A stretch of 64,000 nt of DNA from a virus: the IMG/VR virus record IMGVR_UViG_3300005096_000103, positions 74,360 to 138,359 of that record; one strand, 5' to 3'. Of this stretch, positions 1 to 64,000 are shown piece by piece. Below the pieces are notes generated by a model, which had not been told where the DNA came from, ran no database searches, and was given only the letters and a program-made list of their open reading frames with translations. Position 1 is the stretch's first letter; the number at the start of each line of letters is the position of its first letter. The translations under genes were made by a program, and so were the position numbers.

Positions 1-1245
1 GTTAAAAAACAACTCGAAAGTGCTAATGGAGGAAAGCCTGTATCGTCTGATCAAGTTCAAGCTGCAGTTAGCGCTATGTTAGACGAGCAGGATACTAAGC
101 GCGAGTATGCCGGTTACGGAGCATATAAAGCGACTAATGCTGGACAGGTAGGCGAAAGCATTAGAACTGGGATGGCTGCAAGTGGAATTGAGATGTCTAC
201 TACAGATATCTCAGATTTTGCAGACTCTGCAGCTATGGACGCTGGCTTTGCAAAAGACTTTGCGAGTGCTATCAGTGAACGCAACGGCGGAGTTAATGAA
301 GCTGCAAAACGTACTATAGAAGCTGCTGGAGGTGTTAGTTCTGCTAGAGGGCGTGATACACTGTCGACTCAGATAGGTAACTCAAGTCAGGCTATTGAAG
401 AGGCGTTCGGCTTAGACTTAGATAAGCGTTCAGATGCTGCAGCACTCAAAGTTATGGGTGAGCAGGATCCCGAAGTAGCCACGTTCTTGCTCCTCTCAGC
501 ATCTGGAGCAAGTAAATCAGAAATTACAGCGTATATTAACTCTAAGACTAAGGACAGTACAGAACGCAGCGCACTTTGGAAAAAGTATGCTGCAGCTAGT
601 AAAGTTATGCGAGGTCTACCACCTAAGACTCTTGACGCCCTCAAGAAGATGGGTAGTAAACAAAATGTCATGACAAACGTTACTGAGAAGAAGTTCGAGG
701 CAGTAGAGAAGAGTGCTACATCCGCGATATCAATAGGAAATGCAATACCCAAACTCCAAGCACAAAGGTCTATTAAAGCAACAATGAGTCAGCTAGGAAT
801 CGGTATTGACCTCAAGGATCTTGGAGGTGAGGACGGACTCTCTGTTCTTAGAGGGAAACTACAGAAAAAGTTTACAACTCCTAAGTCATTAGAAGCTGCT
901 CTCGCGAAAGCTAATCTAGACCCCTCAAAGTTAAGCGCCATAAGGAGCCTTTACGAAGGTGGTGGGACTATGTCTGAGGAGGAGACAGGCAAGATCCTCA
1001 ACCAGATGTTAGGCCCTGGTGGGCTAGAAACAAACTCTGTAAGAGATCCGACAGCTTACTCAGATGGGGACAAAGCGTCTAGAGCTAATCTAGAACAGTT
1101 AGACTCTCTACGTAAACTGTCAAATGATAACCAGCGTAGATTCAGTGGTAGCATCACCTCTTTTAATAGAGGTGTTAACGCCCTTACGACTAACCTGAAT
1201 AAGATCCCTGCGATGCTAGGTCACAAAGAGCTCGAAGAACCTTAA
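1..1245 (+). CDS. C-terminal part of a probable tape-measure-like tail protein (5'-truncated by window)
   Basis: Frame is open from base 1. Ala/Ser/Lys-rich helical composition; lies directly upstream of baseplate-type genes. Confidence 0.5.
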   Translation, partial: VKKQLESANGGKPVSSDQVQAAVSAMLDEQDTKREYAGYGAYKATNAGQVGESIRTGMAASGIEMSTTDISDFADSAAMDAGFAKDFASAISERNGGVNEAAKRTIEAAGGVSSARGRDTLSTQIGNSSQAIEEAFGLDLDKRSDAAALKVMGEQDPEVATFLLLSASGASKSEITAYINSKTKDSTERSALWKKYAAASKVMRGLPPKTLDALKKMGSKQNVMTNVTEKKFEAVEKSATSAISIGNAIPKLQAQRSIKATMSQLGIGIDLKDLGGEDGLSVLRGKLQKKFTTPKSLEAALAKANLDPSKLSAIRSLYEGGGTMSEEETGKILNQMLGPGGLETNSVRDPTAYSDGDKASRANLEQLDSLRKLSNDNQRRFSGSITSFNRGVNALTTNLNKIPAMLGHKELEEP

Positions 1246-1254
1246 GGATAGAAA

Positions 1255-1464
1255 ATGAAACCTAAGTATATATTCCCAGACGCGGGTGCTCAACTTCGTA
1301 CCTTGGAAGATTACATCAGGCAACAGATGAACCTCACGGATACTATTACGTTTGAGTTCCCGTCTATACTTGAGTGCGCAGACCTCGCTCTAAAAGAAGA
1401 TACCCTTATTCGTCTTGAGACGTCTGATACTCCTGTAGCTGTAGGTAAGCCAAGTGAGCAATAG
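1255..1464 (+). CDS. Hypothetical protein, tail module
   Basis: 69-aa ORF with AAGGA RBS, tightly packed between neighbours. Confidence 0.6.
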   Translation: MKPKYIFPDAGAQLRTLEDYIRQQMNLTDTITFEFPSILECADLALKEDTLIRLETSDTPVAVGKPSEQ

Positions 1465-2530
1465 TACTAAAGGCAACAGGGGCAAGATACTTGGTGGTCG
1501 TGAGTTCCGGTACCTTGATAAAAGTAAGAGTAGTCGGGAGCTAGCGGGAACCTACGCGGTAACACCTACGTTTTCACCAAAGTACCACACAGGTCACGGT
1601 CCTGACTCAGTACTAAAGCAAGCTAGGTTCATGATACCTCTACCTAGCAAGCTCGTACTAGACCGGGTTATCAAAACCGCGAGTGGTTCAGCAATTGCGC
1701 GGAAGATCCTTAAGGTTCTTACAACGCGAGCCAATGACCCTACAGGCGCTACTGCTAACTCTGGCCTAGAAAATAAAGAGGGTAGCTGGGGAGGATACGG
1801 TTACGTTGACTTCTGGCTCTCACAGATAAACCTGCAGTTTAGAGAGAAGAGACAGCTTGTCGAGCTTACCTCAGACGCTTATGCTGTGTACTATCACGGA
1901 CTCGCTGCGCCAAACATTAGTCTTAGCGGTTCACTACTAAACACTGTGCAGAATAACTGGTGGAGCAACTTCTTAGATCTATACATCTCAGCGATCCGAG
2001 GGACTAAAACTGCGATATTCAGCGCACCGCTGATACTGCTTCTAGACTCCAAGCGATACTCTATATCGATTGACAGTCTTACGCAGAGCCTTAGCGCAGA
2101 TATGGAGATGCTAGGAAGCTTCAGCATGCAGGGTCTGGTCTCAAAAATAGAGGAAGTGGATACATTCACTTCTGGAGACCCTACAGCACTAGAAAATCTT
2201 GCAGGAGTTAGGACAGCACTAGATGCGAATACACGACCTAGCCTAGTTATCAACCCTTCAGCATCACCATTGGTAACTAATCAAGGTAAAGCCAGCGTAG
2301 CAAACCCCTGTGATCTACAATCAGCATTTAATGTCTCTGCGCTAGTATGTGGAGAGCGGTTTGCCTTACAAATGGACTCCCCTCCAGCAGCGGATGTTAG
2401 CCTAGACGTGGAGACTGCCGTGACTATCGCACAAGAGTCTTACGTCCTGGAAGAAGCGGCCTCATTTGTTGCAGATCCTGTTGCTGTGAATGCTAGCTTC
2501 TCAGAGGCTCTATTCTCAGGAGTTGAGTAG
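1454..2530 (+). CDS. Putative tail-tube-initiator/baseplate structural protein
   Basis: 358 aa, GTG start. Position after tape-measure-like gene; beta-rich segment (YVDFWLSQINLQFREKRQLVEL...NISLSGSLL) resembles tube-fold proteins (inference). Confidence 0.4.
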   Translation: MSNSTKGNRGKILGGREFRYLDKSKSSRELAGTYAVTPTFSPKYHTGHGPDSVLKQARFMIPLPSKLVLDRVIKTASGSAIARKILKVLTTRANDPTGATANSGLENKEGSWGGYGYVDFWLSQINLQFREKRQLVELTSDAYAVYYHGLAAPNISLSGSLLNTVQNNWWSNFLDLYISAIRGTKTAIFSAPLILLLDSKRYSISIDSLTQSLSADMEMLGSFSMQGLVSKIEEVDTFTSGDPTALENLAGVRTALDANTRPSLVINPSASPLVTNQGKASVANPCDLQSAFNVSALVCGERFALQMDSPPAADVSLDVETAVTIAQESYVLEEAASFVADPVAVNASFSEALFSGVE

Positions 2531-2959
2531 ATGTCTATTGAATCAATCATCATGACCACCACACTCCCCTCAAACATAAACAACTACAGGTTGGCCTTAG
2601 CTTCCGCGTGTTCATCAACTAATGAGACTCTCGAAACTGGAAAATCAATAACCTACTTCCTTGCGGCAACCCCGCTGATTATACCTTTTGGCTGGTTTCT
2701 CCCACGTGACTTTTCTCTAGCGGCCTACGACTTAGATTCTCGCAGGTCTGTAGACAGCGCCTACGCTGATCTTAAGAGACTAAAGCCTATGCGGGATAGG
2801 GCATTGGGTGAACTAGTAAATCAAACTATAAGTCCAGACCTGTTAAGTCTACTAGACTCAGTAGATAGTCGACAACGCCGGTACTACATCGCAGCTTCAT
2901 GTGCTATAGTGTTCCTCAGTGCTTTCAATCTAAGTGATAAAGTACAAACGGGAGCGTAA
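2531..2959 (+). CDS. Hypothetical protein
   Basis: 142-aa ORF; ATG abuts the upstream TAG. Confidence 0.6.
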   Translation: MSIESIIMTTTLPSNINNYRLALASACSSTNETLETGKSITYFLAATPLIIPFGWFLPRDFSLAAYDLDSRRSVDSAYADLKRLKPMRDRALGELVNQTISPDLLSLLDSVDSRQRRYYIAASCAIVFLSAFNLSDKVQTGA

Positions 2960-2991
2960 GTTGACCTGTAGCATATGATCTGGAGCATAAG

Positions 2992-5862
2992 TTGACTACC
3001 TACGAGAATGTTAATACCCCTCAAGTTAATGATTACCTAGTCTATATCTGCGGTGTAGAGGTCCCTGTATCAGCAGTAAGCGTACGTGGAGCCGTCTGGG
3101 ATATTCCTACAGCAACGATACAACTACCTGCTGACAAAAATCTAAGGCGTATAGGTGCTGAAGATCGTATAAGGGTTACGATATTCTACTTAGACACTGT
3201 ATATTACGACGGTGTCTACTGTCTTATGTTCGATGGAGAGGTGACATCTGTAGGGTACTCGTCTTCAGCTATGACAGCACTGCTCTCTCTGAATTGTAGA
3301 GGCTTCGCTGCAGCATTCGAGAGGCTTAAGCTCTTATTCTTAACAGCGATGCCTAATTTCGTTAAAGCGAGTACTGGTAATCCAGATGCGGATGCAGTTG
3401 TCGCAGGCGCAGCATACTCTAAGATCTTCCCAGCCTCACTGTTCTATAGTGGACTATCACCCTCCGCAAATGAGCCTCTTACCCGCCCTTTTGATATCGT
3501 GAATAACGTATTCAAAGTCGTTGCTGGTATAGAGATGTCACCACCTGAGCTACTAGAGTCTCTGTCTAAGGACGACGACACTGCGACGCCGAATGATACT
3601 AAATCCGTTGTCGCTACACATTGGTTTAACAGGTGGCTACGACGGACTAACTTTATCAACATGTGGAATCCTCTACCAGGCTACGAGACTTCGTTCACGG
3701 ACACAGACTCTTTATTCCCTGTCTTGAGCGTCATACAGCAGAACGAGGCTATTAACGCCCTTATAAAGATGGCTTCAAATATCGGAGATAGTGGGAGTGT
3801 CTGGGAGCTTGTTAGAAAAGTATTCATGACACTATACTACGAAGTCAATATAATGCTCAGCCCACCAGCTGTAGCAGTCAAGTCTAGTAGCCTAAAAGTC
3901 CGGGGACCCTTTTCAACTAAGATAGGTAATGACCGTCTTAAGATCTTAAGTCACGTGACTAAACCTCAGATGCTATTTGGAGTTCCACCTGCGTGCAATA
4001 TCCTCTGGAAAAGTCTGATAACTAACACCTCTTATAGTGAAGACTATGCAGGTCAGCCTACTCGACTCCGCGCCTCATTTGGCCAACACTCAAATATCTA
4101 CGCACCGAACGGCGGCAATAAGAACCCTGGGTCTCAAGAAATCTTGAACCAAGTTATGGCGGTTGCGTTCCCACCTATAGCACAGTATCAACTCGATCAA
4201 CGCGTAGGACGTGCAGATAAGGAAGGTGACTTCTCTCGTAACGCCCACAATTTTCTAGTCTGGCCTGAGGAGTTCTTCAAAGGTCCAGTCTCCTCCTACA
4301 GAGAGATACCCCAGTGGTTCCACTTTCTAGCTAACGCGCAGAAAGCTCCTGCAGTACTCGGTGTAGCAGCTGACTTTGCGTCTCCGAGGTCATACCTGCT
4401 AGGTCTCGGTACTCTACTAAACACCATATTAAGTACAAACTCCTCAATCTATAAGGATCAATTCCCTCTAGAGATGATTGAGGGTTTTATAGAAGCTGCT
4501 GAGGCTCTGCCTACTAAGGTTAGAGAGTATGGGACTAACGTATCATCAGCTCGAACAGGAGGCTACGACGAAAGCCTTGCTACGCTTAAAGACTACTACA
4601 TAGGCGTCCTAGAGCTAGCTAAGCAATTCAGCCCACAACTCTCTAGCATCTCTCAGATAGACAAGTTTATCAGCGCGATAGACGAGGCGACTGTATCAAC
4701 GAGAGTTACAGTGTCAGAGCCTGGCATAGCTGAGCCTCCTGACGCTGAAGCTACTCCTGATCTAGCTACCCCTACTGAAGCTTCAGTAGCCTCAACAGAA
4801 GGTGACGATGCGACCCGTGAAGTCTATAAGCTCTACGCAGCTTATGAGTACCATAGAGAACGCTACTCACGCCGGAACGGGTCAGTTAATATGGTGTTCA
4901 ACCCCTACGTGGCTGCTGGATACCCTGGTGCAGTATTCGATAAGGACGCCCTACAATACCACCAGTTCATGTACGTCGTCTCTGTAAACCATAGTATGTC
5001 GCCTAACGGATTCAGCACGTCAGTGTCTTATTCGTATGCGAGGACATTCAATGAGTTCTTTCAAGAGCTGTTAGAACTTAGAAATCCTGACTCTTTTGCG
5101 CGTGTTGATACGTCTACGGATCAGGTATCTGGAGCCAGGATCGAAGATAAGCTTTCCGACCTAGCTAGTTCCGTGCCTGCTACTGACTTCTTAATAGAAC
5201 CTGGATTTTCTGACGTACCAAAGAAAGTGTTCGACACTCGTAACATCAGCGACTTCTTACAGGACCCTAGTCTACTCAAAGAAGAACCTTTAGACGCGGG
5301 ACCTGCTAACCCTATTGAGAGCTATCGGAACGGATTCCAGCGTAACTCAGGCGCGAGGGCAATCTACGACAGTCTGTTCTGGCAGAACCTCCCTAGAGAC
5401 GCTGACAAAGATACGATATTCGACTGGGCTAAACTCCTGTCTGTATCTCCAGGAGGTATGAACCCACAGGATATCGCATTAACAACTGAGAGTGCACAAG
5501 ACTATAAAAATCCATCAACAGAGTTCCACCCCACTAAGGACGCTCAAATATTTAATAACTCAACGCGTGATGGACTTAAGTACTGTGCCCGCCCTGTATG
5601 CACTCTAGAGGAGTGGATGACACACAACGCGTCCATAGGGGTTGCTAAGGATAAACTTATCGTAGAGACGCAGGGACACTTAGTCTCGTACTATGTTATG
5701 GTACTAAACTTAGAGGCTGGACCAGGGAAAGAACCGGCACAGACTGAGTTAGGTAATAGGGTCGGGGAAGTTACAGCAGATACCCGACTCCCTTGGGTTT
5801 CGTATCTGCTCCGCTATAGAAACAGGATCTATAATAGAGATTTCCCACTAACGACTACCTAG
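2992..5862 (+). CDS. Putative baseplate hub protein (gp27/gp44-like)
   Basis: 956 aa. N-terminus GVEVPVSAVSV...PTATIQLP...LMFDGEV resembles hub beta-barrels; context in baseplate module. Confidence 0.55.
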   Translation: MTTYENVNTPQVNDYLVYICGVEVPVSAVSVRGAVWDIPTATIQLPADKNLRRIGAEDRIRVTIFYLDTVYYDGVYCLMFDGEVTSVGYSSSAMTALLSLNCRGFAAAFERLKLLFLTAMPNFVKASTGNPDADAVVAGAAYSKIFPASLFYSGLSPSANEPLTRPFDIVNNVFKVVAGIEMSPPELLESLSKDDDTATPNDTKSVVATHWFNRWLRRTNFINMWNPLPGYETSFTDTDSLFPVLSVIQQNEAINALIKMASNIGDSGSVWELVRKVFMTLYYEVNIMLSPPAVAVKSSSLKVRGPFSTKIGNDRLKILSHVTKPQMLFGVPPACNILWKSLITNTSYSEDYAGQPTRLRASFGQHSNIYAPNGGNKNPGSQEILNQVMAVAFPPIAQYQLDQRVGRADKEGDFSRNAHNFLVWPEEFFKGPVSSYREIPQWFHFLANAQKAPAVLGVAADFASPRSYLLGLGTLLNTILSTNSSIYKDQFPLEMIEGFIEAAEALPTKVREYGTNVSSARTGGYDESLATLKDYYIGVLELAKQFSPQLSSISQIDKFISAIDEATVSTRVTVSEPGIAEPPDAEATPDLATPTEASVASTEGDDATREVYKLYAAYEYHRERYSRRNGSVNMVFNPYVAAGYPGAVFDKDALQYHQFMYVVSVNHSMSPNGFSTSVSYSYARTFNEFFQELLELRNPDSFARVDTSTDQVSGARIEDKLSDLASSVPATDFLIEPGFSDVPKKVFDTRNISDFLQDPSLLKEEPLDAGPANPIESYRNGFQRNSGARAIYDSLFWQNLPRDADKDTIFDWAKLLSVSPGGMNPQDIALTTESAQDYKNPSTEFHPTKDAQIFNNSTRDGLKYCARPVCTLEEWMTHNASIGVAKDKLIVETQGHLVSYYVMVLNLEAGPGKEPAQTELGNRVGEVTADTRLPWVSYLLRYRNRIYNRDFPLTTT

Positions 5863-5875
5863 CTTTGGAGCTACC

Positions 5876-6982
5876 ATGCTTACAGACGATCTCGTAGAAA
5901 AAATGGCTAAGCTAGGTAAACAACGTTCTACACCTGTACCCTCTGGCTACCCTGTCAATCTATCGTTCGAGCTGAAGATGGCTCGTATCGCTAACCTGTT
6001 GAAGATGCCCTCTATCCCTAAGATCCCTAACGTCGTAGGATCTTCTACTAAGGGTCTCGGGGACTCGGTATCTGCTTCAGCAAAGTCATTCTCTGCAAGT
6101 TCATTATCTCCAAAGTCGTTATCACCTAAGACTAACTTTAAGCCTATTGCAGCTCCTAAGCCTAAGCTACCTGCTACAGCGTCTAGCATAGCACCGGCAA
6201 AGAAACTGCAAGGTGGTAGTGCAGACTGGACCGCATCGGTAAAGTCAGCAAAAGTTACAGAAGTAGATGTCTTTAAGCTCACTAGGAAGCAAAAGGATAT
6301 ACAGCTGTGGAAGGACTGGAAGCACAGTGGACATAAGCCTGGAGCATTAAAGCCGCTGATGTCTGCGCTAGCCCCTGTTATTTTTAGCCAGACTAAGATG
6401 TGGAAAGGTCAAGTTCCAGACTACGCCCTAGATCGTACAGCTCAAAGCCTGGCGCTCAAAGCATTGTATAGTTACGACCCTAATAAAGGCGCGGCGCTCA
6501 ATACACACGTAACAAATGGTCTGCGTAAGATAAGCAGGACCGTCTACCAGAACCAAGATATTATAAGACTACCTGAAGATAAAAAGCTTGAGAGTCAAGC
6601 CATCTTCAAATCAACTCAGGCTCTAGAGGACGAGCTAGGACGGACGCCTTCCGATATGGAACTAGCCGATGATCTAGGGTGGAATGTCAATAAAGTCCGA
6701 AAGTCACAGGGACTCGGGGTTAACGAGTTGGTATCTAGTCTCGATGCAGGTGGTTTGTCTTTAGGGGATAATGGCGACTCTGATCGTAAACTGCGTGATA
6801 CGATACATTACGTATACGCGGGATTACCTCCTACTGACCAAGTCATCTTTGAGCATTCAACTGGGTTTAGCGGAAAGCCTCGCAAGACAGCACTGCAGAT
6901 ATCTAAGATGGTTAAGATGTCACCTGGGCAAGTTCACCAGCGTAAGAAATCAATAGCTGATATGCTAAAGAAGGTGATGTAA
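5876..6982 (+). CDS. RNA polymerase sigma factor, sigma-70 family, with ~125-aa low-complexity N-terminal extension
   Basis: Region 2 (LKALYSYDPNKGAALNTHV), region 3 (ELGRTPSDMELADDLG) and region 4 HTH (LPPTDQVIF...TALQISKMVKMSPGQVHQ). Confidence 0.85.
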   Translation: MLTDDLVEKMAKLGKQRSTPVPSGYPVNLSFELKMARIANLLKMPSIPKIPNVVGSSTKGLGDSVSASAKSFSASSLSPKSLSPKTNFKPIAAPKPKLPATASSIAPAKKLQGGSADWTASVKSAKVTEVDVFKLTRKQKDIQLWKDWKHSGHKPGALKPLMSALAPVIFSQTKMWKGQVPDYALDRTAQSLALKALYSYDPNKGAALNTHVTNGLRKISRTVYQNQDIIRLPEDKKLESQAIFKSTQALEDELGRTPSDMELADDLGWNVNKVRKSQGLGVNELVSSLDAGGLSLGDNGDSDRKLRDTIHYVYAGLPPTDQVIFEHSTGFSGKPRKTALQISKMVKMSPGQVHQRKKSIADMLKKVM

Positions 6983-7768
6983 GTGCAACGTACAGTGTTT
7001 AAAGGTCCACCTGAGAAGAGGGTTAGGGTTAAAAACCTAGGGATCTTAACAAAGACGGATCCTAGAGCTGTACTACTAGACGCTAAGCTGCGCGGTGGTG
7101 GTAGACAGTGGCTCCACTGGAGAGCTGCGACTAAGTTAGCCCAGTTGCTACAAGCCGCGTGGTCTGTAACCCCTGATCTAAGGGCAGTGTCCTGTCTAAG
7201 AGACCCAAAGAAAGATACTAAGGAAGAGTGGATAGCTAAGATCAAAGCCTTTGACATTACGCCATCAGCCAGAGCGCCTAACGGTCCTAGAAAATACTGG
7301 AAGGTGACAGATCAAACAGAAGATCAATCTAGGAAACGGTTATTCAGATTCAGAGCGTATAACAGTGGTCACGAAACCGGGCTATCTGTTGACTTTGCGT
7401 CTAGGTCAGAGGGTCTAGGGACCAACAGTAAACGTATCCACTTTTATAGGGGTACACAGGTTTACGCGTGGCTAGCTTCCAACGCTATTAACTACGGGTT
7501 CACACCTTATAATAACGAACCGTGGCATTGGGAGTTATTCCTAACTCGCAAAGAATGGTTAGAGCTGCCTGACGGCGGATTCGTGATGCCAGACGCTTAT
7601 GCGGCTAGAGCTACAGGCTTTAGTAGCGTCACACGTTATGACGCCTATCAAAGTGCAAAAGACCCTCTAGCTGCAGACGTTCCTCTCGATAAAAAAATAG
7701 TTTACAAGATAGACCACGTACGTAGTATCGGAAAACTCTTTGACTTTGACTTAAACGTCTGGAGATAG
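6983..7768 (+). CDS. M15-family (VanY-like) Zn peptidoglycan peptidase
   Basis: SGHETGLSVD (SxHxxGxxxD) and EPWHWE (ExxH) zinc-ligand motifs. Confidence 0.8.
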   Translation: MQRTVFKGPPEKRVRVKNLGILTKTDPRAVLLDAKLRGGGRQWLHWRAATKLAQLLQAAWSVTPDLRAVSCLRDPKKDTKEEWIAKIKAFDITPSARAPNGPRKYWKVTDQTEDQSRKRLFRFRAYNSGHETGLSVDFASRSEGLGTNSKRIHFYRGTQVYAWLASNAINYGFTPYNNEPWHWELFLTRKEWLELPDGGFVMPDAYAARATGFSSVTRYDAYQSAKDPLAADVPLDKKIVYKIDHVRSIGKLFDFDLNVWR

Positions 7769-7809
7769 AATAGTGTATACTGGACTCCTTTTGAGGGGAG
7801 TGTGACACC

Positions 7810-8253
7810 TTGGCAAATACAAAAGACGACATTTGGGTTAACCTATTTAGTGACGAACTCAATCAGGTGCAGTTCTCCTTTGGGTTAGGGGCGGGAGAGA
7901 TACAGCGTGTATCAGGTAAGACACGCGTGCTTATGCAGTGGGTCAAAGTCCTTATGACCCGCCCAGGCTCTAATATCTTTGATCTTAACTACGGTACAGT
8001 GTTCAGCGAGCTTGTAAACTCTAATACTTCTGACGACGCATACGCTCGTGAAGTTGGAGCGGCTGGTATAGACCAGGCAACGGCAATTATAAAAAAGAAT
8101 CAGTTAGGTAAGAGTTTCCCTGCAGGTGAGCGTCTAGAAAACCACGAACTCCTCTCATTCGAAAAGTTGTCTGATACGAGCGTGTCCTTCATCGTGTCTC
8201 TCGTAAACGAACTCGGTGAGTCTATGTTGGTTGGCATTAGAACAGGAAGTTGA
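7810..8253 (+). CDS. Baseplate wedge gp25/GPW-like protein
   Basis: 147 aa with VSG...QWVKVLMTRPGS.IFDLNYGT pattern; immediately upstream of a baseplate-J-like gene. Confidence 0.75.
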   Translation: MANTKDDIWVNLFSDELNQVQFSFGLGAGEIQRVSGKTRVLMQWVKVLMTRPGSNIFDLNYGTVFSELVNSNTSDDAYAREVGAAGIDQATAIIKKNQLGKSFPAGERLENHELLSFEKLSDTSVSFIVSLVNELGESMLVGIRTGS

Positions 8254-8256
8254 TAA

Positions 8257-10731
8257 ATGGCCACTGTAACGTTATCTGCGTCTGACATACAGAAAGCTGA
8301 AGAGTTTGTAGCTAGCTTCTTAGCAGCTGAAAACCCTGATGCTGACTACTCTAAAGGTTCAACCCTCCGAGATCTCGCGGTACGCGGTATCGCTATCTCA
8401 TATGCGTACCTCACCTCACTATCTGATAAGGTACGCACGCTCTCAAGAATCAAAGAGATAGCTGTTATCACTGACGATGAAGAGCGTGCTGAGGCTATAA
8501 TCAATTTCTCAGCTAACTTCTTTCTCACGCCACGAGCTGGTCGATACGCCCAGGGTTTAGTAGATATCTACTTTGATAAGCCCGTGTTTGGTGTTGTACC
8601 TAGCGCGTCTATATTCACGTTCAATTCTACGATTAACTACGTCCTTAACAACTTAGGTCAGCCACTAATCTTTGACACTGGAGATCTGACTACCGTATCC
8701 GTAGGTTTAGGGGGCAATACTCAGGTCCTGTATACGCTTCGTGTCCCTATCATAGCACTGAAAGTTGGAACTAGCTCACACATCGTTCCTCAAGTAGCTA
8801 GCAACTTTACTAGATTTCTCGCTGAAATAGTAAAAGTCGAATCTATAGAGCCTATCACAAACGGTAGTGACGTTGAAGATGCTGATGTTTTCTTAGAGCG
8901 GATCCCTAACGCAATAACTGTAAGGAATCTACTGACTGAACGTTCAATAACTACAGTTCTCACAGAAGGTTATCCACAGATAAGCTCACTCACTGTCATC
9001 GGCGCTGAAGACAGTGAGATGACTCGGGATATATCTCCCATCTCCACAGAAGCTTTACCAATACACACAGGTGGTTCTGTAGACATTTTTGTTGATACTG
9101 GGATCATCACTACAGTATTCGAGGGTCTTATAGGTTCTCCAGCTACAGAGCGCTCCCCCTTGATTACAGTCTTCCGTGACTTACAGCTTATCGATATGGG
9201 AGTTGACTGGCGTGGTATGGTCGAACCAGGGGATACACTACGAATCTACAATACTGAGGGGTCTGAGCCTAGCCTCTATCTAATACATAATGTTAGCGGT
9301 TACTTCCTCAGAGTCCAGGACCTCTTGCCGTTCAAGACGGCCAGGCCTGTAATCCTGCATAACGGAACCCGCTATGAGGAGTGTACACTCGTTGTTGCGA
9401 CACTTATACTTACAGTCCCCTATACAAAGTTCACGAGTAGTGACATCGGTAACTTTGTATACCTCTGGGCTGCGGGTGATGCCTACTACAAAGAGATCAA
9501 ATCCATCGTCAATCTGACCAGTCAAGGTTATGGGGACGTAGAACTAATTGACGTTGAAGGCGACCTCGCTACGTTTGCTACTAGTGGCATATCTGTGAGT
9601 GCATATGACTCTAAGGTCGAGTACTCTATTGGAGACGATGCTCCTACATACGCTAATAAGATGAGCAAGCGAGACTTTGGCCAGATAACTCGTAGTTACT
9701 TCTCGCCTGATGGAGTTATACTTACCGGGCTCCCAATATACAAGATACACAGTGTAACACTCGTAGATACCACAAATCTTGCTGCATCTGCCGAAGTAGG
9801 TGGGGCGTCATTCGTAACTAGAGTTAATGTTCCACCAGAGATGAAAGCAGATAAGACGCTCAACTATGAGTATCAAGCTATCAGCTTTGCCCCTAACTAC
9901 CACCAGTCTACTAAAAGCTCGACACTAATACGTGTAGGCCCTGTGGACTCTAGAGGTGGCAACCAAGGCTCACTCGCTGTAACGAATGCTGCAACTCGGC
10001 AGGGCGTCTTTTCTAGTTTAGCTCCTGACTTTACTGTAGCAGACGTAGGCCTTGAGATCCTAGTGACCAAGGCGTTCAACCCTGGAAACGCAGGGCTTTA
10101 TACGATTGATAGTGTCATAGACTCTAAGAACGTAAACGTAACTAAAAACTCAAGGCACTATGATCCTGATGCTTTGGCTAATGAGATAAACTTAACCTGG
10201 GAAGTTATCGCGTCTAGTCGCGTTAGCGGATTACTACGTGTTACCTACGACACACTGAGTAACTTTAGTAGCCTGGCTGCATACGTTCAAGATTCTCCAG
10301 ATCGTGTTGTAGCCTCAAGCCCGTTAGTTAAAGGCTACCACCCTGTCTACCTTAGCATGAGCTTGAACTACACTGTTAAGACTGGTGAAGACCCGCCTGA
10401 CGAAAATCAGATGAAAGCCAGTGTTGTAGACTTCGTAAACAACTTCCTGGCTACTGACGTACTCAACGTAGGAGATATTACTAGCTACCTACGTCGGGCA
10501 TTTACGAGCATAGGAAATATACTGCAACCTGTTAAAGTGGACTACACGCTATACTCTCCCACAGGGGATGCTATCGTGTTCACTACCTACGACATAGTTG
10601 AAATATCCTCTACTAGTCTACTCTCTGCTTCGGACAGCGCACTCTACTCCCTCGCTAAGAAATACGGGGTTAGTGATCGAACTGTGAGATATGTCTGTAC
10701 CCGCAGTGACATCTCCCTCCTGAAGGTGTAA
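8257..10731 (+). CDS. Baseplate J-like (gp6-type) wedge protein with internal insertions
   Basis: DYSKGSTLRDLAV, NFFLTPRAG..AQG.V.IYF and GSDVEDADVFLERI motifs; follows gp25-like gene. Confidence 0.75.
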   Translation: MATVTLSASDIQKAEEFVASFLAAENPDADYSKGSTLRDLAVRGIAISYAYLTSLSDKVRTLSRIKEIAVITDDEERAEAIINFSANFFLTPRAGRYAQGLVDIYFDKPVFGVVPSASIFTFNSTINYVLNNLGQPLIFDTGDLTTVSVGLGGNTQVLYTLRVPIIALKVGTSSHIVPQVASNFTRFLAEIVKVESIEPITNGSDVEDADVFLERIPNAITVRNLLTERSITTVLTEGYPQISSLTVIGAEDSEMTRDISPISTEALPIHTGGSVDIFVDTGIITTVFEGLIGSPATERSPLITVFRDLQLIDMGVDWRGMVEPGDTLRIYNTEGSEPSLYLIHNVSGYFLRVQDLLPFKTARPVILHNGTRYEECTLVVATLILTVPYTKFTSSDIGNFVYLWAAGDAYYKEIKSIVNLTSQGYGDVELIDVEGDLATFATSGISVSAYDSKVEYSIGDDAPTYANKMSKRDFGQITRSYFSPDGVILTGLPIYKIHSVTLVDTTNLAASAEVGGASFVTRVNVPPEMKADKTLNYEYQAISFAPNYHQSTKSSTLIRVGPVDSRGGNQGSLAVTNAATRQGVFSSLAPDFTVADVGLEILVTKAFNPGNAGLYTIDSVIDSKNVNVTKNSRHYDPDALANEINLTWEVIASSRVSGLLRVTYDTLSNFSSLAAYVQDSPDRVVASSPLVKGYHPVYLSMSLNYTVKTGEDPPDENQMKASVVDFVNNFLATDVLNVGDITSYLRRAFTSIGNILQPVKVDYTLYSPTGDAIVFTTYDIVEISSTSLLSASDSALYSLAKKYGVSDRTVRYVCTRSDISLLKV

Positions 10732-10733
10732 TT

Positions 10734-13700
10734 ATGAGCGAATTCCCTGGAGACGAAGACACCTATCTTAAGAACCTCGATTCATTCTGGACAGAGCTAT
10801 TCACTGATACACCTATCCTAAACTCTATGTACCGTGGAGCTGAGGCCTTAATGGCTGAGTCGTACTTCACTCTCCTCCGGGAAGCTGCGTCGACTACTCT
10901 ACAAAATACCCCTATCTATGCCCGCGAGTACTTCTCCGTCATCTCATTCGTTGAGAGTGATCTTAAACTCGTTACTAGCGCAGGTACAACGTTCTATACA
11001 TTCCTTCTCCCTGTGGGGGTGCAGTCTGTAGCGTTTATCAAAGATAGACCTCTAGATGAGAATACCATTCTAGAGAACGACCGAGACTATACAGTTAGCG
11101 ATGTCACAACTATTATCCTGCCTGGAGCGCCATTAGAAGCTACACGACGATTAATTTCGTTTTCAGCAAATCCTTTTGATATTGAAGGTGTAGCTACGAC
11201 AATAGAGACGTTAACGTCTAATACACTTAACGCAGCAACAGATGGGTTTGTGTCGGGTGGTCGACCACCTACGCACATCACATCATCATCTCTAGACCAG
11301 AATACACTGCTGAATAGTCGTAACTCGACCCGTCGTACATTTACGACGCTAGGGATAGTAGCGTCTCGTAGAACCTCCACGTTCTACCAGGGAAACATCT
11401 CTTGGCTTGAAGCTCCGTCACCTGTTTTCAGTGTAGAGCACGTCGGCCTAACAATCAGAGTCTATGACTCTGGTGGACTTATTGGAACTGGAAAGGTCAC
11501 TGGCGTATTCTCATCTCGCGTAGTAACTACAGACACGAGCTACGTTACTTTAGATCCTACCGTAAGCTTCGAGCTGGTTAACCCTGACTTACTCTCTAGT
11601 ACAGTAGGCTACGAGATTGTAATACAGGATAGCTACAACCCCGCTAACTCGGGTATATACACTGTAAGTTCTGTGACTAACGGACTCTCTGTAGTTTTGG
11701 ACAGGCCACTGAGCTATCTATCTACTGCTCTACAGACTCAAACGCTATGTACGCGGGTTGGTAGTATAGTATCTATATTGACTGGACTAACACGGGTAAC
11801 CCTTAATGACGTGGGAAATTATATTTTCCTTAGCGACCAGATTGGCGCAACAGGCTGGTTCCAGATCGTAACGGTTACCAGCCCTAACGTTGATAACTTC
11901 ATGCAGGTAATTACTGTAGCAGAGTCGTTAGCAGCCTTCGACTTGTTTAATCTAGTACTGAGTATTCATAGGATTCCAGTACAGTCTGCGAATATAGGCT
12001 GGATACTTCGTACACCCGCTAATGCTCGTAAGATCTCGTTAGTAGGCGTCGACGTACTTTACGATGATCTATCTCTAGCGTCAAAATACGGTGTACTTCT
12101 TGGTAAAGAAGAGGTCTCTAGTCTCACGTACAAAACTCTTCTCGAAGGCGTGTCACAATACTACTGGAAGGGCCCGACGATAAAAACGCTTTACTCTGCA
12201 CTTAACTCTATGGCCTCGCTCCCTATAGTTAAAGAAGATAAAGAGACGCTAGTGAGTCTTGTAGACAACTCCGGTGTTACGACAGTCACTACTTCACTAA
12301 ATACTTACATACTACCTACAGCACTAGTAAGAGATGATCTACTGCTACCTGAGAACTCGTCCTACAAATTCTACAAACTTGAGCATCTAAGTAAAGCTAT
12401 CATACTTGAAGACGATTATATAGACGAGACATGGCTCTACGGTAAAAAGCTGCCGACTAAGACGCTACCTCTAGCTACAGAAGCTCAGCGTCGCGTAGAT
12501 ACACGCCAGTATGTGACTACGTTTAATGGTAGCTGGAACTACGGGGACATCGGTGTAAACTTCGGCAAGTCTACTGCGGGCGCGATATACCCTAACACAA
12601 TCCTTAACTATCAAGACGCGTTCTTAGTCGCAGGGTCAACTGATACGCTTTTTTTCTCACTAGGAGCGTCAAAGATAACTCCCTCGCTTATCGGTAAGAC
12701 TGTCTATATAAATGGAGAGCAGAATAGTATTAAAGCGGTCCTTAGTGACACACAGCTAACACTCACAAACCCTCTAGATACTACATACATCGCTAGTCTT
12801 ACAGGCGATGGTTTTATGTTTGGAAACCAGCTTATATTCCTCCCTGCTAATAAACTTATCCTGGATAAGAAATACATTGGTGGGATAGTTAGATGGGTCG
12901 AAGGTCTAGGAACCGGTCTAAATGTTATCGACTCCTTAATATGGGATAGCACTAGTGGATTCTATGTTAGCAACGTAGATGGTACCGCGGCTAACCATCC
13001 TATTAGAATCGTAACGTTCGATATGTCTATACCTGTAGTAATACTTAACAAACCCCCAACACACCTCACGCTAGGTACAACTACAGCTAGCCTAGTGTCT
13101 TCAAATATATTCGGGGTGAGCTACGACCTGACTGATCTGTCTATAGACTCTGTTAACCTACAAGCGGACATCTCAGATATAGTGGTTAAAGGTCGACCAG
13201 CACACACTCTACTCCTTAACCAACCCTTTGCGCTCCTTAGTGACCTAGCTAGTTTCTCTGATGATCTACGTAGCTTATCTGTATTACCTGAAGAACTATT
13301 CAGAGTCATGTCTAACCCATTGACTATGAATGGGGGCTGGGTGTACGGAGACTCATACACACTAGTTAATGGGTACATAACCTGGAACAAACGGTATTTT
13401 GGTCCTGAAGTGTTAAATACTGTAGCTCTTCCTACAAACCCTTTCGACGCTAATGGTCTGATTCTGCACAGAGCTTTCGACGCTACATATGCAACCGAAG
13501 TTTATGTCTCTGCATACCTAAAGTCTGGTGGTGTAGCAGGAGTATACACACTAGAAGTTATGCTGTGGGATTCAGGTGCAAACATCTGGCTAGCAACAGG
13601 TATCATAAAGAGCGTGTCTAACGCTGCTGGGAGTCCTATTACGATGTTCAACACTGGCGGAGCCCCTATAGCGTTCAAGCTTACACCTGTAGGTGCTGCT

Positions 13701-14156
13701 GTAATCTCTGATGTCTGTCTTGCTGTTGGGGCGCGCCGTGCATTAGGTATCTTCGTTACACATAGCGCCTACACTCTATCCGGTTCAGCGGGGTCTATAA
13801 TCCTCGGTAACAATGTTATGACTGACGCAGCGTCAACGTTCTTTGATCTTGACGTAGGGCGTGAAATTTCGCTTACGTACCCTGGATCGCCAGAAGTGTA
13901 CGATAGCTGTCGGATAGTCTCGATACCTTCTCCGACGTCTGTGCGTTTGGTCTTTTCTTCTAGTAACCTCGACTATACAGCTCCTATGACCTCTGGTATA
14001 ATCTCATGGAAGTTTAGAGCCCAGAGACGCTGGGGTCAAACACCTGTTGAGATAGGCTACACACTAACACCTAGCGTCCATAATCCAACAGGGACTGTCG
14101 CTGGAGATAATTTTATCGAAGAACTTCCAGTAGAAGTGAGCCTATTTGACACCTAA
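10734..14156 (+). CDS. Large baseplate wedge/tail protein (gp7/gpI-like position)
   Basis: 1140 aa after baseplate J; YYWKGPTIKTLYSALNSMASLP segment and repeated beta modules. Confidence 0.55.
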   Translation: MSEFPGDEDTYLKNLDSFWTELFTDTPILNSMYRGAEALMAESYFTLLREAASTTLQNTPIYAREYFSVISFVESDLKLVTSAGTTFYTFLLPVGVQSVAFIKDRPLDENTILENDRDYTVSDVTTIILPGAPLEATRRLISFSANPFDIEGVATTIETLTSNTLNAATDGFVSGGRPPTHITSSSLDQNTLLNSRNSTRRTFTTLGIVASRRTSTFYQGNISWLEAPSPVFSVEHVGLTIRVYDSGGLIGTGKVTGVFSSRVVTTDTSYVTLDPTVSFELVNPDLLSSTVGYEIVIQDSYNPANSGIYTVSSVTNGLSVVLDRPLSYLSTALQTQTLCTRVGSIVSILTGLTRVTLNDVGNYIFLSDQIGATGWFQIVTVTSPNVDNFMQVITVAESLAAFDLFNLVLSIHRIPVQSANIGWILRTPANARKISLVGVDVLYDDLSLASKYGVLLGKEEVSSLTYKTLLEGVSQYYWKGPTIKTLYSALNSMASLPIVKEDKETLVSLVDNSGVTTVTTSLNTYILPTALVRDDLLLPENSSYKFYKLEHLSKAIILEDDYIDETWLYGKKLPTKTLPLATEAQRRVDTRQYVTTFNGSWNYGDIGVNFGKSTAGAIYPNTILNYQDAFLVAGSTDTLFFSLGASKITPSLIGKTVYINGEQNSIKAVLSDTQLTLTNPLDTTYIASLTGDGFMFGNQLIFLPANKLILDKKYIGGIVRWVEGLGTGLNVIDSLIWDSTSGFYVSNVDGTAANHPIRIVTFDMSIPVVILNKPPTHLTLGTTTASLVSSNIFGVSYDLTDLSIDSVNLQADISDIVVKGRPAHTLLLNQPFALLSDLASFSDDLRSLSVLPEELFRVMSNPLTMNGGWVYGDSYTLVNGYITWNKRYFGPEVLNTVALPTNPFDANGLILHRAFDATYATEVYVSAYLKSGGVAGVYTLEVMLWDSGANIWLATGIIKSVSNAAGSPITMFNTGGAPIAFKLTPVGAAVISDVCLAVGARRALGIFVTHSAYTLSGSAGSIILGNNVMTDAASTFFDLDVGREISLTYPGSPEVYDSCRIVSIPSPTSVRLVFSSSNLDYTAPMTSGIISWKFRAQRRWGQTPVEIGYTLTPSVHNPTGTVAGDNFIEELPVEVSLFDT

Positions 14157-14195
14157 GGCCCACGACTTATAAAACCACGTAAGGAGCTCAACCTG

Positions 14196-14747
14196 ATGGC
14201 CAACGGATTTATTAGTTACGGCCGGACACGTATATACCGAATAACGGATGACGAGCGTGTATGTATTCTTGATAAGAGAAACCAGGTAACAACTGCGTTT
14301 CTTACAAATATTATGCGGCTTCTACTTCAGCGGGCCACAGATCCTGCTGCAGTAGAGAACCAGTTGTTCTCTATATGGTTTGAAGCTAGTGCAGTCGCTC
14401 TTGCTAATCCCTCTATTACAGACACTGGGCCTGATGCAGCTTCCACAGTTGTAGCGCAGAAGATCGTGGCTGACGGTGACAAGATTGACAGCTCAGAAGG
14501 TTCAGACACTGTAGTAGCTGAGGTTAAAGCCTCCCTTGACAAACTAGAAGGAGTTGGGACAAGCATTGCGGGCTTTAGCTTATTTACAAAAGGTACACTA
14601 GCTGCGCCTCCAGCACCAGGAGGTTGGGTCCCAGGTACTGATAACGTATGGTGTGTTGCACGCCAGGTCATAAGCCCCTTCGTTAAAACAGATAAATTCG
14701 CTCTTGAGATGAAGTGGGCGATAATCCTTAAAGCAGTAACCGTTTAA
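14196..14747 (+). CDS. Putative tail-fibre attachment/baseplate protein
   Basis: 183-aa beta-rich ORF with AAGGAG RBS, between wedge and tail fibre. Confidence 0.45.
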   Translation: MANGFISYGRTRIYRITDDERVCILDKRNQVTTAFLTNIMRLLLQRATDPAAVENQLFSIWFEASAVALANPSITDTGPDAASTVVAQKIVADGDKIDSSEGSDTVVAEVKASLDKLEGVGTSIAGFSLFTKGTLAAPPAPGGWVPGTDNVWCVARQVISPFVKTDKFALEMKWAIILKAVTV

Positions 14748-14762
14748 TCAAAGGCAACACTG

Positions 14763-17522
14763 ATGTCCAATAAGAATGTAGACTTAACGACTATAGTTGA
14801 TGATGGTACTGACCAAGCTTCATCTATCCAGCCTATCGGCGCTGAAGCTGCAACTCCTACAGTCGCGAACCGTCCTCATGAGAATCTACGCGTACGCACT
14901 GAAACTCTTCGTCGTGTAGCTAACATAGCTTCGTTCATGTCTGACAGATTCAGTAACTGGATACTAGACACGACGTCTGGTAGTACGTTGATAACGTATG
15001 GGGATACGTATGGTGGAGGAGCCCCTGCTGGAAACGAAGGACGCATAGTCATAGGAAACGGAACAACTGACACAATGTTCCTCTTTAACTTTATGTCTGC
15101 AGGCGAGCCTAGAGGCGGAGCATCTGGTGACGCTGCGACCCCCTATGAAAACCTCTTGTCGTGGGAGACTTTTACAGACGGTGCAGCTACTTTCACACTG
15201 ACGTCAAATAGCCTAGCTTCAGAGGGCGGTCACTGGGTAAGTATTACAGTCGTAGCATCGTCACAGCTTGAACCTCTAGTAACACTTGAAATAAAAGGTA
15301 ATGCAGCTACAGTAGCTAACAAGCCTTTCACTCCTGGTGTTACTGAAATTGTAGCTACAGTCTCAGGTATCGCGCCATTTCATACTGTAGATGATATACG
15401 TGTCGCAATACTAGGAAACGCAACAGCTAATGCGCTTGTGACGATGACAGTGTCCGCTGCCGGCACAGCGTTCATGATTCCAAAAACTCGTCTACGCCAG
15501 GGATTAGAGACAGTAATGTTCTCAGTCTCCGGGTCTGTTATGGCCAGCTTCTTTGCTGCTACTAACGACAACCTGCTTCGCGACGGGGACACACTCGCAG
15601 TATACTTTGCGGACGAACAAGTTCTCCTGTCAAAAGTTACTACAGGGGGTGGTATACCTGCGCTGCTGTCCTCTAACTTGAAGAATATCTCACGCTACAT
15701 AGACGATAGTCTCGGTGGCGGAGTATTAATCCCAATTTGCAAAGCATTCAACAACAAAGTTGTGTTCGTTAACGGGACTACAATCTCGAATACAACTCCA
15801 GGTAAGCTGTCTCTCCATGCAACGTCTATCTTAGCAAACGCATTAACAGGTCGGGTCGTTACTGGAGCATCACCTTCTATCCAGGACGACTTAAACGCTA
15901 TAGCTCTAGCGTTCAATACGCTGACCGATGCTGCAAATGCTGGTATTGATGCACCGATACACTTAGGCGGCGTCGCAGCTGGAGGGCGCTATATCGGGCG
16001 TAATACTGACGTAGCTCTACCTGCTGACTCTGACCTCGCTGTAGTTGACGGGATTAGTAACCATGCTACTGCTAATTACGCAGGCATCCGCGCACAGATT
16101 AAGCTCAGGACGTCTACAGTAGTCGCTGATGGTGACCAAGGTGCTGGCTTACTAGAAGTCAGGATTGCACCCCTTAACTCAACAGTCAAAGCGACATTAC
16201 TCTCGATAACTACTAAGGAGACCCAAGTCGCGTCTGTGTTACTACGTATCCCTAAGACGCAACCTAGCGGAGATATCGACTTCTCCGTTGAAGGGTCTAC
16301 GAGTAACACGGTGTACGGAGACTCTAGTAACACTACTGACTTAACTAAGACTCACAACGCCCACGAGTTAAAGACTTTCTCAGCTGGCGGCGGTGCTTAC
16401 ACTACTGGGACCCACGCCCAACTCCAGTACCGTCTCGCAGGTGGCGGAGATCCTGAAGTACGCCTCTCACTGCAGATAAGCGATCAAGACGCTAGTACTG
16501 CAAGTTTAACCGACGAGGCGTTCTCCGTAACCAGCGATAAGGTTGGAATTAACCTCAGAGGCGACGCACACTCTAGCGCGCCACTCACCATAAGAAAGAC
16601 CAGCGCTGCAGCTAACACAGTTAACCCTAGCGTACGACATACTCTAGATGTCACGGGTGGAGGTGTTGGACTCCAGGATCTCGGTGCATCACAAGACATA
16701 TACCTCGCTAATAGTGTAGGAACACAGTCTAAGGCCGGGGACACACGGATCGTATGGCGCGATCCGGCTAACGCGGCAGAGTTATCAGAATTCCATGTAG
16801 CTCTTAAACAGTCTGGGACGTTAAACACTCAAGCTCTACAAATAAGCGCAGACGGTCGTATAGGGATTAACGCTCCTATCGTAAGTGGCGCTAGTCTTAA
16901 TAGAGGTCTAGATACTAATCTCACAGACGCTATGATGACGGATCGTACCTATGTTAACACGACCGCAACCCCCATTATTGGGTACGGATTCGAAAATAGA
17001 GTTTACCTAGACAATAGTGGGAACACTTCGAAGTTAGCTTCTATAATCACAACCAAGTGGATCAAAACGCCTACAGGTGCTGGCGAAGCGGTCCTAAGAC
17101 TGAATGCGTATAACGAGGCAGGGACATCACACAACGTAGACATAGACTACTTAGGAAACATTACCGCGCATAACACCGTTGTGGCCTGGGCTAAGATAGT
17201 CTCAGCAGGAGGTGTGGATGTTCTAACACCTTTTACATACGAGTCTAATGCGGCGTGGTCTGGAAATTTCACAGTAAAATCTGGTGGTGCAACTAATGAG
17301 ATAGTTGTACTCTTCGGCAGCTTCTCTATGAAGAATACCAGCTATCACGTTGATATCCAACCAGATGATCCGTCAGGTGCTGTTGGTACAATATTCTACG
17401 CTTTTATGCTGAAAAGTGGATCTAAAACGACCCTAGGTTTCTCTGTCTACTGTCGCGATCTAATCTCGGATACCAATACGTATAGACCGTTCACCTTCAA
17501 GATTACTGGAGAGAGGGCCTAA
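14763..17522 (+). CDS. Tail fibre protein
   Basis: N-terminal VANRPHENLRVRTETLR fibre-attachment-like motif; repeated (L/F)x(I/V)xxDxxxGIN units; C-terminal AWAKI...Y.V beta domain; Gly/Thr/Ala-rich. Confidence 0.7.
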   Translation: MSNKNVDLTTIVDDGTDQASSIQPIGAEAATPTVANRPHENLRVRTETLRRVANIASFMSDRFSNWILDTTSGSTLITYGDTYGGGAPAGNEGRIVIGNGTTDTMFLFNFMSAGEPRGGASGDAATPYENLLSWETFTDGAATFTLTSNSLASEGGHWVSITVVASSQLEPLVTLEIKGNAATVANKPFTPGVTEIVATVSGIAPFHTVDDIRVAILGNATANALVTMTVSAAGTAFMIPKTRLRQGLETVMFSVSGSVMASFFAATNDNLLRDGDTLAVYFADEQVLLSKVTTGGGIPALLSSNLKNISRYIDDSLGGGVLIPICKAFNNKVVFVNGTTISNTTPGKLSLHATSILANALTGRVVTGASPSIQDDLNAIALAFNTLTDAANAGIDAPIHLGGVAAGGRYIGRNTDVALPADSDLAVVDGISNHATANYAGIRAQIKLRTSTVVADGDQGAGLLEVRIAPLNSTVKATLLSITTKETQVASVLLRIPKTQPSGDIDFSVEGSTSNTVYGDSSNTTDLTKTHNAHELKTFSAGGGAYTTGTHAQLQYRLAGGGDPEVRLSLQISDQDASTASLTDEAFSVTSDKVGINLRGDAHSSAPLTIRKTSAAANTVNPSVRHTLDVTGGGVGLQDLGASQDIYLANSVGTQSKAGDTRIVWRDPANAAELSEFHVALKQSGTLNTQALQISADGRIGINAPIVSGASLNRGLDTNLTDAMMTDRTYVNTTATPIIGYGFENRVYLDNSGNTSKLASIITTKWIKTPTGAGEAVLRLNAYNEAGTSHNVDIDYLGNITAHNTVVAWAKIVSAGGVDVLTPFTYESNAAWSGNFTVKSGGATNEIVVLFGSFSMKNTSYHVDIQPDDPSGAVGTIFYAFMLKSGSKTTLGFSVYCRDLISDTNTYRPFTFKITGERA

Positions 17523-17526
17523 CTAG

Positions 17527-17874
17527 ATGGACTCTATAGCTGTTTACGTATTAGGTGTCGTAGTCGTTCTTATTGGCGTCGTCTACGCTGTATCACGCTC
17601 TGGTAACTATGATAGGCTTAATCGATTACTCAAGATTTCAGAAGCGGATAAACGTGTTAAGGATAAGAGTAGTCAGATACTAAAGAAAAACTTAGACACG
17701 CAGCTGGAATCCTTAGACGTGAGTATTACACGCGCTAAAGAAGAGTCTATACGCGCTCGGGACACTGCACGTGAACAGCGTATCAAGATAGACACTGCTT
17801 CATCCTGGCAAGCTCTAGACGATATTCTCGCTACACTACCTAACGATGATAAGGGAGAGAAAGATGGAGAGTAG
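17527..17874 (+). CDS. Membrane-anchored coiled-coil protein (i-spanin/Rz-like?)
   Basis: N-terminal TM helix (IAVYVLGVVVVLIGVVYAV) followed by a charged coiled coil. Confidence 0.45.
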   Translation: MDSIAVYVLGVVVVLIGVVYAVSRSGNYDRLNRLLKISEADKRVKDKSSQILKKNLDTQLESLDVSITRAKEESIRARDTAREQRIKIDTASSWQALDDILATLPNDDKGEKDGE

Positions 17875-18871
17875 TAGAGACATCCGTGCTGCTAAGTACT
17901 CAGGAATAGAGTCTAAGCCGCTAGCTGATCCCCTTGCTGTTGGCCGAGACGCTGGATTACAGAGTGCAACAGCGTTGTCCTCAGGTCACGGGACTGTCGG
18001 CCACCGCATCACTGACGCTGCTTCAGCACAGATATCTAGGAAGTCACACCCCGGCGGTACAATAGGTGGTATAGCTGGGATGCTGGCGAGTGCACCGATA
18101 GCCACACTCGGAGGTCAATACGTACGTGGTCTTACTCGCGGAGCATTAGCTACCTACGCACCCAACCTCACTGTTAATAACCCACGTGCCGTAGATCTAA
18201 TATCTCAAAGTGCACAGGGCCTTGCAACAGGTGGAATCGTCGGAACCGCCACTGCAGCTGGCGCAGCTACTGAAGTAGCACTCCGCAACGCTTACCGAAG
18301 ACGATCGGAGCGCAAAGCACGCGAATCAGCAGCCGCTGAGTCAGTTAGACAACGTGCGAGACAAGAGAGCATTGCTAATCCTGGAGCTGCTAATCCTGGA
18401 GCTGCTAATCCGAGCATTGCTAATCCCCCGCAGGTCAACACAAAGCTAAGCCGTATCAAGGTCGAGGATCTAGATATCTTAGAGTTTGCTAAGGACGTCG
18501 TACCTGCGTCAGCTATAGCAGTTGCAGGTGGTGTCTATGGTTTGGGTGAACTTAAGGAAACTATCAAAGAGGAAGGTCCATCAGGTATCCCGATGATGTT
18601 AAGTGGCGGTGCAATCGGCGGTGGTATTGGCAGTGCGTTAGCTCCGTATGTCGGTGGCGCCACCGGAGCACTTACCGAAGGCGCCGCTATGCTAATAGCT
18701 CCACGCTACGCACGTAAAGTCAAAGACACTATCGGAGATGTTGGTAGTGCTATCGGTGGATACGCTACAACAGGTCTACTCGGCTACATAGGCTACGAAG
18801 CTGGCAGATCCTTACGTGATGAGTACGACCCACCTACGTTGAGAGAACGTATCTTGGATAAGCTGTACTAG
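17864..18871 (+). CDS. Two-domain glycine-zipper membrane-type protein
   Basis: GxxxG-rich hydrophobic segments in two halves separated by ANPGA repeats. Start moved to ATG 17864 (GGGAG RBS). Confidence 0.65.
   Translation: MESSRDIRAAKYSGIESKPLADPLAVGRDAGLQSATALSSGHGTVGHRITDAASAQISRKSHPGGTIGGIAGMLASAPIATLGGQYVRGLTRGALATYAPNLTVNNPRAVDLISQSAQGLATGGIVGTATAAGAATEVALRNAYRRRSERKARESAAAESVRQRARQESIANPGAANPGAANPSIANPPQVNTKLSRIKVEDLDILEFAKDVVPASAIAVAGGVYGLGELKETIKEEGPSGIPMMLSGGAIGGGIGSALAPYVGGATGALTEGAAMLIAPRYARKVKDTIGDVGSAIGGYATTGLLGYIGYEAGRSLRDEYDPPTLRERILDKLY
18368..18426 (+). repeat. 15-bp in-frame tandem repeat (SIANP/GAANP x4)
   Basis: gctaatcc recurs every 15 bp. Confidence 0.9.
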
Positions 18872-18873
18872 TA

Positions 18874-19224
18874 CTAAACAGTCAATGTCGAAACTCTCTG
18901 GAGCCTCTTAGAGTCCCTATCCTCTGCTTCAAGCTCAATGACTCTCTTTTTATACCTAGCAATCTTATACTTAGTCGTATGTACACTTTCGTCAACATGT
19001 GCAATAACCGACTCTTCTGCGCGGCCTATGTACTCTTGGATGATCTCGGGCTTAGCCCCTGTATACTGTGTACAAAGCATCAAAACTTTCATGTAAAATT
19101 GTAGCTCTTCTGCATCCCGATCCCTCTCCCGTAGATACATCTCTTTGAAGAGGATGCTCTGATATGTATACCTCTCTGGTAGCGGGAGTCCATGCCACAC
19201 CCTATGTGCTCGGGCTCTGTTCAT
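18874..19224 (-). CDS. Tail assembly chaperone, gpT-like frameshift extension
   Basis: Lies in the -1 frame of the upstream ORF and is reached via the A AAT TTT slippery site without an intervening stop. Confidence 0.65.
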   Translation of the reverse strand: MNRARAHRVWHGLPLPERYTYQSILFKEMYLRERDRDAEELQFYMKVLMLCTQYTGAKPEIIQEYIGRAEESVIAHVDESVHTTKYKIARYKKRVIELEAEDRDSKRLQRVSTLTV

Positions 19225-19232
19225 AGGGCTTT

Positions 19233-20225
19233 CTAAAAATTTGACATGAAGTCCTTTGAAAACACTGCTGCCACTAGTTGATCGAGTTCCCTAAGCTTAT
19301 CAAGTAATAGAGTGTATACGGCCTCTTGCAGGTTACACGCCCATTCAATCCTAGCTTCAACAGTCCAGTCATCCATACGAGTGTCCCCGTACCTACATAT
19401 TGACGCAGCTAAGTTCTGTCGCCAAGTTAAATATGATAACGTGATCCCTGACATCGCCGATTCTTCTGCGGACTGTTCAAGCTTCTCATTGATGCTTGCG
19501 ATGTCTCCACCGTCGCGAGTCTTTAACTCAACAGAGAAGTTTCCTAGGATCTGATAGACGCGTCTATAAGGCTTATTCTGGAGCATCATAGTATCAATGA
19601 TCTCCCAAGCCTCTTCCTTTGTTACACCTGCTAACTCTAGCTTTGCTTCAAATATCTCCTTCTTACTCTTCTCTACCTTGATCTGTTCTCCAATGATACT
19701 CTGTGGAGTGATGGAAACTTCTTCTTCGAGCTCTTTGGTGTCTAACGAATCTACCTTTTCTAGGACAGAGTCTGGCATCGCTGCGGAGAGTTCACCACCT
19801 TTAGGTGCGTCCTTAGACACGAGAGTTCTAGTCATCTGCCCTTCCTCGTCTTCCTCATATTTCTCTACTTTAATATTCCCTCCACGAACAGCTTTCCAGC
19901 GGTCTCTTACTTCTTTAGCTATACGTTCGTGAAACTCTTTACCTACTAACTCTTCGTCTGTAGACGTTTCTAGGTTAGACGTTTCTAAGTTAGACATAAC
20001 CATCTCACCCTCTACAACGACCGGAACAACTACTGAGCCCTCTTCTATAGCTTTAGACATTGCTTCGCCATCAGGGTCATAGTACCCTTCCTCTATCTTA
20101 TTCATAAAGTCTTTAGAGCTTTCATAGATATCATCGCCATTATAATGGGCGTTGAGCGTAACAGAAGCTAGAGCTTTAATCTTGAGATCGTCTCTATACT
20201 CGCTGCGTTCTTTGTCTGTTAGCAT
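19233..20225 (-). CDS. Tail assembly chaperone, gpG-like
   Basis: Acidic 330-aa protein ending ...TCA AAT TTT TAG (X XXY YYZ heptamer directly before the stop). Confidence 0.65.
   Translation of the reverse strand: MLTDKERSEYRDDLKIKALASVTLNAHYNGDDIYESSKDFMNKIEEGYYDPDGEAMSKAIEEGSVVVPVVVEGEMVMSNLETSNLETSTDEELVGKEFHERIAKEVRDRWKAVRGGNIKVEKYEEDEEGQMTRTLVSKDAPKGGELSAAMPDSVLEKVDSLDTKELEEEVSITPQSIIGEQIKVEKSKKEIFEAKLELAGVTKEEAWEIIDTMMLQNKPYRRVYQILGNFSVELKTRDGGDIASINEKLEQSAEESAMSGITLSYLTWRQNLAASICRYGDTRMDDWTVEARIEWACNLQEAVYTLLLDKLRELDQLVAAVFSKDFMSNF
19236..19242 (-). promoter_or_regulatory. -1 ribosomal frameshift slippery heptamer AAATTTT
   Basis: 0-frame TCA AAT TTT TAG; -1 frame reads TTA GAA AGC CCT ATG AAC AGA into ORF 18874-19224. 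Confidence 0.7.
19961..19995 (-). repeat. 15-bp in-frame tandem duplication (SNLET x2)
   Basis: tagacgtttctaggt / tagacgtttctaagt. Confidence 0.85.
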
Positions 20226-20274
20226 GTCAGCTCCCTAGTTGCGTTATGTCTGGTTGTGGTGTAGCCTGTTTATC

Positions 20275-20283
20275 TGGTATAAG
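20275..20283 (+). promoter_or_regulatory. Putative phage promoter motif TGGTATAAG (copy 1)
   Basis: Intergenic, upstream of the 20328/DinG operon; recurs before seven + strand gene blocks. Confidence 0.6.
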
Positions 20284-20305
20284 GTATTGGAACCTTAGCT
20301 ACATT

Positions 20306-20334
20306 AGACTATAACTCGGATAAGGAAATGTCAA
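20306..20334 (-). promoter_or_regulatory. Sigma-70-like promoter TTGACA-N17-TAGTCT for chaperone genes
   Basis: Minus strand TTGACA tttccttatccgagtta TAGTCT; -10 lies ~80 nt upstream of ATG 20225. Confidence 0.6.
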
Positions 20335-20633
20335 TGTCTATCAGTGGCACTATTTCTTTAGATCACTGGAACTACCTATGGGACGCCTCTGAAGAGATAA
20401 ACACAGATTCTGATGGTAGTTACATCAACCTGATAAGGTCTGATAAGAATGGTAAGCGGAGCATAACCTACCATCACGGGCCAGAGTCTATACCTCCAAG
20501 GGCTATAATAACTTTTAATACAGAGTCCAGCCGACTGATACTCACAGGTCTTGGACACTACGCCGAAGAAGATGAACAGGGATATGCTAATTTCCTCGAT
20601 GCCGTGTACGGCGGCTTCTTTCCAAAAGACTAA
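20328..20633 (+). CDS. Hypothetical protein
   Basis: 101-aa ORF with AAGGA RBS. Confidence 0.6.
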   Translation: MSMSISGTISLDHWNYLWDASEEINTDSDGSYINLIRSDKNGKRSITYHHGPESIPPRAIITFNTESSRLILTGLGHYAEEDEQGYANFLDAVYGGFFPKD

Positions 20634-20656
20634 CATCCCTCCCTGAAGAGACCCAA

Positions 20657-22891
20657 ATGTACTGTTTCTCATGTAAGAGAGCCGTCCCTGTTGACGTATC
20701 AAATCCTGGACGGAAATGCCCATGCTCAGGGGCTTTGTACCTGACACCTCAAGACCTCCTTAGTTCTATGTACACTAAAATAGTTCCTCAGGTTAGAGAA
20801 CCACAGGTTCAGATGGCCTCTATCATCGACGAGGCTATACGCGACAGTGTATTATCCCCTAAGTCAAGTGTCATAGCTATAGAAGCACCGACTGGTACAG
20901 GGAAAACGTTAGCTTACCTAGCTGCAGCTCTTGAGAAGCCAGACGCTTACGTCGTGATCTCTGTATCGACGAAGAACCTACAAGACCAAGTAAGCAATGA
21001 CATTGGTAGACTCTGCGCAGATATCTTAAGGCTCACAGGTAGCGTGCCTACCAATCTTAGTAAGACCTATGCGCTGCGAGGGGCAAGCAACTATTTCTGC
21101 CGTTCTAAGTGCGCAACCTTAGTGGCGTCGGGTGGTCTTACTGAGGCAGATGCGACTAACCTAGAGTCTATCAACGACTCGGTATATAGTGACTGCTCCT
21201 TATCATTAGCAGAGATAACCACAGCTAATCCACACCTCACTAAGTATCTCCGTAAGTGTGGCGTATACGGTAACAAGACCTGCACTAAGTGTGAGTTCAG
21301 GGATGAGTGCAACTTCATCGATCATAAGATCAAGATGTGTCAGCAGGGCAGCCGGATAGTGGTTGTAAACCACGCTATGGTAGCTGCTCAGATTAAGCTG
21401 AAGTCCAAAGCGCGTATAGACATTGAGCAACGTGTACCTGTTACGCCTGTAGAAATAAGCTCAATGGCTTTTAAGACGATCCTCAGCCGGTCTACAACTA
21501 TTATATTCGACGAAGCTCATCAGTTTGTTGACTACTTAGAGAGCGCCTTCACTGATGATGTGTCGCTACCCACAGTACTTCGTAACTGTGGGTTGATTAT
21601 AAGTAAAGTCCTACCAGGTCTGGCAGCGAGGTCAGGGTCTGGGATGCTAGCAGACAACACGACTAAGTACATCAGTCGTCTAACATCTGCTGTGCTAGAA
21701 CTAGACATCGCATTCAAAAACCTCCTTAAGGATAGTAGAGGCGGTACCCATGTCATAACCTCTGGAGACTTTTCAGCGTTGTCGCAGGCTGCACTCGAAG
21801 CGCTGAGATTCCCAGAGACGCAGCCTATAGGCACTCACCTAGGCCCTTTGATTGATCTTAGGACCTACGAGTCACTAATCGAGGATGTAAAAAGTTTAAG
21901 AGCAATGTTTGACTGTGGTTTAAACTTCAGCTGTATAAACCTAACTCCAAAAGGTGAAGTTACTCTAACCATTAAATATCATATCCCTAAAGCCGCGATA
22001 CAAAATATAGTAGCATTGAAGACTGTAGTCCTAACTAGCGGGACACTCGTTAAGGAGAGGAATGACGAGCTACATTGTAACCACATCCTAGGCCCTATGG
22101 GATTACAAAATGGAGCGTTTATACATCGGGTCAACACTGTATTTAACTACGACAAGCAATGTGTGTTCTATATTCCTAGACGTAATGTTATAGACCCTTC
22201 AAACTATAGAAAGGGTGGTAGTGCGCAAGAAAAGTATCTTGACGAGTTCATCAAGCATGCTGCCGAGCTTATACGTATCACAGACGGCGGGACTGTCATA
22301 CTATTCAGTGCACGTAGGGAGATGGATTCCGTCTACGATAGACTACGTGACCACGAGTCATGTACCAGTCGCGAGATACTTATTCAATCACTGAGAGTAA
22401 ACACCGGAGACCTAACAAAAGACTTCGAAGAGCAAAGCATTGATGCTTACTTAGCAGAAGATCCTGGCCCTATTCTCCTAGGTCTTAATTCTTTCTGGGA
22501 AGGATTCTCCGTAGAGGGTCCAGCTCTCCGTAGCGTCATCGTAGCTAAACTACGATTTCCTCGCCCTCAAGACCCACAACTATTGTATCTAAAAGATCGT
22601 GGTGTTTCTGACACGTTTAATCAGTATTCAATCCCCTTTGCAACGCAACATCTCCGACAAGCTGAGGGGAGGCTCCTCCGTACACAACACGACTACGGTA
22701 TTGTATCGCTGTTTGATACCCGGGTATCAACTAAAGCATATGGTCGTAGGATACTAAAGCATATGAGTACCTGCACCGAGTCTACGAAAACACATAACCT
22801 TAAAGAAGTTGCAACACGGTATAACGAACTTAACGCCAAACACTCAGAGTACTGGGATGAAGAATATGTCAAACGACGAGAAAGTGAATAA
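20657..22891 (+). CDS. dinG: DinG/XPD-family SF2 helicase
   Basis: Walker A APTGTGKT, FDEAH, LTSGTL, QAEGRLLRT; Fe-S-type cysteines (NYFC...KC...C..C...C); N-terminal CxxC...CxC. Confidence 0.92.
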   Translation: MYCFSCKRAVPVDVSNPGRKCPCSGALYLTPQDLLSSMYTKIVPQVREPQVQMASIIDEAIRDSVLSPKSSVIAIEAPTGTGKTLAYLAAALEKPDAYVVISVSTKNLQDQVSNDIGRLCADILRLTGSVPTNLSKTYALRGASNYFCRSKCATLVASGGLTEADATNLESINDSVYSDCSLSLAEITTANPHLTKYLRKCGVYGNKTCTKCEFRDECNFIDHKIKMCQQGSRIVVVNHAMVAAQIKLKSKARIDIEQRVPVTPVEISSMAFKTILSRSTTIIFDEAHQFVDYLESAFTDDVSLPTVLRNCGLIISKVLPGLAARSGSGMLADNTTKYISRLTSAVLELDIAFKNLLKDSRGGTHVITSGDFSALSQAALEALRFPETQPIGTHLGPLIDLRTYESLIEDVKSLRAMFDCGLNFSCINLTPKGEVTLTIKYHIPKAAIQNIVALKTVVLTSGTLVKERNDELHCNHILGPMGLQNGAFIHRVNTVFNYDKQCVFYIPRRNVIDPSNYRKGGSAQEKYLDEFIKHAAELIRITDGGTVILFSARREMDSVYDRLRDHESCTSREILIQSLRVNTGDLTKDFEEQSIDAYLAEDPGPILLGLNSFWEGFSVEGPALRSVIVAKLRFPRPQDPQLLYLKDRGVSDTFNQYSIPFATQHLRQAEGRLLRTQHDYGIVSLFDTRVSTKAYGRRILKHMSTCTESTKTHNLKEVATRYNELNAKHSEYWDEEYVKRRESE

Positions 22892-23117
22892 AGGTAAAAA
22901 ATCTGGATTCCTTCTGCTAGACAAGATTACAGTTTACCTTAACTATAGCCCTTACGCTGACTCAGGTGTCTACTGGGCACCCGTAGGCGCTATCTCTATT
23001 GATGAGGGCATATACTGGGATACTTCTACGAAGCTGTACGTCCAAACTAAAACAGAAAAGACATGGTACCTTAACGATGACTTACTCCCAATCCTTAATG
23101 CATGGACAGGTGTATAA
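22866..23117 (+). CDS. Hypothetical protein
   Basis: ORF overlapping the helicase end; ATG start 22866 preferred. Confidence 0.5.
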   Translation: MSNDEKVNKGKKSGFLLLDKITVYLNYSPYADSGVYWAPVGAISIDEGIYWDTSTKLYVQTKTEKTWYLNDDLLPILNAWTGV

Positions 23118-23165
23118 GGGATAGCTCAATAGACAGGTGTATAAGGGAAAGCTCAATAGACAGGT
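23105..23165 (+). repeat. 27-bp tandem duplication spanning a stop codon
   Basis: gacaggtgtataaggg(a/t)... x2 plus partial; includes TAA 23115-23117. Confidence 0.9.
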
Positions 23166-23170
23166 ATACG

Positions 23171-24112
23171 ATGGAAAACCCTACAGACTACGTAGCTATG
23201 CGAAACGTGAAAAAGAGTCTAGTTATAAACTCTGACTTTGAACCTGAATTATACTATTTCGTTGACACGCCAGAGATGCTATTTAAGATCCTACCGCCAA
23301 CAGGTAGAAAGAGCGGGGTAATTAAGAAAACTGCAGGGCGGCTGATGTCTATGATCCGCCTTAAGTACCCGTCACAGTCAATAAACGCTGTCAGGATCGG
23401 ACGCGTGGACCTTATGTCGTTCAGGCGCTTCTTTAGATACTACGCAAAACGCAACAAGATAGACAGTGAGAAATCTGAAGAGGAGCTAGCTATCAAGCTC
23501 AGCAAATCCTTCTCTAAGATAATATCAAGAGTACAGGCGCCTCGGGATATTCTACAAATAAACCCTCGCGAGATGCTTGACTTCTTCAGGTTACATAGAG
23601 TTGGTGGATTCTACCACCCGCCAGAGTCTATCCGCCGTCTATTGACAAGCACACAGGCTCTCTACCTGTTCAGCATTATCACAAACTACAGTATGCGGTT
23701 CATGCTGTCTAATAGGCGGGGTTCAGAGCGAAATACACTCTACATCACTGCTAGAGTAGACCCGAATGCTATCCCGTATAATCTCCCTCTAAACACTATA
23801 TTCCCTAGTAGATACCTGGTCTTATGCAAGAGTCGTATGCAGGCAGAACTCGCCCTATACACACTGCTAATCCGTGAGATAAACAAGAATAAGATCTATA
23901 ATGTCGGTGGAGCTATGTACGATAATGTTGCCAAAAACTTGAACAAATATTCTAAGGCCCTGTTCAAGGGTAACGCTATCGATCCTCCTACATGCTTTGC
24001 ACCTTGGAAACTTGAGAGCATCAACGCCCTCAACATTCCGACCTATCAAACGCATCTATTACAAAACAGGAAATCAGCCTACGACTACCGTAAAGTAGTC
24101 GTACTCAGTTAA
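23171..24112 (+). CDS. Hypothetical basic protein
   Basis: Long ORF; start placed after the repeat (MENPTD). Confidence 0.7.
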   Translation: MENPTDYVAMRNVKKSLVINSDFEPELYYFVDTPEMLFKILPPTGRKSGVIKKTAGRLMSMIRLKYPSQSINAVRIGRVDLMSFRRFFRYYAKRNKIDSEKSEEELAIKLSKSFSKIISRVQAPRDILQINPREMLDFFRLHRVGGFYHPPESIRRLLTSTQALYLFSIITNYSMRFMLSNRRGSERNTLYITARVDPNAIPYNLPLNTIFPSRYLVLCKSRMQAELALYTLLIREINKNKIYNVGGAMYDNVAKNLNKYSKALFKGNAIDPPTCFAPWKLESINALNIPTYQTHLLQNRKSAYDYRKVVVLS

Positions 24113-24133
24113 ATAAAAACTCAGGGAGCTGTA

Positions 24134-24679
24134 ATGAAATGGTCGCTAACTGAAGAAATTAACAACCCTGATCAGTCTGCTGCGGAACTAGCACAGGAAC
24201 GGGCGCCAGTAAGTTACACTCCGTTAACAGTAACGTACGACGGTCCAGCCTACGTGTGGAATCTGACTTTCAGAGCTCCAAAATACACAAAAGATCAACT
24301 TGTTGAATTCTACAGAGACCTCTGTTCTTTAGACCCTAGCCCTACTGGGTGTGTCACACTAAAGAGTTCGCTACACCGTGTTCTGGGTATCTCTGACTTT
24401 GTGTTCAATAAGACACACCGTGCTACCTACTGTACTGTGTACACAACCCCAGTAGACGAGCCGACATTCTACCCCGCGTCTATAACCTTATCTACCTGGA
24501 CTTCACCTAAATTCACAAGAGGTTTACAGATATTACACCCTCCTATATTAATAAAATCTAATAGAGGAAACTCTACTAACACATCTCCGGCTCTTGAGGT
24601 CCGTCCGGAGATCCAAGAGGTCCCTGTCTACATTGAGGGGTTCTTGAGAAATATCATTATAACTGTTGACGGGACCTGA
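24134..24679 (+). CDS. Hypothetical protein
   Basis: 181 aa, GGGAG RBS. Confidence 0.65.
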   Translation: MKWSLTEEINNPDQSAAELAQERAPVSYTPLTVTYDGPAYVWNLTFRAPKYTKDQLVEFYRDLCSLDPSPTGCVTLKSSLHRVLGISDFVFNKTHRATYCTVYTTPVDEPTFYPASITLSTWTSPKFTRGLQILHPPILIKSNRGNSTNTSPALEVRPEIQEVPVYIEGFLRNIIITVDGT

Positions 24680-24693
24680 GAGGGCTGTATAAT
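24666..24693 (+). promoter_or_regulatory. Sigma-70-like promoter TTGACG-N16-TATAAT
   Basis: Near-consensus hexamers 36 nt upstream of ATG 24730. Confidence 0.65.
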
Positions 24694-24729
24694 ATGCTAT
24701 AGAGGTTACCTACCTAGGAGGGCTAGTAC

Positions 24730-25128
24730 ATGGCAGCCGATAGAAAGACGCAGATACACCTCAAGGTATTCCAGATACCTGTACGTAGCCACAGCGAACA
24801 CGTGGCTAAAATTATAGAGGCTAATAGGTGCCTACGAGATCGTCTACCCTGCATCTCACCCACCCGACCTCTCCTACACTTGTCTACCCATAACATTGAA
24901 GACAACTATTATGAATGGGAAGGTGTCTGGACATGTAGGGGATTCAAGAGTAAACTTAAGCACCCTAGGATCGCGCGTAGAGTTGCGAGCATTATATGGG
25001 ACGTATTTCAGCAGTATGTATGGCTTGAAGTCGTTCTTATAGAGTGCTTCCCTGATAAAATGGGGACTGTGTTTAAGACTTGCTTCGAGTTCAGTGACTC
25101 AGAAGATTATGATGCATTACACGGGTAG
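24730..25128 (+). CDS. Hypothetical protein
   Basis: 132 aa, AGGAGG RBS. Confidence 0.65.
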   Translation: MAADRKTQIHLKVFQIPVRSHSEHVAKIIEANRCLRDRLPCISPTRPLLHLSTHNIEDNYYEWEGVWTCRGFKSKLKHPRIARRVASIIWDVFQQYVWLEVVLIECFPDKMGTVFKTCFEFSDSEDYDALHG

Positions 25129-25152
25129 TATTGTTGAGAGGGAGTCTTTCAT

Positions 25153-25560
25153 ATGTCAGTAGATCCTTGGTCTCTCTGCATTACGCTAAGCGCTCGGATA
25201 CCCGACGAAACTCTAAGTCTTATTGACTCTGAGCTAGACGACTTCTTCACCGACGTAGCGTGGAACACCTTCTCAGCTAGCCGAGAGTCTGAGGTTTTTT
25301 ATACCTTTGGTTCCAAAGGGGACGCCACTCGGCTTGACCTAGAAGAACTCATAAAAGTCCTAGTGTGGACCTGCACTAACCAATTTACCTACATCGAAGT
25401 CACTTCAAAGTATAAGAATGTAGACCACCGTAGGCGGATATTTACACGTCGAGATTTCACAATGTTCCAACGTCACAGGTACCAACTCCACGATCTATCT
25501 AAGCTTGGTCCGTTAGACCGAAGCATGCGGAGATGGCTGCCTGTATTTACCCTAGAATAA
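25153..25560 (+). CDS. Hypothetical protein
   Basis: 135 aa, GGGAG RBS. Confidence 0.65.
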   Translation: MSVDPWSLCITLSARIPDETLSLIDSELDDFFTDVAWNTFSASRESEVFYTFGSKGDATRLDLEELIKVLVWTCTNQFTYIEVTSKYKNVDHRRRIFTRRDFTMFQRHRYQLHDLSKLGPLDRSMRRWLPVFTLE

Positions 25561-25571
25561 AGGTATGTTAT

Positions 25572-26264
25572 ATGTATAAGTTTTCCGTCGTGCTACTTTT
25601 TAGCGCGTTAAGTTTATTAGCCGCGTTAAGTTTATTAGCCTCAGATGTTAGTGCCGAAATGCGAAAGACAAACGTACACTCTAGCGAAGGGTTAGAGGCT
25701 CTTAGCTCCAAAACCACAGTGTATAATACAGCAAATTCGTCTCCTGAGACTCTGGCGCTCATAAATGCTGTCTATGGTGCACTTAGACTCGACTCCTCTC
25801 GACTTACGAAGGCAGAGATCACACCATGGGTTACTGCTGTCGCTAAGGAGAGCCGCGCTGCAGGAGTCGACCCCCTCGACGCTGTCACAATCATCTTTCT
25901 TGAATCTAGGTGGATGCCACGAGCGCTAGGAGATGGAGGTCGAGCTTGTGGTCTAGCACAGCAACATGCTCGATTCTCATCGAAGTGGGCTGTGTCGCCC
26001 TACTCCAAGATCAAAAACTCAAAGTCCCGGATAGAAAAGGAGTGCAATCTTCTAAAAACTCCTGAGTACTCAGCTAAAATACTCGCTTACCACCTAGCCT
26101 ACTTGGCTGTCAAGGCTCGGAAGTCTGGTATCCCTCCCTCAGAGGTTATCTGGTGGTACAACGGCCGACGGCGTTATCAGGATAAGTTTGATAGATGGCG
26201 TGCAGCTATTAAAGACGCTTACATCCGCAGCCTAGCACGCGGTGCGTCTACCAACAAAACTTAG
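25572..26264 (+). CDS. Lytic transglycosylase (SLT-like) with N-terminal signal peptide
   Basis: IIFLESRW (catalytic Glu), GRACGLAQ motif, WYNG near C-terminus; hydrophobic N-terminus containing an 18-bp duplication (25604-25639). Confidence 0.75.
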   Translation: MYKFSVVLLFSALSLLAALSLLASDVSAEMRKTNVHSSEGLEALSSKTTVYNTANSSPETLALINAVYGALRLDSSRLTKAEITPWVTAVAKESRAAGVDPLDAVTIIFLESRWMPRALGDGGRACGLAQQHARFSSKWAVSPYSKIKNSKSRIEKECNLLKTPEYSAKILAYHLAYLAVKARKSGIPPSEVIWWYNGRRRYQDKFDRWRAAIKDAYIRSLARGASTNKT

Positions 26265-26290
26265 CACATCCGCGGTGTACTACACCGTGT

Positions 26291-26364
26291 GGGACTGTAA
26301 CCCAATTGGTAGAGGTAAGGGACTTAAAATCCCTCAAGTGTGGGTTCGAGTCCCACCAGTCCTA
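26291..26364 (+). tRNA. trnL: tRNA-Leu (anticodon TAA), short variable loop, no encoded CCA
   Basis: Acceptor GGGACTG/CAGTCCT+A73; anticodon stem AGGGA/TCCCT with loop CTTAAAA; T arm GTGGG-TTCGAGT-CCCAC. Confidence 0.9.
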
Positions 26365-26431
26365 TAGATACTAATCATACCTGAACTGTCCTACTCGCAC
26401 TGTCCCTATAATAAAGTAGGAGATACTTCAA

Positions 26432-26755
26432 ATGCCACCCGACATCCCAGACATCAGCCCTGGGGGGCTAGGTCCTGTCATACATCACACTGATAGTGGT
26501 ATTGCTTATATATACGAAGGCCCAGGGGGCGACTTGCTCCCATTATACGTAGGCGCTGGTAAGTTCCTGGAAACACTATACAACACTCCTAGAGGTATGT
26601 GGGTCCATCCCCCAACACAGCGAAACGGTCCTTACTTAGTAACTGTACGACTCGCTCGCGTTAGAGTATGTTCCAGCACATTTGAACTTGTCTACCAGGC
26701 TACAAAGCGTGGTCGCGCATACGTAAGATACACCTGGCGGAATGCTAGCCGCTAG
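26432..26755 (+). CDS. Hypothetical protein
   Basis: 107 aa, AGGAG RBS; TATAAT at 26407-26412. Confidence 0.6.
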   Translation: MPPDIPDISPGGLGPVIHHTDSGIAYIYEGPGGDLLPLYVGAGKFLETLYNTPRGMWVHPPTQRNGPYLVTVRLARVRVCSSTFELVYQATKRGRAYVRYTWRNASR

Positions 26756-26767
26756 CGAGAGAGACAT

Positions 26768-27121
26768 ATGGCTACAAGAGAGTATGCACATCTCCTCCGT
26801 GGAGAATATTTCGTTGACCGTTGTTCCGTGAAGAAAGGGAGAGCACACGGCTACAAAAACCAGCCTTACTCACCTAGCCTATCTATCAAACGTATTTCCG
26901 ACGGAGTAACGATTGCTCGCATAACACAGGTCAATACAGTAGACTACACAGCTGAGTACGTAGTATGCGTACTAGACGATAAGACGCGCATTAAACACAT
27001 CGAAAGATTCAGAAAACCCCAGGACGCTGTATCCTGCGCTATGAACAACATTGACAAAGACTATGACCCTGATGGCGTCGCAATCTTAATCCCTACCTTA
27101 GACGAGGAAACTTATGAGTAA
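26768..27121 (+). CDS. Hypothetical protein
   Basis: 117-aa ORF in a tightly packed operon. Confidence 0.6.
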   Translation: MATREYAHLLRGEYFVDRCSVKKGRAHGYKNQPYSPSLSIKRISDGVTIARITQVNTVDYTAEYVVCVLDDKTRIKHIERFRKPQDAVSCAMNNIDKDYDPDGVAILIPTLDEETYE

Positions 27122-27350
27122 CACTTTACTAGAAGAGAGTAACACTTTACTAGAAGAGAGTAACACTTTACTAGAGAGTAACACTTTACTAGAGAGTAAC
27201 ACTATGCTTCGAAATCTTAAAGTAGCAGACATCGAAAGCTGGACTGCATCTTCCCTACGTAAAGCACTGGCAGGTGGTAGGCTGTCTAGCTGTGTAAAAA
27301 CCTTTATCAAGTTTAGACTGCTCAAGATCTATGGAGGTGACCTAGCATGA
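27114..27350 (+). CDS. Hypothetical protein with N-terminal SNTLLE(E) repeats (start may be 27204)
   Basis: GAGGA RBS; the repeats occupy the first ~30 codons. Confidence 0.5.
   Translation: MSNTLLEESNTLLEESNTLLESNTLLESNTMLRNLKVADIESWTASSLRKALAGGRLSSCVKTFIKFRLLKIYGGDLA
27116..27204 (+). repeat. 21/18-bp tandem repeat x4 plus partial, spanning a stop codon
   Basis: gagtaacactttactaga(aga). Confidence 0.95.
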
Positions 27351-27775
27351 CATTCTCAGAGTTCCAAAAGGACTGCCTGCGTACAGCAAATCCTGCGTTG
27401 AGTAATGACGATAAGATACTCAATGCTGCTCTAGGCATCGGCGGGGAGTCCGGGGAGATACTGGACCTGGTAAAGAAGTTCAGGTACCAAGGCCACAGGC
27501 TCAACATAGTCAAAGTCATTGAAGAGGTAGGGGATACGCTCTACTACCTCGCGAGCCTTTGCGACGCTCTAGGTATGCAACTTGGGATGTGTGCTAACTA
27601 TAATACTTCAAAGCTCAAGATTCGCTACCCTGATGGCTTTACTGTAAAAGATAGTGTTGAGCGGCGGGATAAGGATCTTGCCTCCACTGAGATATCTGCC
27701 TCGTCATCTAAGATATCTGCCGAATCTAAGGTAGCTACCTCGCCTAAAAAAGGTTTACCCTGGGAGAATCGCTAG
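27347..27775 (+). CDS. mazG: MazG-like nucleoside triphosphate pyrophosphohydrolase
   Basis: ALGIGGESGEILDLVKK...EEVGDTLYYLA...N..KLK.RYPDGF pattern. Confidence 0.88.
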   Translation: MTFSEFQKDCLRTANPALSNDDKILNAALGIGGESGEILDLVKKFRYQGHRLNIVKVIEEVGDTLYYLASLCDALGMQLGMCANYNTSKLKIRYPDGFTVKDSVERRDKDLASTEISASSSKISAESKVATSPKKGLPWENR

Positions 27776-27807
27776 AGTCTACTTCGCTGTTCACTCTAGC
27801 GATTCTC
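27764..27807 (+). terminator. Perfect 15-bp stem-loop at end of MazG gene
   Basis: gagaatcgctagagt-N14-actctagcgattctc. Confidence 0.55.
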
Positions 27808-27849
27808 TCTGTTTCGATAGCATAGCACGAGCTATCAGACACAAACACT

Positions 27850-27908
27850 GGTACCCGTACAACCATTAACTGGTATTTACCGTGGAGTGTACGGGTACCC
27901 TCTTTTTA
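27850..27908 (+). terminator. 12-bp stem hairpin followed by T-run
   Basis: ggtacccgtaca...tgtacgggtacc then ctcttttt. Confidence 0.5.
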
Positions 27909-27946
27909 ATTAAGACCTCAGACGACTCTAAACATCTATACTAAAC

Positions 27947-27955
27947 TGGTATAAG
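27947..27955 (+). promoter_or_regulatory. Putative phage promoter motif TGGTATAAG (copy 2)
   Basis: ctaaacTGGTATAAGa, intergenic. Confidence 0.6.
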
Positions 27956-28059
27956 AGTGTAAGAGTATTTCTAGACGAGGGTTGGATTGTTGTGTCAGGT
28001 AATTAGACCTGGCACTCAAGCAGTCTTGACTCTCTTTTAGCAACTAGGAGCTTATCGTC

Positions 28060-28557
28060 ATGGAACTCATTATTATGCGTGGGCTATCTGGGTCAGGTAA
28101 AAGTACCTTGGCTCACCAACTCGCAGGAGACGACGGCGTTGTCGTCTCGGCAGACGACTTCTTCACTGACAGTGAGGGAGTCTATAACTTTTCACCTTGG
28201 CAACGAGGGGAGGCGCATTCACATTGTATGCGCAAATTTATAGAGACCGTTGACGCGGGCGCAACAGCTAGAGTCATCCTGGATAACACAAACTCCCGTC
28301 TGTGGGAGTACATCAATTACGCAAACGTGTTTACGCTGGCGTACACACCTGGCGTAGTGACCATACACGAGATCAAGTGCTCAGACGCAGATCAAGCTGC
28401 GGATTTTAATAAGCGCAACACTCACGGAGTCCCACTCGACGTTTCCCTTCGGATGCTTGAGCGGTGGGAGGAATACAACAGCCCTAAAGACCTGTTCACG
28501 TCTCGTAACCCTGGATGGAGCGTCAAGCATATATTACATAATGCGGGGGGTCTATGA
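28060..28557 (+). CDS. P-loop kinase (AAA_33/polynucleotide-kinase-like)
   Basis: IIMRGLSGSGKST, SADDFF, VILDNTN, RNTHGVP motifs. Confidence 0.85.
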   Translation: MELIIMRGLSGSGKSTLAHQLAGDDGVVVSADDFFTDSEGVYNFSPWQRGEAHSHCMRKFIETVDAGATARVILDNTNSRLWEYINYANVFTLAYTPGVVTIHEIKCSDADQAADFNKRNTHGVPLDVSLRMLERWEEYNSPKDLFTSRNPGWSVKHILHNAGGL

Positions 28558-29210
28558 GTATTAAGAAGACCGCGGAGGCTAGATCCACGTCAGAGGGATT
28601 ACTAAACACTCCTTTTGACTCTATGCGGGTATCACGACGTCCCAGTGAGTGGCGGGCACTAAACTACATAATTGAGAAGTCACTACCCTCAGATCCGCTT
28701 AGGTTCCCTGTACTGTTGACCGCGATACTAGGAGACAAGTGGTCACTAGACTCGTGGGCGTCTCTAGATCAGCTCGACCTCACTGGAGGTGTCGCATCAA
28801 ACGGGTTTTGGGAACAGGATGGTGACGACTTCACCTACTCAACAGGGCGATTCGCTATCCGTGTTCCCTCAGAAGGTGCTGTAACCGTTGCACTATGGAG
28901 GTACGTAGGCCTCGTACCTCTTGGAGGGAGTAAACCCTCTACAAGCAATTTTAAGAGTATGTGTTACTTCACAATGGGTGTATCCACGGAGGGCGATGTA
29001 GCTAGTCTTAAGGGCTGTGTTGAACTCTGGACTCCCGACTTCTTAAGTCACATAACCTCCTATTTGCTACCTGCCTGGGTTGCGAGCGGTGGGGATCCTA
29101 AGCTAATCGTATCTCCTATGCGATGTCAAACAGGTCGTGCACTAGATGAGATTGATGAATTCCTCAGCGAATTCGTTGATGATGACCTACTTCCTTGGTA
29201 CTGGGTCTAG
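28554..29210 (+). CDS. Hypothetical protein, paralog family A
   Basis: SLPSDPLRFPVLLTAILGDKWSLDSW and LWTxxxLSH..YLLPA motifs shared with 29260, 33789, 40806. Confidence 0.75.
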   Translation: MSIKKTAEARSTSEGLLNTPFDSMRVSRRPSEWRALNYIIEKSLPSDPLRFPVLLTAILGDKWSLDSWASLDQLDLTGGVASNGFWEQDGDDFTYSTGRFAIRVPSEGAVTVALWRYVGLVPLGGSKPSTSNFKSMCYFTMGVSTEGDVASLKGCVELWTPDFLSHITSYLLPAWVASGGDPKLIVSPMRCQTGRALDEIDEFLSEFVDDDLLPWYWV

Positions 29211-29242
29211 AAACTACACAACGATACTGGGTCTAGAAACTA
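29199..29242 (+). repeat. 18-bp direct repeat (26-bp period) spanning a stop codon
   Basis: tactgggtctagaaacta x2. Confidence 0.85.
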
Positions 29243-29259
29243 AATACAGGAGGTCTAGT

Positions 29260-30087
29260 ATGACAGACATGCCATCACTTAAACACCTCGAATCCTTACA
29301 AGACGCCTACTACGAGGCTAGTAAGGTCTGTGAGCTAGTTGAAAATAATTGGAACGAGGGGCTAGTCCCTCATGCCGACGTCCAACTAGAGATGGACGTC
29401 GTAGATGCCGCTCGGCAGCGTCTATACGAAGCTAGGGATGCACGTCTCTGCTCTGGTGAGGCGATATCACTCGCGGAGATTCGAGGTATGCCGACTATAC
29501 TCATCCCTCGTAAGTCCCGCCCAGGTTCATGGTCTCAGATAGGCAAGACAATTGACGCGTCACTCGATAAACTCGGGTATAAAACAAAAGGAATTGGAAG
29601 GTTCCCTGTAACACTGTCCTGGCTCCTATGGGACGAGTGGTCTCACTACAGCTGGTTAACCTACCAGGACTGGCTGGGAGATGGTACTCCGTTAGCGCTA
29701 CTAGGAGGTAGCGAATGGTACCTATCTCAAGATGAGGAGGAACCTACGTGTAAGTACACAAAAGGGAACTTGACTATCCTGGTCAATGACTCTAAAGGGA
29801 CCCGCGTATCGCTAACAGCCCAAGTTGACGGAGGGGATCCCGTGGACTACTTTACAATATACTCAAGCCTAGAAGGTGGTTATCACGTCAGAATAGACAC
29901 TGATCTAATTACTGACAGGAGACTTCATCACGTTTATGACTACATACTTCCTGCGCTGTGTTTGTCTGGTGGGGACCCTACCGACGTACTCACATCCCTC
30001 GACCCTGAGAACTTGAAACGTCGTTCAGGTGGGAAATTGCCGGACATGCCTTTTCTCCGCAAAGGTCTTGAGTTCTTTGAGACTTAG
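29260..30087 (+). CDS. Hypothetical protein, paralog family A
   Basis: FPVTLSWLLWDEWS and HVYDYILPA.CLSGGDP motifs; AGGAGG RBS supports start 29260. Confidence 0.75.
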   Translation: MTDMPSLKHLESLQDAYYEASKVCELVENNWNEGLVPHADVQLEMDVVDAARQRLYEARDARLCSGEAISLAEIRGMPTILIPRKSRPGSWSQIGKTIDASLDKLGYKTKGIGRFPVTLSWLLWDEWSHYSWLTYQDWLGDGTPLALLGGSEWYLSQDEEEPTCKYTKGNLTILVNDSKGTRVSLTAQVDGGDPVDYFTIYSSLEGGYHVRIDTDLITDRRLHHVYDYILPALCLSGGDPTDVLTSLDPENLKRRSGGKLPDMPFLRKGLEFFET

Positions 30088-30101
30088 GCCACTCAATGCA
30101 C

Positions 30102-30152
30102 TTGACGTCCTACAACCTACAGACTATACTCACGTCTGTAGGTTGTAGGACG
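30102..30152 (+). promoter_or_regulatory. Sigma-70-like promoter TTGACG-N17-TATACT embedded in a perfect 19-bp inverted repeat
   Basis: Arms 30106-30124 and 30134-30152; the -10 hexamer lies in the 9-nt loop. Confidence 0.65.
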
Positions 30153-30179
30153 CTTTACTTTAGATTTTACAGGAGACGC

Positions 30180-30788
30180 ATGCAAATCACGAAGGACGCT
30201 GTCCTAAAGGTCTGGGACAACTTGTCCGCGAGATACAACACGAAAGTCTTCGCTAAGGAAGGTAGTCTGCTGATGTGGTTTATCGGCTTGTTTTTGGATA
30301 CTATTGGTATCCTTGACAAAGAGGTGTTTCGTAGCCGGTTCACTACAACTATTGGTCGGCGTATTTATGTTCCCGCTGTGATTGGGGAGGGTGATACGAA
30401 TACACTGTGGTTCCAGATTAAGCTTGCTGTGCACGAGCATACACACGCAGTACAGCTAATCGATATAGGGAGCGTCCCTTTCACCTTTGGCTACCTGCTC
30501 TCAAGTCGTAAGCGTGCCCTCTATGAGTCTGAGGCTTATGTCACTGGAATCGAACTCGAACTGTGGCGTACGAGTGGTACAGCGTATATCAATACGCAAG
30601 AGATCGCTAACCGACTTAAGAACTACGGCTGTACTCCACAAGACATCGCTGCAGCTAAGAAAGTCTACGACAATAAGGTTAAGGCCTTGAAGGGTGGTGG
30701 ACCTTGGGAAGATATGGCTGTAGCATTTCCCGTAGGCCTCAGTCCTATCACTATGCGTGTCATAGATATCTTAAATGAGGGAGACTAA
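30180..30788 (+). CDS. Zincin-type metallopeptidase (HEXXH)
   Basis: AVHEHTHAVQ plus downstream YESEAY Glu ligand; AGGAG RBS supports start 30180. Confidence 0.7.
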   Translation: MQITKDAVLKVWDNLSARYNTKVFAKEGSLLMWFIGLFLDTIGILDKEVFRSRFTTTIGRRIYVPAVIGEGDTNTLWFQIKLAVHEHTHAVQLIDIGSVPFTFGYLLSSRKRALYESEAYVTGIELELWRTSGTAYINTQEIANRLKNYGCTPQDIAAAKKVYDNKVKALKGGGPWEDMAVAFPVGLSPITMRVIDILNEGD

Positions 30789-31075
30789 TGAGTTCACCAA
30801 AGTTCACAAAAACTGCGTATCAAGCAACTAACGTTAGTACTACAGCTTTAGCTGCTACACCTGGTGGTCGTTCCTACCTCAGTATCCACAACGCAGATAC
30901 CCAGCTTGTCCGCTACACCATTGAAGGCAGCGCTGCTACGATGACTACGGGTACCACACCTCTCTACCCTGGTGAAACTGACATCTGGGATGAGGCCGTC
31001 CCTGCTGACACCATCAAAGTCATTGTAGCCGCAGGAACCGCTGACCTCGTCATCCGGAGCGCTGACAGTGTCTAG
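30788..31075 (+). CDS. Small beta-rich protein, possibly virion-associated
   Basis: 95 aa, Thr/Ala-rich, RSYLSIHN motif; coupled to neighbours. Confidence 0.55.
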   Translation: MSSPKFTKTAYQATNVSTTALAATPGGRSYLSIHNADTQLVRYTIEGSAATMTTGTTPLYPGETDIWDEAVPADTIKVIVAAGTADLVIRSADSV

Positions 31076-31871
31076 GAAGAAGAACGGCTTAATAATCTCA
31101 CACGACTCTGTAATCCCTACGGTTCCCACACGTCTGCCTTGGGCCATGCACAACGCAGACGGAAGCGTCTCACAGGTGGGATTCGAGGGCACGACTCAAA
31201 AACATCCAAAACCCTACGCCGGAGGCTATAAAATCGACCTCGGCTTAAACGGCCCGTTTCGCGAAGACCCTGCAGACGGTTACATCCAGACGCTTGGCAA
31301 CACGTCACAGACGGCAGCTGGTCTAGTGCAGACGCTGAATGCGGGGCAGACGAATACTACGATTGATTTGCCGGGGATGGGTCCGGTGTTTGCGTTTTCT
31401 AAGATTCTGTTGGGTCTTGGCATTGTTAATGCCGCACCTGCGCCAGGTAACAATAGGGTAGGTCTGCAGCTCAGCAATAACCGTGTTGCCTACACAGTTG
31501 ACACCGCGGTGTTCCGCTCTGGAGATTGGAAAGCCGGTCAGTCCATAAACGGAGGTGGGTGGACTGCCGCTGGCTCTGCGGGTGGTGTTGCAATTGCAGA
31601 CGTGGGTGATATTGACTATATCGTGCTAGACCTCACCTCTGGATTGTCTAGTGCGTTCGCGCAATCCTACTCAATCTCAATCGGCGAAGAAGGCAACCTC
31701 GTGCCGTTTCAAGCCTATGGCAGCACATTTTCAACGCTGTTTATCCGCAACGACATCCCCGACACATATGATCTTACACTTAGGGCTTTCTTCGCTGGTG
31801 GTAGTGACTTCATCGTCACCTACAAATACCTGATGATCTTCCCGCAACCCACACTGTCAGTGGCGGACTAA
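31068..31871 (+). CDS. Fibre/decoration-like beta protein, paralog 1
   Basis: Shares LG.NGPF.EDPADGYI.T.G...QTA.GLV.TLNAG with 31876. Confidence 0.65.
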   Translation: MSRKKNGLIISHDSVIPTVPTRLPWAMHNADGSVSQVGFEGTTQKHPKPYAGGYKIDLGLNGPFREDPADGYIQTLGNTSQTAAGLVQTLNAGQTNTTIDLPGMGPVFAFSKILLGLGIVNAAPAPGNNRVGLQLSNNRVAYTVDTAVFRSGDWKAGQSINGGGWTAAGSAGGVAIADVGDIDYIVLDLTSGLSSAFAQSYSISIGEEGNLVPFQAYGSTFSTLFIRNDIPDTYDLTLRAFFAGGSDFIVTYKYLMIFPQPTLSVAD

Positions 31872-31875
31872 ACTG

Positions 31876-32688
31876 ATGAGCATTATCCAAAAGCCATTTG
31901 TCCGCTCTCAAGGCGCCGCGATTCCAGACGCCCCCAACGGTGCGCCGTTTGTCATGCTGGACCGTGCTGGCAAAGTCTACAACGCCGGGATCCAAAAGCT
32001 TGTGAACAAGCATCCGGGCATCAATCCAATGGCCTCGGGCCTCCCGATCCATTTAGGGACAAATGGACCATTTTCGGAAGACCCTGCAGACGGCTACATC
32101 AAAACGACCGGGACCAGCGCACAAACGGCTGACGGCCTCGTCTCGACGCTAAACGCGGGCAACATCCTAACTGAGATTGATTTACCAGGCATCGGACCAT
32201 TCACGCCAGGGATGATCCACGTTGAGATGGGTATCTCGGGTGCGTCGCCAGTGGTAGATAACGCTGCAGGGTTCAGGATCGACAACAACCTTATTGCTTT
32301 CAACTATAATATCATGTGCATCGCCAACGCGACTGAATGGCGTGTAGGTGATCGATTCAATGGTATCGGCACAGGGAGCTACACTCTAGGGACTCTTGGC
32401 CTTATCGCTTTTAGCAACGAGGCGAATCTTGGTTATATTGAGCTTGGTTTCGTCAACAACTGGTCCATCACTACAGGGCAAAACTACTCGGCGTCGATGG
32501 GGACTACTGGGATTATTAACAAGCTGGACGGGCGAGGTGGAGGTTTCAGTTCAACGGGATATCCAAACCTCAACCCGCCAACGTTTGACTTGATTCTACG
32601 CGCTCAGTGGCTAGGTGGGTCAGACCTCGTCGTAACCTGGAAGTCTGTGACGATACTACCTAAACTTCAACAGACATCGGTGGGCTAG
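31876..32688 (+). CDS. Fibre/decoration-like beta protein, paralog 2
   Basis: As above; divergent central region, shared DL.LRA...GGSD..VT.K C-terminus. Confidence 0.65.
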   Translation: MSIIQKPFVRSQGAAIPDAPNGAPFVMLDRAGKVYNAGIQKLVNKHPGINPMASGLPIHLGTNGPFSEDPADGYIKTTGTSAQTADGLVSTLNAGNILTEIDLPGIGPFTPGMIHVEMGISGASPVVDNAAGFRIDNNLIAFNYNIMCIANATEWRVGDRFNGIGTGSYTLGTLGLIAFSNEANLGYIELGFVNNWSITTGQNYSASMGTTGIINKLDGRGGGFSSTGYPNLNPPTFDLILRAQWLGGSDLVVTWKSVTILPKLQQTSVG

Positions 32689-32713
32689 CTCTACAAGCTA
32701 ACCAAGGACTAAG

Positions 32714-32914
32714 ATGCCTAACAACAAACGGAAAGTCCCACGCTTACCAAAGACGATGGACGAGATAGACTACATGGGGTTTGAAATGCTAGATGCCATG
32801 GCTCGCGGTGAAGATGGCTACGAAGCATCCCGCATACGTGGGCAAGACCTAGTCGTGAACTGGAAGTCCATCACGCTGGAGTCGCTGCCTAAGGAGCCAG
32901 AAGATGCCACGTAA
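32714..32914 (+). CDS. Small hypothetical protein
   Basis: 66 aa, AAGGA RBS; ends with a motif copied from 31876. Confidence 0.5.
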   Translation: MPNNKRKVPRLPKTMDEIDYMGFEMLDAMARGEDGYEASRIRGQDLVVNWKSITLESLPKEPEDAT

Positions 32915-33200
32915 CCCAAGACTCTCACAAGACGCACAAGGCAAGTGGAAGCGTCAAAAGATGCCCGAGGCCCCTAAGTGGACCGTCACATATCCAGGAC
33001 AGTCTAAACCTATGGCCGTTCGCGCTGCTAAGCGGCGGGATGCTACGGAAGAGGCTGCACAGCGTATCTTTCGCCGTGAGGGCATTGACGTGTTCCCCCT
33101 GGACGTGACGGTACAGCGTACAGACAAGTCTAAGTCTTGGACTTTTAACGTTAGGGCTGTTGTTCAGATGGTAGACTTTCGGTTGGTTAAGCAGTTCTAG
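32904..33200 (+). CDS. Small basic hypothetical protein
   Basis: 98 aa, AAGGAG RBS. Confidence 0.6.
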   Translation: MPRNPRLSQDAQGKWKRQKMPEAPKWTVTYPGQSKPMAVRAAKRRDATEEAAQRIFRREGIDVFPLDVTVQRTDKSKSWTFNVRAVVQMVDFRLVKQF

Positions 33201-33224
33201 CGCTTAATACACCGTAGTACTGTT

Positions 33225-33265
33225 AGGCATCTTGAGACTTTGGTCTTGAGGTGTCTTTTTTTTTT
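33225..33265 (+). terminator. Rho-independent terminator
   Basis: aggcatcttgagac-tttg-gtcttgaggtgtct (14 bp including G-U pairs) followed by a long T-run. Confidence 0.85.
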
Positions 33266-33321
33266 GTATACTACCTAGTAGTCTACACCTAACAAGCTAC
33301 ACCTTATAGGAGCAAAGACTT

Positions 33322-33645
33322 ATGGACACTGATCCAGATCTCGTAAACGCACTGTCAAGTATGTGTTACCGTAGACAAGGAACCACTAACGTCTGGGCTA
33401 AACCTGTGGCTCACCACTTGTTTGTCCTCGACGTAGAGACTATGGAGTGGTCAAACTGGTTTATTGGCCGTGAAGAGGAGGAGAAGTGTATTTGGGAGAC
33501 AAAAGTTCTTAGCTTGCCCGAGGGTGATAGCGACGCAACGTACCTATCCTGTTTGAAGGAGATTGAACGGTATACACGACTTTGGATGGGTAGCTCAGGT
33601 CCTAAAGGCTTACACCTTAAATCTGAATACGAATTCGACTTGTGA
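33322..33645 (+). CDS. Hypothetical protein
   Basis: 107 aa, AGGAG RBS. Confidence 0.65.
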   Translation: MDTDPDLVNALSSMCYRRQGTTNVWAKPVAHHLFVLDVETMEWSNWFIGREEEEKCIWETKVLSLPEGDSDATYLSCLKEIERYTRLWMGSSGPKGLHLKSEYEFDL

Positions 33646-33668
33646 GGGAGATAAGCCCTACCTTTAAT

Positions 33669-33677
33669 TGGTATAAG
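33669..33677 (+). promoter_or_regulatory. Putative phage promoter motif TGGTATAAG (copy 3)
   Basis: Intergenic, ~110 nt upstream of 33789. Confidence 0.6.
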
Positions 33678-33788
33678 ATAGTGTACGTATCATCTACGTA
33701 TAACTACGCGACACTCTAACGTCTTACTTGCCCAATAAGGGGTTTAAAAGTTGAGACTATGTCGCAAGTCCCTTAGGAGGGATATACT

Positions 33789-34703
33789 ATGGACAACACT
33801 CAAACTGAGACAACTATCGCCGTAAGTAACAACAACGCCACTTCGGTGGCACTGAGCCAGCTCCGGGAGGAGGAGAGAGCCGCCCACGCGGCTTACGTGG
33901 ATACCCCGTCGCCCCCGGCGTTTACGCCGCTGGGGGATCCGAGGGTCGTAGCATTCGAGGACGCTCGGATCAATTTCGACGCGGCGAGGGACGAGCTCCA
34001 GGAGGGGTTGTACACCGCTGTCACTTCCGGCGTCGCCATCTCACCCTCCGTTCTGGAGGAGTGCCCGTGGCATCTCGTCCGGGGGAGGGGTAGTTGGGGC
34101 GCGGTGGGGAGGACTGTGACTGCGTCCGTGGCGGAGGGGGTCTTCCCTCTAGTCCTGACCGCCCTCCTGGGCGATCACTGGTCGTTAGAGTCCTGGCCGT
34201 ACGGGTTCGGAGGGGCGTCCTCGCCTCCTGAGGAGTCGTACTGGTACAGTGCAACCCGTCATGTCGGCGAGGACATAGAGATGTCCGAGTCCCTCAAGAC
34301 GAGGGTGTACATAACCACGTCGGGAAGAATGAGAGTCACCGTCGAGCCCGATGGCTCGGTGACCATCGGCCTCCATACGTCGGTGGGGATGGACGATCTC
34401 CTCGACGCCACGTCGAATTCGACGCCACGTAAAGATGTATGCTACTTCGCCGTGGAGTTCTCCCCATCTGGGGGGATCACCGCCCTCTGGGGAGACAGGG
34501 GCCTGTGGACGAGCAGCCGCCTGTCCCACCTGGTCCAGTACATCCTGCCGGCCATGTCCGTCGCAGGGTTTGCGAGCACTCCCCTCGTGGAGGCGCTCGT
34601 TGCCTCCACCAATTACTCACTCCCACGTGGGAGTGAGGACTTCTTCGCTCGGCTTGAGGAGTGGGGGGCTCAGCCCCTCACTCGCCTCGACTACACAAAG
34701 TAG
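33789..34703 (+). CDS. Hypothetical protein, paralog family A, GC-rich copy
   Basis: FPLVLTALLGDHWSLESW and LWTSSRLSHLVQYILPA; AGGAGG RBS. Confidence 0.75.
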   Translation: MDNTQTETTIAVSNNNATSVALSQLREEERAAHAAYVDTPSPPAFTPLGDPRVVAFEDARINFDAARDELQEGLYTAVTSGVAISPSVLEECPWHLVRGRGSWGAVGRTVTASVAEGVFPLVLTALLGDHWSLESWPYGFGGASSPPEESYWYSATRHVGEDIEMSESLKTRVYITTSGRMRVTVEPDGSVTIGLHTSVGMDDLLDATSNSTPRKDVCYFAVEFSPSGGITALWGDRGLWTSSRLSHLVQYILPAMSVAGFASTPLVEALVASTNYSLPRGSEDFFARLEEWGAQPLTRLDYTK

Positions 34704-34729
34704 TCTCCTGCCTTTCTTCTCGCCTTCTC

Positions 34730-34774
34730 GGCGTCTACAGTTTTCAAAAACTGTGGGCGCCTTCCTCTCTTTTT
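34730..34774 (+). terminator. Rho-independent terminator
   Basis: ggcgtctacagttt-tcaa-aaactgtgggcgcc followed by a pyrimidine/T-run. Confidence 0.7.
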
Positions 34775-34799
34775 AGCTGTGCTAGCCTAGCTAAATACC

Positions 34800-34808
34800 T
34801 GGTATAAG
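34800..34808 (+). promoter_or_regulatory. Putative phage promoter motif TGGTATAAG (copy 4)
   Basis: Directly after the terminator, intergenic. Confidence 0.6.
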
Positions 34809-34872
34809 AAGGCAATTGGAACCTATGTATATTATACCTCTATAGGGTGCTTAATTGTGGCTTCCGCGAAAC

Positions 34873-34944
34873 CTACCGATGTCGCTACCGATGTCGCTAC
34901 CGATGTCGCTACCGATGTCGCTACCGATGTCGCTACCGATGTCG
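34873..34944 (+). repeat. 12-bp tandem repeat x6 (ctaccgatgtcg)
   Basis: Six perfect copies. Confidence 0.97.
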
Positions 34945-35031
34945 TAGGTGCTACGCCAGGTAGACTCTTTACGTAGTAATAGAGGCACCTTATATTAACC
35001 TTATATTAACCTTAACTTAGGAGACAAAACA

Positions 35032-35451
35032 ATGGGAAACTCAGCTAACGCAACACTATGTTACGGGATACGAATTGATGTCGGTGCTATTGAATCGTGT
35101 TTCTATGAACCTAGCGACATTGGGCACATTAGTCATGATGGCGCAGGTCTCCATGGATTTTCCGTAGAAAGACTGTGTGAGTGGATTGACGATAACTTAA
35201 CCTCTAAATTAAAGACTATCGAGTTTCGTATGGTCTCAGGGGATCCAGATGGTAATAACAAAGATAATTCCTGGCTGCTCGTAGTGTCAGACACTATCGT
35301 TACAGCTGACTGGGAGGGTCTTGAGTCTCTTGACACTACAGATTTTGCGTCAGTGCCTCTCCGCGACGTTGTACTTGCTCAAATAACTTTAGCTTTGGAC
35401 CTTCCTACTGTGGGTGTCGCAGGATGGAAGCTAGGCGCTACTACTACTTAA
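35032..35451 (+). CDS. Hypothetical acidic protein
   Basis: 139 aa, AGGAG RBS. Confidence 0.7.
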   Translation: MGNSANATLCYGIRIDVGAIESCFYEPSDIGHISHDGAGLHGFSVERLCEWIDDNLTSKLKTIEFRMVSGDPDGNNKDNSWLLVVSDTIVTADWEGLESLDTTDFASVPLRDVVLAQITLALDLPTVGVAGWKLGATTT

Positions 35452-35467
35452 CTAGAGGGGATACACT

Positions 35468-35836
35468 GTGAAACACTTCACTAAAGATCAAATATTAGAT
35501 ATAGTCTCACCTAAAGACCTCGAAGGTCTAAATCGTGAGGAAATCTACAACCTGTCACTCCAGTGGTTTGCTGCGATGAGTGACTATTGCACTGAACGTG
35601 CTGGAGAAGCTATGAAATTTTATAACCGTTTAGACGAAGGTATCAAAGGTAAGAAGTTTAGAGACGAAGGGGACTTACTCTTTAAACGCTCTCTTCTAGA
35701 GGTTTTGGAATATGATATCATACACATCTGTATGAATAATATGCTCACATATGGTAAGTCTATCAAGATTACTGAGACGTTTAGGGAAGAACACGGTGGA
35801 TTCTTATCCAGGGAGAAATTCAATGCCAATTCTTAA
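35468..35836 (+). CDS. Hypothetical protein
   Basis: 122 aa, GTG start, GAGGGG RBS. Confidence 0.65.
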   Translation: MKHFTKDQILDIVSPKDLEGLNREEIYNLSLQWFAAMSDYCTERAGEAMKFYNRLDEGIKGKKFRDEGDLLFKRSLLEVLEYDIIHICMNNMLTYGKSIKITETFREEHGGFLSREKFNANS

Positions 35837-36128
35837 CACAGAGTCTGAGGTTAATGCGCCTGCTAAGCGTGGATCAATTCCTGAAGCCACTATCATGGCT
35901 ATATCATCGCTGTTACTCTCCTTCGTTACAGTCCCATCAATATTCTGTTTGATTGGTTACGGATCTGGCATTGTGTCAGTGATGCTGACTGTACTCGTCT
36001 ACGTTAAGTACCGTAAAGGTTCAGCGACTCTATCTGATGTCATCGTAGCATTGACTGGAGCTATCGTGTCCATATTCGTCATGGTAGCTTATACTATGCT
36101 GTTCATCTCTAACATGCCCGCGCCTTAA
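35823..36128 (+). CDS. Small membrane protein (about 3 TM helices)
   Basis: Hydrophobic segments; GGGAG RBS supports start 35823. Confidence 0.6.
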   Translation: MPILNTESEVNAPAKRGSIPEATIMAISSLLLSFVTVPSIFCLIGYGSGIVSVMLTVLVYVKYRKGSATLSDVIVALTGAIVSIFVMVAYTMLFISNMPAP

Positions 36129-36140
36129 GAAGGTTGTAAT

Positions 36141-36404
36141 ATGTCTAGTGAGAAGAAGTCACCGTCTGAAAAACTTAACATGCATATGTACTACCGCATC
36201 GCAAGTAAAGACCTAACAATGATCTACTCGAACCAGGATCACCCTACGCTAGCGCGGAGAGTAGTCAAGTTACTACCGCATCCGTATCCCTGGGTTGTAG
36301 ATGAAGAGATAGTCTACACGTATATACCTGGTAGTTCGTTAGACTTGGAACGTATGCGTACTAAGCTTGCTGAAGCAGGGTTTACACTAGAAGAGGAGGT
36401 TTAA
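36141..36404 (+). CDS. Hypothetical protein
   Basis: 87-aa ORF in operon. Confidence 0.6.
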   Translation: MSSEKKSPSEKLNMHMYYRIASKDLTMIYSNQDHPTLARRVVKLLPHPYPWVVDEEIVYTYIPGSSLDLERMRTKLAEAGFTLEEEV

Positions 36405-36418
36405 GGAGGTTTAGTTCT

Positions 36419-36589
36419 ATGAGATATTTACGCTGTAGGATTCGTGGTGCTGTAAAGAAGGTACGTATAAATGCGACTAACTGGTTTATGGATGTTAGTG
36501 ATGATCTTAGCTTGTCGGTTAGATTGTTCTTACTGTTACTCACGGCTGTGTCCTTCGTTGTATTCCTCTATGCACTCATAATGTACTAA
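36419..36589 (+). CDS. Small membrane protein (56 aa, not in ORF track)
   Basis: AAGGAGG RBS; MRYLRCR...LFLLLLTAVSFVVFLYALIMY; fills the gap between genes. Confidence 0.55.
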   Translation: MRYLRCRIRGAVKKVRINATNWFMDVSDDLSLSVRLFLLLLTAVSFVVFLYALIMY

Positions 36590-36601
36590 CGGAGATCAAA
36601 A

Positions 36602-37234
36602 ATGACTAAGACGACTAACAAACAAAACCAGGTATTCCTTGGCGACCTACCTGATCACCTATTCGACTTCGTAAAAGAGGCAGGTACCGTTGCTGTTGAC
36701 ATCGAGACAACAGGTCTTAATTGGCGTAGCGAGATCATTTGTACTTGCCAGTTGAGAATACCACAGCATCCAGGTTGGATCGTGAAGATGAGTCGAGACA
36801 TCAAACCCTTAAACCTCGCTGTCATCATCGAGTCGAAACACATAACAAAAATCTTCCACCATGCTATGTTCGACCTATGCTTCATGGCGCATTGTTGGAG
36901 TGTGGTTCCTAATAATATCCAGTGTACGAAAATCATGGCAAAGATTACCAGGATTATCTCAACTAGTCTTAAAGACCTACTAAAAGGCCTACTTGGCGTC
37001 TCCCTGATTAAAGACCCTAACATCCGCTGTGGTGACTGGCGGGCTGAGGTTCTTAGTCCTGAGCAGATTAAGTACGCTTTACACGACGTAAAGTATCTCA
37101 TAGAATTACGGGATGTCCTACGTAGACCTCTTATAGAAAGCTCAAAGCTTGAATTAGCTGAGAGCTGTTTCAACTTTATCCCCTCAAGGGTTGTATTAGA
37201 GATACAGGGCTATGGCGACGTCTTCAAGTACTGA
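36602..37234 (+). CDS. 3'-5' exonuclease (DEDD, RNase D/Pol-A-exo-like)
   Basis: AVDIETTGL, IFHHAMFDL, CTKIMAK, QIKYALHDV motifs. Confidence 0.88.
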   Translation: MTKTTNKQNQVFLGDLPDHLFDFVKEAGTVAVDIETTGLNWRSEIICTCQLRIPQHPGWIVKMSRDIKPLNLAVIIESKHITKIFHHAMFDLCFMAHCWSVVPNNIQCTKIMAKITRIISTSLKDLLKGLLGVSLIKDPNIRCGDWRAEVLSPEQIKYALHDVKYLIELRDVLRRPLIESSKLELAESCFNFIPSRVVLEIQGYGDVFKY

Positions 37235-37610
37235 TATTAAGAATCCTGATATTAAGAATCCAATAGTCCCCCTACGTCCACGAGGTCTTGGACTTGGACT
37301 CGAAACGATGCCAGGATGTTTTGTCTGTGGTGGCTGCACAGATATGTATAATAACCTGTCAGCCTTTGTCGAAACTAAAGAAGAGGGGGAGAGAGCTGTA
37401 GCGATGTTCACTCAGGGAGCTAAGCTTGACTACCGACCTCAGGAGCCTAACTGGATACAAGTTAAGGTAGGCGCGTGTGACACACATCTGGAGAATCTAG
37501 TGTGGCTCCTAGACATGATCGAGGAGTCTAAAGGAATCTGTGCTGAGACAGTTTACATCTGTTCGGACGAGACAATTCATCTCTGCTCTAGAGTAGACAG
37601 CGAGGAGTAA
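37212..37610 (+). CDS. Cys-containing hypothetical protein (start may be 37308)
   Basis: CFVCGG...GACDTH, possible Zn ligands; 15-bp duplication at 37231-37260. Confidence 0.6.
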   Translation: MATSSSTDIKNPDIKNPIVPLRPRGLGLGLETMPGCFVCGGCTDMYNNLSAFVETKEEGERAVAMFTQGAKLDYRPQEPNWIQVKVGACDTHLENLVWLLDMIEESKGICAETVYICSDETIHLCSRVDSEE

Positions 37611-37611
37611 T

Positions 37612-38178
37612 ATGACACCTTATGAAGAATACGGACCGAACTCAGATCGTGACATCACCATTGACGAAGTAGGTCATATAAGGTGGGAAGTCTATAGAGG
37701 TACAGATAAATTAATAACATACTGGTCTATCGGAGACGATACCTCTCCAGGCACCTGGACTATTATCTGTACAGGTAAGGTTGTCGGGGAACGTCTAAGT
37801 GCTAGCGACGTAGTACTAGTTGACGCTATCCTAGCGTGCATCAAACGCTCAGAAGGTATTACATCCTCCTTAAAGTCTCACCTAGCGGTGACCTCTCCAA
37901 GCAAGTCAACATGTTCCATCACCCGTGAACGCTTAGCTAGTGCACTCGCAGACATCCCGAACCCTGCACGAACTCCAAAGGTTACAGCTATGACTATACA
38001 CTGGCTTGGGGATGTTGACGTGCACTACTCCTGTGTGTTTCCTGAGGACAGGTGGCGTTTTAAGTATGGAAACGTTACAGGGTACGGGGATACACTCCGT
38101 AAATCTATAGCTGACTACGACGCTAAGCTTTCAAGGGCACTAAAAGTGTTTGAGGTGCAGTTAGTGGAAAAAGCGTGA
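37612..38178 (+). CDS. Hypothetical protein, paralog family B
   Basis: TPYEEYG..SD and GYGDTLRKS shared with 41606. Confidence 0.7.
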   Translation: MTPYEEYGPNSDRDITIDEVGHIRWEVYRGTDKLITYWSIGDDTSPGTWTIICTGKVVGERLSASDVVLVDAILACIKRSEGITSSLKSHLAVTSPSKSTCSITRERLASALADIPNPARTPKVTAMTIHWLGDVDVHYSCVFPEDRWRFKYGNVTGYGDTLRKSIADYDAKLSRALKVFEVQLVEKA

Positions 38179-38498
38179 GCGGAGATAGCGTGAACGAAGA
38201 CATGAACCCACGACGCAAGCCAATGACGTCCCTCACACTCTTTGGGCGTCGTTGGTTTAGTAAGACCTATGGTAACTCGTACTGTAGCGTCTCAATCATT
38301 GTTAACGGTGTGCACATCACTAGAACGGACTATACAAGCGGTTACGGTGACTACTACGTACAATACGCACGCGAGTGGCTTGTAAAACTGGGTTACATCC
38401 ACGAGAGCGAGAAAGACCTTCTATGGAAATACTGCCAAAATTATGGGATAGCATACCATTATGAGGTGTGTGATGTTAGTAGGGAGAAGGACCTATAG
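38175..38498 (+). CDS. Hypothetical protein
   Basis: 107-aa ORF; start uncertain. Confidence 0.6.
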   Translation: MSGDSVNEDMNPRRKPMTSLTLFGRRWFSKTYGNSYCSVSIIVNGVHITRTDYTSGYGDYYVQYAREWLVKLGYIHESEKDLLWKYCQNYGIAYHYEVCDVSREKDL

Positions 38499-38531
38499 GT
38501 AGTTTGACCTGTAGGTAGTTTGACCTGTAGG
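38490..38531 (+). repeat. 16-bp tandem repeat spanning a stop codon
   Basis: gacct(a/g)taggtagttt x2 plus partial. Confidence 0.85.
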
Positions 38532-38543
38532 GAGAAAGCCAAC

Positions 38544-39224
38544 ATGATGAAGCTACTTAAAGCACTAAAGAAACTAGATACTAAAATTAGCGCAGCCCTG
38601 GATGACGGCAAACCTTTCTGTGTCTCTGACAGCGATAGACATAGAAGTAAGACACTGCCTCTACTTCATAAACTCGGATTTATAGAATATACCTACGGGC
38701 CTCTATCGATCCCTAGGACGTCCTGGTCTAAGAATATAGTCACTCAAATTACATATGAGGGTATGGAGGCTCTAGACCTGTACGATAAGTCACAGAAAAG
38801 AAAAGCGGCGGAGAGACTAGCTAGGACAGCTACGGGTAGTACAACTACAGCTAAACCTACACAAGTTAAACCCGTCCAAGCTGTCAAGACGCCTCGCTCC
38901 CTCGACCTACAGCTCATTACGCATAACGAGTGGCAGAATATGTTGGGCGTAGTCGTCTACGCATTCGGCAGGGCGTTAGCCTACAGCAGAGACGAAGCAA
39001 GAGACATAGACGGACACCACACTGATTTTACTCTGAGCGAATATACTAGCTACCTGTGTGCTATTGAGGACCTGGTTATTACCGCTCTTATGTTAGCCTC
39101 GGGTGTTGAGAGCAAGGATCTTACTCGGGCTATTACATATTTGAGGGATCGAATGTCTTCTGAACTGCTTGAGGAGGGAATGCAACGTACGGTAACGAAA
39201 GCAACCTGGGACTTTACAAAGTAA
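38544..39224 (+). CDS. Hypothetical protein
   Basis: GGGAG RBS supports ATG 38544. Confidence 0.7.
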   Translation: MMKLLKALKKLDTKISAALDDGKPFCVSDSDRHRSKTLPLLHKLGFIEYTYGPLSIPRTSWSKNIVTQITYEGMEALDLYDKSQKRKAAERLARTATGSTTTAKPTQVKPVQAVKTPRSLDLQLITHNEWQNMLGVVVYAFGRALAYSRDEARDIDGHHTDFTLSEYTSYLCAIEDLVITALMLASGVESKDLTRAITYLRDRMSSELLEEGMQRTVTKATWDFTK

Positions 39225-39285
39225 GGGACAAAGTGGGAGACTCTTATGTCTAAAAAAAAAAGAGAAAGAGAATAAACCCAAACTT

Positions 39286-39567
39286 GTGATCTATACGTCG
39301 ATTAAAGCTGTTGAATCTACATTGGTGATGTTCAAGGGAAAGGTCTTCTCAGTCTGTATCGGGCTGTCCACAGCCTGCGGGCTTATCGTTGGGATACTAA
39401 GCTACGACCTGACACTGTCTAAGGGACTTAACTCTATTACGCTTGGCGTAGATAATACTCTTTCAGAGTTTATACTCAAGTTAGGTTTTATGGGGATGGG
39501 TCAAGGAGTATTGCTGGGCATCATCGCGATGAGTATAATTAATAGACTCGTAAAAGCGCGAAGTTAG
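39286..39567 (+). CDS. Small two-TM membrane protein
   Basis: Two hydrophobic segments; start uncertain. Confidence 0.45.
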   Translation: MIYTSIKAVESTLVMFKGKVFSVCIGLSTACGLIVGILSYDLTLSKGLNSITLGVDNTLSEFILKLGFMGMGQGVLLGIIAMSIINRLVKARS

Positions 39568-39595
39568 TAGCGAGACTACTAGGAGAGGGTATGTT

Positions 39596-39757
39596 ATGGC
39601 GACACAAAGCGCGCTCTACAAAGAAAAACTTGAAGAAGCCCTTGAGGCTATTGAAGCCGGCGAACCAGCTTGGCGTGTGTCAGGCTGGTTTGAAGGCAAA
39701 CACTACAACTGCTTTGGTCGCGGATCTACTGCACTTAAGGCTCTGAGAGACATGTAG
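39596..39757 (+). CDS. Small hypothetical protein (53 aa, not in ORF track)
   Basis: GGAGAGG RBS; MATQSALYKEKLEEALEAIEAGEPAWRVSGWFEGKHYNCFGRG... Confidence 0.55.
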   Translation: MATQSALYKEKLEEALEAIEAGEPAWRVSGWFEGKHYNCFGRGSTALKALRDM

Positions 39758-39828
39758 TCTTCAGTGGTAGCTCTGAGAGATCACTGAGTTCGTGGAGTCT
39801 GTTAGAGTGGGATTCTAAAGCATAAACT

Positions 39829-39837
39829 TGGTATAAG
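39829..39837 (+). promoter_or_regulatory. Putative phage promoter motif TGGTATAAG (copy 5)
   Basis: ataaactTGGTATAAGc, intergenic. Confidence 0.6.
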
Positions 39838-39938
39838 CGGGTAGTGAAAACTTTACAAGCAGGCATATCTTCTATCTAATGTGGATAGTTGTTGTGCTTG
39901 CTTATTTTTTAGTAGCGAGACCTACTAGGAGGGAACCA

Positions 39939-40466
39939 ATGAGACTAGTCATAGAACTACTGCAAAAACTCAGGGGCGCTACATCTGAGATAGGGGTAAC
40001 CCCTCTAAACCTAAAAGATGTAAACAAGGAGGCTGCTAGGGTCTTAGTAAGTCTAGGGTTTGTTACAGTAAGCTCGTCACTCAACTACGATCTGGAATCT
40101 GAAATCTGGATCGCAAAGACTGGTCTTAGTTTCTTGGACTTTATTGAAGCGTCTGGGACCGAGTTAGTCTACACAGAGCCTGAGCCAGAAGTCGAAGCTG
40201 AGCCTGAGAAAGAATACACACTCGTGTTCACTCCTGAGGATGTAGCTACTTGTAGATTCGTAGGCAACAGGTATTGTTGGAGTAGTGTTCTAAAGAACCT
40301 AGATGCGGATACGCATACCTTCGGAGAATCTGAGGCTCGGGGGATGCTCAAAGAGTTCGAGAAGGATACTGAAGGGGGTCACACGATGTTCCCGATGCTT
40401 GATATGCGAAGTAGCTTAGCAAATGAGCTTACTGAGTTCGTGTATACTATTAAGGAGGGTTACTGA
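39939..40466 (+). CDS. Hypothetical acidic protein
   Basis: AGGAGG RBS supports ATG 39939. Confidence 0.7.
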   Translation: MRLVIELLQKLRGATSEIGVTPLNLKDVNKEAARVLVSLGFVTVSSSLNYDLESEIWIAKTGLSFLDFIEASGTELVYTEPEPEVEAEPEKEYTLVFTPEDVATCRFVGNRYCWSSVLKNLDADTHTFGESEARGMLKEFEKDTEGGHTMFPMLDMRSSLANELTEFVYTIKEGY

Positions 40467-40468
40467 CT

Positions 40469-40780
40469 ATGGATATTTCTAGAGAGACACAGCGGTGGAT
40501 AAACCTACTCTGCATGACTGCTTACGCAGGTAATACCACCCTAAACTACCTAAGTAATCACATAGCTTGTGACCCTAGTGATTATAGTATTGAAGAGTAC
40601 GAGGGGTACATAGCGGTCTACACAGACGAAGCATTAAAGGAGCTGTTTAAGGCATCTGGACTAGAAGACAAAGGTTACACACTGCACAAAGCTCTTGAAA
40701 TCGGTTGTTCAGAACATATTGAAGAAGGTATAAAATCTCTTATTTCTGAGGGTAAATGGGCCTTAAAGAAAACTACCTAG
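40469..40780 (+). CDS. Hypothetical protein
   Basis: 103 aa, AAGGAGG RBS. Confidence 0.65.
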   Translation: MDISRETQRWINLLCMTAYAGNTTLNYLSNHIACDPSDYSIEEYEGYIAVYTDEALKELFKASGLEDKGYTLHKALEIGCSEHIEEGIKSLISEGKWALKKTT

Positions 40781-40805
40781 ATCTTAGTATAGAGGAGGGG
40801 TACTG

Positions 40806-41579
40806 ATGGAACATAGTGATCTTGACATCCTCAAGGCAGACTTATCTGCTGCTGAGGCTACCTTAGATGCCTTCGTTGATGAGGTGGGAGCCGTCTATAG
40901 CCTTGTGGAACTCAGGTCTAAAGGTAGCCTCGCCTTTACAGCGTATACGAGTGCGTTACAGGCTTTTAGGAAGGCTAAGCTTCGTCAAGCTCTCGGAGGT
41001 AAAGCTATCAGCGTTGAGGACCTGCTTGAGTTTCCACATTCTGAAATACGAACGGCTGATGACTGGGCAAAGTTTAGCAAGACAGTGTGTGCATCACTCC
41101 CCTCGGACCCTCGGCGGTTCGCGGTGTTCATTGCCTGTTTAATCGGAGATGTCTGGGCTGGAGATGCTTGGGCGGCTGAGTCTATTGAGTTTGATGATAC
41201 TAATGGTCCATGGACGTTTATATGCATCCCGTCTACCTACCCTGAATCTACTGACGATCCATCGCTAGGTGTGTCTGTAGATGTCAGAGGTAACACAACG
41301 CTTAAACTCTGCGATGCAAAGGGTATACCTTTCATAAACATTTGTATTGACCCTGAGGGTGTAGTCGAACACTTCTATGGTGACGTGAGTCAGTGGACGA
41401 CTACTAGGCTGGGCAGTGTCCTACGTACTATACTTCCAGCCTGGGTCGCTATGGGTCATGATCCTTTAGATATCACAAGTCACTTCTGGGAGAAGACTAA
41501 GCACCGTGTCCCAGAGGAATGTAGGTTGTTCTACAAAAAGCTGACTGACTGGTCGCCTGATCCTGCGTTTCGCTTCTGA
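40806..41579 (+). CDS. Hypothetical protein, paralog family A
   Basis: SLPSDPRRFAVFIACLIGDVW and WTTTRLGSVLRTILPAW. Confidence 0.75.
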   Translation: MEHSDLDILKADLSAAEATLDAFVDEVGAVYSLVELRSKGSLAFTAYTSALQAFRKAKLRQALGGKAISVEDLLEFPHSEIRTADDWAKFSKTVCASLPSDPRRFAVFIACLIGDVWAGDAWAAESIEFDDTNGPWTFICIPSTYPESTDDPSLGVSVDVRGNTTLKLCDAKGIPFINICIDPEGVVEHFYGDVSQWTTTRLGSVLRTILPAWVAMGHDPLDITSHFWEKTKHRVPEECRLFYKKLTDWSPDPAFRF

Positions 41580-41605
41580 TACACTGTCTGATAGGAGAAT
41601 AACAT

Positions 41606-42169
41606 ATGAAAGACGAAACAAGCACCACACTTACCCCCTATGCCGAATACGGTATCCACTCTGATGATGAACTGTTTATGGACGAGCGTTGGGAGAAGCG
41701 CTGGCGTACTCCTGCAGGTATCATAACCGCATGGGAGCCAGACCTTGACACTAACAAACCTTGGACTGTGGTATATGGTGATATCAGCACTAGGGGCGGT
41801 AAGCTGTTAGACGCGCTTATAGACGCTAGGGATCTCGCTACTGACCTACAGACAGTGTTTAGCGACGCTGTAACTCGGCGGCGAGCACAGACTAAACATA
41901 GGTCTGCGCGTATGACTGCAGCAAGGAATAAGATGTCAGACCGCTACATAATAATAACCTTAGATTACGAGATCCAGTGGACCTTCGAGGGAATTGGGAT
42001 CACATATTCCTGCGAAGGGGATGAGGACCTGTGGATCTACAATTATAAAGGGGTGCCTGCAGGCTACGGGTCGACACTAGAAAAGTCGATGCGTAGCTAT
42101 AGTGCTACGGTCTCCGCCCTCTTGAATAAACTTGAGAGGCTCATCCCATCACCCTTAGGAGGCTACTAG
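41606..42169 (+). CDS. Hypothetical protein, paralog family B
   Basis: TPYAEYG..SD and GYGSTLEKS. Confidence 0.7.
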   Translation: MKDETSTTLTPYAEYGIHSDDELFMDERWEKRWRTPAGIITAWEPDLDTNKPWTVVYGDISTRGGKLLDALIDARDLATDLQTVFSDAVTRRRAQTKHRSARMTAARNKMSDRYIIITLDYEIQWTFEGIGITYSCEGDEDLWIYNYKGVPAGYGSTLEKSMRSYSATVSALLNKLERLIPSPLGGY

Positions 42170-42469
42170 ATGTCTAAAATGGTAAATATACGGTGTCTAA
42201 CTCGTAGAAAGGCTAATGACTTAATAGATCAGGTCAATAAAGCTGAGGCTGAACTTGAAGCTGCCGTAAAGATTGCTAAGGCGGAGCATGAATTAGCTGA
42301 TGAAGCGCGGCAAAATGCTGACGAAATATCAGAGCTGTGGAGATCAGCGATGCGCAGAAGTGACAAGGCTATGGAGGTGTTGAGGTTACGTAATGTATAC
42401 ACAATCGCTATGGCTGTGACGGCTATAGGCGTCTCCGTAATTGTTATGATTATCAGTATGAATACTTGA
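42170..42469 (+). CDS. Coiled-coil protein with C-terminal TM anchor
   Basis: Helical charged region followed by a hydrophobic tail. Confidence 0.65.
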   Translation: MSKMVNIRCLTRRKANDLIDQVNKAEAELEAAVKIAKAEHELADEARQNADEISELWRSAMRRSDKAMEVLRLRNVYTIAMAVTAIGVSVIVMIISMNT

Positions 42470-42485
42470 TAAGAGGCTTGCGTCT

Positions 42486-42761
42486 ATGGCGAATACTATA
42501 ACCTTCACTGCAACTCGTGAGATTAATATCAATGGGTTTTCCCACTTCACAATTGAATGTGAAAGGGCGTGTACGTGTAGGGCGATTACATGTCCTGTAT
42601 GCGAGATCTACGAATTCTTTGAGGGTAAAGAGTGGGGCGAGACTCTGAAGGAGCTGAAACTTAGAGTGAGTACATGTCGCAAACTACGCATTACAGGGTA
42701 TATGAACGATACACCTGGCGTGAAAGATGAGTTCGTTGTTACTGACACAAAGAGCCTCTAG
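42486..42761 (+). CDS. Cys-rich small protein
   Basis: CERACTCRAITCPVC. Confidence 0.6.
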   Translation: MANTITFTATREININGFSHFTIECERACTCRAITCPVCEIYEFFEGKEWGETLKELKLRVSTCRKLRITGYMNDTPGVKDEFVVTDTKSL

Positions 42762-42806
42762 GATTCTTCGTCCTGGTAGGTCTGACGCTTTCTAGAGGTT
42801 GATAGA

Positions 42807-43076
42807 ATGGACATAGACCTACCAGACGAAGTCACAGCTAGGCTAGAGAAGAACCAAGGTAAGCCTTATAGTAATGCAAACAGGTGCTCAGGGCAATGTG
42901 TTTTACCAGAACGGGAATGCACGAGGTGTGAGCAGTACGTCTGTATAGCCTGTAACCTCGTACATCCTTGGGAATTTGGTGCAACAGACAGCCCTGTTTG
43001 TGATGATTGCTGGAGTATAAGAGTAAAGGCTGGTCTACCGTTATTAAAATGGCCATCACTATATAAGGCAACATAA
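42807..43076 (+). CDS. Cys-rich (Zn-finger-like) small protein
   Basis: Several CxxC pairs. Confidence 0.6.
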   Translation: MDIDLPDEVTARLEKNQGKPYSNANRCSGQCVLPERECTRCEQYVCIACNLVHPWEFGATDSPVCDDCWSIRVKAGLPLLKWPSLYKAT

Positions 43077-43125
43077 CTATGACTGTTAATACAACGATAG
43101 AAAAGCTACGTAGAGGAGACGAACG

Positions 43126-43329
43126 ATGCCTAAAAACTGTGAATGCTGCGGTGACCCCGGGGTAGATCTTATCTGCGTCAAAGACGACGTCAACGACTTA
43201 GAGTTGTTTGTATGTCAGGAGTGCATTGAGTATGCGTTCCTACATATTAAACATGTTAAGTCTCCTGAGGAGGATCTGGTGAGCACGCTGCGGGACATAG
43301 AGGGTACTAAACGTGGTATAAGCACGTAG
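43126..43329 (+). CDS. Zn-ribbon-like small protein
   Basis: CECCG...CQEC; AGAGGAG RBS. Confidence 0.6.
   Translation: MPKNCECCGDPGVDLICVKDDVNDLELFVCQECIEYAFLHIKHVKSPEEDLVSTLRDIEGTKRGIST
43314..43322 (+). promoter_or_regulatory. Putative phage promoter motif TGGTATAAG (copy 6)
   Basis: ctaaacgTGGTATAAGc, 41 nt upstream of the pentapeptide gene. Confidence 0.55.
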
Positions 43330-43363
43330 ACACTGTAACATGTAACTCTAATGAGAGAGGCCT

Positions 43364-43990
43364 ATGAAAATCTCGGTAGAAACCTTATACAAGCTCAACA
43401 TTCAAAATGGTCTTATTTACGTCGACTTATTCAAGGATCACTTCCCTGAGGGGTGGGATGGTGAATGGACGGCAATGTGTCAAGCTGTTTTCCTAATGAA
43501 TCCTGATCTCGCAACTACCTGGAGCCGGCTTTGCAATCTTGGACTCCTACCCCGTTATAGTATGGCGGGTTGGAACCTCCAAAACGTTAACCTCAGCCAC
43601 GTTGACCTACGCGGCGCAAATCTAAAAGGGGCAGACCTTCGTGAAGCTAATTTCAGCTACGCAAATCTCGACTACGTTGACCTGAGTGGTGCTGACCTGC
43701 GAGGCGCTAGATTCATCGGAGCCACTCTACGTAGGACTAACCTCCATAGCGCTAACCTCAGTGTTAACCCTGCAGGTGTAGGAGCTGACATGACCGGAGC
43801 AGATCTTAGCCATACAGACCTCGCGTGGGCAGATCTACGAGGAACACGATTCCGTGGCGCTAACCTGAGCTACGCTGACCTAAATAATGCAGATCTAAGA
43901 GGTGCTAACCTCACAGCTGCCAACCTTACATGCGCTAACCTTAATGATGCGCTCCTTGCTTCAAGCAGAGGAATAGATGGAAACTTTTAA
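43364..43990 (+). CDS. Pentapeptide-repeat protein
   Basis: Many A(D/N)L(R/S/T)x repeats over the C-terminal ~130 aa. Confidence 0.92.
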   Translation: MKISVETLYKLNIQNGLIYVDLFKDHFPEGWDGEWTAMCQAVFLMNPDLATTWSRLCNLGLLPRYSMAGWNLQNVNLSHVDLRGANLKGADLREANFSYANLDYVDLSGADLRGARFIGATLRRTNLHSANLSVNPAGVGADMTGADLSHTDLAWADLRGTRFRGANLSYADLNNADLRGANLTAANLTCANLNDALLASSRGIDGNF

Positions 43991-44198
43991 AATTCTTAAG
44001 AGTCTTAAGAGTCTTAAGACTCTAGTCACCCCCCTCTTTAGCGCGATGAGTGGGCTCCTAATCTGGTATGTTATAGGCGGCATAGGTATTGTAGGTATGG
44101 GTAGCGGCGTAGGGTGTGGACCAGGGTCATTCATGCTGGGCGCTGCTATTGCCGGAGTCGTTGTCACGTCAATATGGAAAAGTCGTAAGGAGTCCTAA
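43977..44198 (+). CDS. Small Gly-rich membrane protein
   Basis: Two hydrophobic segments; GAGGA RBS; 9-bp LKS repeat. Confidence 0.6.
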   Translation: METFKILKSLKSLKTLVTPLFSAMSGLLIWYVIGGIGIVGMGSGVGCGPGSFMLGAAIAGVVVTSIWKSRKES

Positions 44199-44199
44199 C

Positions 44200-44520
44200 A
44201 TGGAAAAGATATGCACAGCATGCGGGTCAATCGGAAGGTCTAAGACACTAACAAAAGGTAGCTTCATTCTAGAGCTAATTCTGTGGGCTATGATGATACT
44301 GCCGGGTATGTGCTACACCGTATGGCGTCTTACAACGAGAGGTCCGGTATGCTCTAAGTGTCTCAGCCCTAATTTAGTACCTCTATCGAGTCCGATGGGT
44401 CGGAAACTTCAAGCTGACTTTCTAGAAATGGAGTCTGCGGTGAAGAAGGTAGAAGATACGATCGCAGAAGATAAAGAAGCCCTTGAAGATGGGATGAATA
44501 AGCTAGGAACTAAAGAGTAG
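44200..44520 (+). CDS. Zn-ribbon/TM/Zn-ribbon small protein
   Basis: CTACG...TM...CSKC; AAGGAG RBS supports ATG 44200. Confidence 0.65.
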   Translation: MEKICTACGSIGRSKTLTKGSFILELILWAMMILPGMCYTVWRLTTRGPVCSKCLSPNLVPLSSPMGRKLQADFLEMESAVKKVEDTIAEDKEALEDGMNKLGTKE

Positions 44521-44562
44521 GATATATAGTGGGAGTAAAGCCCTCAAAAGGGAGTACAGACT

Positions 44563-44976
44563 ATGTCTGAGACAGACTACATCGACTCTGATATACTATG
44601 CTCTAACGTTGAGGCGGATGAGCTATACATATTCAATGACAAACAAGGGTTCAACGTGCCAAATCAAAGACTAGATACCGACAGTGAGAACCTCTGGCCT
44701 CACTACGCCATACGAACTGTAGATAACTTGGGTACAAACACCATAGAGACGTATGACAGCTTGCGGGCTGCAGAGGATGCTTACGCTGAGAAAATGGAAC
44801 AGCTCAAAGAGGAGGTGGCTGTTAGACGTAGAGCTGAAGCGGATTTAGGAGAGCAAAGGTTCTCGTTTGTTGCACTGAGGGGATACTCAGAGCCTTTGAA
44901 CAAGGATGTTACATCAGGGGAGCTTGACGACTGGTCAGGGATGACTACTGCAGTGATCAAATCTGAGGTGGTTTAG
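44563..44976 (+). CDS. Hypothetical acidic protein
   Basis: 137 aa, GGGAG RBS. Confidence 0.65.
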   Translation: MSETDYIDSDILCSNVEADELYIFNDKQGFNVPNQRLDTDSENLWPHYAIRTVDNLGTNTIETYDSLRAAEDAYAEKMEQLKEEVAVRRRAEADLGEQRFSFVALRGYSEPLNKDVTSGELDDWSGMTTAVIKSEVV

Positions 44977-45012
44977 AGGGCTAGAGAGGTGGTTTAGAGG
45001 GCTAGAGAGGTG
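44965..45012 (+). repeat. 21-bp tandem duplication spanning a stop codon
   Basis: gaggtggtttagagggctaga x2 plus partial. Confidence 0.9.
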
Positions 45013-45013
45013 C

Positions 45014-45274
45014 TCAACTCACCGCCTTAGCGTAAGATACCATCCTCCTTAAAAAAGATCCTGTATTTCTTGCGGCTCTAACACCTCTTGCGCCTACAAT
45101 ACCAAGGCTAGTCAAGCCAACTAGACCTCCCCCGCCTATTATGAGCTTCTGAGTTGTAGACACACCATTTCTGCCCTTAGAGTCTTGATGGCTCATTGCA
45201 ACTTTTAGGCTGGAGGTTTCAGCGTTGTAAGCGTTTTGATAGGCTAGCTTGACTAAGCTTTGTAGGTTGTACAT
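45014..45274 (-). CDS. Leader-family protein 1 (KLAY..AYN leader + Gly-rich cationic core)
   Basis: MYNLQSLVKLAYQNAYNAETSSLKVA. Confidence 0.8.
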   Translation of the reverse strand: MYNLQSLVKLAYQNAYNAETSSLKVAMSHQDSKGRNGVSTTQKLIIGGGGLVGLTSLGIVGARGVRAARNTGSFLRRMVSYAKAVS

Positions 45275-45283
45275 GATGGTCTC

Positions 45284-45565
45284 CTAGACTGCCTTCTTAA
45301 TAACTTTAGCAGCTGCTGCTGCTGCTGCACCCATAGCAGACTTAGACTTGAGTAACTTTTTTGCGGATCGTCGTGCTGCTAATGTTGCAATCCCAATACC
45401 GGCTGTAGTCCCTACGACTCCTTGGCCAATGGTTTTAAAGAGGCTATCTGATTTAGTTACGAGTCCGTCGATTCCGCGGTGCTTAAGTGCAATCTTTACA
45501 CTGTCAACGTAGTCGTCGTAGGCGTTTTGATAGGCTAGCTTGACTAAGCTCTGGAGGTTGTACAT
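45284..45565 (-). CDS. Leader-family protein 2
   Basis: MYNLQSLVKLAYQNAYDDYVDSVKIA. Confidence 0.8.
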   Translation of the reverse strand: MYNLQSLVKLAYQNAYDDYVDSVKIALKHRGIDGLVTKSDSLFKTIGQGVVGTTAGIGIATLAARRSAKKLLKSKSAMGAAAAAAAKVIKKAV

Positions 45566-45592
45566 CTTTTTTTTTAGCTCCCAAGAATGTTG

Positions 45593-46186
45593 TTATAGTA
45601 CTTTGGCTACGTTCTTAGCAACACTTGCTAGAACCTTCTCAGCTTTTAGAGCTGCTGTACCCTTAGCTGCAATGTTAACCGTTTTGTTTACTGTACTAGG
45701 GACTGCTTTTGCTGCGGCGTTAGCTGCTACGTTAAGTGTCTTAGCTTCGCTCCTAATACCCGCTTTGGCTGCTGCGGCGCTAGTAGCTCGCTGCTTACTT
45801 ACTGTCTTGTATAAGTCCTTACCTAAATCTCTCACAGTGTCCACGCCGTAGCCTAAGCCCTCACGCGCCATAGTTGGTATAGCTGAGAGACCTTTAGCCT
45901 TCCCTAGTCGTGAGTATCTCTTAGCTAAATTCGTCTTTGCAGATGTACCACCTAGAAACTTCTGAGCTATTGCACCAGTTCCTACTAATCCAGTTCCTGC
46001 AACTAGGCCTCCCCCTCCTGCAGCTAGTCCTGCTGCTGCAATTCCAGCACCTGAACTTCCTTTACGGCGAGGTACAGGCAAATGTGCTGCGATTTTATTT
46101 AGCTGGGAGGCTAGCGCACCATATTCCTCGTTATACGCAATTGTGTATACACTAGCTAGGCATTTCTTATGTGTGTCTGTGTACAT
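45593..46186 (-). CDS. Leader-family protein 3 (divergent leader)
   Basis: LASVYTIAYNEEYGALASQLNKIA then glycine zipper and Ala/Lys-rich tail. Confidence 0.75.
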   Translation of the reverse strand: MYTDTHKKCLASVYTIAYNEEYGALASQLNKIAAHLPVPRRKGSSGAGIAAAGLAAGGGGLVAGTGLVGTGAIAQKFLGGTSAKTNLAKRYSRLGKAKGLSAIPTMAREGLGYGVDTVRDLGKDLYKTVSKQRATSAAAAKAGIRSEAKTLNVAANAAAKAVPSTVNKTVNIAAKGTAALKAEKVLASVAKNVAKVL

Positions 46187-46210
46187 CTATCTTCCCTAAG
46201 TAAGTCGCCA

Positions 46211-46630
46211 TTACATCTGAGCTAAAGCAGCGCGGAGATTACGTCCCCTCTCAAAAGATATATCCCCCTGGAGCTCTGAGACTGTATCTCTAACCACAGA
46301 CTTATTAGCGCCTCTAGCAGCGCGTAATCCTGCACCAGCCCAGTCGTCTACGACGTTGAACGCTTTGCGCATCCCACGACCTACCCCGTAAGTCAGACCT
46401 ATTGTCGCTGCTGTTCCTGCCGCCGCGATTCCTAAGCCTTTTGCGACGCCACCCATAGTAACAGGTCCAGTCTGTGTGGGTATTGGTGGTCGCATGGGTG
46501 GCATCAGCGCCTGTGCCTGGCTGTGCATAGCGACTTTAGGGCTCGACGGGCTAGCTAGTCGAATCCGTCGGACCTCTTCAGCGTATGAACGTTGATACGC
46601 CAGTTTTACTATGTAATCTAGGTCATTCAT
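46211..46630 (-). CDS. Leader-family protein 4
   Basis: MNDLDYIVKLAYQRSYAEE...SPKVA. Confidence 0.8.
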   Translation of the reverse strand: MNDLDYIVKLAYQRSYAEEVRRIRLASPSSPKVAMHSQAQALMPPMRPPIPTQTGPVTMGGVAKGLGIAAAGTAATIGLTYGVGRGMRKAFNVVDDWAGAGLRAARGANKSVVRDTVSELQGDISFERGRNLRAALAQM

Positions 46631-46649
46631 TCATATACCCATAGGTACG

Positions 46650-47051
46650 CTAAGTTACAGCCTTAACTACAGTCTTAGCAGTATCAGCAGCAGCAGCTAG
46701 AGCTTTGCGTTTCTTTAGTGCGTTCATGATAGTATAACCTGTAGACGCTAAGAGTCCGCCACTTAAACCATCTACAATGCGGTTATCAAGAGTACCTTTA
46801 CGTCTACTCACGTACTCTGTTACCTTTTCACCAGGGAGCATCTTAGCACGTATATGCCTGGCTTGCTTCCCTCTATCACCAATCATATGCTTTAAGTTGT
46901 AGATTTCCTTCGCCGTCAGCTTAGACGACACGCGTTTAAGCGACTCGCGAATCGTAGCGTCTCGTTTACGCGGATCAGCGTTCTTAATCGCTGCCATCTC
47001 TTTGTTGTACGCTTCGGAGTAGGCGAGCTTTACTAGGTGCTGTAAATTCAT
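46650..47051 (-). CDS. Leader-family protein 5
   Basis: MNLQHLVKLAYSEAYNKEMAAIKNA. Confidence 0.8.
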   Translation of the reverse strand: MNLQHLVKLAYSEAYNKEMAAIKNADPRKRDATIRESLKRVSSKLTAKEIYNLKHMIGDRGKQARHIRAKMLPGEKVTEYVSRRKGTLDNRIVDGLSGGLLASTGYTIMNALKKRKALAAAADTAKTVVKAVT

Positions 47052-47092
47052 CTTTTAACCCTTTATAGCCTTGAAACTAAATTCACACCCTT

Positions 47093-47121
47093 ACGAAGTA
47101 GGTTCTAGTGGCCTACTTCGT
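47093..47121. other. Intergenic hairpin within the leader-family cluster
   Basis: acgaagtaggtt-ctagt-ggcctacttcgt; no T-run, possibly an mRNA stability/processing element. Confidence 0.45.
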
Positions 47122-47179
47122 TTAGACGTTGAGGAGACTCTATTAATCTATATACCCGTCTGACGCCGGGACCAGTCGT

Positions 47180-47542
47180 CTATGCGTTCCTTAAGAGGGG
47201 TACACCTATAGCTGCAAATTCGTCCAGTCGACGCTGCGTCCGTGAAGGCGCTGACGCTGCGTCGACTACTTCCCCCGCGACATCCCCTACAGCGTCGACT
47301 GCAGCTCCACCAGCTTGACGGAGCCCTCTGCCTTTAAGGTAGCGACCTCCTAAGTATAGCGCACCTGCGCCCATAGCTAGACCGCCTAGACCTGCACCAA
47401 CCTGCGCTCCTAACCCAACTTTAGCTGGAGTGCTTAGGCCTTTGTCTTGTCCTTCCTGACTGAAGAATCCTGCAAGTTTAGCAGACTCTTCGTTATAGGC
47501 TTGCTGGTATGCTAGCTTCATGTGGTATTGCAGGTTGTTCAT
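47180..47542 (-). CDS. Leader-family protein 6
   Basis: MNNLQYHMKLAYQQAYNEESAKLA then glycine zipper. Confidence 0.8.
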   Translation of the reverse strand: MNNLQYHMKLAYQQAYNEESAKLAGFFSQEGQDKGLSTPAKVGLGAQVGAGLGGLAMGAGALYLGGRYLKGRGLRQAGGAAVDAVGDVAGEVVDAASAPSRTQRRLDEFAAIGVPLLRNA

Positions 47543-47603
47543 CCAATTCCTCAGTTCTAAACCACTCTAAGATCAGACTCTATAGACTCTAGATCCACCT
47601 CAA

Positions 47604-47632
47604 AGACTAACAGCCTCACAACCCTTCGTCAA
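47604..47632 (-). promoter_or_regulatory. Sigma-70-like promoter TTGACG-N17-TAGTCT for the leader-family cluster
   Basis: Minus strand TTGACG aagggttgtgaggctgt TAGTCT, with TGn extension. Confidence 0.6.
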
Positions 47633-47649
47633 TGTCGCCTCCCGCCCTT

Positions 47650-47678
47650 TTGACGTCACCGGCATCAGGGTGTAAGAT
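47650..47678 (+). promoter_or_regulatory. Sigma-70-like promoter TTGACG-N17-TAAGAT (divergent)
   Basis: Back-to-back with the minus-strand promoter; upstream of 47744. Confidence 0.6.
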
Positions 47679-47743
47679 GTCTTGACGATGTAGAGCTTCT
47701 ATAAACTACAAGATTCTAGAACTTTAACACAGGGGAAATAATT

Positions 47744-48973
47744 ATGGGACTTAGGGAAACTGCTAGAAACAATACTATCGCAGGTGGAATTGCGGGTGCG
47801 GGGTTTGGCGGCCTTGGTGGTGGACTCAAAGCTTTCCGACGTGGAGGGGGTCTCGCTGGAGCGGGCCTCGGTGTCTTAGGTGGAGGTCTACTAGGTGGTA
47901 TCGGAGGTGGTATCGGAGGTGGCATCACTGCAGGTGTCTCACACGCAGTAGGTAACGGCAACCTCGGATATGCACAACAGGCTGGTGGTGACGCAATTCT
48001 TGGAGGCATCCTCTCTGCGCCCCTTGGCGCAAAGGGTGCACTACTAGGAAGTGCACTAGGTGGTGGGCAAGGTGCTGCTAGGGAGTATATTAGGCAGAAG
48101 ATCTCGGCTAGTCAGGGGCTTGGAGAGGCTATTGGTGAGAACGCTATTGCAGGAGGTCTTGTAGGCGCTGGAATTGGAGGTCTCGCTGGTGGGGCTCGGG
48201 CCATACGGGCTGGTGGTGGATTAGCTGGTGTAGGTCTAGGCGCCTTAACCGGCGTTTTAGGTGGTGGGATTGCAGGTGGAATCGGTGGAGGCATAGTCGG
48301 TGGAGGGCTGAACGCTGTTGGGAAAGAGGAGGGTTATAGAGGTCAAGTTGCAGGTGGTGCACTACTCGGTGGACTCTTAGCAGCGCCTTTTGGCCCGCAA
48401 GCTGCACTAGCAGGTGGCGCACTAGGTGGTGGGCAAGGCGCTGCTAGGGAGTACGTCAGGCAGAAGATCTCGGCTAGTCAGGGGCTTGGAGAGGCTGTAG
48501 TGGAGAACGCTGTTGCAGGCGGTGTGGGCAATGGTGTAGTCGGAGGTTTAACAGGCGGAGCACTTGGCGCACTAGGTGGTGGTCTTGGGGGTTACTTCGT
48601 GGGCAGAGAGGAGAAAAAAGTAGGCCCTGTGCTAGGGGCCCTATTAGGCGCAGGTCTCGGCGCGGGAGCCGGCGCACTAGGCGGGACGGCGTTAGCTTCA
48701 GGTCTAGGTGCACTTGAAGGCGCTGGTGCTGGTGCAATGATGCACGCTGCAGGTGTAAAGCCTAACTACAAAAACCAGATGCTTGCGAGTGCAGGTATCG
48801 GTGGTCTTTTAGGCTTGTCGGGTGGAGCTTTAGCACCCATTACCGTTCCAGTATCTGCGGCTACAGGTTCTCTAAATGGGATACCTCGCGAGTATGCACG
48901 TCGAGTACTCTACAAAGAGTCGTCTTATAGATCTGAGGGTCTTAGTGCTGCAGAGATGTGTGGATTCCGCTAG
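47744..48973 (+). CDS. Triple-repeat glycine-zipper protein
   Basis: Three GxxxG-rich units, each ending in REY..(QKIS/QKIS/YKES); 78-bp near-identical DNA at 48053-48130 and 48419-48496. Confidence 0.8.
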   Translation: MGLRETARNNTIAGGIAGAGFGGLGGGLKAFRRGGGLAGAGLGVLGGGLLGGIGGGIGGGITAGVSHAVGNGNLGYAQQAGGDAILGGILSAPLGAKGALLGSALGGGQGAAREYIRQKISASQGLGEAIGENAIAGGLVGAGIGGLAGGARAIRAGGGLAGVGLGALTGVLGGGIAGGIGGGIVGGGLNAVGKEEGYRGQVAGGALLGGLLAAPFGPQAALAGGALGGGQGAAREYVRQKISASQGLGEAVVENAVAGGVGNGVVGGLTGGALGALGGGLGGYFVGREEKKVGPVLGALLGAGLGAGAGALGGTALASGLGALEGAGAGAMMHAAGVKPNYKNQMLASAGIGGLLGLSGGALAPITVPVSAATGSLNGIPREYARRVLYKESSYRSEGLSAAEMCGFR

Positions 48974-48977
48974 GCAA

Positions 48978-49020
48978 CCTACTACAGCTTAACACTCCTA
49001 CTACAGCTTAACACTCCTAC
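48978..49020 (+). repeat. 19-bp intergenic tandem duplication
   Basis: cctactacagcttaacact x2 plus partial. Confidence 0.9.
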
Positions 49021-49041
49021 TCTACTAAGTGGTGTAATCCA

Positions 49042-49614
49042 ATGATGCTGAATGAATTTCTCGATCTATACAGTGTTAATACGTTGGTAAGGATACCACT
49101 GGCTGAGTATCTCGTACTGAGTGTTAAAGCTGATAGGGCTTTTAACGTTCTAGTCGACGAAACTCGTATCATCTCTAATGGTAGGGACACGTGGTATACT
49201 GCTATGGATGCTCATGCGGCGTTGAAGCGTTGGTTGTCTACACTTAGTGACTCTACAGTTGGTAAAAACTGTAGCACCTTTGCGCCTGCTTCCATTGGTC
49301 CGGGTATCACGAATAGCGACTTAGACAACGCTGAGGCGTTTAGTGGTGATAAGCTGGCTAAAGGTGAAAGGTCGTGGGTTATCCGAGAGTCTCAGACTAA
49401 TCCTACGACGAAGTTCACTATAGGTTCTGTAGACTATAGCTATACCCTAGACAGCGAATCCTGGGACGTCCTGAGCCCCTGGTTCAGCGAGATAGGTCGG
49501 GAGTACACACCCTTGATTGTACTAATCTATAGCGCACTACGACGGACAAAGATTGGTCGAACAGTCCATAGGGACCTTATTAGGAGAGAAAATGAACAAG
49601 TTCGTCTGGGTTGA
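49042..49614 (+). CDS. Hypothetical protein
   Basis: 190-aa ORF. Confidence 0.65.
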   Translation: MMLNEFLDLYSVNTLVRIPLAEYLVLSVKADRAFNVLVDETRIISNGRDTWYTAMDAHAALKRWLSTLSDSTVGKNCSTFAPASIGPGITNSDLDNAEAFSGDKLAKGERSWVIRESQTNPTTKFTIGSVDYSYTLDSESWDVLSPWFSEIGREYTPLIVLIYSALRRTKIGRTVHRDLIRRENEQVRLG

Positions 49615-50470
49615 TGGCCCACGCCCTAAACTAGCATCTGAGATTGCTAGGTATGTAGAACTTCTTGAAACGATTGAAGTCGATGAGTATATCATCCAGC
49701 TCCAGTCCCCTAGAGTTAGGAGACGTTGGAAGGTTGACCGACTCGTCGAGGTGACTAAGCTACTCCAGTCCCACGGGAAATCTGTTAGTTGGCTCGTTTG
49801 GGGCTACGCTGACGACGTGAAGATTGACGATCAGTTTGAGTATCTCATGGAACTCCTCCCCCTAGCTCAACCCCGTAGTATCCAGTGGGACTGTGAGGAG
49901 CAGTGGGACGATAAGAAGCTAAGCGACTCAGATGTTAAAAAGTCTGCAAAGCATCTAGAGGCTGCAATGGGCAACCTACTCGCCCTCTGGCCTGAGCTCG
50001 TCTTCGGCATCTCCGCGATAACCCAGTGGCCTAAGGCGAAGTTCACCAAGAAGGTAGCTTACGCCCTCGCTATCAAGTACGTCACCGAGGGCTACGCACA
50101 AATCTACGCCTTTTACAACAAGCGCATCAATAGTCGTGGAAAACGCCACTGGTCTACAAAGATGCCTGTTGAGCGCCGCCTCGCTGACCCAATCCTAGCC
50201 GCCTGGAAGACGCTGAATAACGTCACAATAAGCGTTGGACTTGCAGCCTACATGCAGACCTGGCCCTCGCCTCGCATCTACCCTGGCTGGAACGGTCCTA
50301 CCCCTAAACCTGTTGAAGCAATGCGGCGTAATTACATTGCGATCCGCGACGCAGTCCTACTTATTAACCCAACGGCACGAATTGGCTGGTGGGCTGCAAA
50401 ACATCTGGTAGACTTAGAGGAGTTTACAGACAAGTCGAGTAGGGCAAAGACGCTTATTAACGCTCTCTGA
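49592..50470 (+). CDS. Putative TIM-barrel glycoside-hydrolase-like protein
   Basis: Alternating beta/alpha pattern with IQWDCEEQW (DxE as in GH18/GH25); AGGAG RBS supports ATG 49592. Confidence 0.45.
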   Translation: MNKFVWVDGPRPKLASEIARYVELLETIEVDEYIIQLQSPRVRRRWKVDRLVEVTKLLQSHGKSVSWLVWGYADDVKIDDQFEYLMELLPLAQPRSIQWDCEEQWDDKKLSDSDVKKSAKHLEAAMGNLLALWPELVFGISAITQWPKAKFTKKVAYALAIKYVTEGYAQIYAFYNKRINSRGKRHWSTKMPVERRLADPILAAWKTLNNVTISVGLAAYMQTWPSPRIYPGWNGPTPKPVEAMRRNYIAIRDAVLLINPTARIGWWAAKHLVDLEEFTDKSSRAKTLINAL

Positions 50471-50521
50471 TGAGTATTTAGTACCTCATAGAGTATTAGG
50501 AGCTAAAGTAAGAGGTGTGCG

Positions 50522-50794
50522 ATGGTTGACTCTGTGAGTACTGACAAACATGCTGACGACTCTACATCTTTAGATGCTGATACATCTTTAGATGCTGATA
50601 CATCTTTAGATGTTACACCCACTGATGCTGTAGACACTGTCGCAAAGCTACGACTTGAGCTAGCCTACGCGATGTCATTAGCTCACTCACACGCTCTCGA
50701 AACTGAGGAGGTAATTGCAGAGCTCCAGGGTGAGATACGTGAGCTTCGTGAGGAGTTGCGTACGTACAAGCGTAGACGCGGAAGGCGTCAGTAA
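50522..50794 (+). CDS. Small coiled-coil protein with TSLDAD repeats
   Basis: GAGGT RBS; in-frame 18-bp repeat 50563-50612; overlaps a minus-strand ORF. Confidence 0.5.
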   Translation: MVDSVSTDKHADDSTSLDADTSLDADTSLDVTPTDAVDTVAKLRLELAYAMSLAHSHALETEEVIAELQGEIRELREELRTYKRRRGRRQ

Positions 50795-51116
50795 CTCCCT
50801 GGTCTACTCCCTGTGTAAGCGTCTCCTTCAACTCCCCTGTGCACCGCTCATCCCTCAACGCGAAATAATACGGCTCAATAAGGGCTACGTTTAACATCGC
50901 TTCTGCGATGTTAGAGGGTAGTGTGCTGTCGTAGAGTAACTCGTCTAAATCACTGAAATACTCTGTATAATGGAACTTGGAGTCAGCGTGGAGGATCTCG
51001 TACGCAGCTCGGTAGCCTACAGTGCTAGAGATGTAATCTGCTGCGGCTCGTAGGTCTGCTGCAGACCCTAAGGCTCCGCTAAGTTCTTCGTAGCATAAGT
51101 TGACTAGATGTTGCAT
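50613..51116 (-). CDS. Hypothetical protein with leader-like N-terminus
   Basis: MQHLVNLCYEE resembles MNLQHLVKLAYSE; AGGAG RBS. Confidence 0.55.
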   Translation of the reverse strand: MQHLVNLCYEELSGALGSAADLRAAADYISSTVGYRAAYEILHADSKFHYTEYFSDLDELLYDSTLPSNIAEAMLNVALIEPYYFALRDERCTGELKETLTQGVDQGVTDAFRVYACTYATPHEAHVSHPGALQLPPQFRERVSELMTSRRLAQVVALRQCLQHQWV

Positions 51117-51126
51117 GGCTCGACTC

Positions 51127-51795
51127 CTAGTGATCTGCTCCCTCCCCTCCTAGCAGCGGCTTAATCTTCACCCTCGACCTGACCCCGGTTGATACGAATA
51201 CCGACTTCCCCGCGTACTCAAAGCTGAACGTCGCGTCTCCCCCTGTTATAGGACCTATTGTATACCCTACGAGTCGTCTAACCTTCGTAGGGTGCGTACG
51301 TAGCTCGGCTGCTAACTCGAATACGTTATCTAAAACCCAACCCTCAAACCTCGTCTTAAACCTGTCACGTAGATATGCTCGTATTAGCTCCCTATGGAAC
51401 TTACGAGCGTCATCTACAGTGTATTCGACACCTTTAAAGTCTATAAGTTCCCCTGAGTCGTCACAGGAGGCTTTGTGGCTGGGTTGCCTGACTCTCGCAG
51501 CTGCTGTAAATACGTACGGACCACACAACAACGTCAAGACTTTTGTATAAGGTGACACTTCAAGTGTTTGTGCAGATAAGGCAAGCTCGTTGTCTATAGT
51601 CTTCAGGTCTAGCTCTAGCATCCACCTGTAGAACTCTACGTTTATACCCGCATACGTCCCATACTTATCAGACACCACAATACTACGGAACCTACTCCGC
51701 ATGAAGGCGTGTAAGACGTGAAGCACCGTCTGTCTATTCTCGTGTAATAGTTGCATTAGTATATTAGTCCGTTCTGCTAAATTGAGCCACACCAC
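51127..51795 (-). CDS. Hypothetical protein
   Basis: 222 aa, coupled to 50613-51116. Confidence 0.7.
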   Translation of the reverse strand: MVWLNLAERTNILMQLLHENRQTVLHVLHAFMRSRFRSIVVSDKYGTYAGINVEFYRWMLELDLKTIDNELALSAQTLEVSPYTKVLTLLCGPYVFTAAARVRQPSHKASCDDSGELIDFKGVEYTVDDARKFHRELIRAYLRDRFKTRFEGWVLDNVFELAAELRTHPTKVRRLVGYTIGPITGGDATFSFEYAGKSVFVSTGVRSRVKIKPLLGGEGADH

Positions 51796-52438
51796 AGCTA
51801 CCTACGACTGTACCATATCTGAAGCTGTAATCTACTTGTGAGCTTAGTAGTTGAATAGAGGCTTAGCGCTAGCTAGGTAGACTACTTAACTATTGTTAAA
51901 CATAGTACTTGTGCAAAGGCTGGCGTCTCTTGCACCCCAGGCCGATTTAGGGTCCAAAACAAACACGTCGATATCCTAGAAATATTTGTCCTGATTTTCA
52001 GAAAGCTATATTTATCAGGGAGAGGAAGGGACGACACAGATGGCACTAACCTGTAGTGCCAGCAGCGTCAAAACCCGTCATTTCGCAGAAAGTCCTCAAA
52101 TCGCAACTCACAGGTCGAGTTCCACGTCAAGTGTTTAATGCTTAGAGGGCTTAAAATAGTAAGAAACATATACATCTCTGCCACTCCCGGCTAATACCTG
52201 TACTAGCAGATGGCTACTGTAAAGTTACACACCCCAATAAGCTGTAAAAAAGACAGGGGTATTTTTCGTTGTACGTTTTCCAGGAAATACGGGGTTTACC
52301 TTTTCAAGTTCAGATTTTTCCCTTACATTAATCTAGGAAGTTGAAGGTCGGCGTTTTGCAAGTTGCACCAAACCTTTAACGATTACAGGATTAAGGTCCT
52401 AAATATTCAGATCACTGCAGTATTTACAGCCCGATTCT

Positions 52439-52867
52439 ACTGCAAAGATGTTCTCCCCTATTTGCTATTTCACTAGATAGAACATACACTTACAGAACAC
52501 AGAAGCTCGTTGACAACACCCTCTGAGAATACATACGTTAACCGAGGCTATTTTACGACGTTTAATCTAGGAAATATCAACACCCTCAAAACTCGTTGAT
52601 AAAAATCACAGACAGAAAACCGTGTTTTAAGCCTAAAAGGCCTTGTAAGTGCACTTACCTCTGTCAAAGTTCCAGCCCTTAAAAGTCTCCAGCGATTTTT
52701 AGTACCCTTTTTTTCTAGGTATTAGTGCATTTACCCACTGAACATCTGGTTGATTAACCTACATCTCATTTCCAAGGTCTCTGTTACCCCATGTTTTACC
52801 CTGTTAATTACACTGTAAAGATGTTCTATACATTTGTGAGTTTACTAGATAGTTCATGTACTTACAG
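52439..52867. repeat. Two ~57-bp imperfect direct repeats, each quasi-palindromic
   Basis: actg.aaagatgttct...actagatag..cat..acttacag at 52439-52495 and 52812-52867. Confidence 0.7.
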
Positions 52868-53463
52868 GTCTCAGAATCCCTAATCCTATAAATCTACCGT
52901 AGATCGTTATCTTCTCTGAATTCCAAAATCTATGCGTCCCGTCACCGCCGACGTCCCCGCCTCCTCACCTAATTTAACCCCAATTTGGTTGTCTAATCTC
53001 ATTTTTGTCGATTTTAAAAAGCATGACCCTATAAAAGGGGAGCTAAATGAGTAACATTAAGATAGGCTAAAAAACAGCGTTTGTTTTGTCGAAAACCCGA
53101 ACGGATCCCGTGTTTATCGAAACTACCAGTTTTCTAAAGAGCGATATTCTGAAAAGCTCAGAAAGAGCGAAAAAAGAGGGTTGAGTGACTGTGTGTTTTA
53201 TTTATATAATATAATATTAGTTTAAACAGAACATTATAGAATACAGGATTAATAGATTCCGACCCTTCTTCTCCACACCAACTTTCCCTATATACAACTC
53301 ATCGTTTTCAAAACGACCAAAAACTCATTTGACACAGCTAACGGACCTTAGCCCGTAGGGTCTCCGACGGATCATCGGGGAGGCAGGCGGGTAACTAGCA
53401 CCGGTGCTATCGAGGTCCCTTCAAAACGCACCTCTCTCAACAAAAACCAACACTAAACCAATG

Positions 53464-53552
53464 TTTTCCTAGATTAAAAAGCTACAAAAAATCGCTGCTA
53501 AAAAGGTAAACCTCACTTTTCCTAGATTAAAAAGCTACAAAAAATCGCTGCT
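53464..53552 (+). repeat. 36-bp perfect direct repeat x2 (53-bp period)
   Basis: ttttcctagattaaaaagctacaaaaaatcgctgct at 53464-53499 and 53517-53552. Confidence 0.95.
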
Positions 53553-54415
53553 TTTTTTATCTAAAAAATTTCCTAGAAAAACATAAGGCATAAATACAAA
53601 CTCTCAACACTCTTCTCAAAAACCAACCCTTTAAGCCAAACTTTATAGGTAAACCCACCTCTCTCTCCTCCCCTCCCTTCCCTCTTCCTCCCTTCGACCC
53701 CCTCTCTACCGGGCTCCGCTCTCAAACCGTCCTCAAAACCCTCTCAGACCCCTTTCCCCTCTCCTCTTAGCTCAATCCCCGATCCCCAACCCTCCCCGCT
53801 ATAGCCCCACCAACCTCTCACCTCTTCTCTAAGCCCTCCAAAGCCTCAAACAGGGATCCCTGAGGAGACTCACCCCTCCAAACGTCTCACAAAGCCTCCT
53901 ACAGCCTCAAACCGCATCTCACCTCTTCACCTCTTCACCCTCTCCTCACCTCTAAAACCTTCCCTACACCTCCTACACCACCTTACACCTCCTTACCTCA
54001 CCCTACCCTCCAAAACTACACCACCTTACACCTCCCTACACCAAGTAGTCCCCTACCTAACCTGACATCGCCGTACATACAACGACATCACCACACAGGT
54101 CACCCTACGTAGGTCCTTCTCCCACTTCCCCTCACATCGAAGACCCAACTACTAAACATTACCTCAGTGGAATCCGGACCGCAACACTCCAAAATTCCCC
54201 AACCACAAGTTGTCAAGACTTTTAAATATTAGCATCTGCCAAAACCTTAAAATCTGGACCCCCGGCATCACGACCTCTATTTCAGAATTCTGACCTTAAC
54301 CCCTCAAAACCAATGTAAAGATTGCACTACAAAATCCTAACTTTTTGACACATCGCATCCACATCACACGCCACCGCCTACACAATCATACACACAATAA
54401 AAACACCCAAAAACA

Positions 54416-54424
54416 GGGTATAAG
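54416..54424 (+). promoter_or_regulatory. Putative phage promoter motif, variant GGGTATAAG (copy 7)
   Basis: aaaaacaGGGTATAAGt at the right edge of the non-coding region. Confidence 0.55.
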
Positions 54425-54475
54425 TGGCTGTATTGTAATCTACCTTTCGTATATTGCACCACGAATCCCCTCCCA

Positions 54476-54524
54476 CACGGGATAAACCCATCTCTTCCTC
54501 CCTCACGGGAAAAACCCATCTCTT
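54476..54524 (+). repeat. 21-bp direct repeat in 5' leader
   Basis: cacggga(t/a)aaacccatctctt x2, 28-bp period. Confidence 0.85.
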
Positions 54525-54539
54525 TTTAGGAGACAACCC

Positions 54540-55277
54540 ATGCGCAACCTCGTAGCCTCGACAACCCACATCTCAAGGATCCCAAACCAACGTCGACTCC
54601 AGATCACTGTCACCCTCGCCGTCCTCTCAAAAGAGACCTCAAGCCCACTCGAACCTGCTCCTCAGCTCCTTAGCGACGGGGACGTAATCACCTACGGAGC
54701 CCACAGTTCCCCCATCCGCCACTACATCCGCAGCGTCTGCTACAGGGGCAACCTCCACCTCGCGAGCATCAAAGTCTCAGTCGCCCACGCCCACCTCACC
54801 GACACGGAGATCAAGCAGGAGTACTGCAACAGACCCGGTACAGTAATCGTAGACGGAGTAGGGGGAATTGCTACAGATCGCAGAACAGCAGAACGAGGCC
54901 TCTATGTCTCTGGAATCCCTCAGGTTTCCGACCCCCTCGACGTCGGCCTCCTCGCTCACGGAGTCACAAAGAAGTCAATAGCGTGGCAAGCTGACCTGGG
55001 TAGTGCTGACCCTCTTAGAGGTAGTGCTGACCCTCTTAGAGGTAAGTTCGTCTCACGCCCCGGCTACACCGCCATAGTCACCTACGCCGTACCCACAGAT
55101 CACCCAACCCGCGGAGTCTGCAGCCCAACCCTCCGCGGCATCATAGCTGGCGAAGCCACAGCAACAGAATGCGGACTCGACCTCCTCGACTGGGCCTTTG
55201 ACGGAGACACAACCCGCAAGTCTAACTTCTCAAACCGCGTAAGAGCTTGTGTCGAAACGAACCTATGGGGCGTATAG
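54540..55277 (+). CDS. Hypothetical protein
   Basis: 245 aa, AGGAG RBS; in-frame 21-bp duplication 54999-55040. Confidence 0.7.
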   Translation: MRNLVASTTHISRIPNQRRLQITVTLAVLSKETSSPLEPAPQLLSDGDVITYGAHSSPIRHYIRSVCYRGNLHLASIKVSVAHAHLTDTEIKQEYCNRPGTVIVDGVGGIATDRRTAERGLYVSGIPQVSDPLDVGLLAHGVTKKSIAWQADLGSADPLRGSADPLRGKFVSRPGYTAIVTYAVPTDHPTRGVCSPTLRGIIAGEATATECGLDLLDWAFDGDTTRKSNFSNRVRACVETNLWGV

Positions 55278-56397
55278 ATTGACCGACTGTACTAAAGTAC
55301 ACGATAACGAGAGCTACGAGATAAAGCGTAAACTACAGCGCGCAGAGGAGCTAAAACGAAAGAGCCCACACTCCTCAGTCCTCAAGACCCCAAGCTTGGA
55401 CATACTACTCTTACTAGCTGACTCACGAGCGTTTAGCAAGCAGCTATACTGGAGCCTAAATCTCTCAGATGCAGAAGTTGAAGACATTAAGCGTATCTCG
55501 GCTCAAGTGTCACTTTGCACACCTATGATGAGTTCTAAAGACCAGTACGCTGACCTAACGTTGAAAGTCGCAAAGAAGCATGCTATACATAACGCCCCGT
55601 GCTACATCCCCCACACTAGAGAGCTTAGCTACTTAAAGGGGTTAGAGATCTACACAAAGCTCAACAGGACTGGCTATGACAGCCAGCTTAAGACAATTGC
55701 AGCAGTAGAACCTCTAAACGGCACGCTGCAGGACGTGCATGAGTACAAGAACTCTAAACTACCCTATTGCAGCTCTGAAAACGACTATATTACAGAGATA
55801 CACTGTGAAACGCTCAGTAAAGCTGTCCAGACGCTATTCGACACATCTATAGTACACAAGGCCCTGTGCGTAACAGAGCCAGAGGGTCTACGCACAGGGA
55901 GGTCATCAGTCGCAGGCTCCACAGATTGCTTGGCGACTCTCATAGCGCACATACCTATAAAGACATCACGCCACGTCTACGAGATCACCTTCGGTGTCAA
56001 ACGCTACTCAGCCTACTCCGACCTCAGCAGAGATCAGTGGAGGTTCACATTGACAATCACTGAGCTAGCCTACGCCTACTTACACCCTAATGCGCACCAT
56101 CGGACTCACCTCGCCTACGTACGACAGCAACGTAACATCTTGTCAATGCACTGGCGCACAATCTCAGAGCTAGTACGAAGCATCGAAGCTACGAGCTACG
56201 GGCTAGACAACCCAGATCCCAGCACTCGCGTCCCAGGCCTACAACTCCTTGATAGACACAACCCCGGCTCCCGCAACAATCACAACATCGCGTCAAACTG
56301 GTGGAACTTAATACTCGACAGCGCCCCAGATAAAAAATGCCAGCGAGCTGAGTACCTAAGACTCTGTGAGAGTTTGATATTTAAGCTGTACGCATAA
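55249..56397 (+). CDS. Hypothetical protein, paralog family C
   Basis: YIP...SYL..LEIYTK; EIHCETL..AVQTLFD; LIAHIPIKTSRHVYE. Confidence 0.8.
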   Translation: MSKRTYGAYRLTDCTKVHDNESYEIKRKLQRAEELKRKSPHSSVLKTPSLDILLLLADSRAFSKQLYWSLNLSDAEVEDIKRISAQVSLCTPMMSSKDQYADLTLKVAKKHAIHNAPCYIPHTRELSYLKGLEIYTKLNRTGYDSQLKTIAAVEPLNGTLQDVHEYKNSKLPYCSSENDYITEIHCETLSKAVQTLFDTSIVHKALCVTEPEGLRTGRSSVAGSTDCLATLIAHIPIKTSRHVYEITFGVKRYSAYSDLSRDQWRFTLTITELAYAYLHPNAHHRTHLAYVRQQRNILSMHWRTISELVRSIEATSYGLDNPDPSTRVPGLQLLDRHNPGSRNNHNIASNWWNLILDSAPDKKCQRAEYLRLCESLIFKLYA

Positions 56398-56412
56398 AGA
56401 GGCCCTAACTCT

Positions 56413-57576
56413 ATGGAACTCCCAGACCCAATCAAAGTCTCAGTCCCAAAATCCGTAGTAATGTCTGAATCAGACAGCTATACATCGCGGGACCTCCTTA
56501 AGACCTTAGAGAGGATGAGTGCTGTAGACGAGACAGAATATCTAAATCCAAGGCTTGACATACTATTCCTCCTCATGAATAACCAAGCCTACGGGTCGAA
56601 GCTAAACTTAAAGAAGCCGGACCGTACCACCCTCGACGAGACTAAACACCTCAAGACCCTCGACTACCCAGCAAGGATACTCGCGAGTGCGAAGGTCAGG
56701 ACAGGCAATTCACCTATCTACGTGCCCAACAAGTTCGAGACGACGTACCTAGCAGACCTCAGGATCCACACAAAGCTTAACAGGCCTGACTACCACCGAC
56801 AGATCCAGACGATAGCGTCTGTAGAGCCGCTATCGTCTGTAGAGCCGCTATGCGACTGGGAGCTAACCAACCCTCACAATGCGAGCTACTGCAGTGCTAA
56901 GAATAAGTACGTAGCCGAAATACACTGTAGGTGCTTAGGTGACGCAGTACAGACACTATTCGACACGGCGATAGTCCGCAAAGCCTTATGCGTAACAGAG
57001 CTAGGAGGCCTACGTACGGGCATATCAGCAGTCGGGGGTACAATGGACTGCCTAGCAACGCTGATAGCTCACATTCCAATAAAGACCTCGCGCCACGTCT
57101 ACGAAGTTGCGATAGGCGTTATCTATGATACTCTACATAGACAGGATACTCTACATAGACAGGATACTCTACATAGACAGGATACTCTACATAGACAACC
57201 AGGTAGCTCATCAGGCTTTAAGTTTATCTTGACTATCTCGGAGCTAGCGTACAGTTACATAACACAAAACTTCTTCTACCCAGACGTCTATGACTACGTG
57301 TTCAATCGCTCTAGACTCCTAACGATGTACTGGACACGGTGTCATGAACTCATAGAGCTCTTAAACCTCACAAAACAAGGTATGGACTTAATCCGGGTAG
57401 ATCAACCAAGGCTCACAATAATTAACCAGCTGACAACTTACAAATGGGCTAGCGTAAATTCCGTACAAGACGCCTGCTGGGATCTCCTACGCAACACAGC
57501 ACCAGGGGACTCCACCCAAAAGAGTAAATACATCAGGCTGTGTGATGAGTTGATCTATCAGTTATTCAGCCAATAA
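56413..57576 (+). CDS. Hypothetical protein, paralog family C
   Basis: Same motifs; in-frame 18-bp repeats at 56816-56851 and 57127-57197. Confidence 0.8.
   Translation: MELPDPIKVSVPKSVVMSESDSYTSRDLLKTLERMSAVDETEYLNPRLDILFLLMNNQAYGSKLNLKKPDRTTLDETKHLKTLDYPARILASAKVRTGNSPIYVPNKFETTYLADLRIHTKLNRPDYHRQIQTIASVEPLSSVEPLCDWELTNPHNASYCSAKNKYVAEIHCRCLGDAVQTLFDTAIVRKALCVTELGGLRTGISAVGGTMDCLATLIAHIPIKTSRHVYEVAIGVIYDTLHRQDTLHRQDTLHRQDTLHRQPGSSSGFKFILTISELAYSYITQNFFYPDVYDYVFNRSRLLTMYWTRCHELIELLNLTKQGMDLIRVDQPRLTIINQLTTYKWASVNSVQDACWDLLRNTAPGDSTQKSKYIRLCDELIYQLFSQ
57127..57197 (+). repeat. 18-bp in-frame tandem repeat x4 (DTLHRQ)
   Basis: gatactctacatagacag. Confidence 0.95.
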
Positions 57577-57591
57577 CACTAAGAGAGAAAT

Positions 57592-58713
57592 ATGCCCACA
57601 GTACGAACAGACGCCAGCATCTCACGCTCCTGGTCACCTCGGAGGCGCATAGACGCAAAGCTCAGCAACCAGATACGAGACGCGCTTCGACGGATGGAAA
57701 CCTTCATTAGCCTACCAGGCAATCCAGGTCTAGAAGTTCTCTACATCCTGGGCGTACTACGTTGCTTTGACAGCATATCCTACAAAGAGTACCAGAGGGA
57801 GGTGTACCCTACAGCTACCTACGGGGGCTACATACCTAACTTTGGAGAGACGACATACCTCTCGCACCTTGAAATCTACAACAAGTCTAGTAAGTATGTG
57901 TATGAGGACCAATTCCGCACCGTGGGATACGTAGAGCCTCTTAGAGCCTCACACGCACCACAAGTCTACGAGCCACAAGTCTACCCTCCTAGCACTGTAG
58001 ACCTTCCTAAATTCAACACCTTTGGCGAAGCAGTTCAAGCACTGTTCGACCTCCCTAAGGTCCAAGCGCTATTCCACCTATCAGGCTACAACGAGGTAGA
58101 ACAGACAAAGGTACGACATATAGACTCCTTCTCTGATGTGAGGTTACCTGGTTCCACAGCAGCTAGAAAACCTAGTTGCGTCGAGAGACTACTAGTACAA
58201 ATACCTATTAAGACGTCAATGCACGTATACGATATACATATCGCGCGCGGAGATATATGGGATACGTGGGATGCGTTTGGTAACACCAGTAAGAGTCAAG
58301 CTCCACTAGTGTTACGAGTTGTGGAGAAAATATACAGCTCAAAGCGTAAGGAGAACTTATACTCCAGCGCGACGCTCCTATTAGAAATAACCTGGTTTAA
58401 CATACACAACCTACTCACAGCACTACGAGAGCTTCGCGAACATAAGCGTGTCATCACCATCATAGGCGTATCAGAGTCAAAGTTGCTACGCTGGTGGATT
58501 CCACCTACTAGAGTAGTACCCGGCGTACACAAAAATATAATCGCAGATAGCTACTCTGCCTTCAAGACCAGCGGCGTAGAGGCTGAGGAACGTCACAAGT
58601 CCAGAGGTCGTGAAGTAGGATACGACTTAGCTGCTAGCTACGACCTAGATGCTAGCTACGACTTAGCTGCCTGCTACGATGACGGGGAGTTTTTAGATAA
58701 GGCTCTACTCTAA
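57592..58713 (+). CDS. Hypothetical protein, paralog family C
   Basis: YIPNFGETTYLSHLEIYNK; TFGEAVQALFD; LLVQIPIKTSMHVYD; C-terminal YDLAAS repeats. Confidence 0.8.
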   Translation: MPTVRTDASISRSWSPRRRIDAKLSNQIRDALRRMETFISLPGNPGLEVLYILGVLRCFDSISYKEYQREVYPTATYGGYIPNFGETTYLSHLEIYNKSSKYVYEDQFRTVGYVEPLRASHAPQVYEPQVYPPSTVDLPKFNTFGEAVQALFDLPKVQALFHLSGYNEVEQTKVRHIDSFSDVRLPGSTAARKPSCVERLLVQIPIKTSMHVYDIHIARGDIWDTWDAFGNTSKSQAPLVLRVVEKIYSSKRKENLYSSATLLLEITWFNIHNLLTALRELREHKRVITIIGVSESKLLRWWIPPTRVVPGVHKNIIADSYSAFKTSGVEAEERHKSRGREVGYDLAASYDLDASYDLAACYDDGEFLDKALL

Positions 58714-58787
58714 CTAACAGTAGGCTCTACTCTAACTAACAGTAGGCTCTACTCTAACTAACAGTAGGCTCTACTCTAACTAACAGT
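58700..58787 (+). repeat. 22-bp tandem repeat x4 spanning a stop codon
   Basis: aggctctactctaactaacagt. Confidence 0.97.
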
Positions 58788-58809
58788 AGATTATAGGAGA
58801 GAAACAAAG

Positions 58810-60072
58810 ATGTACGGAAACGCCGCAGCAGCTTCTGTAACGTGCTCAAGGGGCTTCCCCTTCCTACAACTCCTAAGAGAAGGCGTATACGGAAACAACT
58901 CAGGTAGGCTAAAGCTTAAGTGTACACCAAACTACCTGTACACGATGGACGACATCAGAGATCTAAAAGGTCAAAGGTTTAAGTACGCCAACCTTGTTAA
59001 AGAGCTGGGACCTAGAGCTATAGAGTACAGGGGCGTAGTCTGGACTCCTAGATCATCAAATTGGAACAGTCAAGGCGTGATAGCTTGTTACACAAAGGAT
59101 AAGGCAGTGATCCTCTCGGGTGAAACTTCGGGAGAGCTAAGATGGTTTGGTGAGGATGATCCGTGTCGAACAGGCATCTTAGAAAACCCATGCCACCTCC
59201 ACACAAATAGATTACTACCTACAGCGGGTAGAGAGTCCTATAAGCCCTACTTAGTACCTAAGACGCTGCGCCTTGAAGACGTCAAAGCTATCCTGCTCCA
59301 CACATTCGGAGAGACGACAGGTTGGGCAGATATCAAGCAAAGACCAATCAGCCAAATCAAGGCAGCCTACTACAAAGCTGTGGACAAGTACCTACGTAGA
59401 ATCAACGCCTCAACTTTCGGTGGGTACCACCTAACCTCATATATGTCACCTGAAAGGCAGAAGCGCTGTACTGAGGTAGCCGCAGTCTATAGAGACTTGT
59501 ACGAGTCAAAGTACTCAAAGCCTGCAATGCGCGAGATGGCAAAGAAGATAAGGGTCCGAGCCCCTGCAAGTTACAGCTTCCGTAAAACACCTGGATACCT
59601 CCTCAAGATCCCTGACGAGAACTACTACGATTCAATACTAAAAGACCTAAGAAATAGCTACGTAGCCACACTTATAGAGAGTACATACGCAAACTCTCAG
59701 TATATCGAGGACTATCCGCTACAGAACCGCACAGGTGAACTCACCATAGTACTAGAAGCTCCAGTCCTAGCCCTCCGGTATCTAAGAGATCAAGGGCTTA
59801 ACATCCTAGACACTACCCTAGAAAACACAAACGACGTGGAGACAGAAGTCTACAAGCTAAGAGACTATGCAATAAGGAAGTCCAAGGCTATAAGGCGTGA
59901 ACACGACAAAGAGGTAGCTGACTCTAAGATTCAAGACCTCCTAGACGTTAGGCTGCACTCTACAGCGAAGAAAGCAACAAAGAAAACGCTAATAGAAAAC
60001 GCCATACAATGCCACCCAAACTGCGCTAAATATGCAGACGTGTCTATAGTGTGGAGACACTTAGCGAAGTAG
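58810..60072 (+). CDS. Hypothetical protein
   Basis: 420 aa, AGGAG RBS. Confidence 0.75.
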   Translation: MYGNAAAASVTCSRGFPFLQLLREGVYGNNSGRLKLKCTPNYLYTMDDIRDLKGQRFKYANLVKELGPRAIEYRGVVWTPRSSNWNSQGVIACYTKDKAVILSGETSGELRWFGEDDPCRTGILENPCHLHTNRLLPTAGRESYKPYLVPKTLRLEDVKAILLHTFGETTGWADIKQRPISQIKAAYYKAVDKYLRRINASTFGGYHLTSYMSPERQKRCTEVAAVYRDLYESKYSKPAMREMAKKIRVRAPASYSFRKTPGYLLKIPDENYYDSILKDLRNSYVATLIESTYANSQYIEDYPLQNRTGELTIVLEAPVLALRYLRDQGLNILDTTLENTNDVETEVYKLRDYAIRKSKAIRREHDKEVADSKIQDLLDVRLHSTAKKATKKTLIENAIQCHPNCAKYADVSIVWRHLAK

Positions 60073-60109
60073 TAGCTGACACGAAGTAGTAGCTGACACG
60101 AAGTAGTAG
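60065..60109 (+). repeat. 17-bp tandem repeat spanning a stop codon
   Basis: cgaagtagtagctgaca x2 plus partial. Confidence 0.92.
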
Positions 60110-60123
60110 AGGAAGCTTAAGAC

Positions 60124-61401
60124 ATGAAATCGAGCAAGAGCAAAGAAATAGTCGAAGCTCTCCAACGAATGAACAAGTACGAAGTTCAATGCGCTGAAGA
60201 AGAGCTAATCAACGCTGACGTCATAAGACCAATACACCGAGGTTTAGCAAGTTGTGCGCTAGACACACTATTTGTACTCGGCGATACAGAAGCGCACGGG
60301 GTTAAACATACACATACGCCTACTACAGACCTCACGTTTAAGTCTGAAGGACCTAGACTAGCAAGGGATGTACTAGCCCTGCGAGACTTAGAGGAGACAA
60401 CGTATCTGGCTAATCTGACCTTCTACAGTGAGATGAACCACGTAAAATACAGCGAGCAGATACGATCTCTAGGTGACGTTGAGATTTTACCAGAATCCAT
60501 AGAGTTCTCAGATCATAAGACGTTCACAGAGTCTGCACCGTCATGGGTACATACATTAGTGGAGGCATCTGCTACCACAGTGTCAGTACGTAGAATAGAA
60601 GAAATACACTGTGAAACTCTAGGCCAAGCAGTACAAGCACTGTTTAACCGCAAAGTAGTACAAAATTTCCTATGTATTAAAGATTATGAGGGAGTAGACC
60701 TACATAAGAACTTTACAGCAAGTGTAGAACAACACTGTCTAGACACTATCATAGCGCACATACCTCTTAAAACATCATGGCACTTCTATGAGGTATCAAT
60801 ACACCTGCGAAACCACTCCACAAATACCTGGAATACACAAGATAAGTATCCCACACTAGAGATTTGGGAATTTGCACATAGTACAAGACATCGAGAAAAA
60901 AGAACGGTTGAGGTGAACCAAATCCTATCGATTGGCTGGCGTAGGGTAGATACTCTAGCCTCTGCACTAAAGTCTCTAAAGGAGTCTCCCCGTGGTAAAA
61001 ATCCCAATGTAAGCGAGGGTACACACCTTGTAGCTAGACAACGTAAACTCTGTACTACAATCCATATACCCAGCTACTGGAGCCGAACAAGGGAGATACT
61101 GACCTACACCACAAAAGTACTCTGGCGCGCAAGCTCACTAAACGTGAGAGAGCAGCTCAGACATCTAGCAGAAGAAGAAGGTGGAGATCTCCTGGTCAAC
61201 AGCCAGAGCCTAAAGCCATTCAGACTAGACAAAGATAACGGTAAGGGACATTACAAGAAAGAGGTCATAAGAAACTTCATCAACAGGATGAGTGAAGTGC
61301 TACAGGTACCCAGATCAGACGGTAAAGGGTACAAGTACAATACCAAACAAGATCGCTACGTAAGAGACGGCATCTTTGTGGTTGAGTCACTCTACCTGTG
61401 A
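60124..61401 (+). CDS. Hypothetical protein, paralog family C
   Basis: ETTYLANLTFYSE; EIHCETLGQAVQALFN; IIAHIPLKTSWHFYE. Confidence 0.8.
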   Translation: MKSSKSKEIVEALQRMNKYEVQCAEEELINADVIRPIHRGLASCALDTLFVLGDTEAHGVKHTHTPTTDLTFKSEGPRLARDVLALRDLEETTYLANLTFYSEMNHVKYSEQIRSLGDVEILPESIEFSDHKTFTESAPSWVHTLVEASATTVSVRRIEEIHCETLGQAVQALFNRKVVQNFLCIKDYEGVDLHKNFTASVEQHCLDTIIAHIPLKTSWHFYEVSIHLRNHSTNTWNTQDKYPTLEIWEFAHSTRHREKRTVEVNQILSIGWRRVDTLASALKSLKESPRGKNPNVSEGTHLVARQRKLCTTIHIPSYWSRTREILTYTTKVLWRASSLNVREQLRHLAEEEGGDLLVNSQSLKPFRLDKDNGKGHYKKEVIRNFINRMSEVLQVPRSDGKGYKYNTKQDRYVRDGIFVVESLYL

Positions 61402-61441
61402 AACAGGGTCACTCTACCTGTGAAACAGGGTCACTCTACCT
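61386..61441 (+). repeat. 22-bp tandem repeat spanning a stop codon
   Basis: gtcactctacctgtgaaacagg x2 plus partial. Confidence 0.92.
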
Positions 61442-61463
61442 CTAGACACACCTAGGAACTAAA

Positions 61464-63386
61464 ATGACTACAGAGTTTGAAAGGACACCGTATAAAAGCG
61501 CACGTGAACACATACTCAAATATTTCAGGGGCCAGGTAAAGCGAGAAAAAGAGAGGCTGGGCACCCTCCCAGCTGAACAAAGAGAAGTTGTCTACCTCAG
61601 AAGAGATTACGTTGGCCCAGAGAGGAGACAAACACACACAAAGACCTACAGCGTGTACAAAGGTAGCCGCGTACAGACCTTAGATTACAAAGCTTACTCA
61701 GAAGTACTCGACTCAGACCTTCGAGCGTTTGAAGTACTAATCTTTAGTATAGAGAACGAGGTTAAAGCGTACATACGCGCAGGTGCCGAGGAGGTAATGG
61801 ACAGCCCCTACCGATTCCTACGAGGCTTAGACCTACGTCTCAACGTCTTCAGAGTCCTAGCTGCCTACATGACTATACCGCTAGACATGCTCATGCGCAG
61901 CTACACTAAGTCAGAGTCCACACCGATACTAGACTTCAACGCTCTAGAGTCTTCTCGCAAGACCACGGATCGCGTAAGAACTGGTCTAGAAGACGAAGGA
62001 ACCTCTGAGTGGATTGCAGCATGTAAGCTTCGTACAAAGTATAAGATGACATACAGTGTGGACCCCTACAACTGCAGCGAAATGACGCTACTCAACGGGG
62101 TCTTTTACAGACTTCTAGGAGGTTCAGGCACATTTGAATACTATGAAAACAGAGTAGCGAGCGCTTATAACGATCTGAGGTATGGTAAAGTAGCATCCGC
62201 AGCGTTTATGTCAATATACAGCCTCCACCAGGCCCGTCGCGCACACAAATCAAATAACGTTGACATGCTCCTCGACATGGCTCCTAAGTACAAAGATATC
62301 GTATCAACGATAACAGACCCTCAGCTCGGCAACTACAGAATCGTAGTGCATAAGGCATCAGACGTAGCAAGTGCAAGACAGCAGCAGACCCTTCGCACAG
62401 ACGCGATAGTGTTGTACAAAGCTGTGTACCAGGTGAGGGGTGGGAAGAATACGAAGAATGTAGTCTGGAAATACCTAGGTGTGCCAAGTTATATGAGTAG
62501 ACAGGTTACTTCATCCACAACGCTTTACTGCCCCTATGACGTTGAGGAGCTAGGGTACTGGTGCAGTAAGACAGCGGAGAATATGCCTATAAATAATATA
62601 TATAGCGGGCAGGAACACGTAGACAAGCTACAGAAAGGCGTACCTCCTGTAGAGAATATCTTCGTATCCTATAGGGGGTGGTGGTCGAAGCTAGCAGCTC
62701 TACAAGTGAAGTACGAAGCGGGGATAACTATCTGGAGTACAGAGTCCTGGGATGGGAAACTTGTGAGCGACTTCAAGCACACTATCGAGGCAGTCAACTT
62801 CAGACCTCTAGACAACTTTGAATTTCCATACATTGCCCTAGTCGATTGGGCCGGAGTCTTCGCCAACTACGTCATGACAACAGCGCGAGACAAGAGAGGG
62901 GATCTAAAGTCAGATACAATATCATCTCTAGAGCTGTGGACGAAAAGCAAGCCCTTGGCTGACCGTCAGGACGCAGAACGTATGAGGCAGCTACACACCA
63001 CAGCAGGCACTGACCCCTACTACTCAGTTAGGTGCGTACCGGACCACTATGGCCCCCACGGTCTCCTAGGGGACAAAGTCCCAAGGTACAGGTACCACAC
63101 AGGACTAGGGTACTATGGGGATACGACATCAAAGTCGCCTTGCACGGAACTAGAGTTCTACGCCAAAATCACCAAGGCTCTAAAGAAGTTGCGTGAGATC
63201 GACGCCAACATCAACCGCAATTCAAAGGCCATTAAGCTAGATGGCCTCCTCGGAGAACCGGTCCAAGACCCTACGTCGGCATTCGCGTCAGCACACACGT
63301 ACGGCATCGTAGACCTAGGGTTGCGTACAATAGCAAAGACACTGAGGATCGATTACACGCGAGTGGTCAAAGGTTCAACACTCTAG
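61464..63386 (+). CDS. Large hypothetical protein
   Basis: 640 aa, AGGA RBS; no motif recognised. Confidence 0.8.
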   Translation: MTTEFERTPYKSAREHILKYFRGQVKREKERLGTLPAEQREVVYLRRDYVGPERRQTHTKTYSVYKGSRVQTLDYKAYSEVLDSDLRAFEVLIFSIENEVKAYIRAGAEEVMDSPYRFLRGLDLRLNVFRVLAAYMTIPLDMLMRSYTKSESTPILDFNALESSRKTTDRVRTGLEDEGTSEWIAACKLRTKYKMTYSVDPYNCSEMTLLNGVFYRLLGGSGTFEYYENRVASAYNDLRYGKVASAAFMSIYSLHQARRAHKSNNVDMLLDMAPKYKDIVSTITDPQLGNYRIVVHKASDVASARQQQTLRTDAIVLYKAVYQVRGGKNTKNVVWKYLGVPSYMSRQVTSSTTLYCPYDVEELGYWCSKTAENMPINNIYSGQEHVDKLQKGVPPVENIFVSYRGWWSKLAALQVKYEAGITIWSTESWDGKLVSDFKHTIEAVNFRPLDNFEFPYIALVDWAGVFANYVMTTARDKRGDLKSDTISSLELWTKSKPLADRQDAERMRQLHTTAGTDPYYSVRCVPDHYGPHGLLGDKVPRYRYHTGLGYYGDTTSKSPCTELEFYAKITKALKKLREIDANINRNSKAIKLDGLLGEPVQDPTSAFASAHTYGIVDLGLRTIAKTLRIDYTRVVKGSTL

Positions 63387-63425
63387 AAACTTTAATGAGT
63401 GCCAAAGAAACTTTAATGAGTGCCA
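63385..63425 (+). repeat. 20-bp direct repeat (21-bp period) at a stop codon
   Basis: agaaactttaatgagtgcca x2. Confidence 0.9.
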
Positions 63426-63438
63426 CATCACTTTAATG

Positions 63439-63467
63439 TTGACACGTCCTTAAATGACGGTTAGGTT
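63439..63467 (+). promoter_or_regulatory. Sigma-70-like promoter TTGACA-N17-TAGGTT
   Basis: Upstream of the last ORF. Confidence 0.5.
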
Positions 63468-63546
63468 AAACGAACCAAAGGGGGATCTTACTGTGATACT
63501 ACAGTCAGACGAACCTAGACAGCTATACATGGAGAGGCTAATCCCT

Positions 63547-63903
63547 ATGTCAAACGATAACGCACCAGAAACTGACGACAACACCCCCGACAACACGCCT
63601 GACAACGCCCCCACCAAGCCGAAAAAGACCCGCAAGTCGAGTCTCTCGAAATTTGTGGTCTGCCTAGTACTTGAGGAGGACGGCGTGTCCCTCCTCAAGC
63701 CTATTCGAGGTGCGGACGGAGCACCCCGACAACATGAGACTCTCCGTGACGCAAAGACCTGGGTCTCAGACAACATCGAGCAGTTCGGCTCTGAAGACGA
63801 GATCTGCGTCAGCTTCGTCTTCGCCAAGCTCTCGGACGTCTTCGCGGCAACATGCATGACCATGCGCACCACGAAGTTCACGACCAAGCCTGAGGCTCTC
63901 TAG
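63547..63903 (+). CDS. Hypothetical protein with DNTP repeats
   Basis: GGAGAGG RBS supports ATG 63547. Confidence 0.6.
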   Translation: MSNDNAPETDDNTPDNTPDNAPTKPKKTRKSSLSKFVVCLVLEEDGVSLLKPIRGADGAPRQHETLRDAKTWVSDNIEQFGSEDEICVSFVFAKLSDVFAATCMTMRTTKFTTKPEAL

Positions 63904-64000
63904 AGTTGTGGCTCTCTAGAGTTTAGGCTCTCTAGAGTTTAGGCTCTCTAGAGTTTAGGCTCTCTAGAGTTTAGGCTCTCTAGAGTTTAGGCTCTCTAGA
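63894..64000 (+). repeat. 16-bp tandem repeat, 6 full copies plus a partial copy running off the window
   Basis: ggctctctagagttta, containing palindrome ctctagag; overlaps stop TAG 63901-63903. Confidence 0.97.

Follow-up and report, generated by a model that had tools for sequence, protein, structure and literature searches.

An uncultured 138-kb phage was found to carry an operon of six adjoining minus-strand genes, designated k1 to k6, whose products (86-197 aa) are small and strongly basic, and which have only an N-terminal, predicted helix of ~26 residues in common. The array occupies positions 45014-47542 of the window, i.e., a 64,000-nucleotide stretch of this genome. The best explanation, held at slightly less than an even chance, is that these genes specify virion cargo, the shared leader acting in the manner of the T4 capsid-targeting sequence (CTS) to load the proteins and then being cut off by the head protease.

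Organization of the array and its leader

The first-pass annotation had described six tandem minus-strand open reading frames, and these were located at exactly the same coordinates, each being preceded by a purine-rich ribosome-binding site (Table 1).

Table 1. Genes of the array and associated transcription or RNA features (positions in the window)
Feature	Position	Strand	Description
k1	45014..45274	-	86 aa; leader; K-V-A at residues 24-26; Arg-rich tail, body pI 12
k2	45284..45565	-	93 aa; leader, its DNA nearly matching that of k1; K-I-A at residues 24-26
k3	45593..46186	-	197 aa; divergent leader (T-I-A-Y); K-I-A at residues 31-33; Gly-rich segment 45-75
k4	46211..46630	-	139 aa; leader; R-L-A at residues 24-26, K-V-A at residues 32-34
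k5	46650..47051	-	133 aa; leader; K-N-A at residues 23-25; weak hydrophobic segment; basic Lys/Ala tail
k6	47180..47542	-	120 aa; leader; K-L-A at residues 22-24; Gly-rich segment ~44-66
Promoter-like site TTGACG-N17-TAGTCT	47604..47632	-	62 nt upstream of k6, the first gene of the array
RNA hairpin between k6 and k5	47093..47121	-	10-bp stem, 9-nt loop, without a U tract

The shared leader conforms to the pattern M-x(1-2)-L-x4-K-L-A-Y-x2-[AS]-Y in five of the six proteins, the third member being divergent (T-I-A-Y-N-E-E-Y following a six-residue insertion), just as had been noted beforehand, while A11 and Y12 are the only positions that are invariant over all members. Leader-profile scores of the six proteins range from 49 to 66 bits, the lowest being that of the divergent k3 leader, and an all-against-all comparison of N-termini across the genome picked out only k1-k6 and one further protein.

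The earlier description of diverging, Gly-rich cationic cores likewise holds: after removal of the leader, no pair of bodies exceeded shuffled controls in BLASTP comparisons (best score 19 bits; shuffled mean 17, maximum 23), and all bodies are basic, with pI values of 9.4-12.0, k6 being the least basic. Net charges of the six proteins range from +2 to +20, the highest value belonging to k3 with its long Lys/Ala-rich tail, and the parts that follow the leader, i.e., the predicted mature proteins, amount to 6-17 kDa. A single Gly-rich hydrophobic segment is present in five of the six (Kyte-Doolittle mean over 19 residues of 1.26-1.82), the glycine-zipper segment of k1 being the most hydrophobic (1.82) and the corresponding segment of k5 being weaker (0.81); in k4, which also contains a Pro-rich linker, it is located at residues ~61-84. 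An AlphaFold2 model of k6, based on the paralog alignment, consists of helices at residues 4-27, 48-64, 78-95 and 103-112, with low confidence (pLDDT 46).

The leader DNA of k1 and k2 is nearly identical, as had been claimed, with 45 of 48 nucleotides matching over the first 16 codons (all three differences being synonymous) and 48 of 54 matching between 45221-45274 and 45512-45565. This likeness drops to background beyond the leader, and the upstream DNA is not conserved. The cassette-like shuffling of leader and core that had been proposed from this pair is consistent with k1 and k2, but does not extend to the other leaders, which differ at most synonymous sites. Since identical leader residues outside the k1/k2 pair are mostly specified by different codons (e.g., 7/10 and 7/8), purifying selection is indicated to act on the peptide sequence of the leader.

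The one further protein that bears the leader is a 213-aa repeat protein encoded in the structural block (genome positions 9750-10391), whose body is wholly different. Its leader was detected by a local HMM search (E = 0.0024) and then scored 54 bits in an eight-sequence profile. The gene is absent from the matching place in Salmonella phage Arash. In an ortholog from a related metagenomic phage the leader is retained as L-V-K-L-A-Y-A-H-A-F, and the N-terminal 36 residues are 75% identical, compared to 58% overall; an AlphaFold2 model of the 213-aa protein that included this ortholog returned low-confidence helices only (pLDDT 43). The expectation that the leader would also occur elsewhere, in head proteins or in related phages, is thereby borne out by a structural-block protein and its ortholog, that protein being a candidate for either the head or the tail. 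Weak leader-like N-termini among head-module proteins (e.g., M-H-N-L..., with K-T-A at residues 23-25) were not significant (E > 0.4). That the leader occurs at two loci, on seven bodies which belong to two very different types, supports the view that it behaves as a portable module.

The K-x-A motif and the putative head protease

All six motifs that had been reported at the end of the leader (SLKVA, SVKIA, LNKIA, SPKVA, AIKNA and SAKLA) are present. Their register among the paralogs is not strict, however, as k4 possesses R-L-A at the aligned position and K-V-A eight residues later, while the K-x-A motifs of k3 and k6 are offset from the register by one residue.

A K-x-A motif within residues 5-33 is present in all six array proteins, and in 15 of 37 open reading frames of the structural block as opposed to 8 of 102 others (Fisher 2e-5); among all 400 motifs of the form X-x-Z it is the best for structural-block N-termini, the next best having p = 0.013. 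Furthermore, the motif is in excess in proteins that adjoin the putative protease (12 observed versus 2.4 expected, and 9 versus 2.1), where its sites exhibit the context [LI][VI]-K-[LIV]-A-[SAG] (leave-one-out score versus plus-strand sites, p = 1e-6). In five of the six array proteins a site scores higher for this context than the 87th percentile of controls. The residue that follows the array motif is Y, M, L, A, D or G, whereas head-module sites favour S, A or G; it is atypical in four of the six proteins, and Y follows none of the 76 head-module sites. The enrichment of K-x-A in the structural block supports the conclusion that the leader ends in a motif that constitutes a statistical hallmark of the virion-module N-termini of this phage and, on statistical grounds, K-x-A may represent the specificity of the putative head protease. 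The assemblin fold is common to T4-type prohead proteases, and herpesvirus assemblin itself cuts between Ala and Ser at (V/L)-x-A-S sites; the K-[LIV]-A-[SAG] sites of the array phage are of the same form, the analogy being one of site shape only.

The candidate head maturation protease was recognized by its match to phrog_18299 (E = 7.6e-6); its gene is located at genome positions 23458-25497, with the predicted protease domain at residues ~30-300. Proteins of phage Arash and Vibrio phage D69 share 33-36% identity with it (33% in the case of the Arash head protease), and it also matches proteins of Gordonia phages, one of which is annotated as ‘capsid maturation protease’; it returned no match to Pfam Peptidase_S77 and no sequence match to a solved structure in the PDB. 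In the Arash head module K-x-A is again the most enriched X-x-Z motif (41 versus 21.8), and K-E-A occurs around residue 30 in both of its major capsid proteins. The leader is absent from Arash and D69, as is any leader-sharing array, and the Arash virion proteome (LC-MS data, PMC10585845) is therefore no proxy for the array.

Searches for homologs returned the proteins of this genome and a homolog, P0007, and nothing else. They comprised a full-alignment word-index search, an exhaustive leader-profile search and a leader profile that included the 213-aa protein (run against longer proteins), together covering 5.8 billion clusters and 1.84 billion representatives, as well as a pattern scan of IMG/VR. 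Pfam and PHROG searches with the six array proteins, their neighbours and the 213-aa protein yielded nothing above threshold. P0007 was not found in IMG/VR, species genomes or GenBank phages; its contig, which was recovered from metagenome contigs, ends before any array. No near relatives of the array phage were found by DNA or by helicase in IMG/VR or among GenBank phages. The phage belongs to an Arash-like lineage; it has genes for a multisubunit RNA polymerase as well as a sigma factor of its own.

Explanations for the array

According to the virion cargo explanation, the KLAY leader, an amphipathic helix of ~26 residues that ends near K-x-A, would dock the proteins to the assembling particle, probably to the prohead core. 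The head maturation protease would remove the leader at K-x-A, and the basic mature parts would remain alongside the packaged DNA, to be carried with it into the next host. We infer loading, cleavage, ejection and the function of the mature proteins alike; the Gly-rich hydrophobic segments and Lys/Arg-rich tails would fit DNA binding and/or membrane insertion. The roles that had been suggested beforehand (ejection conduit, superinfection exclusion, anti-defence) would likewise be hypothetical. Points that speak against the virion cargo explanation are the residues following the array motif, the loose register of K-x-A among the paralogs, the lack of a Peptidase_S77 or PDB match to the putative protease, the position of the 213-aa protein gene among tail genes, the absence of the leader from Arash and D69, and the distance of the array from the head module (~95 kb in linear coordinates), under a promoter-like site of the sigma-70 type; the Gly-rich segments might also be plain membrane anchors. 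A more far-reaching formulation is that a virion-loading tag peculiar to the Arash-like lineage, the KLAY helix, which has no sequence relationship to the T4 CTS, is read together with a new head-protease code (a cut after K-x-A, an assemblin-like Ala site). At least seven accessory bodies would bear this tag, and six of them would be cationic glycine-zipper proteins which travel with the DNA during infection and either insert into the host membrane or cross it. This formulation is put forward tentatively and, taken as a whole, is on the doubtful side.

The main rival to virion cargo is that these are small membrane proteins with a function inside the infected cell, which might concern, for instance, superinfection exclusion, the timing of lysis (in the manner of holins or antiholins) or remodelling of the envelope. 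The glycine zipper would then be an anchor, and the N-terminal helix a cytoplasmic oligomerization or partner-binding domain that is never cleaved or packaged. Holins and many small phage membrane proteins likewise combine one hydrophobic, Gly-rich segment with a basic tail behind it; in addition, several glycine-zipper or membrane proteins adjoin the array, the array itself is located away from the structural block, and the shapes nearest to the low-confidence ESM Atlas model of k4 are single-pass membrane proteins, which is weak evidence. Yet the classical hydropathy threshold of 1.6 is passed by k1 only, the others reaching 0.8-1.4, and, with basic residues on either side of the segment, no clear topology emerges. 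Holins and lysis proteins would be recognized by a true transmembrane helix, a charged C-terminus and an endolysin neighbour, a combination that was not found here: the sole recognized cell-wall hydrolase, VanY (window positions 6983-7768), is encoded 38 kb from the array, and Pfam, PHROG and PADLOC-type searches returned no holin or exclusion matches. The leader is also present on the 213-aa structural-block protein, which is devoid of any hydrophobic segment. On this evidence a role as membrane proteins of the infected cell is considered unlikely.

It is also conceivable, at a low probability, that the array encodes non-packaged basic proteins that bind or condense DNA, or other soluble accessory proteins, their N-terminus being a common interaction helix. 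The basicity of the bodies and their Lys/Ala-rich tails, which are similar to those of histone-H1-like and nucleoid proteins, argue for such a role, but it leaves unexplained why the K-x-A signature is held in common with virion-module N-termini and why the leader occurs on a structural-block protein. That protein is, conversely, the reason to consider that the array might encode tail, not head, cargo or assembly factors, in which case the KLAY helix would dock to the tube lumen, the tape measure or the baseplate and K-x-A would be incidental: its gene is flanked by those for the tail sheath (983 aa) and the tube (250 aa) and is located upstream of that for a VgrG-like spike. Gene position is a poor guide within this clade, however, and the 213-aa protein is enriched in K-x-A (five observed versus 1.2 expected) with a head-like site context, rendering a tail function more improbable again. 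Finally, the layout of a leader followed by a variable core, as well as the resemblance of Gly-rich cationic cores to class II bacteriocins, would fit the alternative, already raised beforehand, of precursors of secreted bacteriocin-like peptides or of ribosomally made, modified peptides. This alternative is weakened because the Pfam inventory of the entire 138-kb genome contains no modifying enzyme, C39 peptidase or ABC exporter, which extends to the whole genome the earlier remark that no modifying enzyme or transporter is adjacent. The leader is, moreover, not of the double-glycine or any other known type, no family match was obtained, and such peptides tend to be shorter than the 60-164 aa of the bodies, making this alternative extremely improbable.

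Relation to known systems and genomic context

The internal proteins of phage T4 are small and basic, with capsid-targeting propeptides of 10-19 residues; IPI, IPII and IPIII are about 8, 10 and 20 kDa, respectively, and the propeptides of IPII and IPIII are identical while their bodies have diverged (PMC9026906, PMC3012670). The array resembles these proteins and Alt, whose CTS is cut by gp21, in that a short shared N-terminal peptide is borne by the diverged bodies of small basic proteins, the common peptide being evident from the leader-profile scores and the lack of relationship among the bodies from BLASTP. The identical IPII and IPIII propeptides have their counterpart in the leaders of k1 and k2; furthermore, the array leader ends in a motif that marks the head proteins of its phage, and in both cases the accessory genes are located outside the head gene cluster. 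In contrast, Pfam, PHROG and cluster searches revealed no sequence similarity of the array to the CTS (MKTYQEFIAE-type) or to the internal proteins, the array leader is longer (16-26 versus 10-19 residues), its putative cleavage motif is K-x-A rather than the L/I-x-E of T4, and the bodies carry Gly-rich hydrophobic segments. The array phage is also of another lineage, and packaging and cleavage of its array proteins are predicted.

A second parallel is provided by processed head paralogs of the giant phages SPN3US/phiKZ. The SPN3US proteins gp53 and gp54 have identical 15-residue N-termini that contain the protease motif, and in the ejection protein gp47 the mature part includes a transmembrane segment (PMC5694885). 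Paralog N-termini that are conserved together with a protease motif (a putative one in the array) while the remainder diverges are common to both systems, as are virion RNA polymerase subunits encoded beside head genes. The propeptides of SPN3US are mostly longer than 100 residues, however, with the motif A/S/G-x-E, and gp53 and gp54 are homologous over their full length (Pfam PF12699), whereas the array bodies have no detectable relation.

Should the leader be a loading tag, the T4 principle, by which a short cleavable tag brings arbitrary cargo into the head, would extend to a distant and barely studied lineage that differs from T4 both in the tag and in the protease motif. An N-terminal K-x-A would then be a testable rule for predicting orphan virion cargo in these phages, the KLAY leader would be a short candidate tag with which to package foreign proteins, and small cationic glycine-zipper cargo would be a type of injected protein not described before. 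Otherwise, the array would represent small membrane or DNA-binding proteins that form a family specific to this lineage.

In the vicinity of the array, glycine-zipper or membrane proteins are encoded at window positions 47744-48973 (409 aa) and 43977-44520 (73 and 134 aa). A lysis cassette was considered and rejected, the 305-aa neighbour (49553-50470) having no hydrolase match and the VanY gene being located elsewhere. As regards transcription, a generic promoter scan of the array region was not above chance, no shared motif was found among enriched 8-mers upstream of genes, and TATAAAG-type motifs were too few to inform. The sequence GAGTCTAT in the 5' untranslated region of k6 was rejected as a promoter, being a word that is over-represented genome-wide. 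The 12-base pattern TTGAC[AG]-N17-TAGTCT occurs in two copies only in the 138-kb genome, both of which are positioned 62-81 nt upstream of minus-strand gene islands, i.e., the array and a pair of genes for 330-aa and 116-aa proteins (window positions 18874-20225). The hairpin between k6 and k5 has a folding energy of -18.3 kcal/mol (z = -3.6 versus shuffles) and is located in the operon's single long intergenic gap, of 128 nt.

Six leader-bearing genes in tandem

The source record comprises 138,359 bp with direct terminal repeats, the window representing its right-hand 64 kb, and the six tandem minus-strand genes of the first-pass annotation are all present as ORFs in the region assigned to them. 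Intergenic gaps measure 9–27 nt, with the exception of a 128-nt gap between k6 and k5, the first and second array genes to be transcribed, in which a stable hairpin is located, while a purine-rich ribosome-binding site precedes each of the six ORFs. A TTGACG-N17-TAGTCT site lies upstream of k6. Just two copies of TTGAC[AG]-N17-TAGTCT occur genome-wide, both on the minus strand and both preceding minus-strand gene islands embedded among plus-strand genes.

Positions of features (window, or genome for the whole record)
Feature	Position	Strand	Details
Six-ORF array, k1–k6	window 45014-47542	minus	head to tail; 86, 93, 197, 139, 133, 120 aa
Hairpin	k6-k5 128-nt gap		-18.3 kcal/mol, z -3.6
TTGACG-N17-TAGTCT site	window 47604-47632	minus	62 nt upstream of k6, the array's first gene
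Second TTGAC[AG]-N17-TAGTCT copy	window 20306-20334	minus	upstream of a minus-strand 330-aa/116-aa pair, window 18874-20225
21-bp unit cacctctctagccctctaaac	window about 44985-45012	minus	tandem, ~2.3 repeats, just past k1 stop
409-aa protein	window 47744-48973	plus
Pentapeptide-repeat protein	window 43364-43990	plus	Pfam E 1.5e-37
Small membrane-type ORF cluster	window 43977-44520
Sigma factor and VanY-type peptidase	window 5876-7768	plus	VanY at 6983-7768
Two copies of GAGTCTAT	window about 47575-47590
A-rich-N-TGGTATAAG copies	window about 20284, 27955, 33677, 34808, 39837, 43322	plus
Seventh leader-bearing protein	genome 9750-10391	minus	213 aa; outside window; leader by regex and HMM
Putative head maturation protease	genome 23458-25497		679 aa; PHROG 'head maturation protease', E 7.6e-6

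All six proteins share a conserved N-terminal segment, the KLAY leader, which in five of them follows M-x(1-2)-L-x4-K-L-A-Y-x2-[AS]-Y, that of k3 being divergent (T-I-A-Y-N-E-E-Y). Leader residues 4-27 were modelled as one helix, at low confidence, by AlphaFold2 with the paralog alignment. The K-x-A motif previously reported after the leader is indeed found in all six (residues 22-34), although its register among the paralogs is not strict. Behind a variable linker, each protein possesses one Gly-rich, moderately hydrophobic segment, and the C-terminal tails are rich in Lys, Arg and Ala; net charges range from +2 to +20 and the pI of the leaderless bodies from 9.4 to 12. No pair of these bodies exceeds shuffled controls in similarity; they are thus alike in composition and layout with no detectable homology, in agreement with their earlier description as unrelated Gly-rich cationic cores.

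The leader DNA of k1 and k2 is identical at 36 of 39 bases (the core 13 codons) and the three differences are synonymous, while similarity falls sharply beyond the leader and the upstream DNA is different, a pattern that would fit recent duplication or leader-limited gene conversion. In all other pairs identical residues are mostly specified by different codons; examples are k1/k5, where this holds for 7 of 10 such residues, and k4/k6, with 7 of 8. Leader synonymous sites are saturated in these pairs with the peptide kept, and long-term selection on the leader peptide holds for all array genes. The cassette-like shuffling proposed by the first-pass annotation thus finds support in the k1/k2 pair only.

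A seventh leader bearer and the spread of the leader

Genome-wide searches in all six frames (regex and HMM) placed the leader at the N-termini of k1–k6 and of one further protein only, and an unbiased comparison of all N-termini picked out the same seventh protein. Its N-terminus reads M-D-T-A-S-L-I-K-L-A-Y-A-N-A-F-V-D-T-L-N-S-V, while its body, modelled as helical with low confidence, consists of about eight G-x-N-P-T-x-M-x-R-A-N repeats and has no hydrophobic segment. The gene lies between 983-aa sheath-like and 250-aa tube-like genes, upstream of a VgrG-like spike. A search of 5.8 billion clusters gave a single homolog, P0007 (58% identity; N-terminus M-N-T-N-D-L-V-K-L-A-Y-A-H-A-F), encoded on metagenome contig VAPH01014434.1, which runs collinear with the phage genome across the stretch between the major capsid protein (90% identical) and the spike; the contig is 16.7 kb in length and ends short of the array region. 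The two homologs differ by whole repeat units. In the cultured Salmonella phage Arash, a more distant relative, the sheath gene sits directly next to the tube gene with no seventh gene there, indicating that this gene is a lineage-specific insertion. The leader is a modular element, borne by accessory proteins of two unrelated kinds.

The leader HMM search of the remaining genome, as earlier proposed, yielded the structural-block seventh protein. A full-alignment homolog search returned nothing beyond this genome's proteins and P0007, and the same outcome came from a leader-profile search run exhaustively over 1.84 billion representatives and from a search with a profile that included the seventh protein; at the ~34 bits that the profile search requires, diverged leaders of the seventh-protein type would escape it. 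The KLAY leader was not found in IMG/VR, GenBank phages, Arash or Vibrio phage D69, nor does Arash carry an array of another kind whose members share a leader.

The K-x-A signature and the possible role of the array

The phage is highly divergent, and among its recognisable genes are multisubunit RNA polymerase pieces, a sigma factor, ribonucleotide reductase, a family A DNA polymerase and helicases. The gene of the sigma factor (Sigma70_r3), which shares 42% identity with Arash gp10, directly precedes the VanY-type peptidase gene, and large genes flanking the two match the Arash virion-found proteins gp6, gp8 and gp12-14. The putative head maturation protease is 33-36% identical to a phage D69 protein and to Arash gp222, which was found in virions, and also matches Gordonia phage proteins, one annotated 'capsid maturation protease'; no match to Pfam Peptidase_S77 or PDB sequences was obtained.

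K-x-A is in strong excess in the proteins around this protease (12 versus 2.4 expected; 9 versus 2.1) and in the protease itself (9 versus 3.2), in a context, [LI]-[VI]-K-[LIV]-A-[SAG], distinct from the one around K-x-A sites on the plus strand (p = 1e-6). Within the minus-strand structural block, 15 of 37 ORFs have the motif at residues 5-33, versus 8 of 102 elsewhere (p = 2e-5), and of all 400 X-x-Z motifs it is the most enriched at structural-block N-termini (runner-up p = 0.013). An N-terminal K-x-A is present in all array proteins and in the seventh protein, which carries five sites versus 1.2 expected; in four of the six array proteins the residue following the leader motif (Y, M, L, D) is atypical of head-module sites. 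K-x-A is also the top-enriched X-x-Z motif of the Arash head module (OQ632216.1, 142-152 kb; 41 versus 21.8), with 10 sites versus 3 expected in gp220 and 8 versus 3.1 in gp223, and both Arash capsid proteins contain K-E-A near residue 30 (in one at residues 27-29). This statistical argument makes K-x-A a candidate head-protease code, and, as Arash shows the same enrichment, mass-spectrometry data already available for that cultured phage could serve to test it.

Among known mechanisms the nearest is the capsid-targeting sequence of phage T4, whose small basic internal proteins carry N-terminal propeptides of 10-19 residues that bind to the prohead core and that gp21 cleaves off; the propeptides of IPII and IPIII are identical while their bodies have diverged, and T-even phages encode varied basic proteins with similar leaders (PMC9026906, PMC3012670). 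In giant phage SPN3US, gp53 and gp54 are paralogs with identical 15-residue N-termini that contain the protease motif, and the mature part of the ejection protein gp47 includes a transmembrane segment (PMC5694885). The array resembles these systems in layout, size, charge, leader behaviour and a motif marking the phage's own virion proteins, and we tentatively read it as T4-like leader-loaded virion cargo with candidate cleavage at K-x-A; given the position of the seventh gene, the compartment could be head or tail. The main alternative, that the array products function as membrane proteins of the infected cell, is less likely and is weakened by three results: segment hydropathy (19-residue mean, 0.8-1.8) is low in most members and above 1.6 in k1 alone, the leader also occurs on the seventh protein, whose body lacks any hydrophobic segment, and the only recognised cell-wall hydrolase, VanY, adjoins the sigma factor, distant from the array. 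Bacteriocin or RiPP precursors are unlikely, as no maturation or export gene was found anywhere in the genome, which extends genome-wide the earlier remark that no modifying enzyme or transporter is adjacent. The principle of a short cleavable leader tag is already known; what is new is the KLAY leader itself and the phage lineage that carries it, together with a candidate K-x-A code and the putative glycine-zipper cationic cargo.

Neighbouring genes and recurrent words

Divergent from the array lies the gene of a 409-aa protein without leader or family match, which is almost wholly glycine-zipper, with at least seven hydrophobic Gly-rich stretches and internal repeats ending G-Q-G-A-A-R-E-Y-[IV]-R-Q-K. 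On the other side, where the array converges with a 137-aa plus-strand gene, the gap separating the two contains the cacctctctagccctctaaac repeat, and the small membrane-type ORF cluster is found shortly downstream of the pentapeptide-repeat gene. The octamer GAGTCTAT occurs in 28 copies (~4 expected) on both strands, mostly within genes, and AGAGTCT in 81 copies (17 expected) genome-wide; either excess could reflect a modification, recognition or recombination word. About ten copies of the extended -10-like element A-rich-N-TGGTATAAG are situated upstream of plus-strand replication-region genes, and probably represent one promoter class of the phage.
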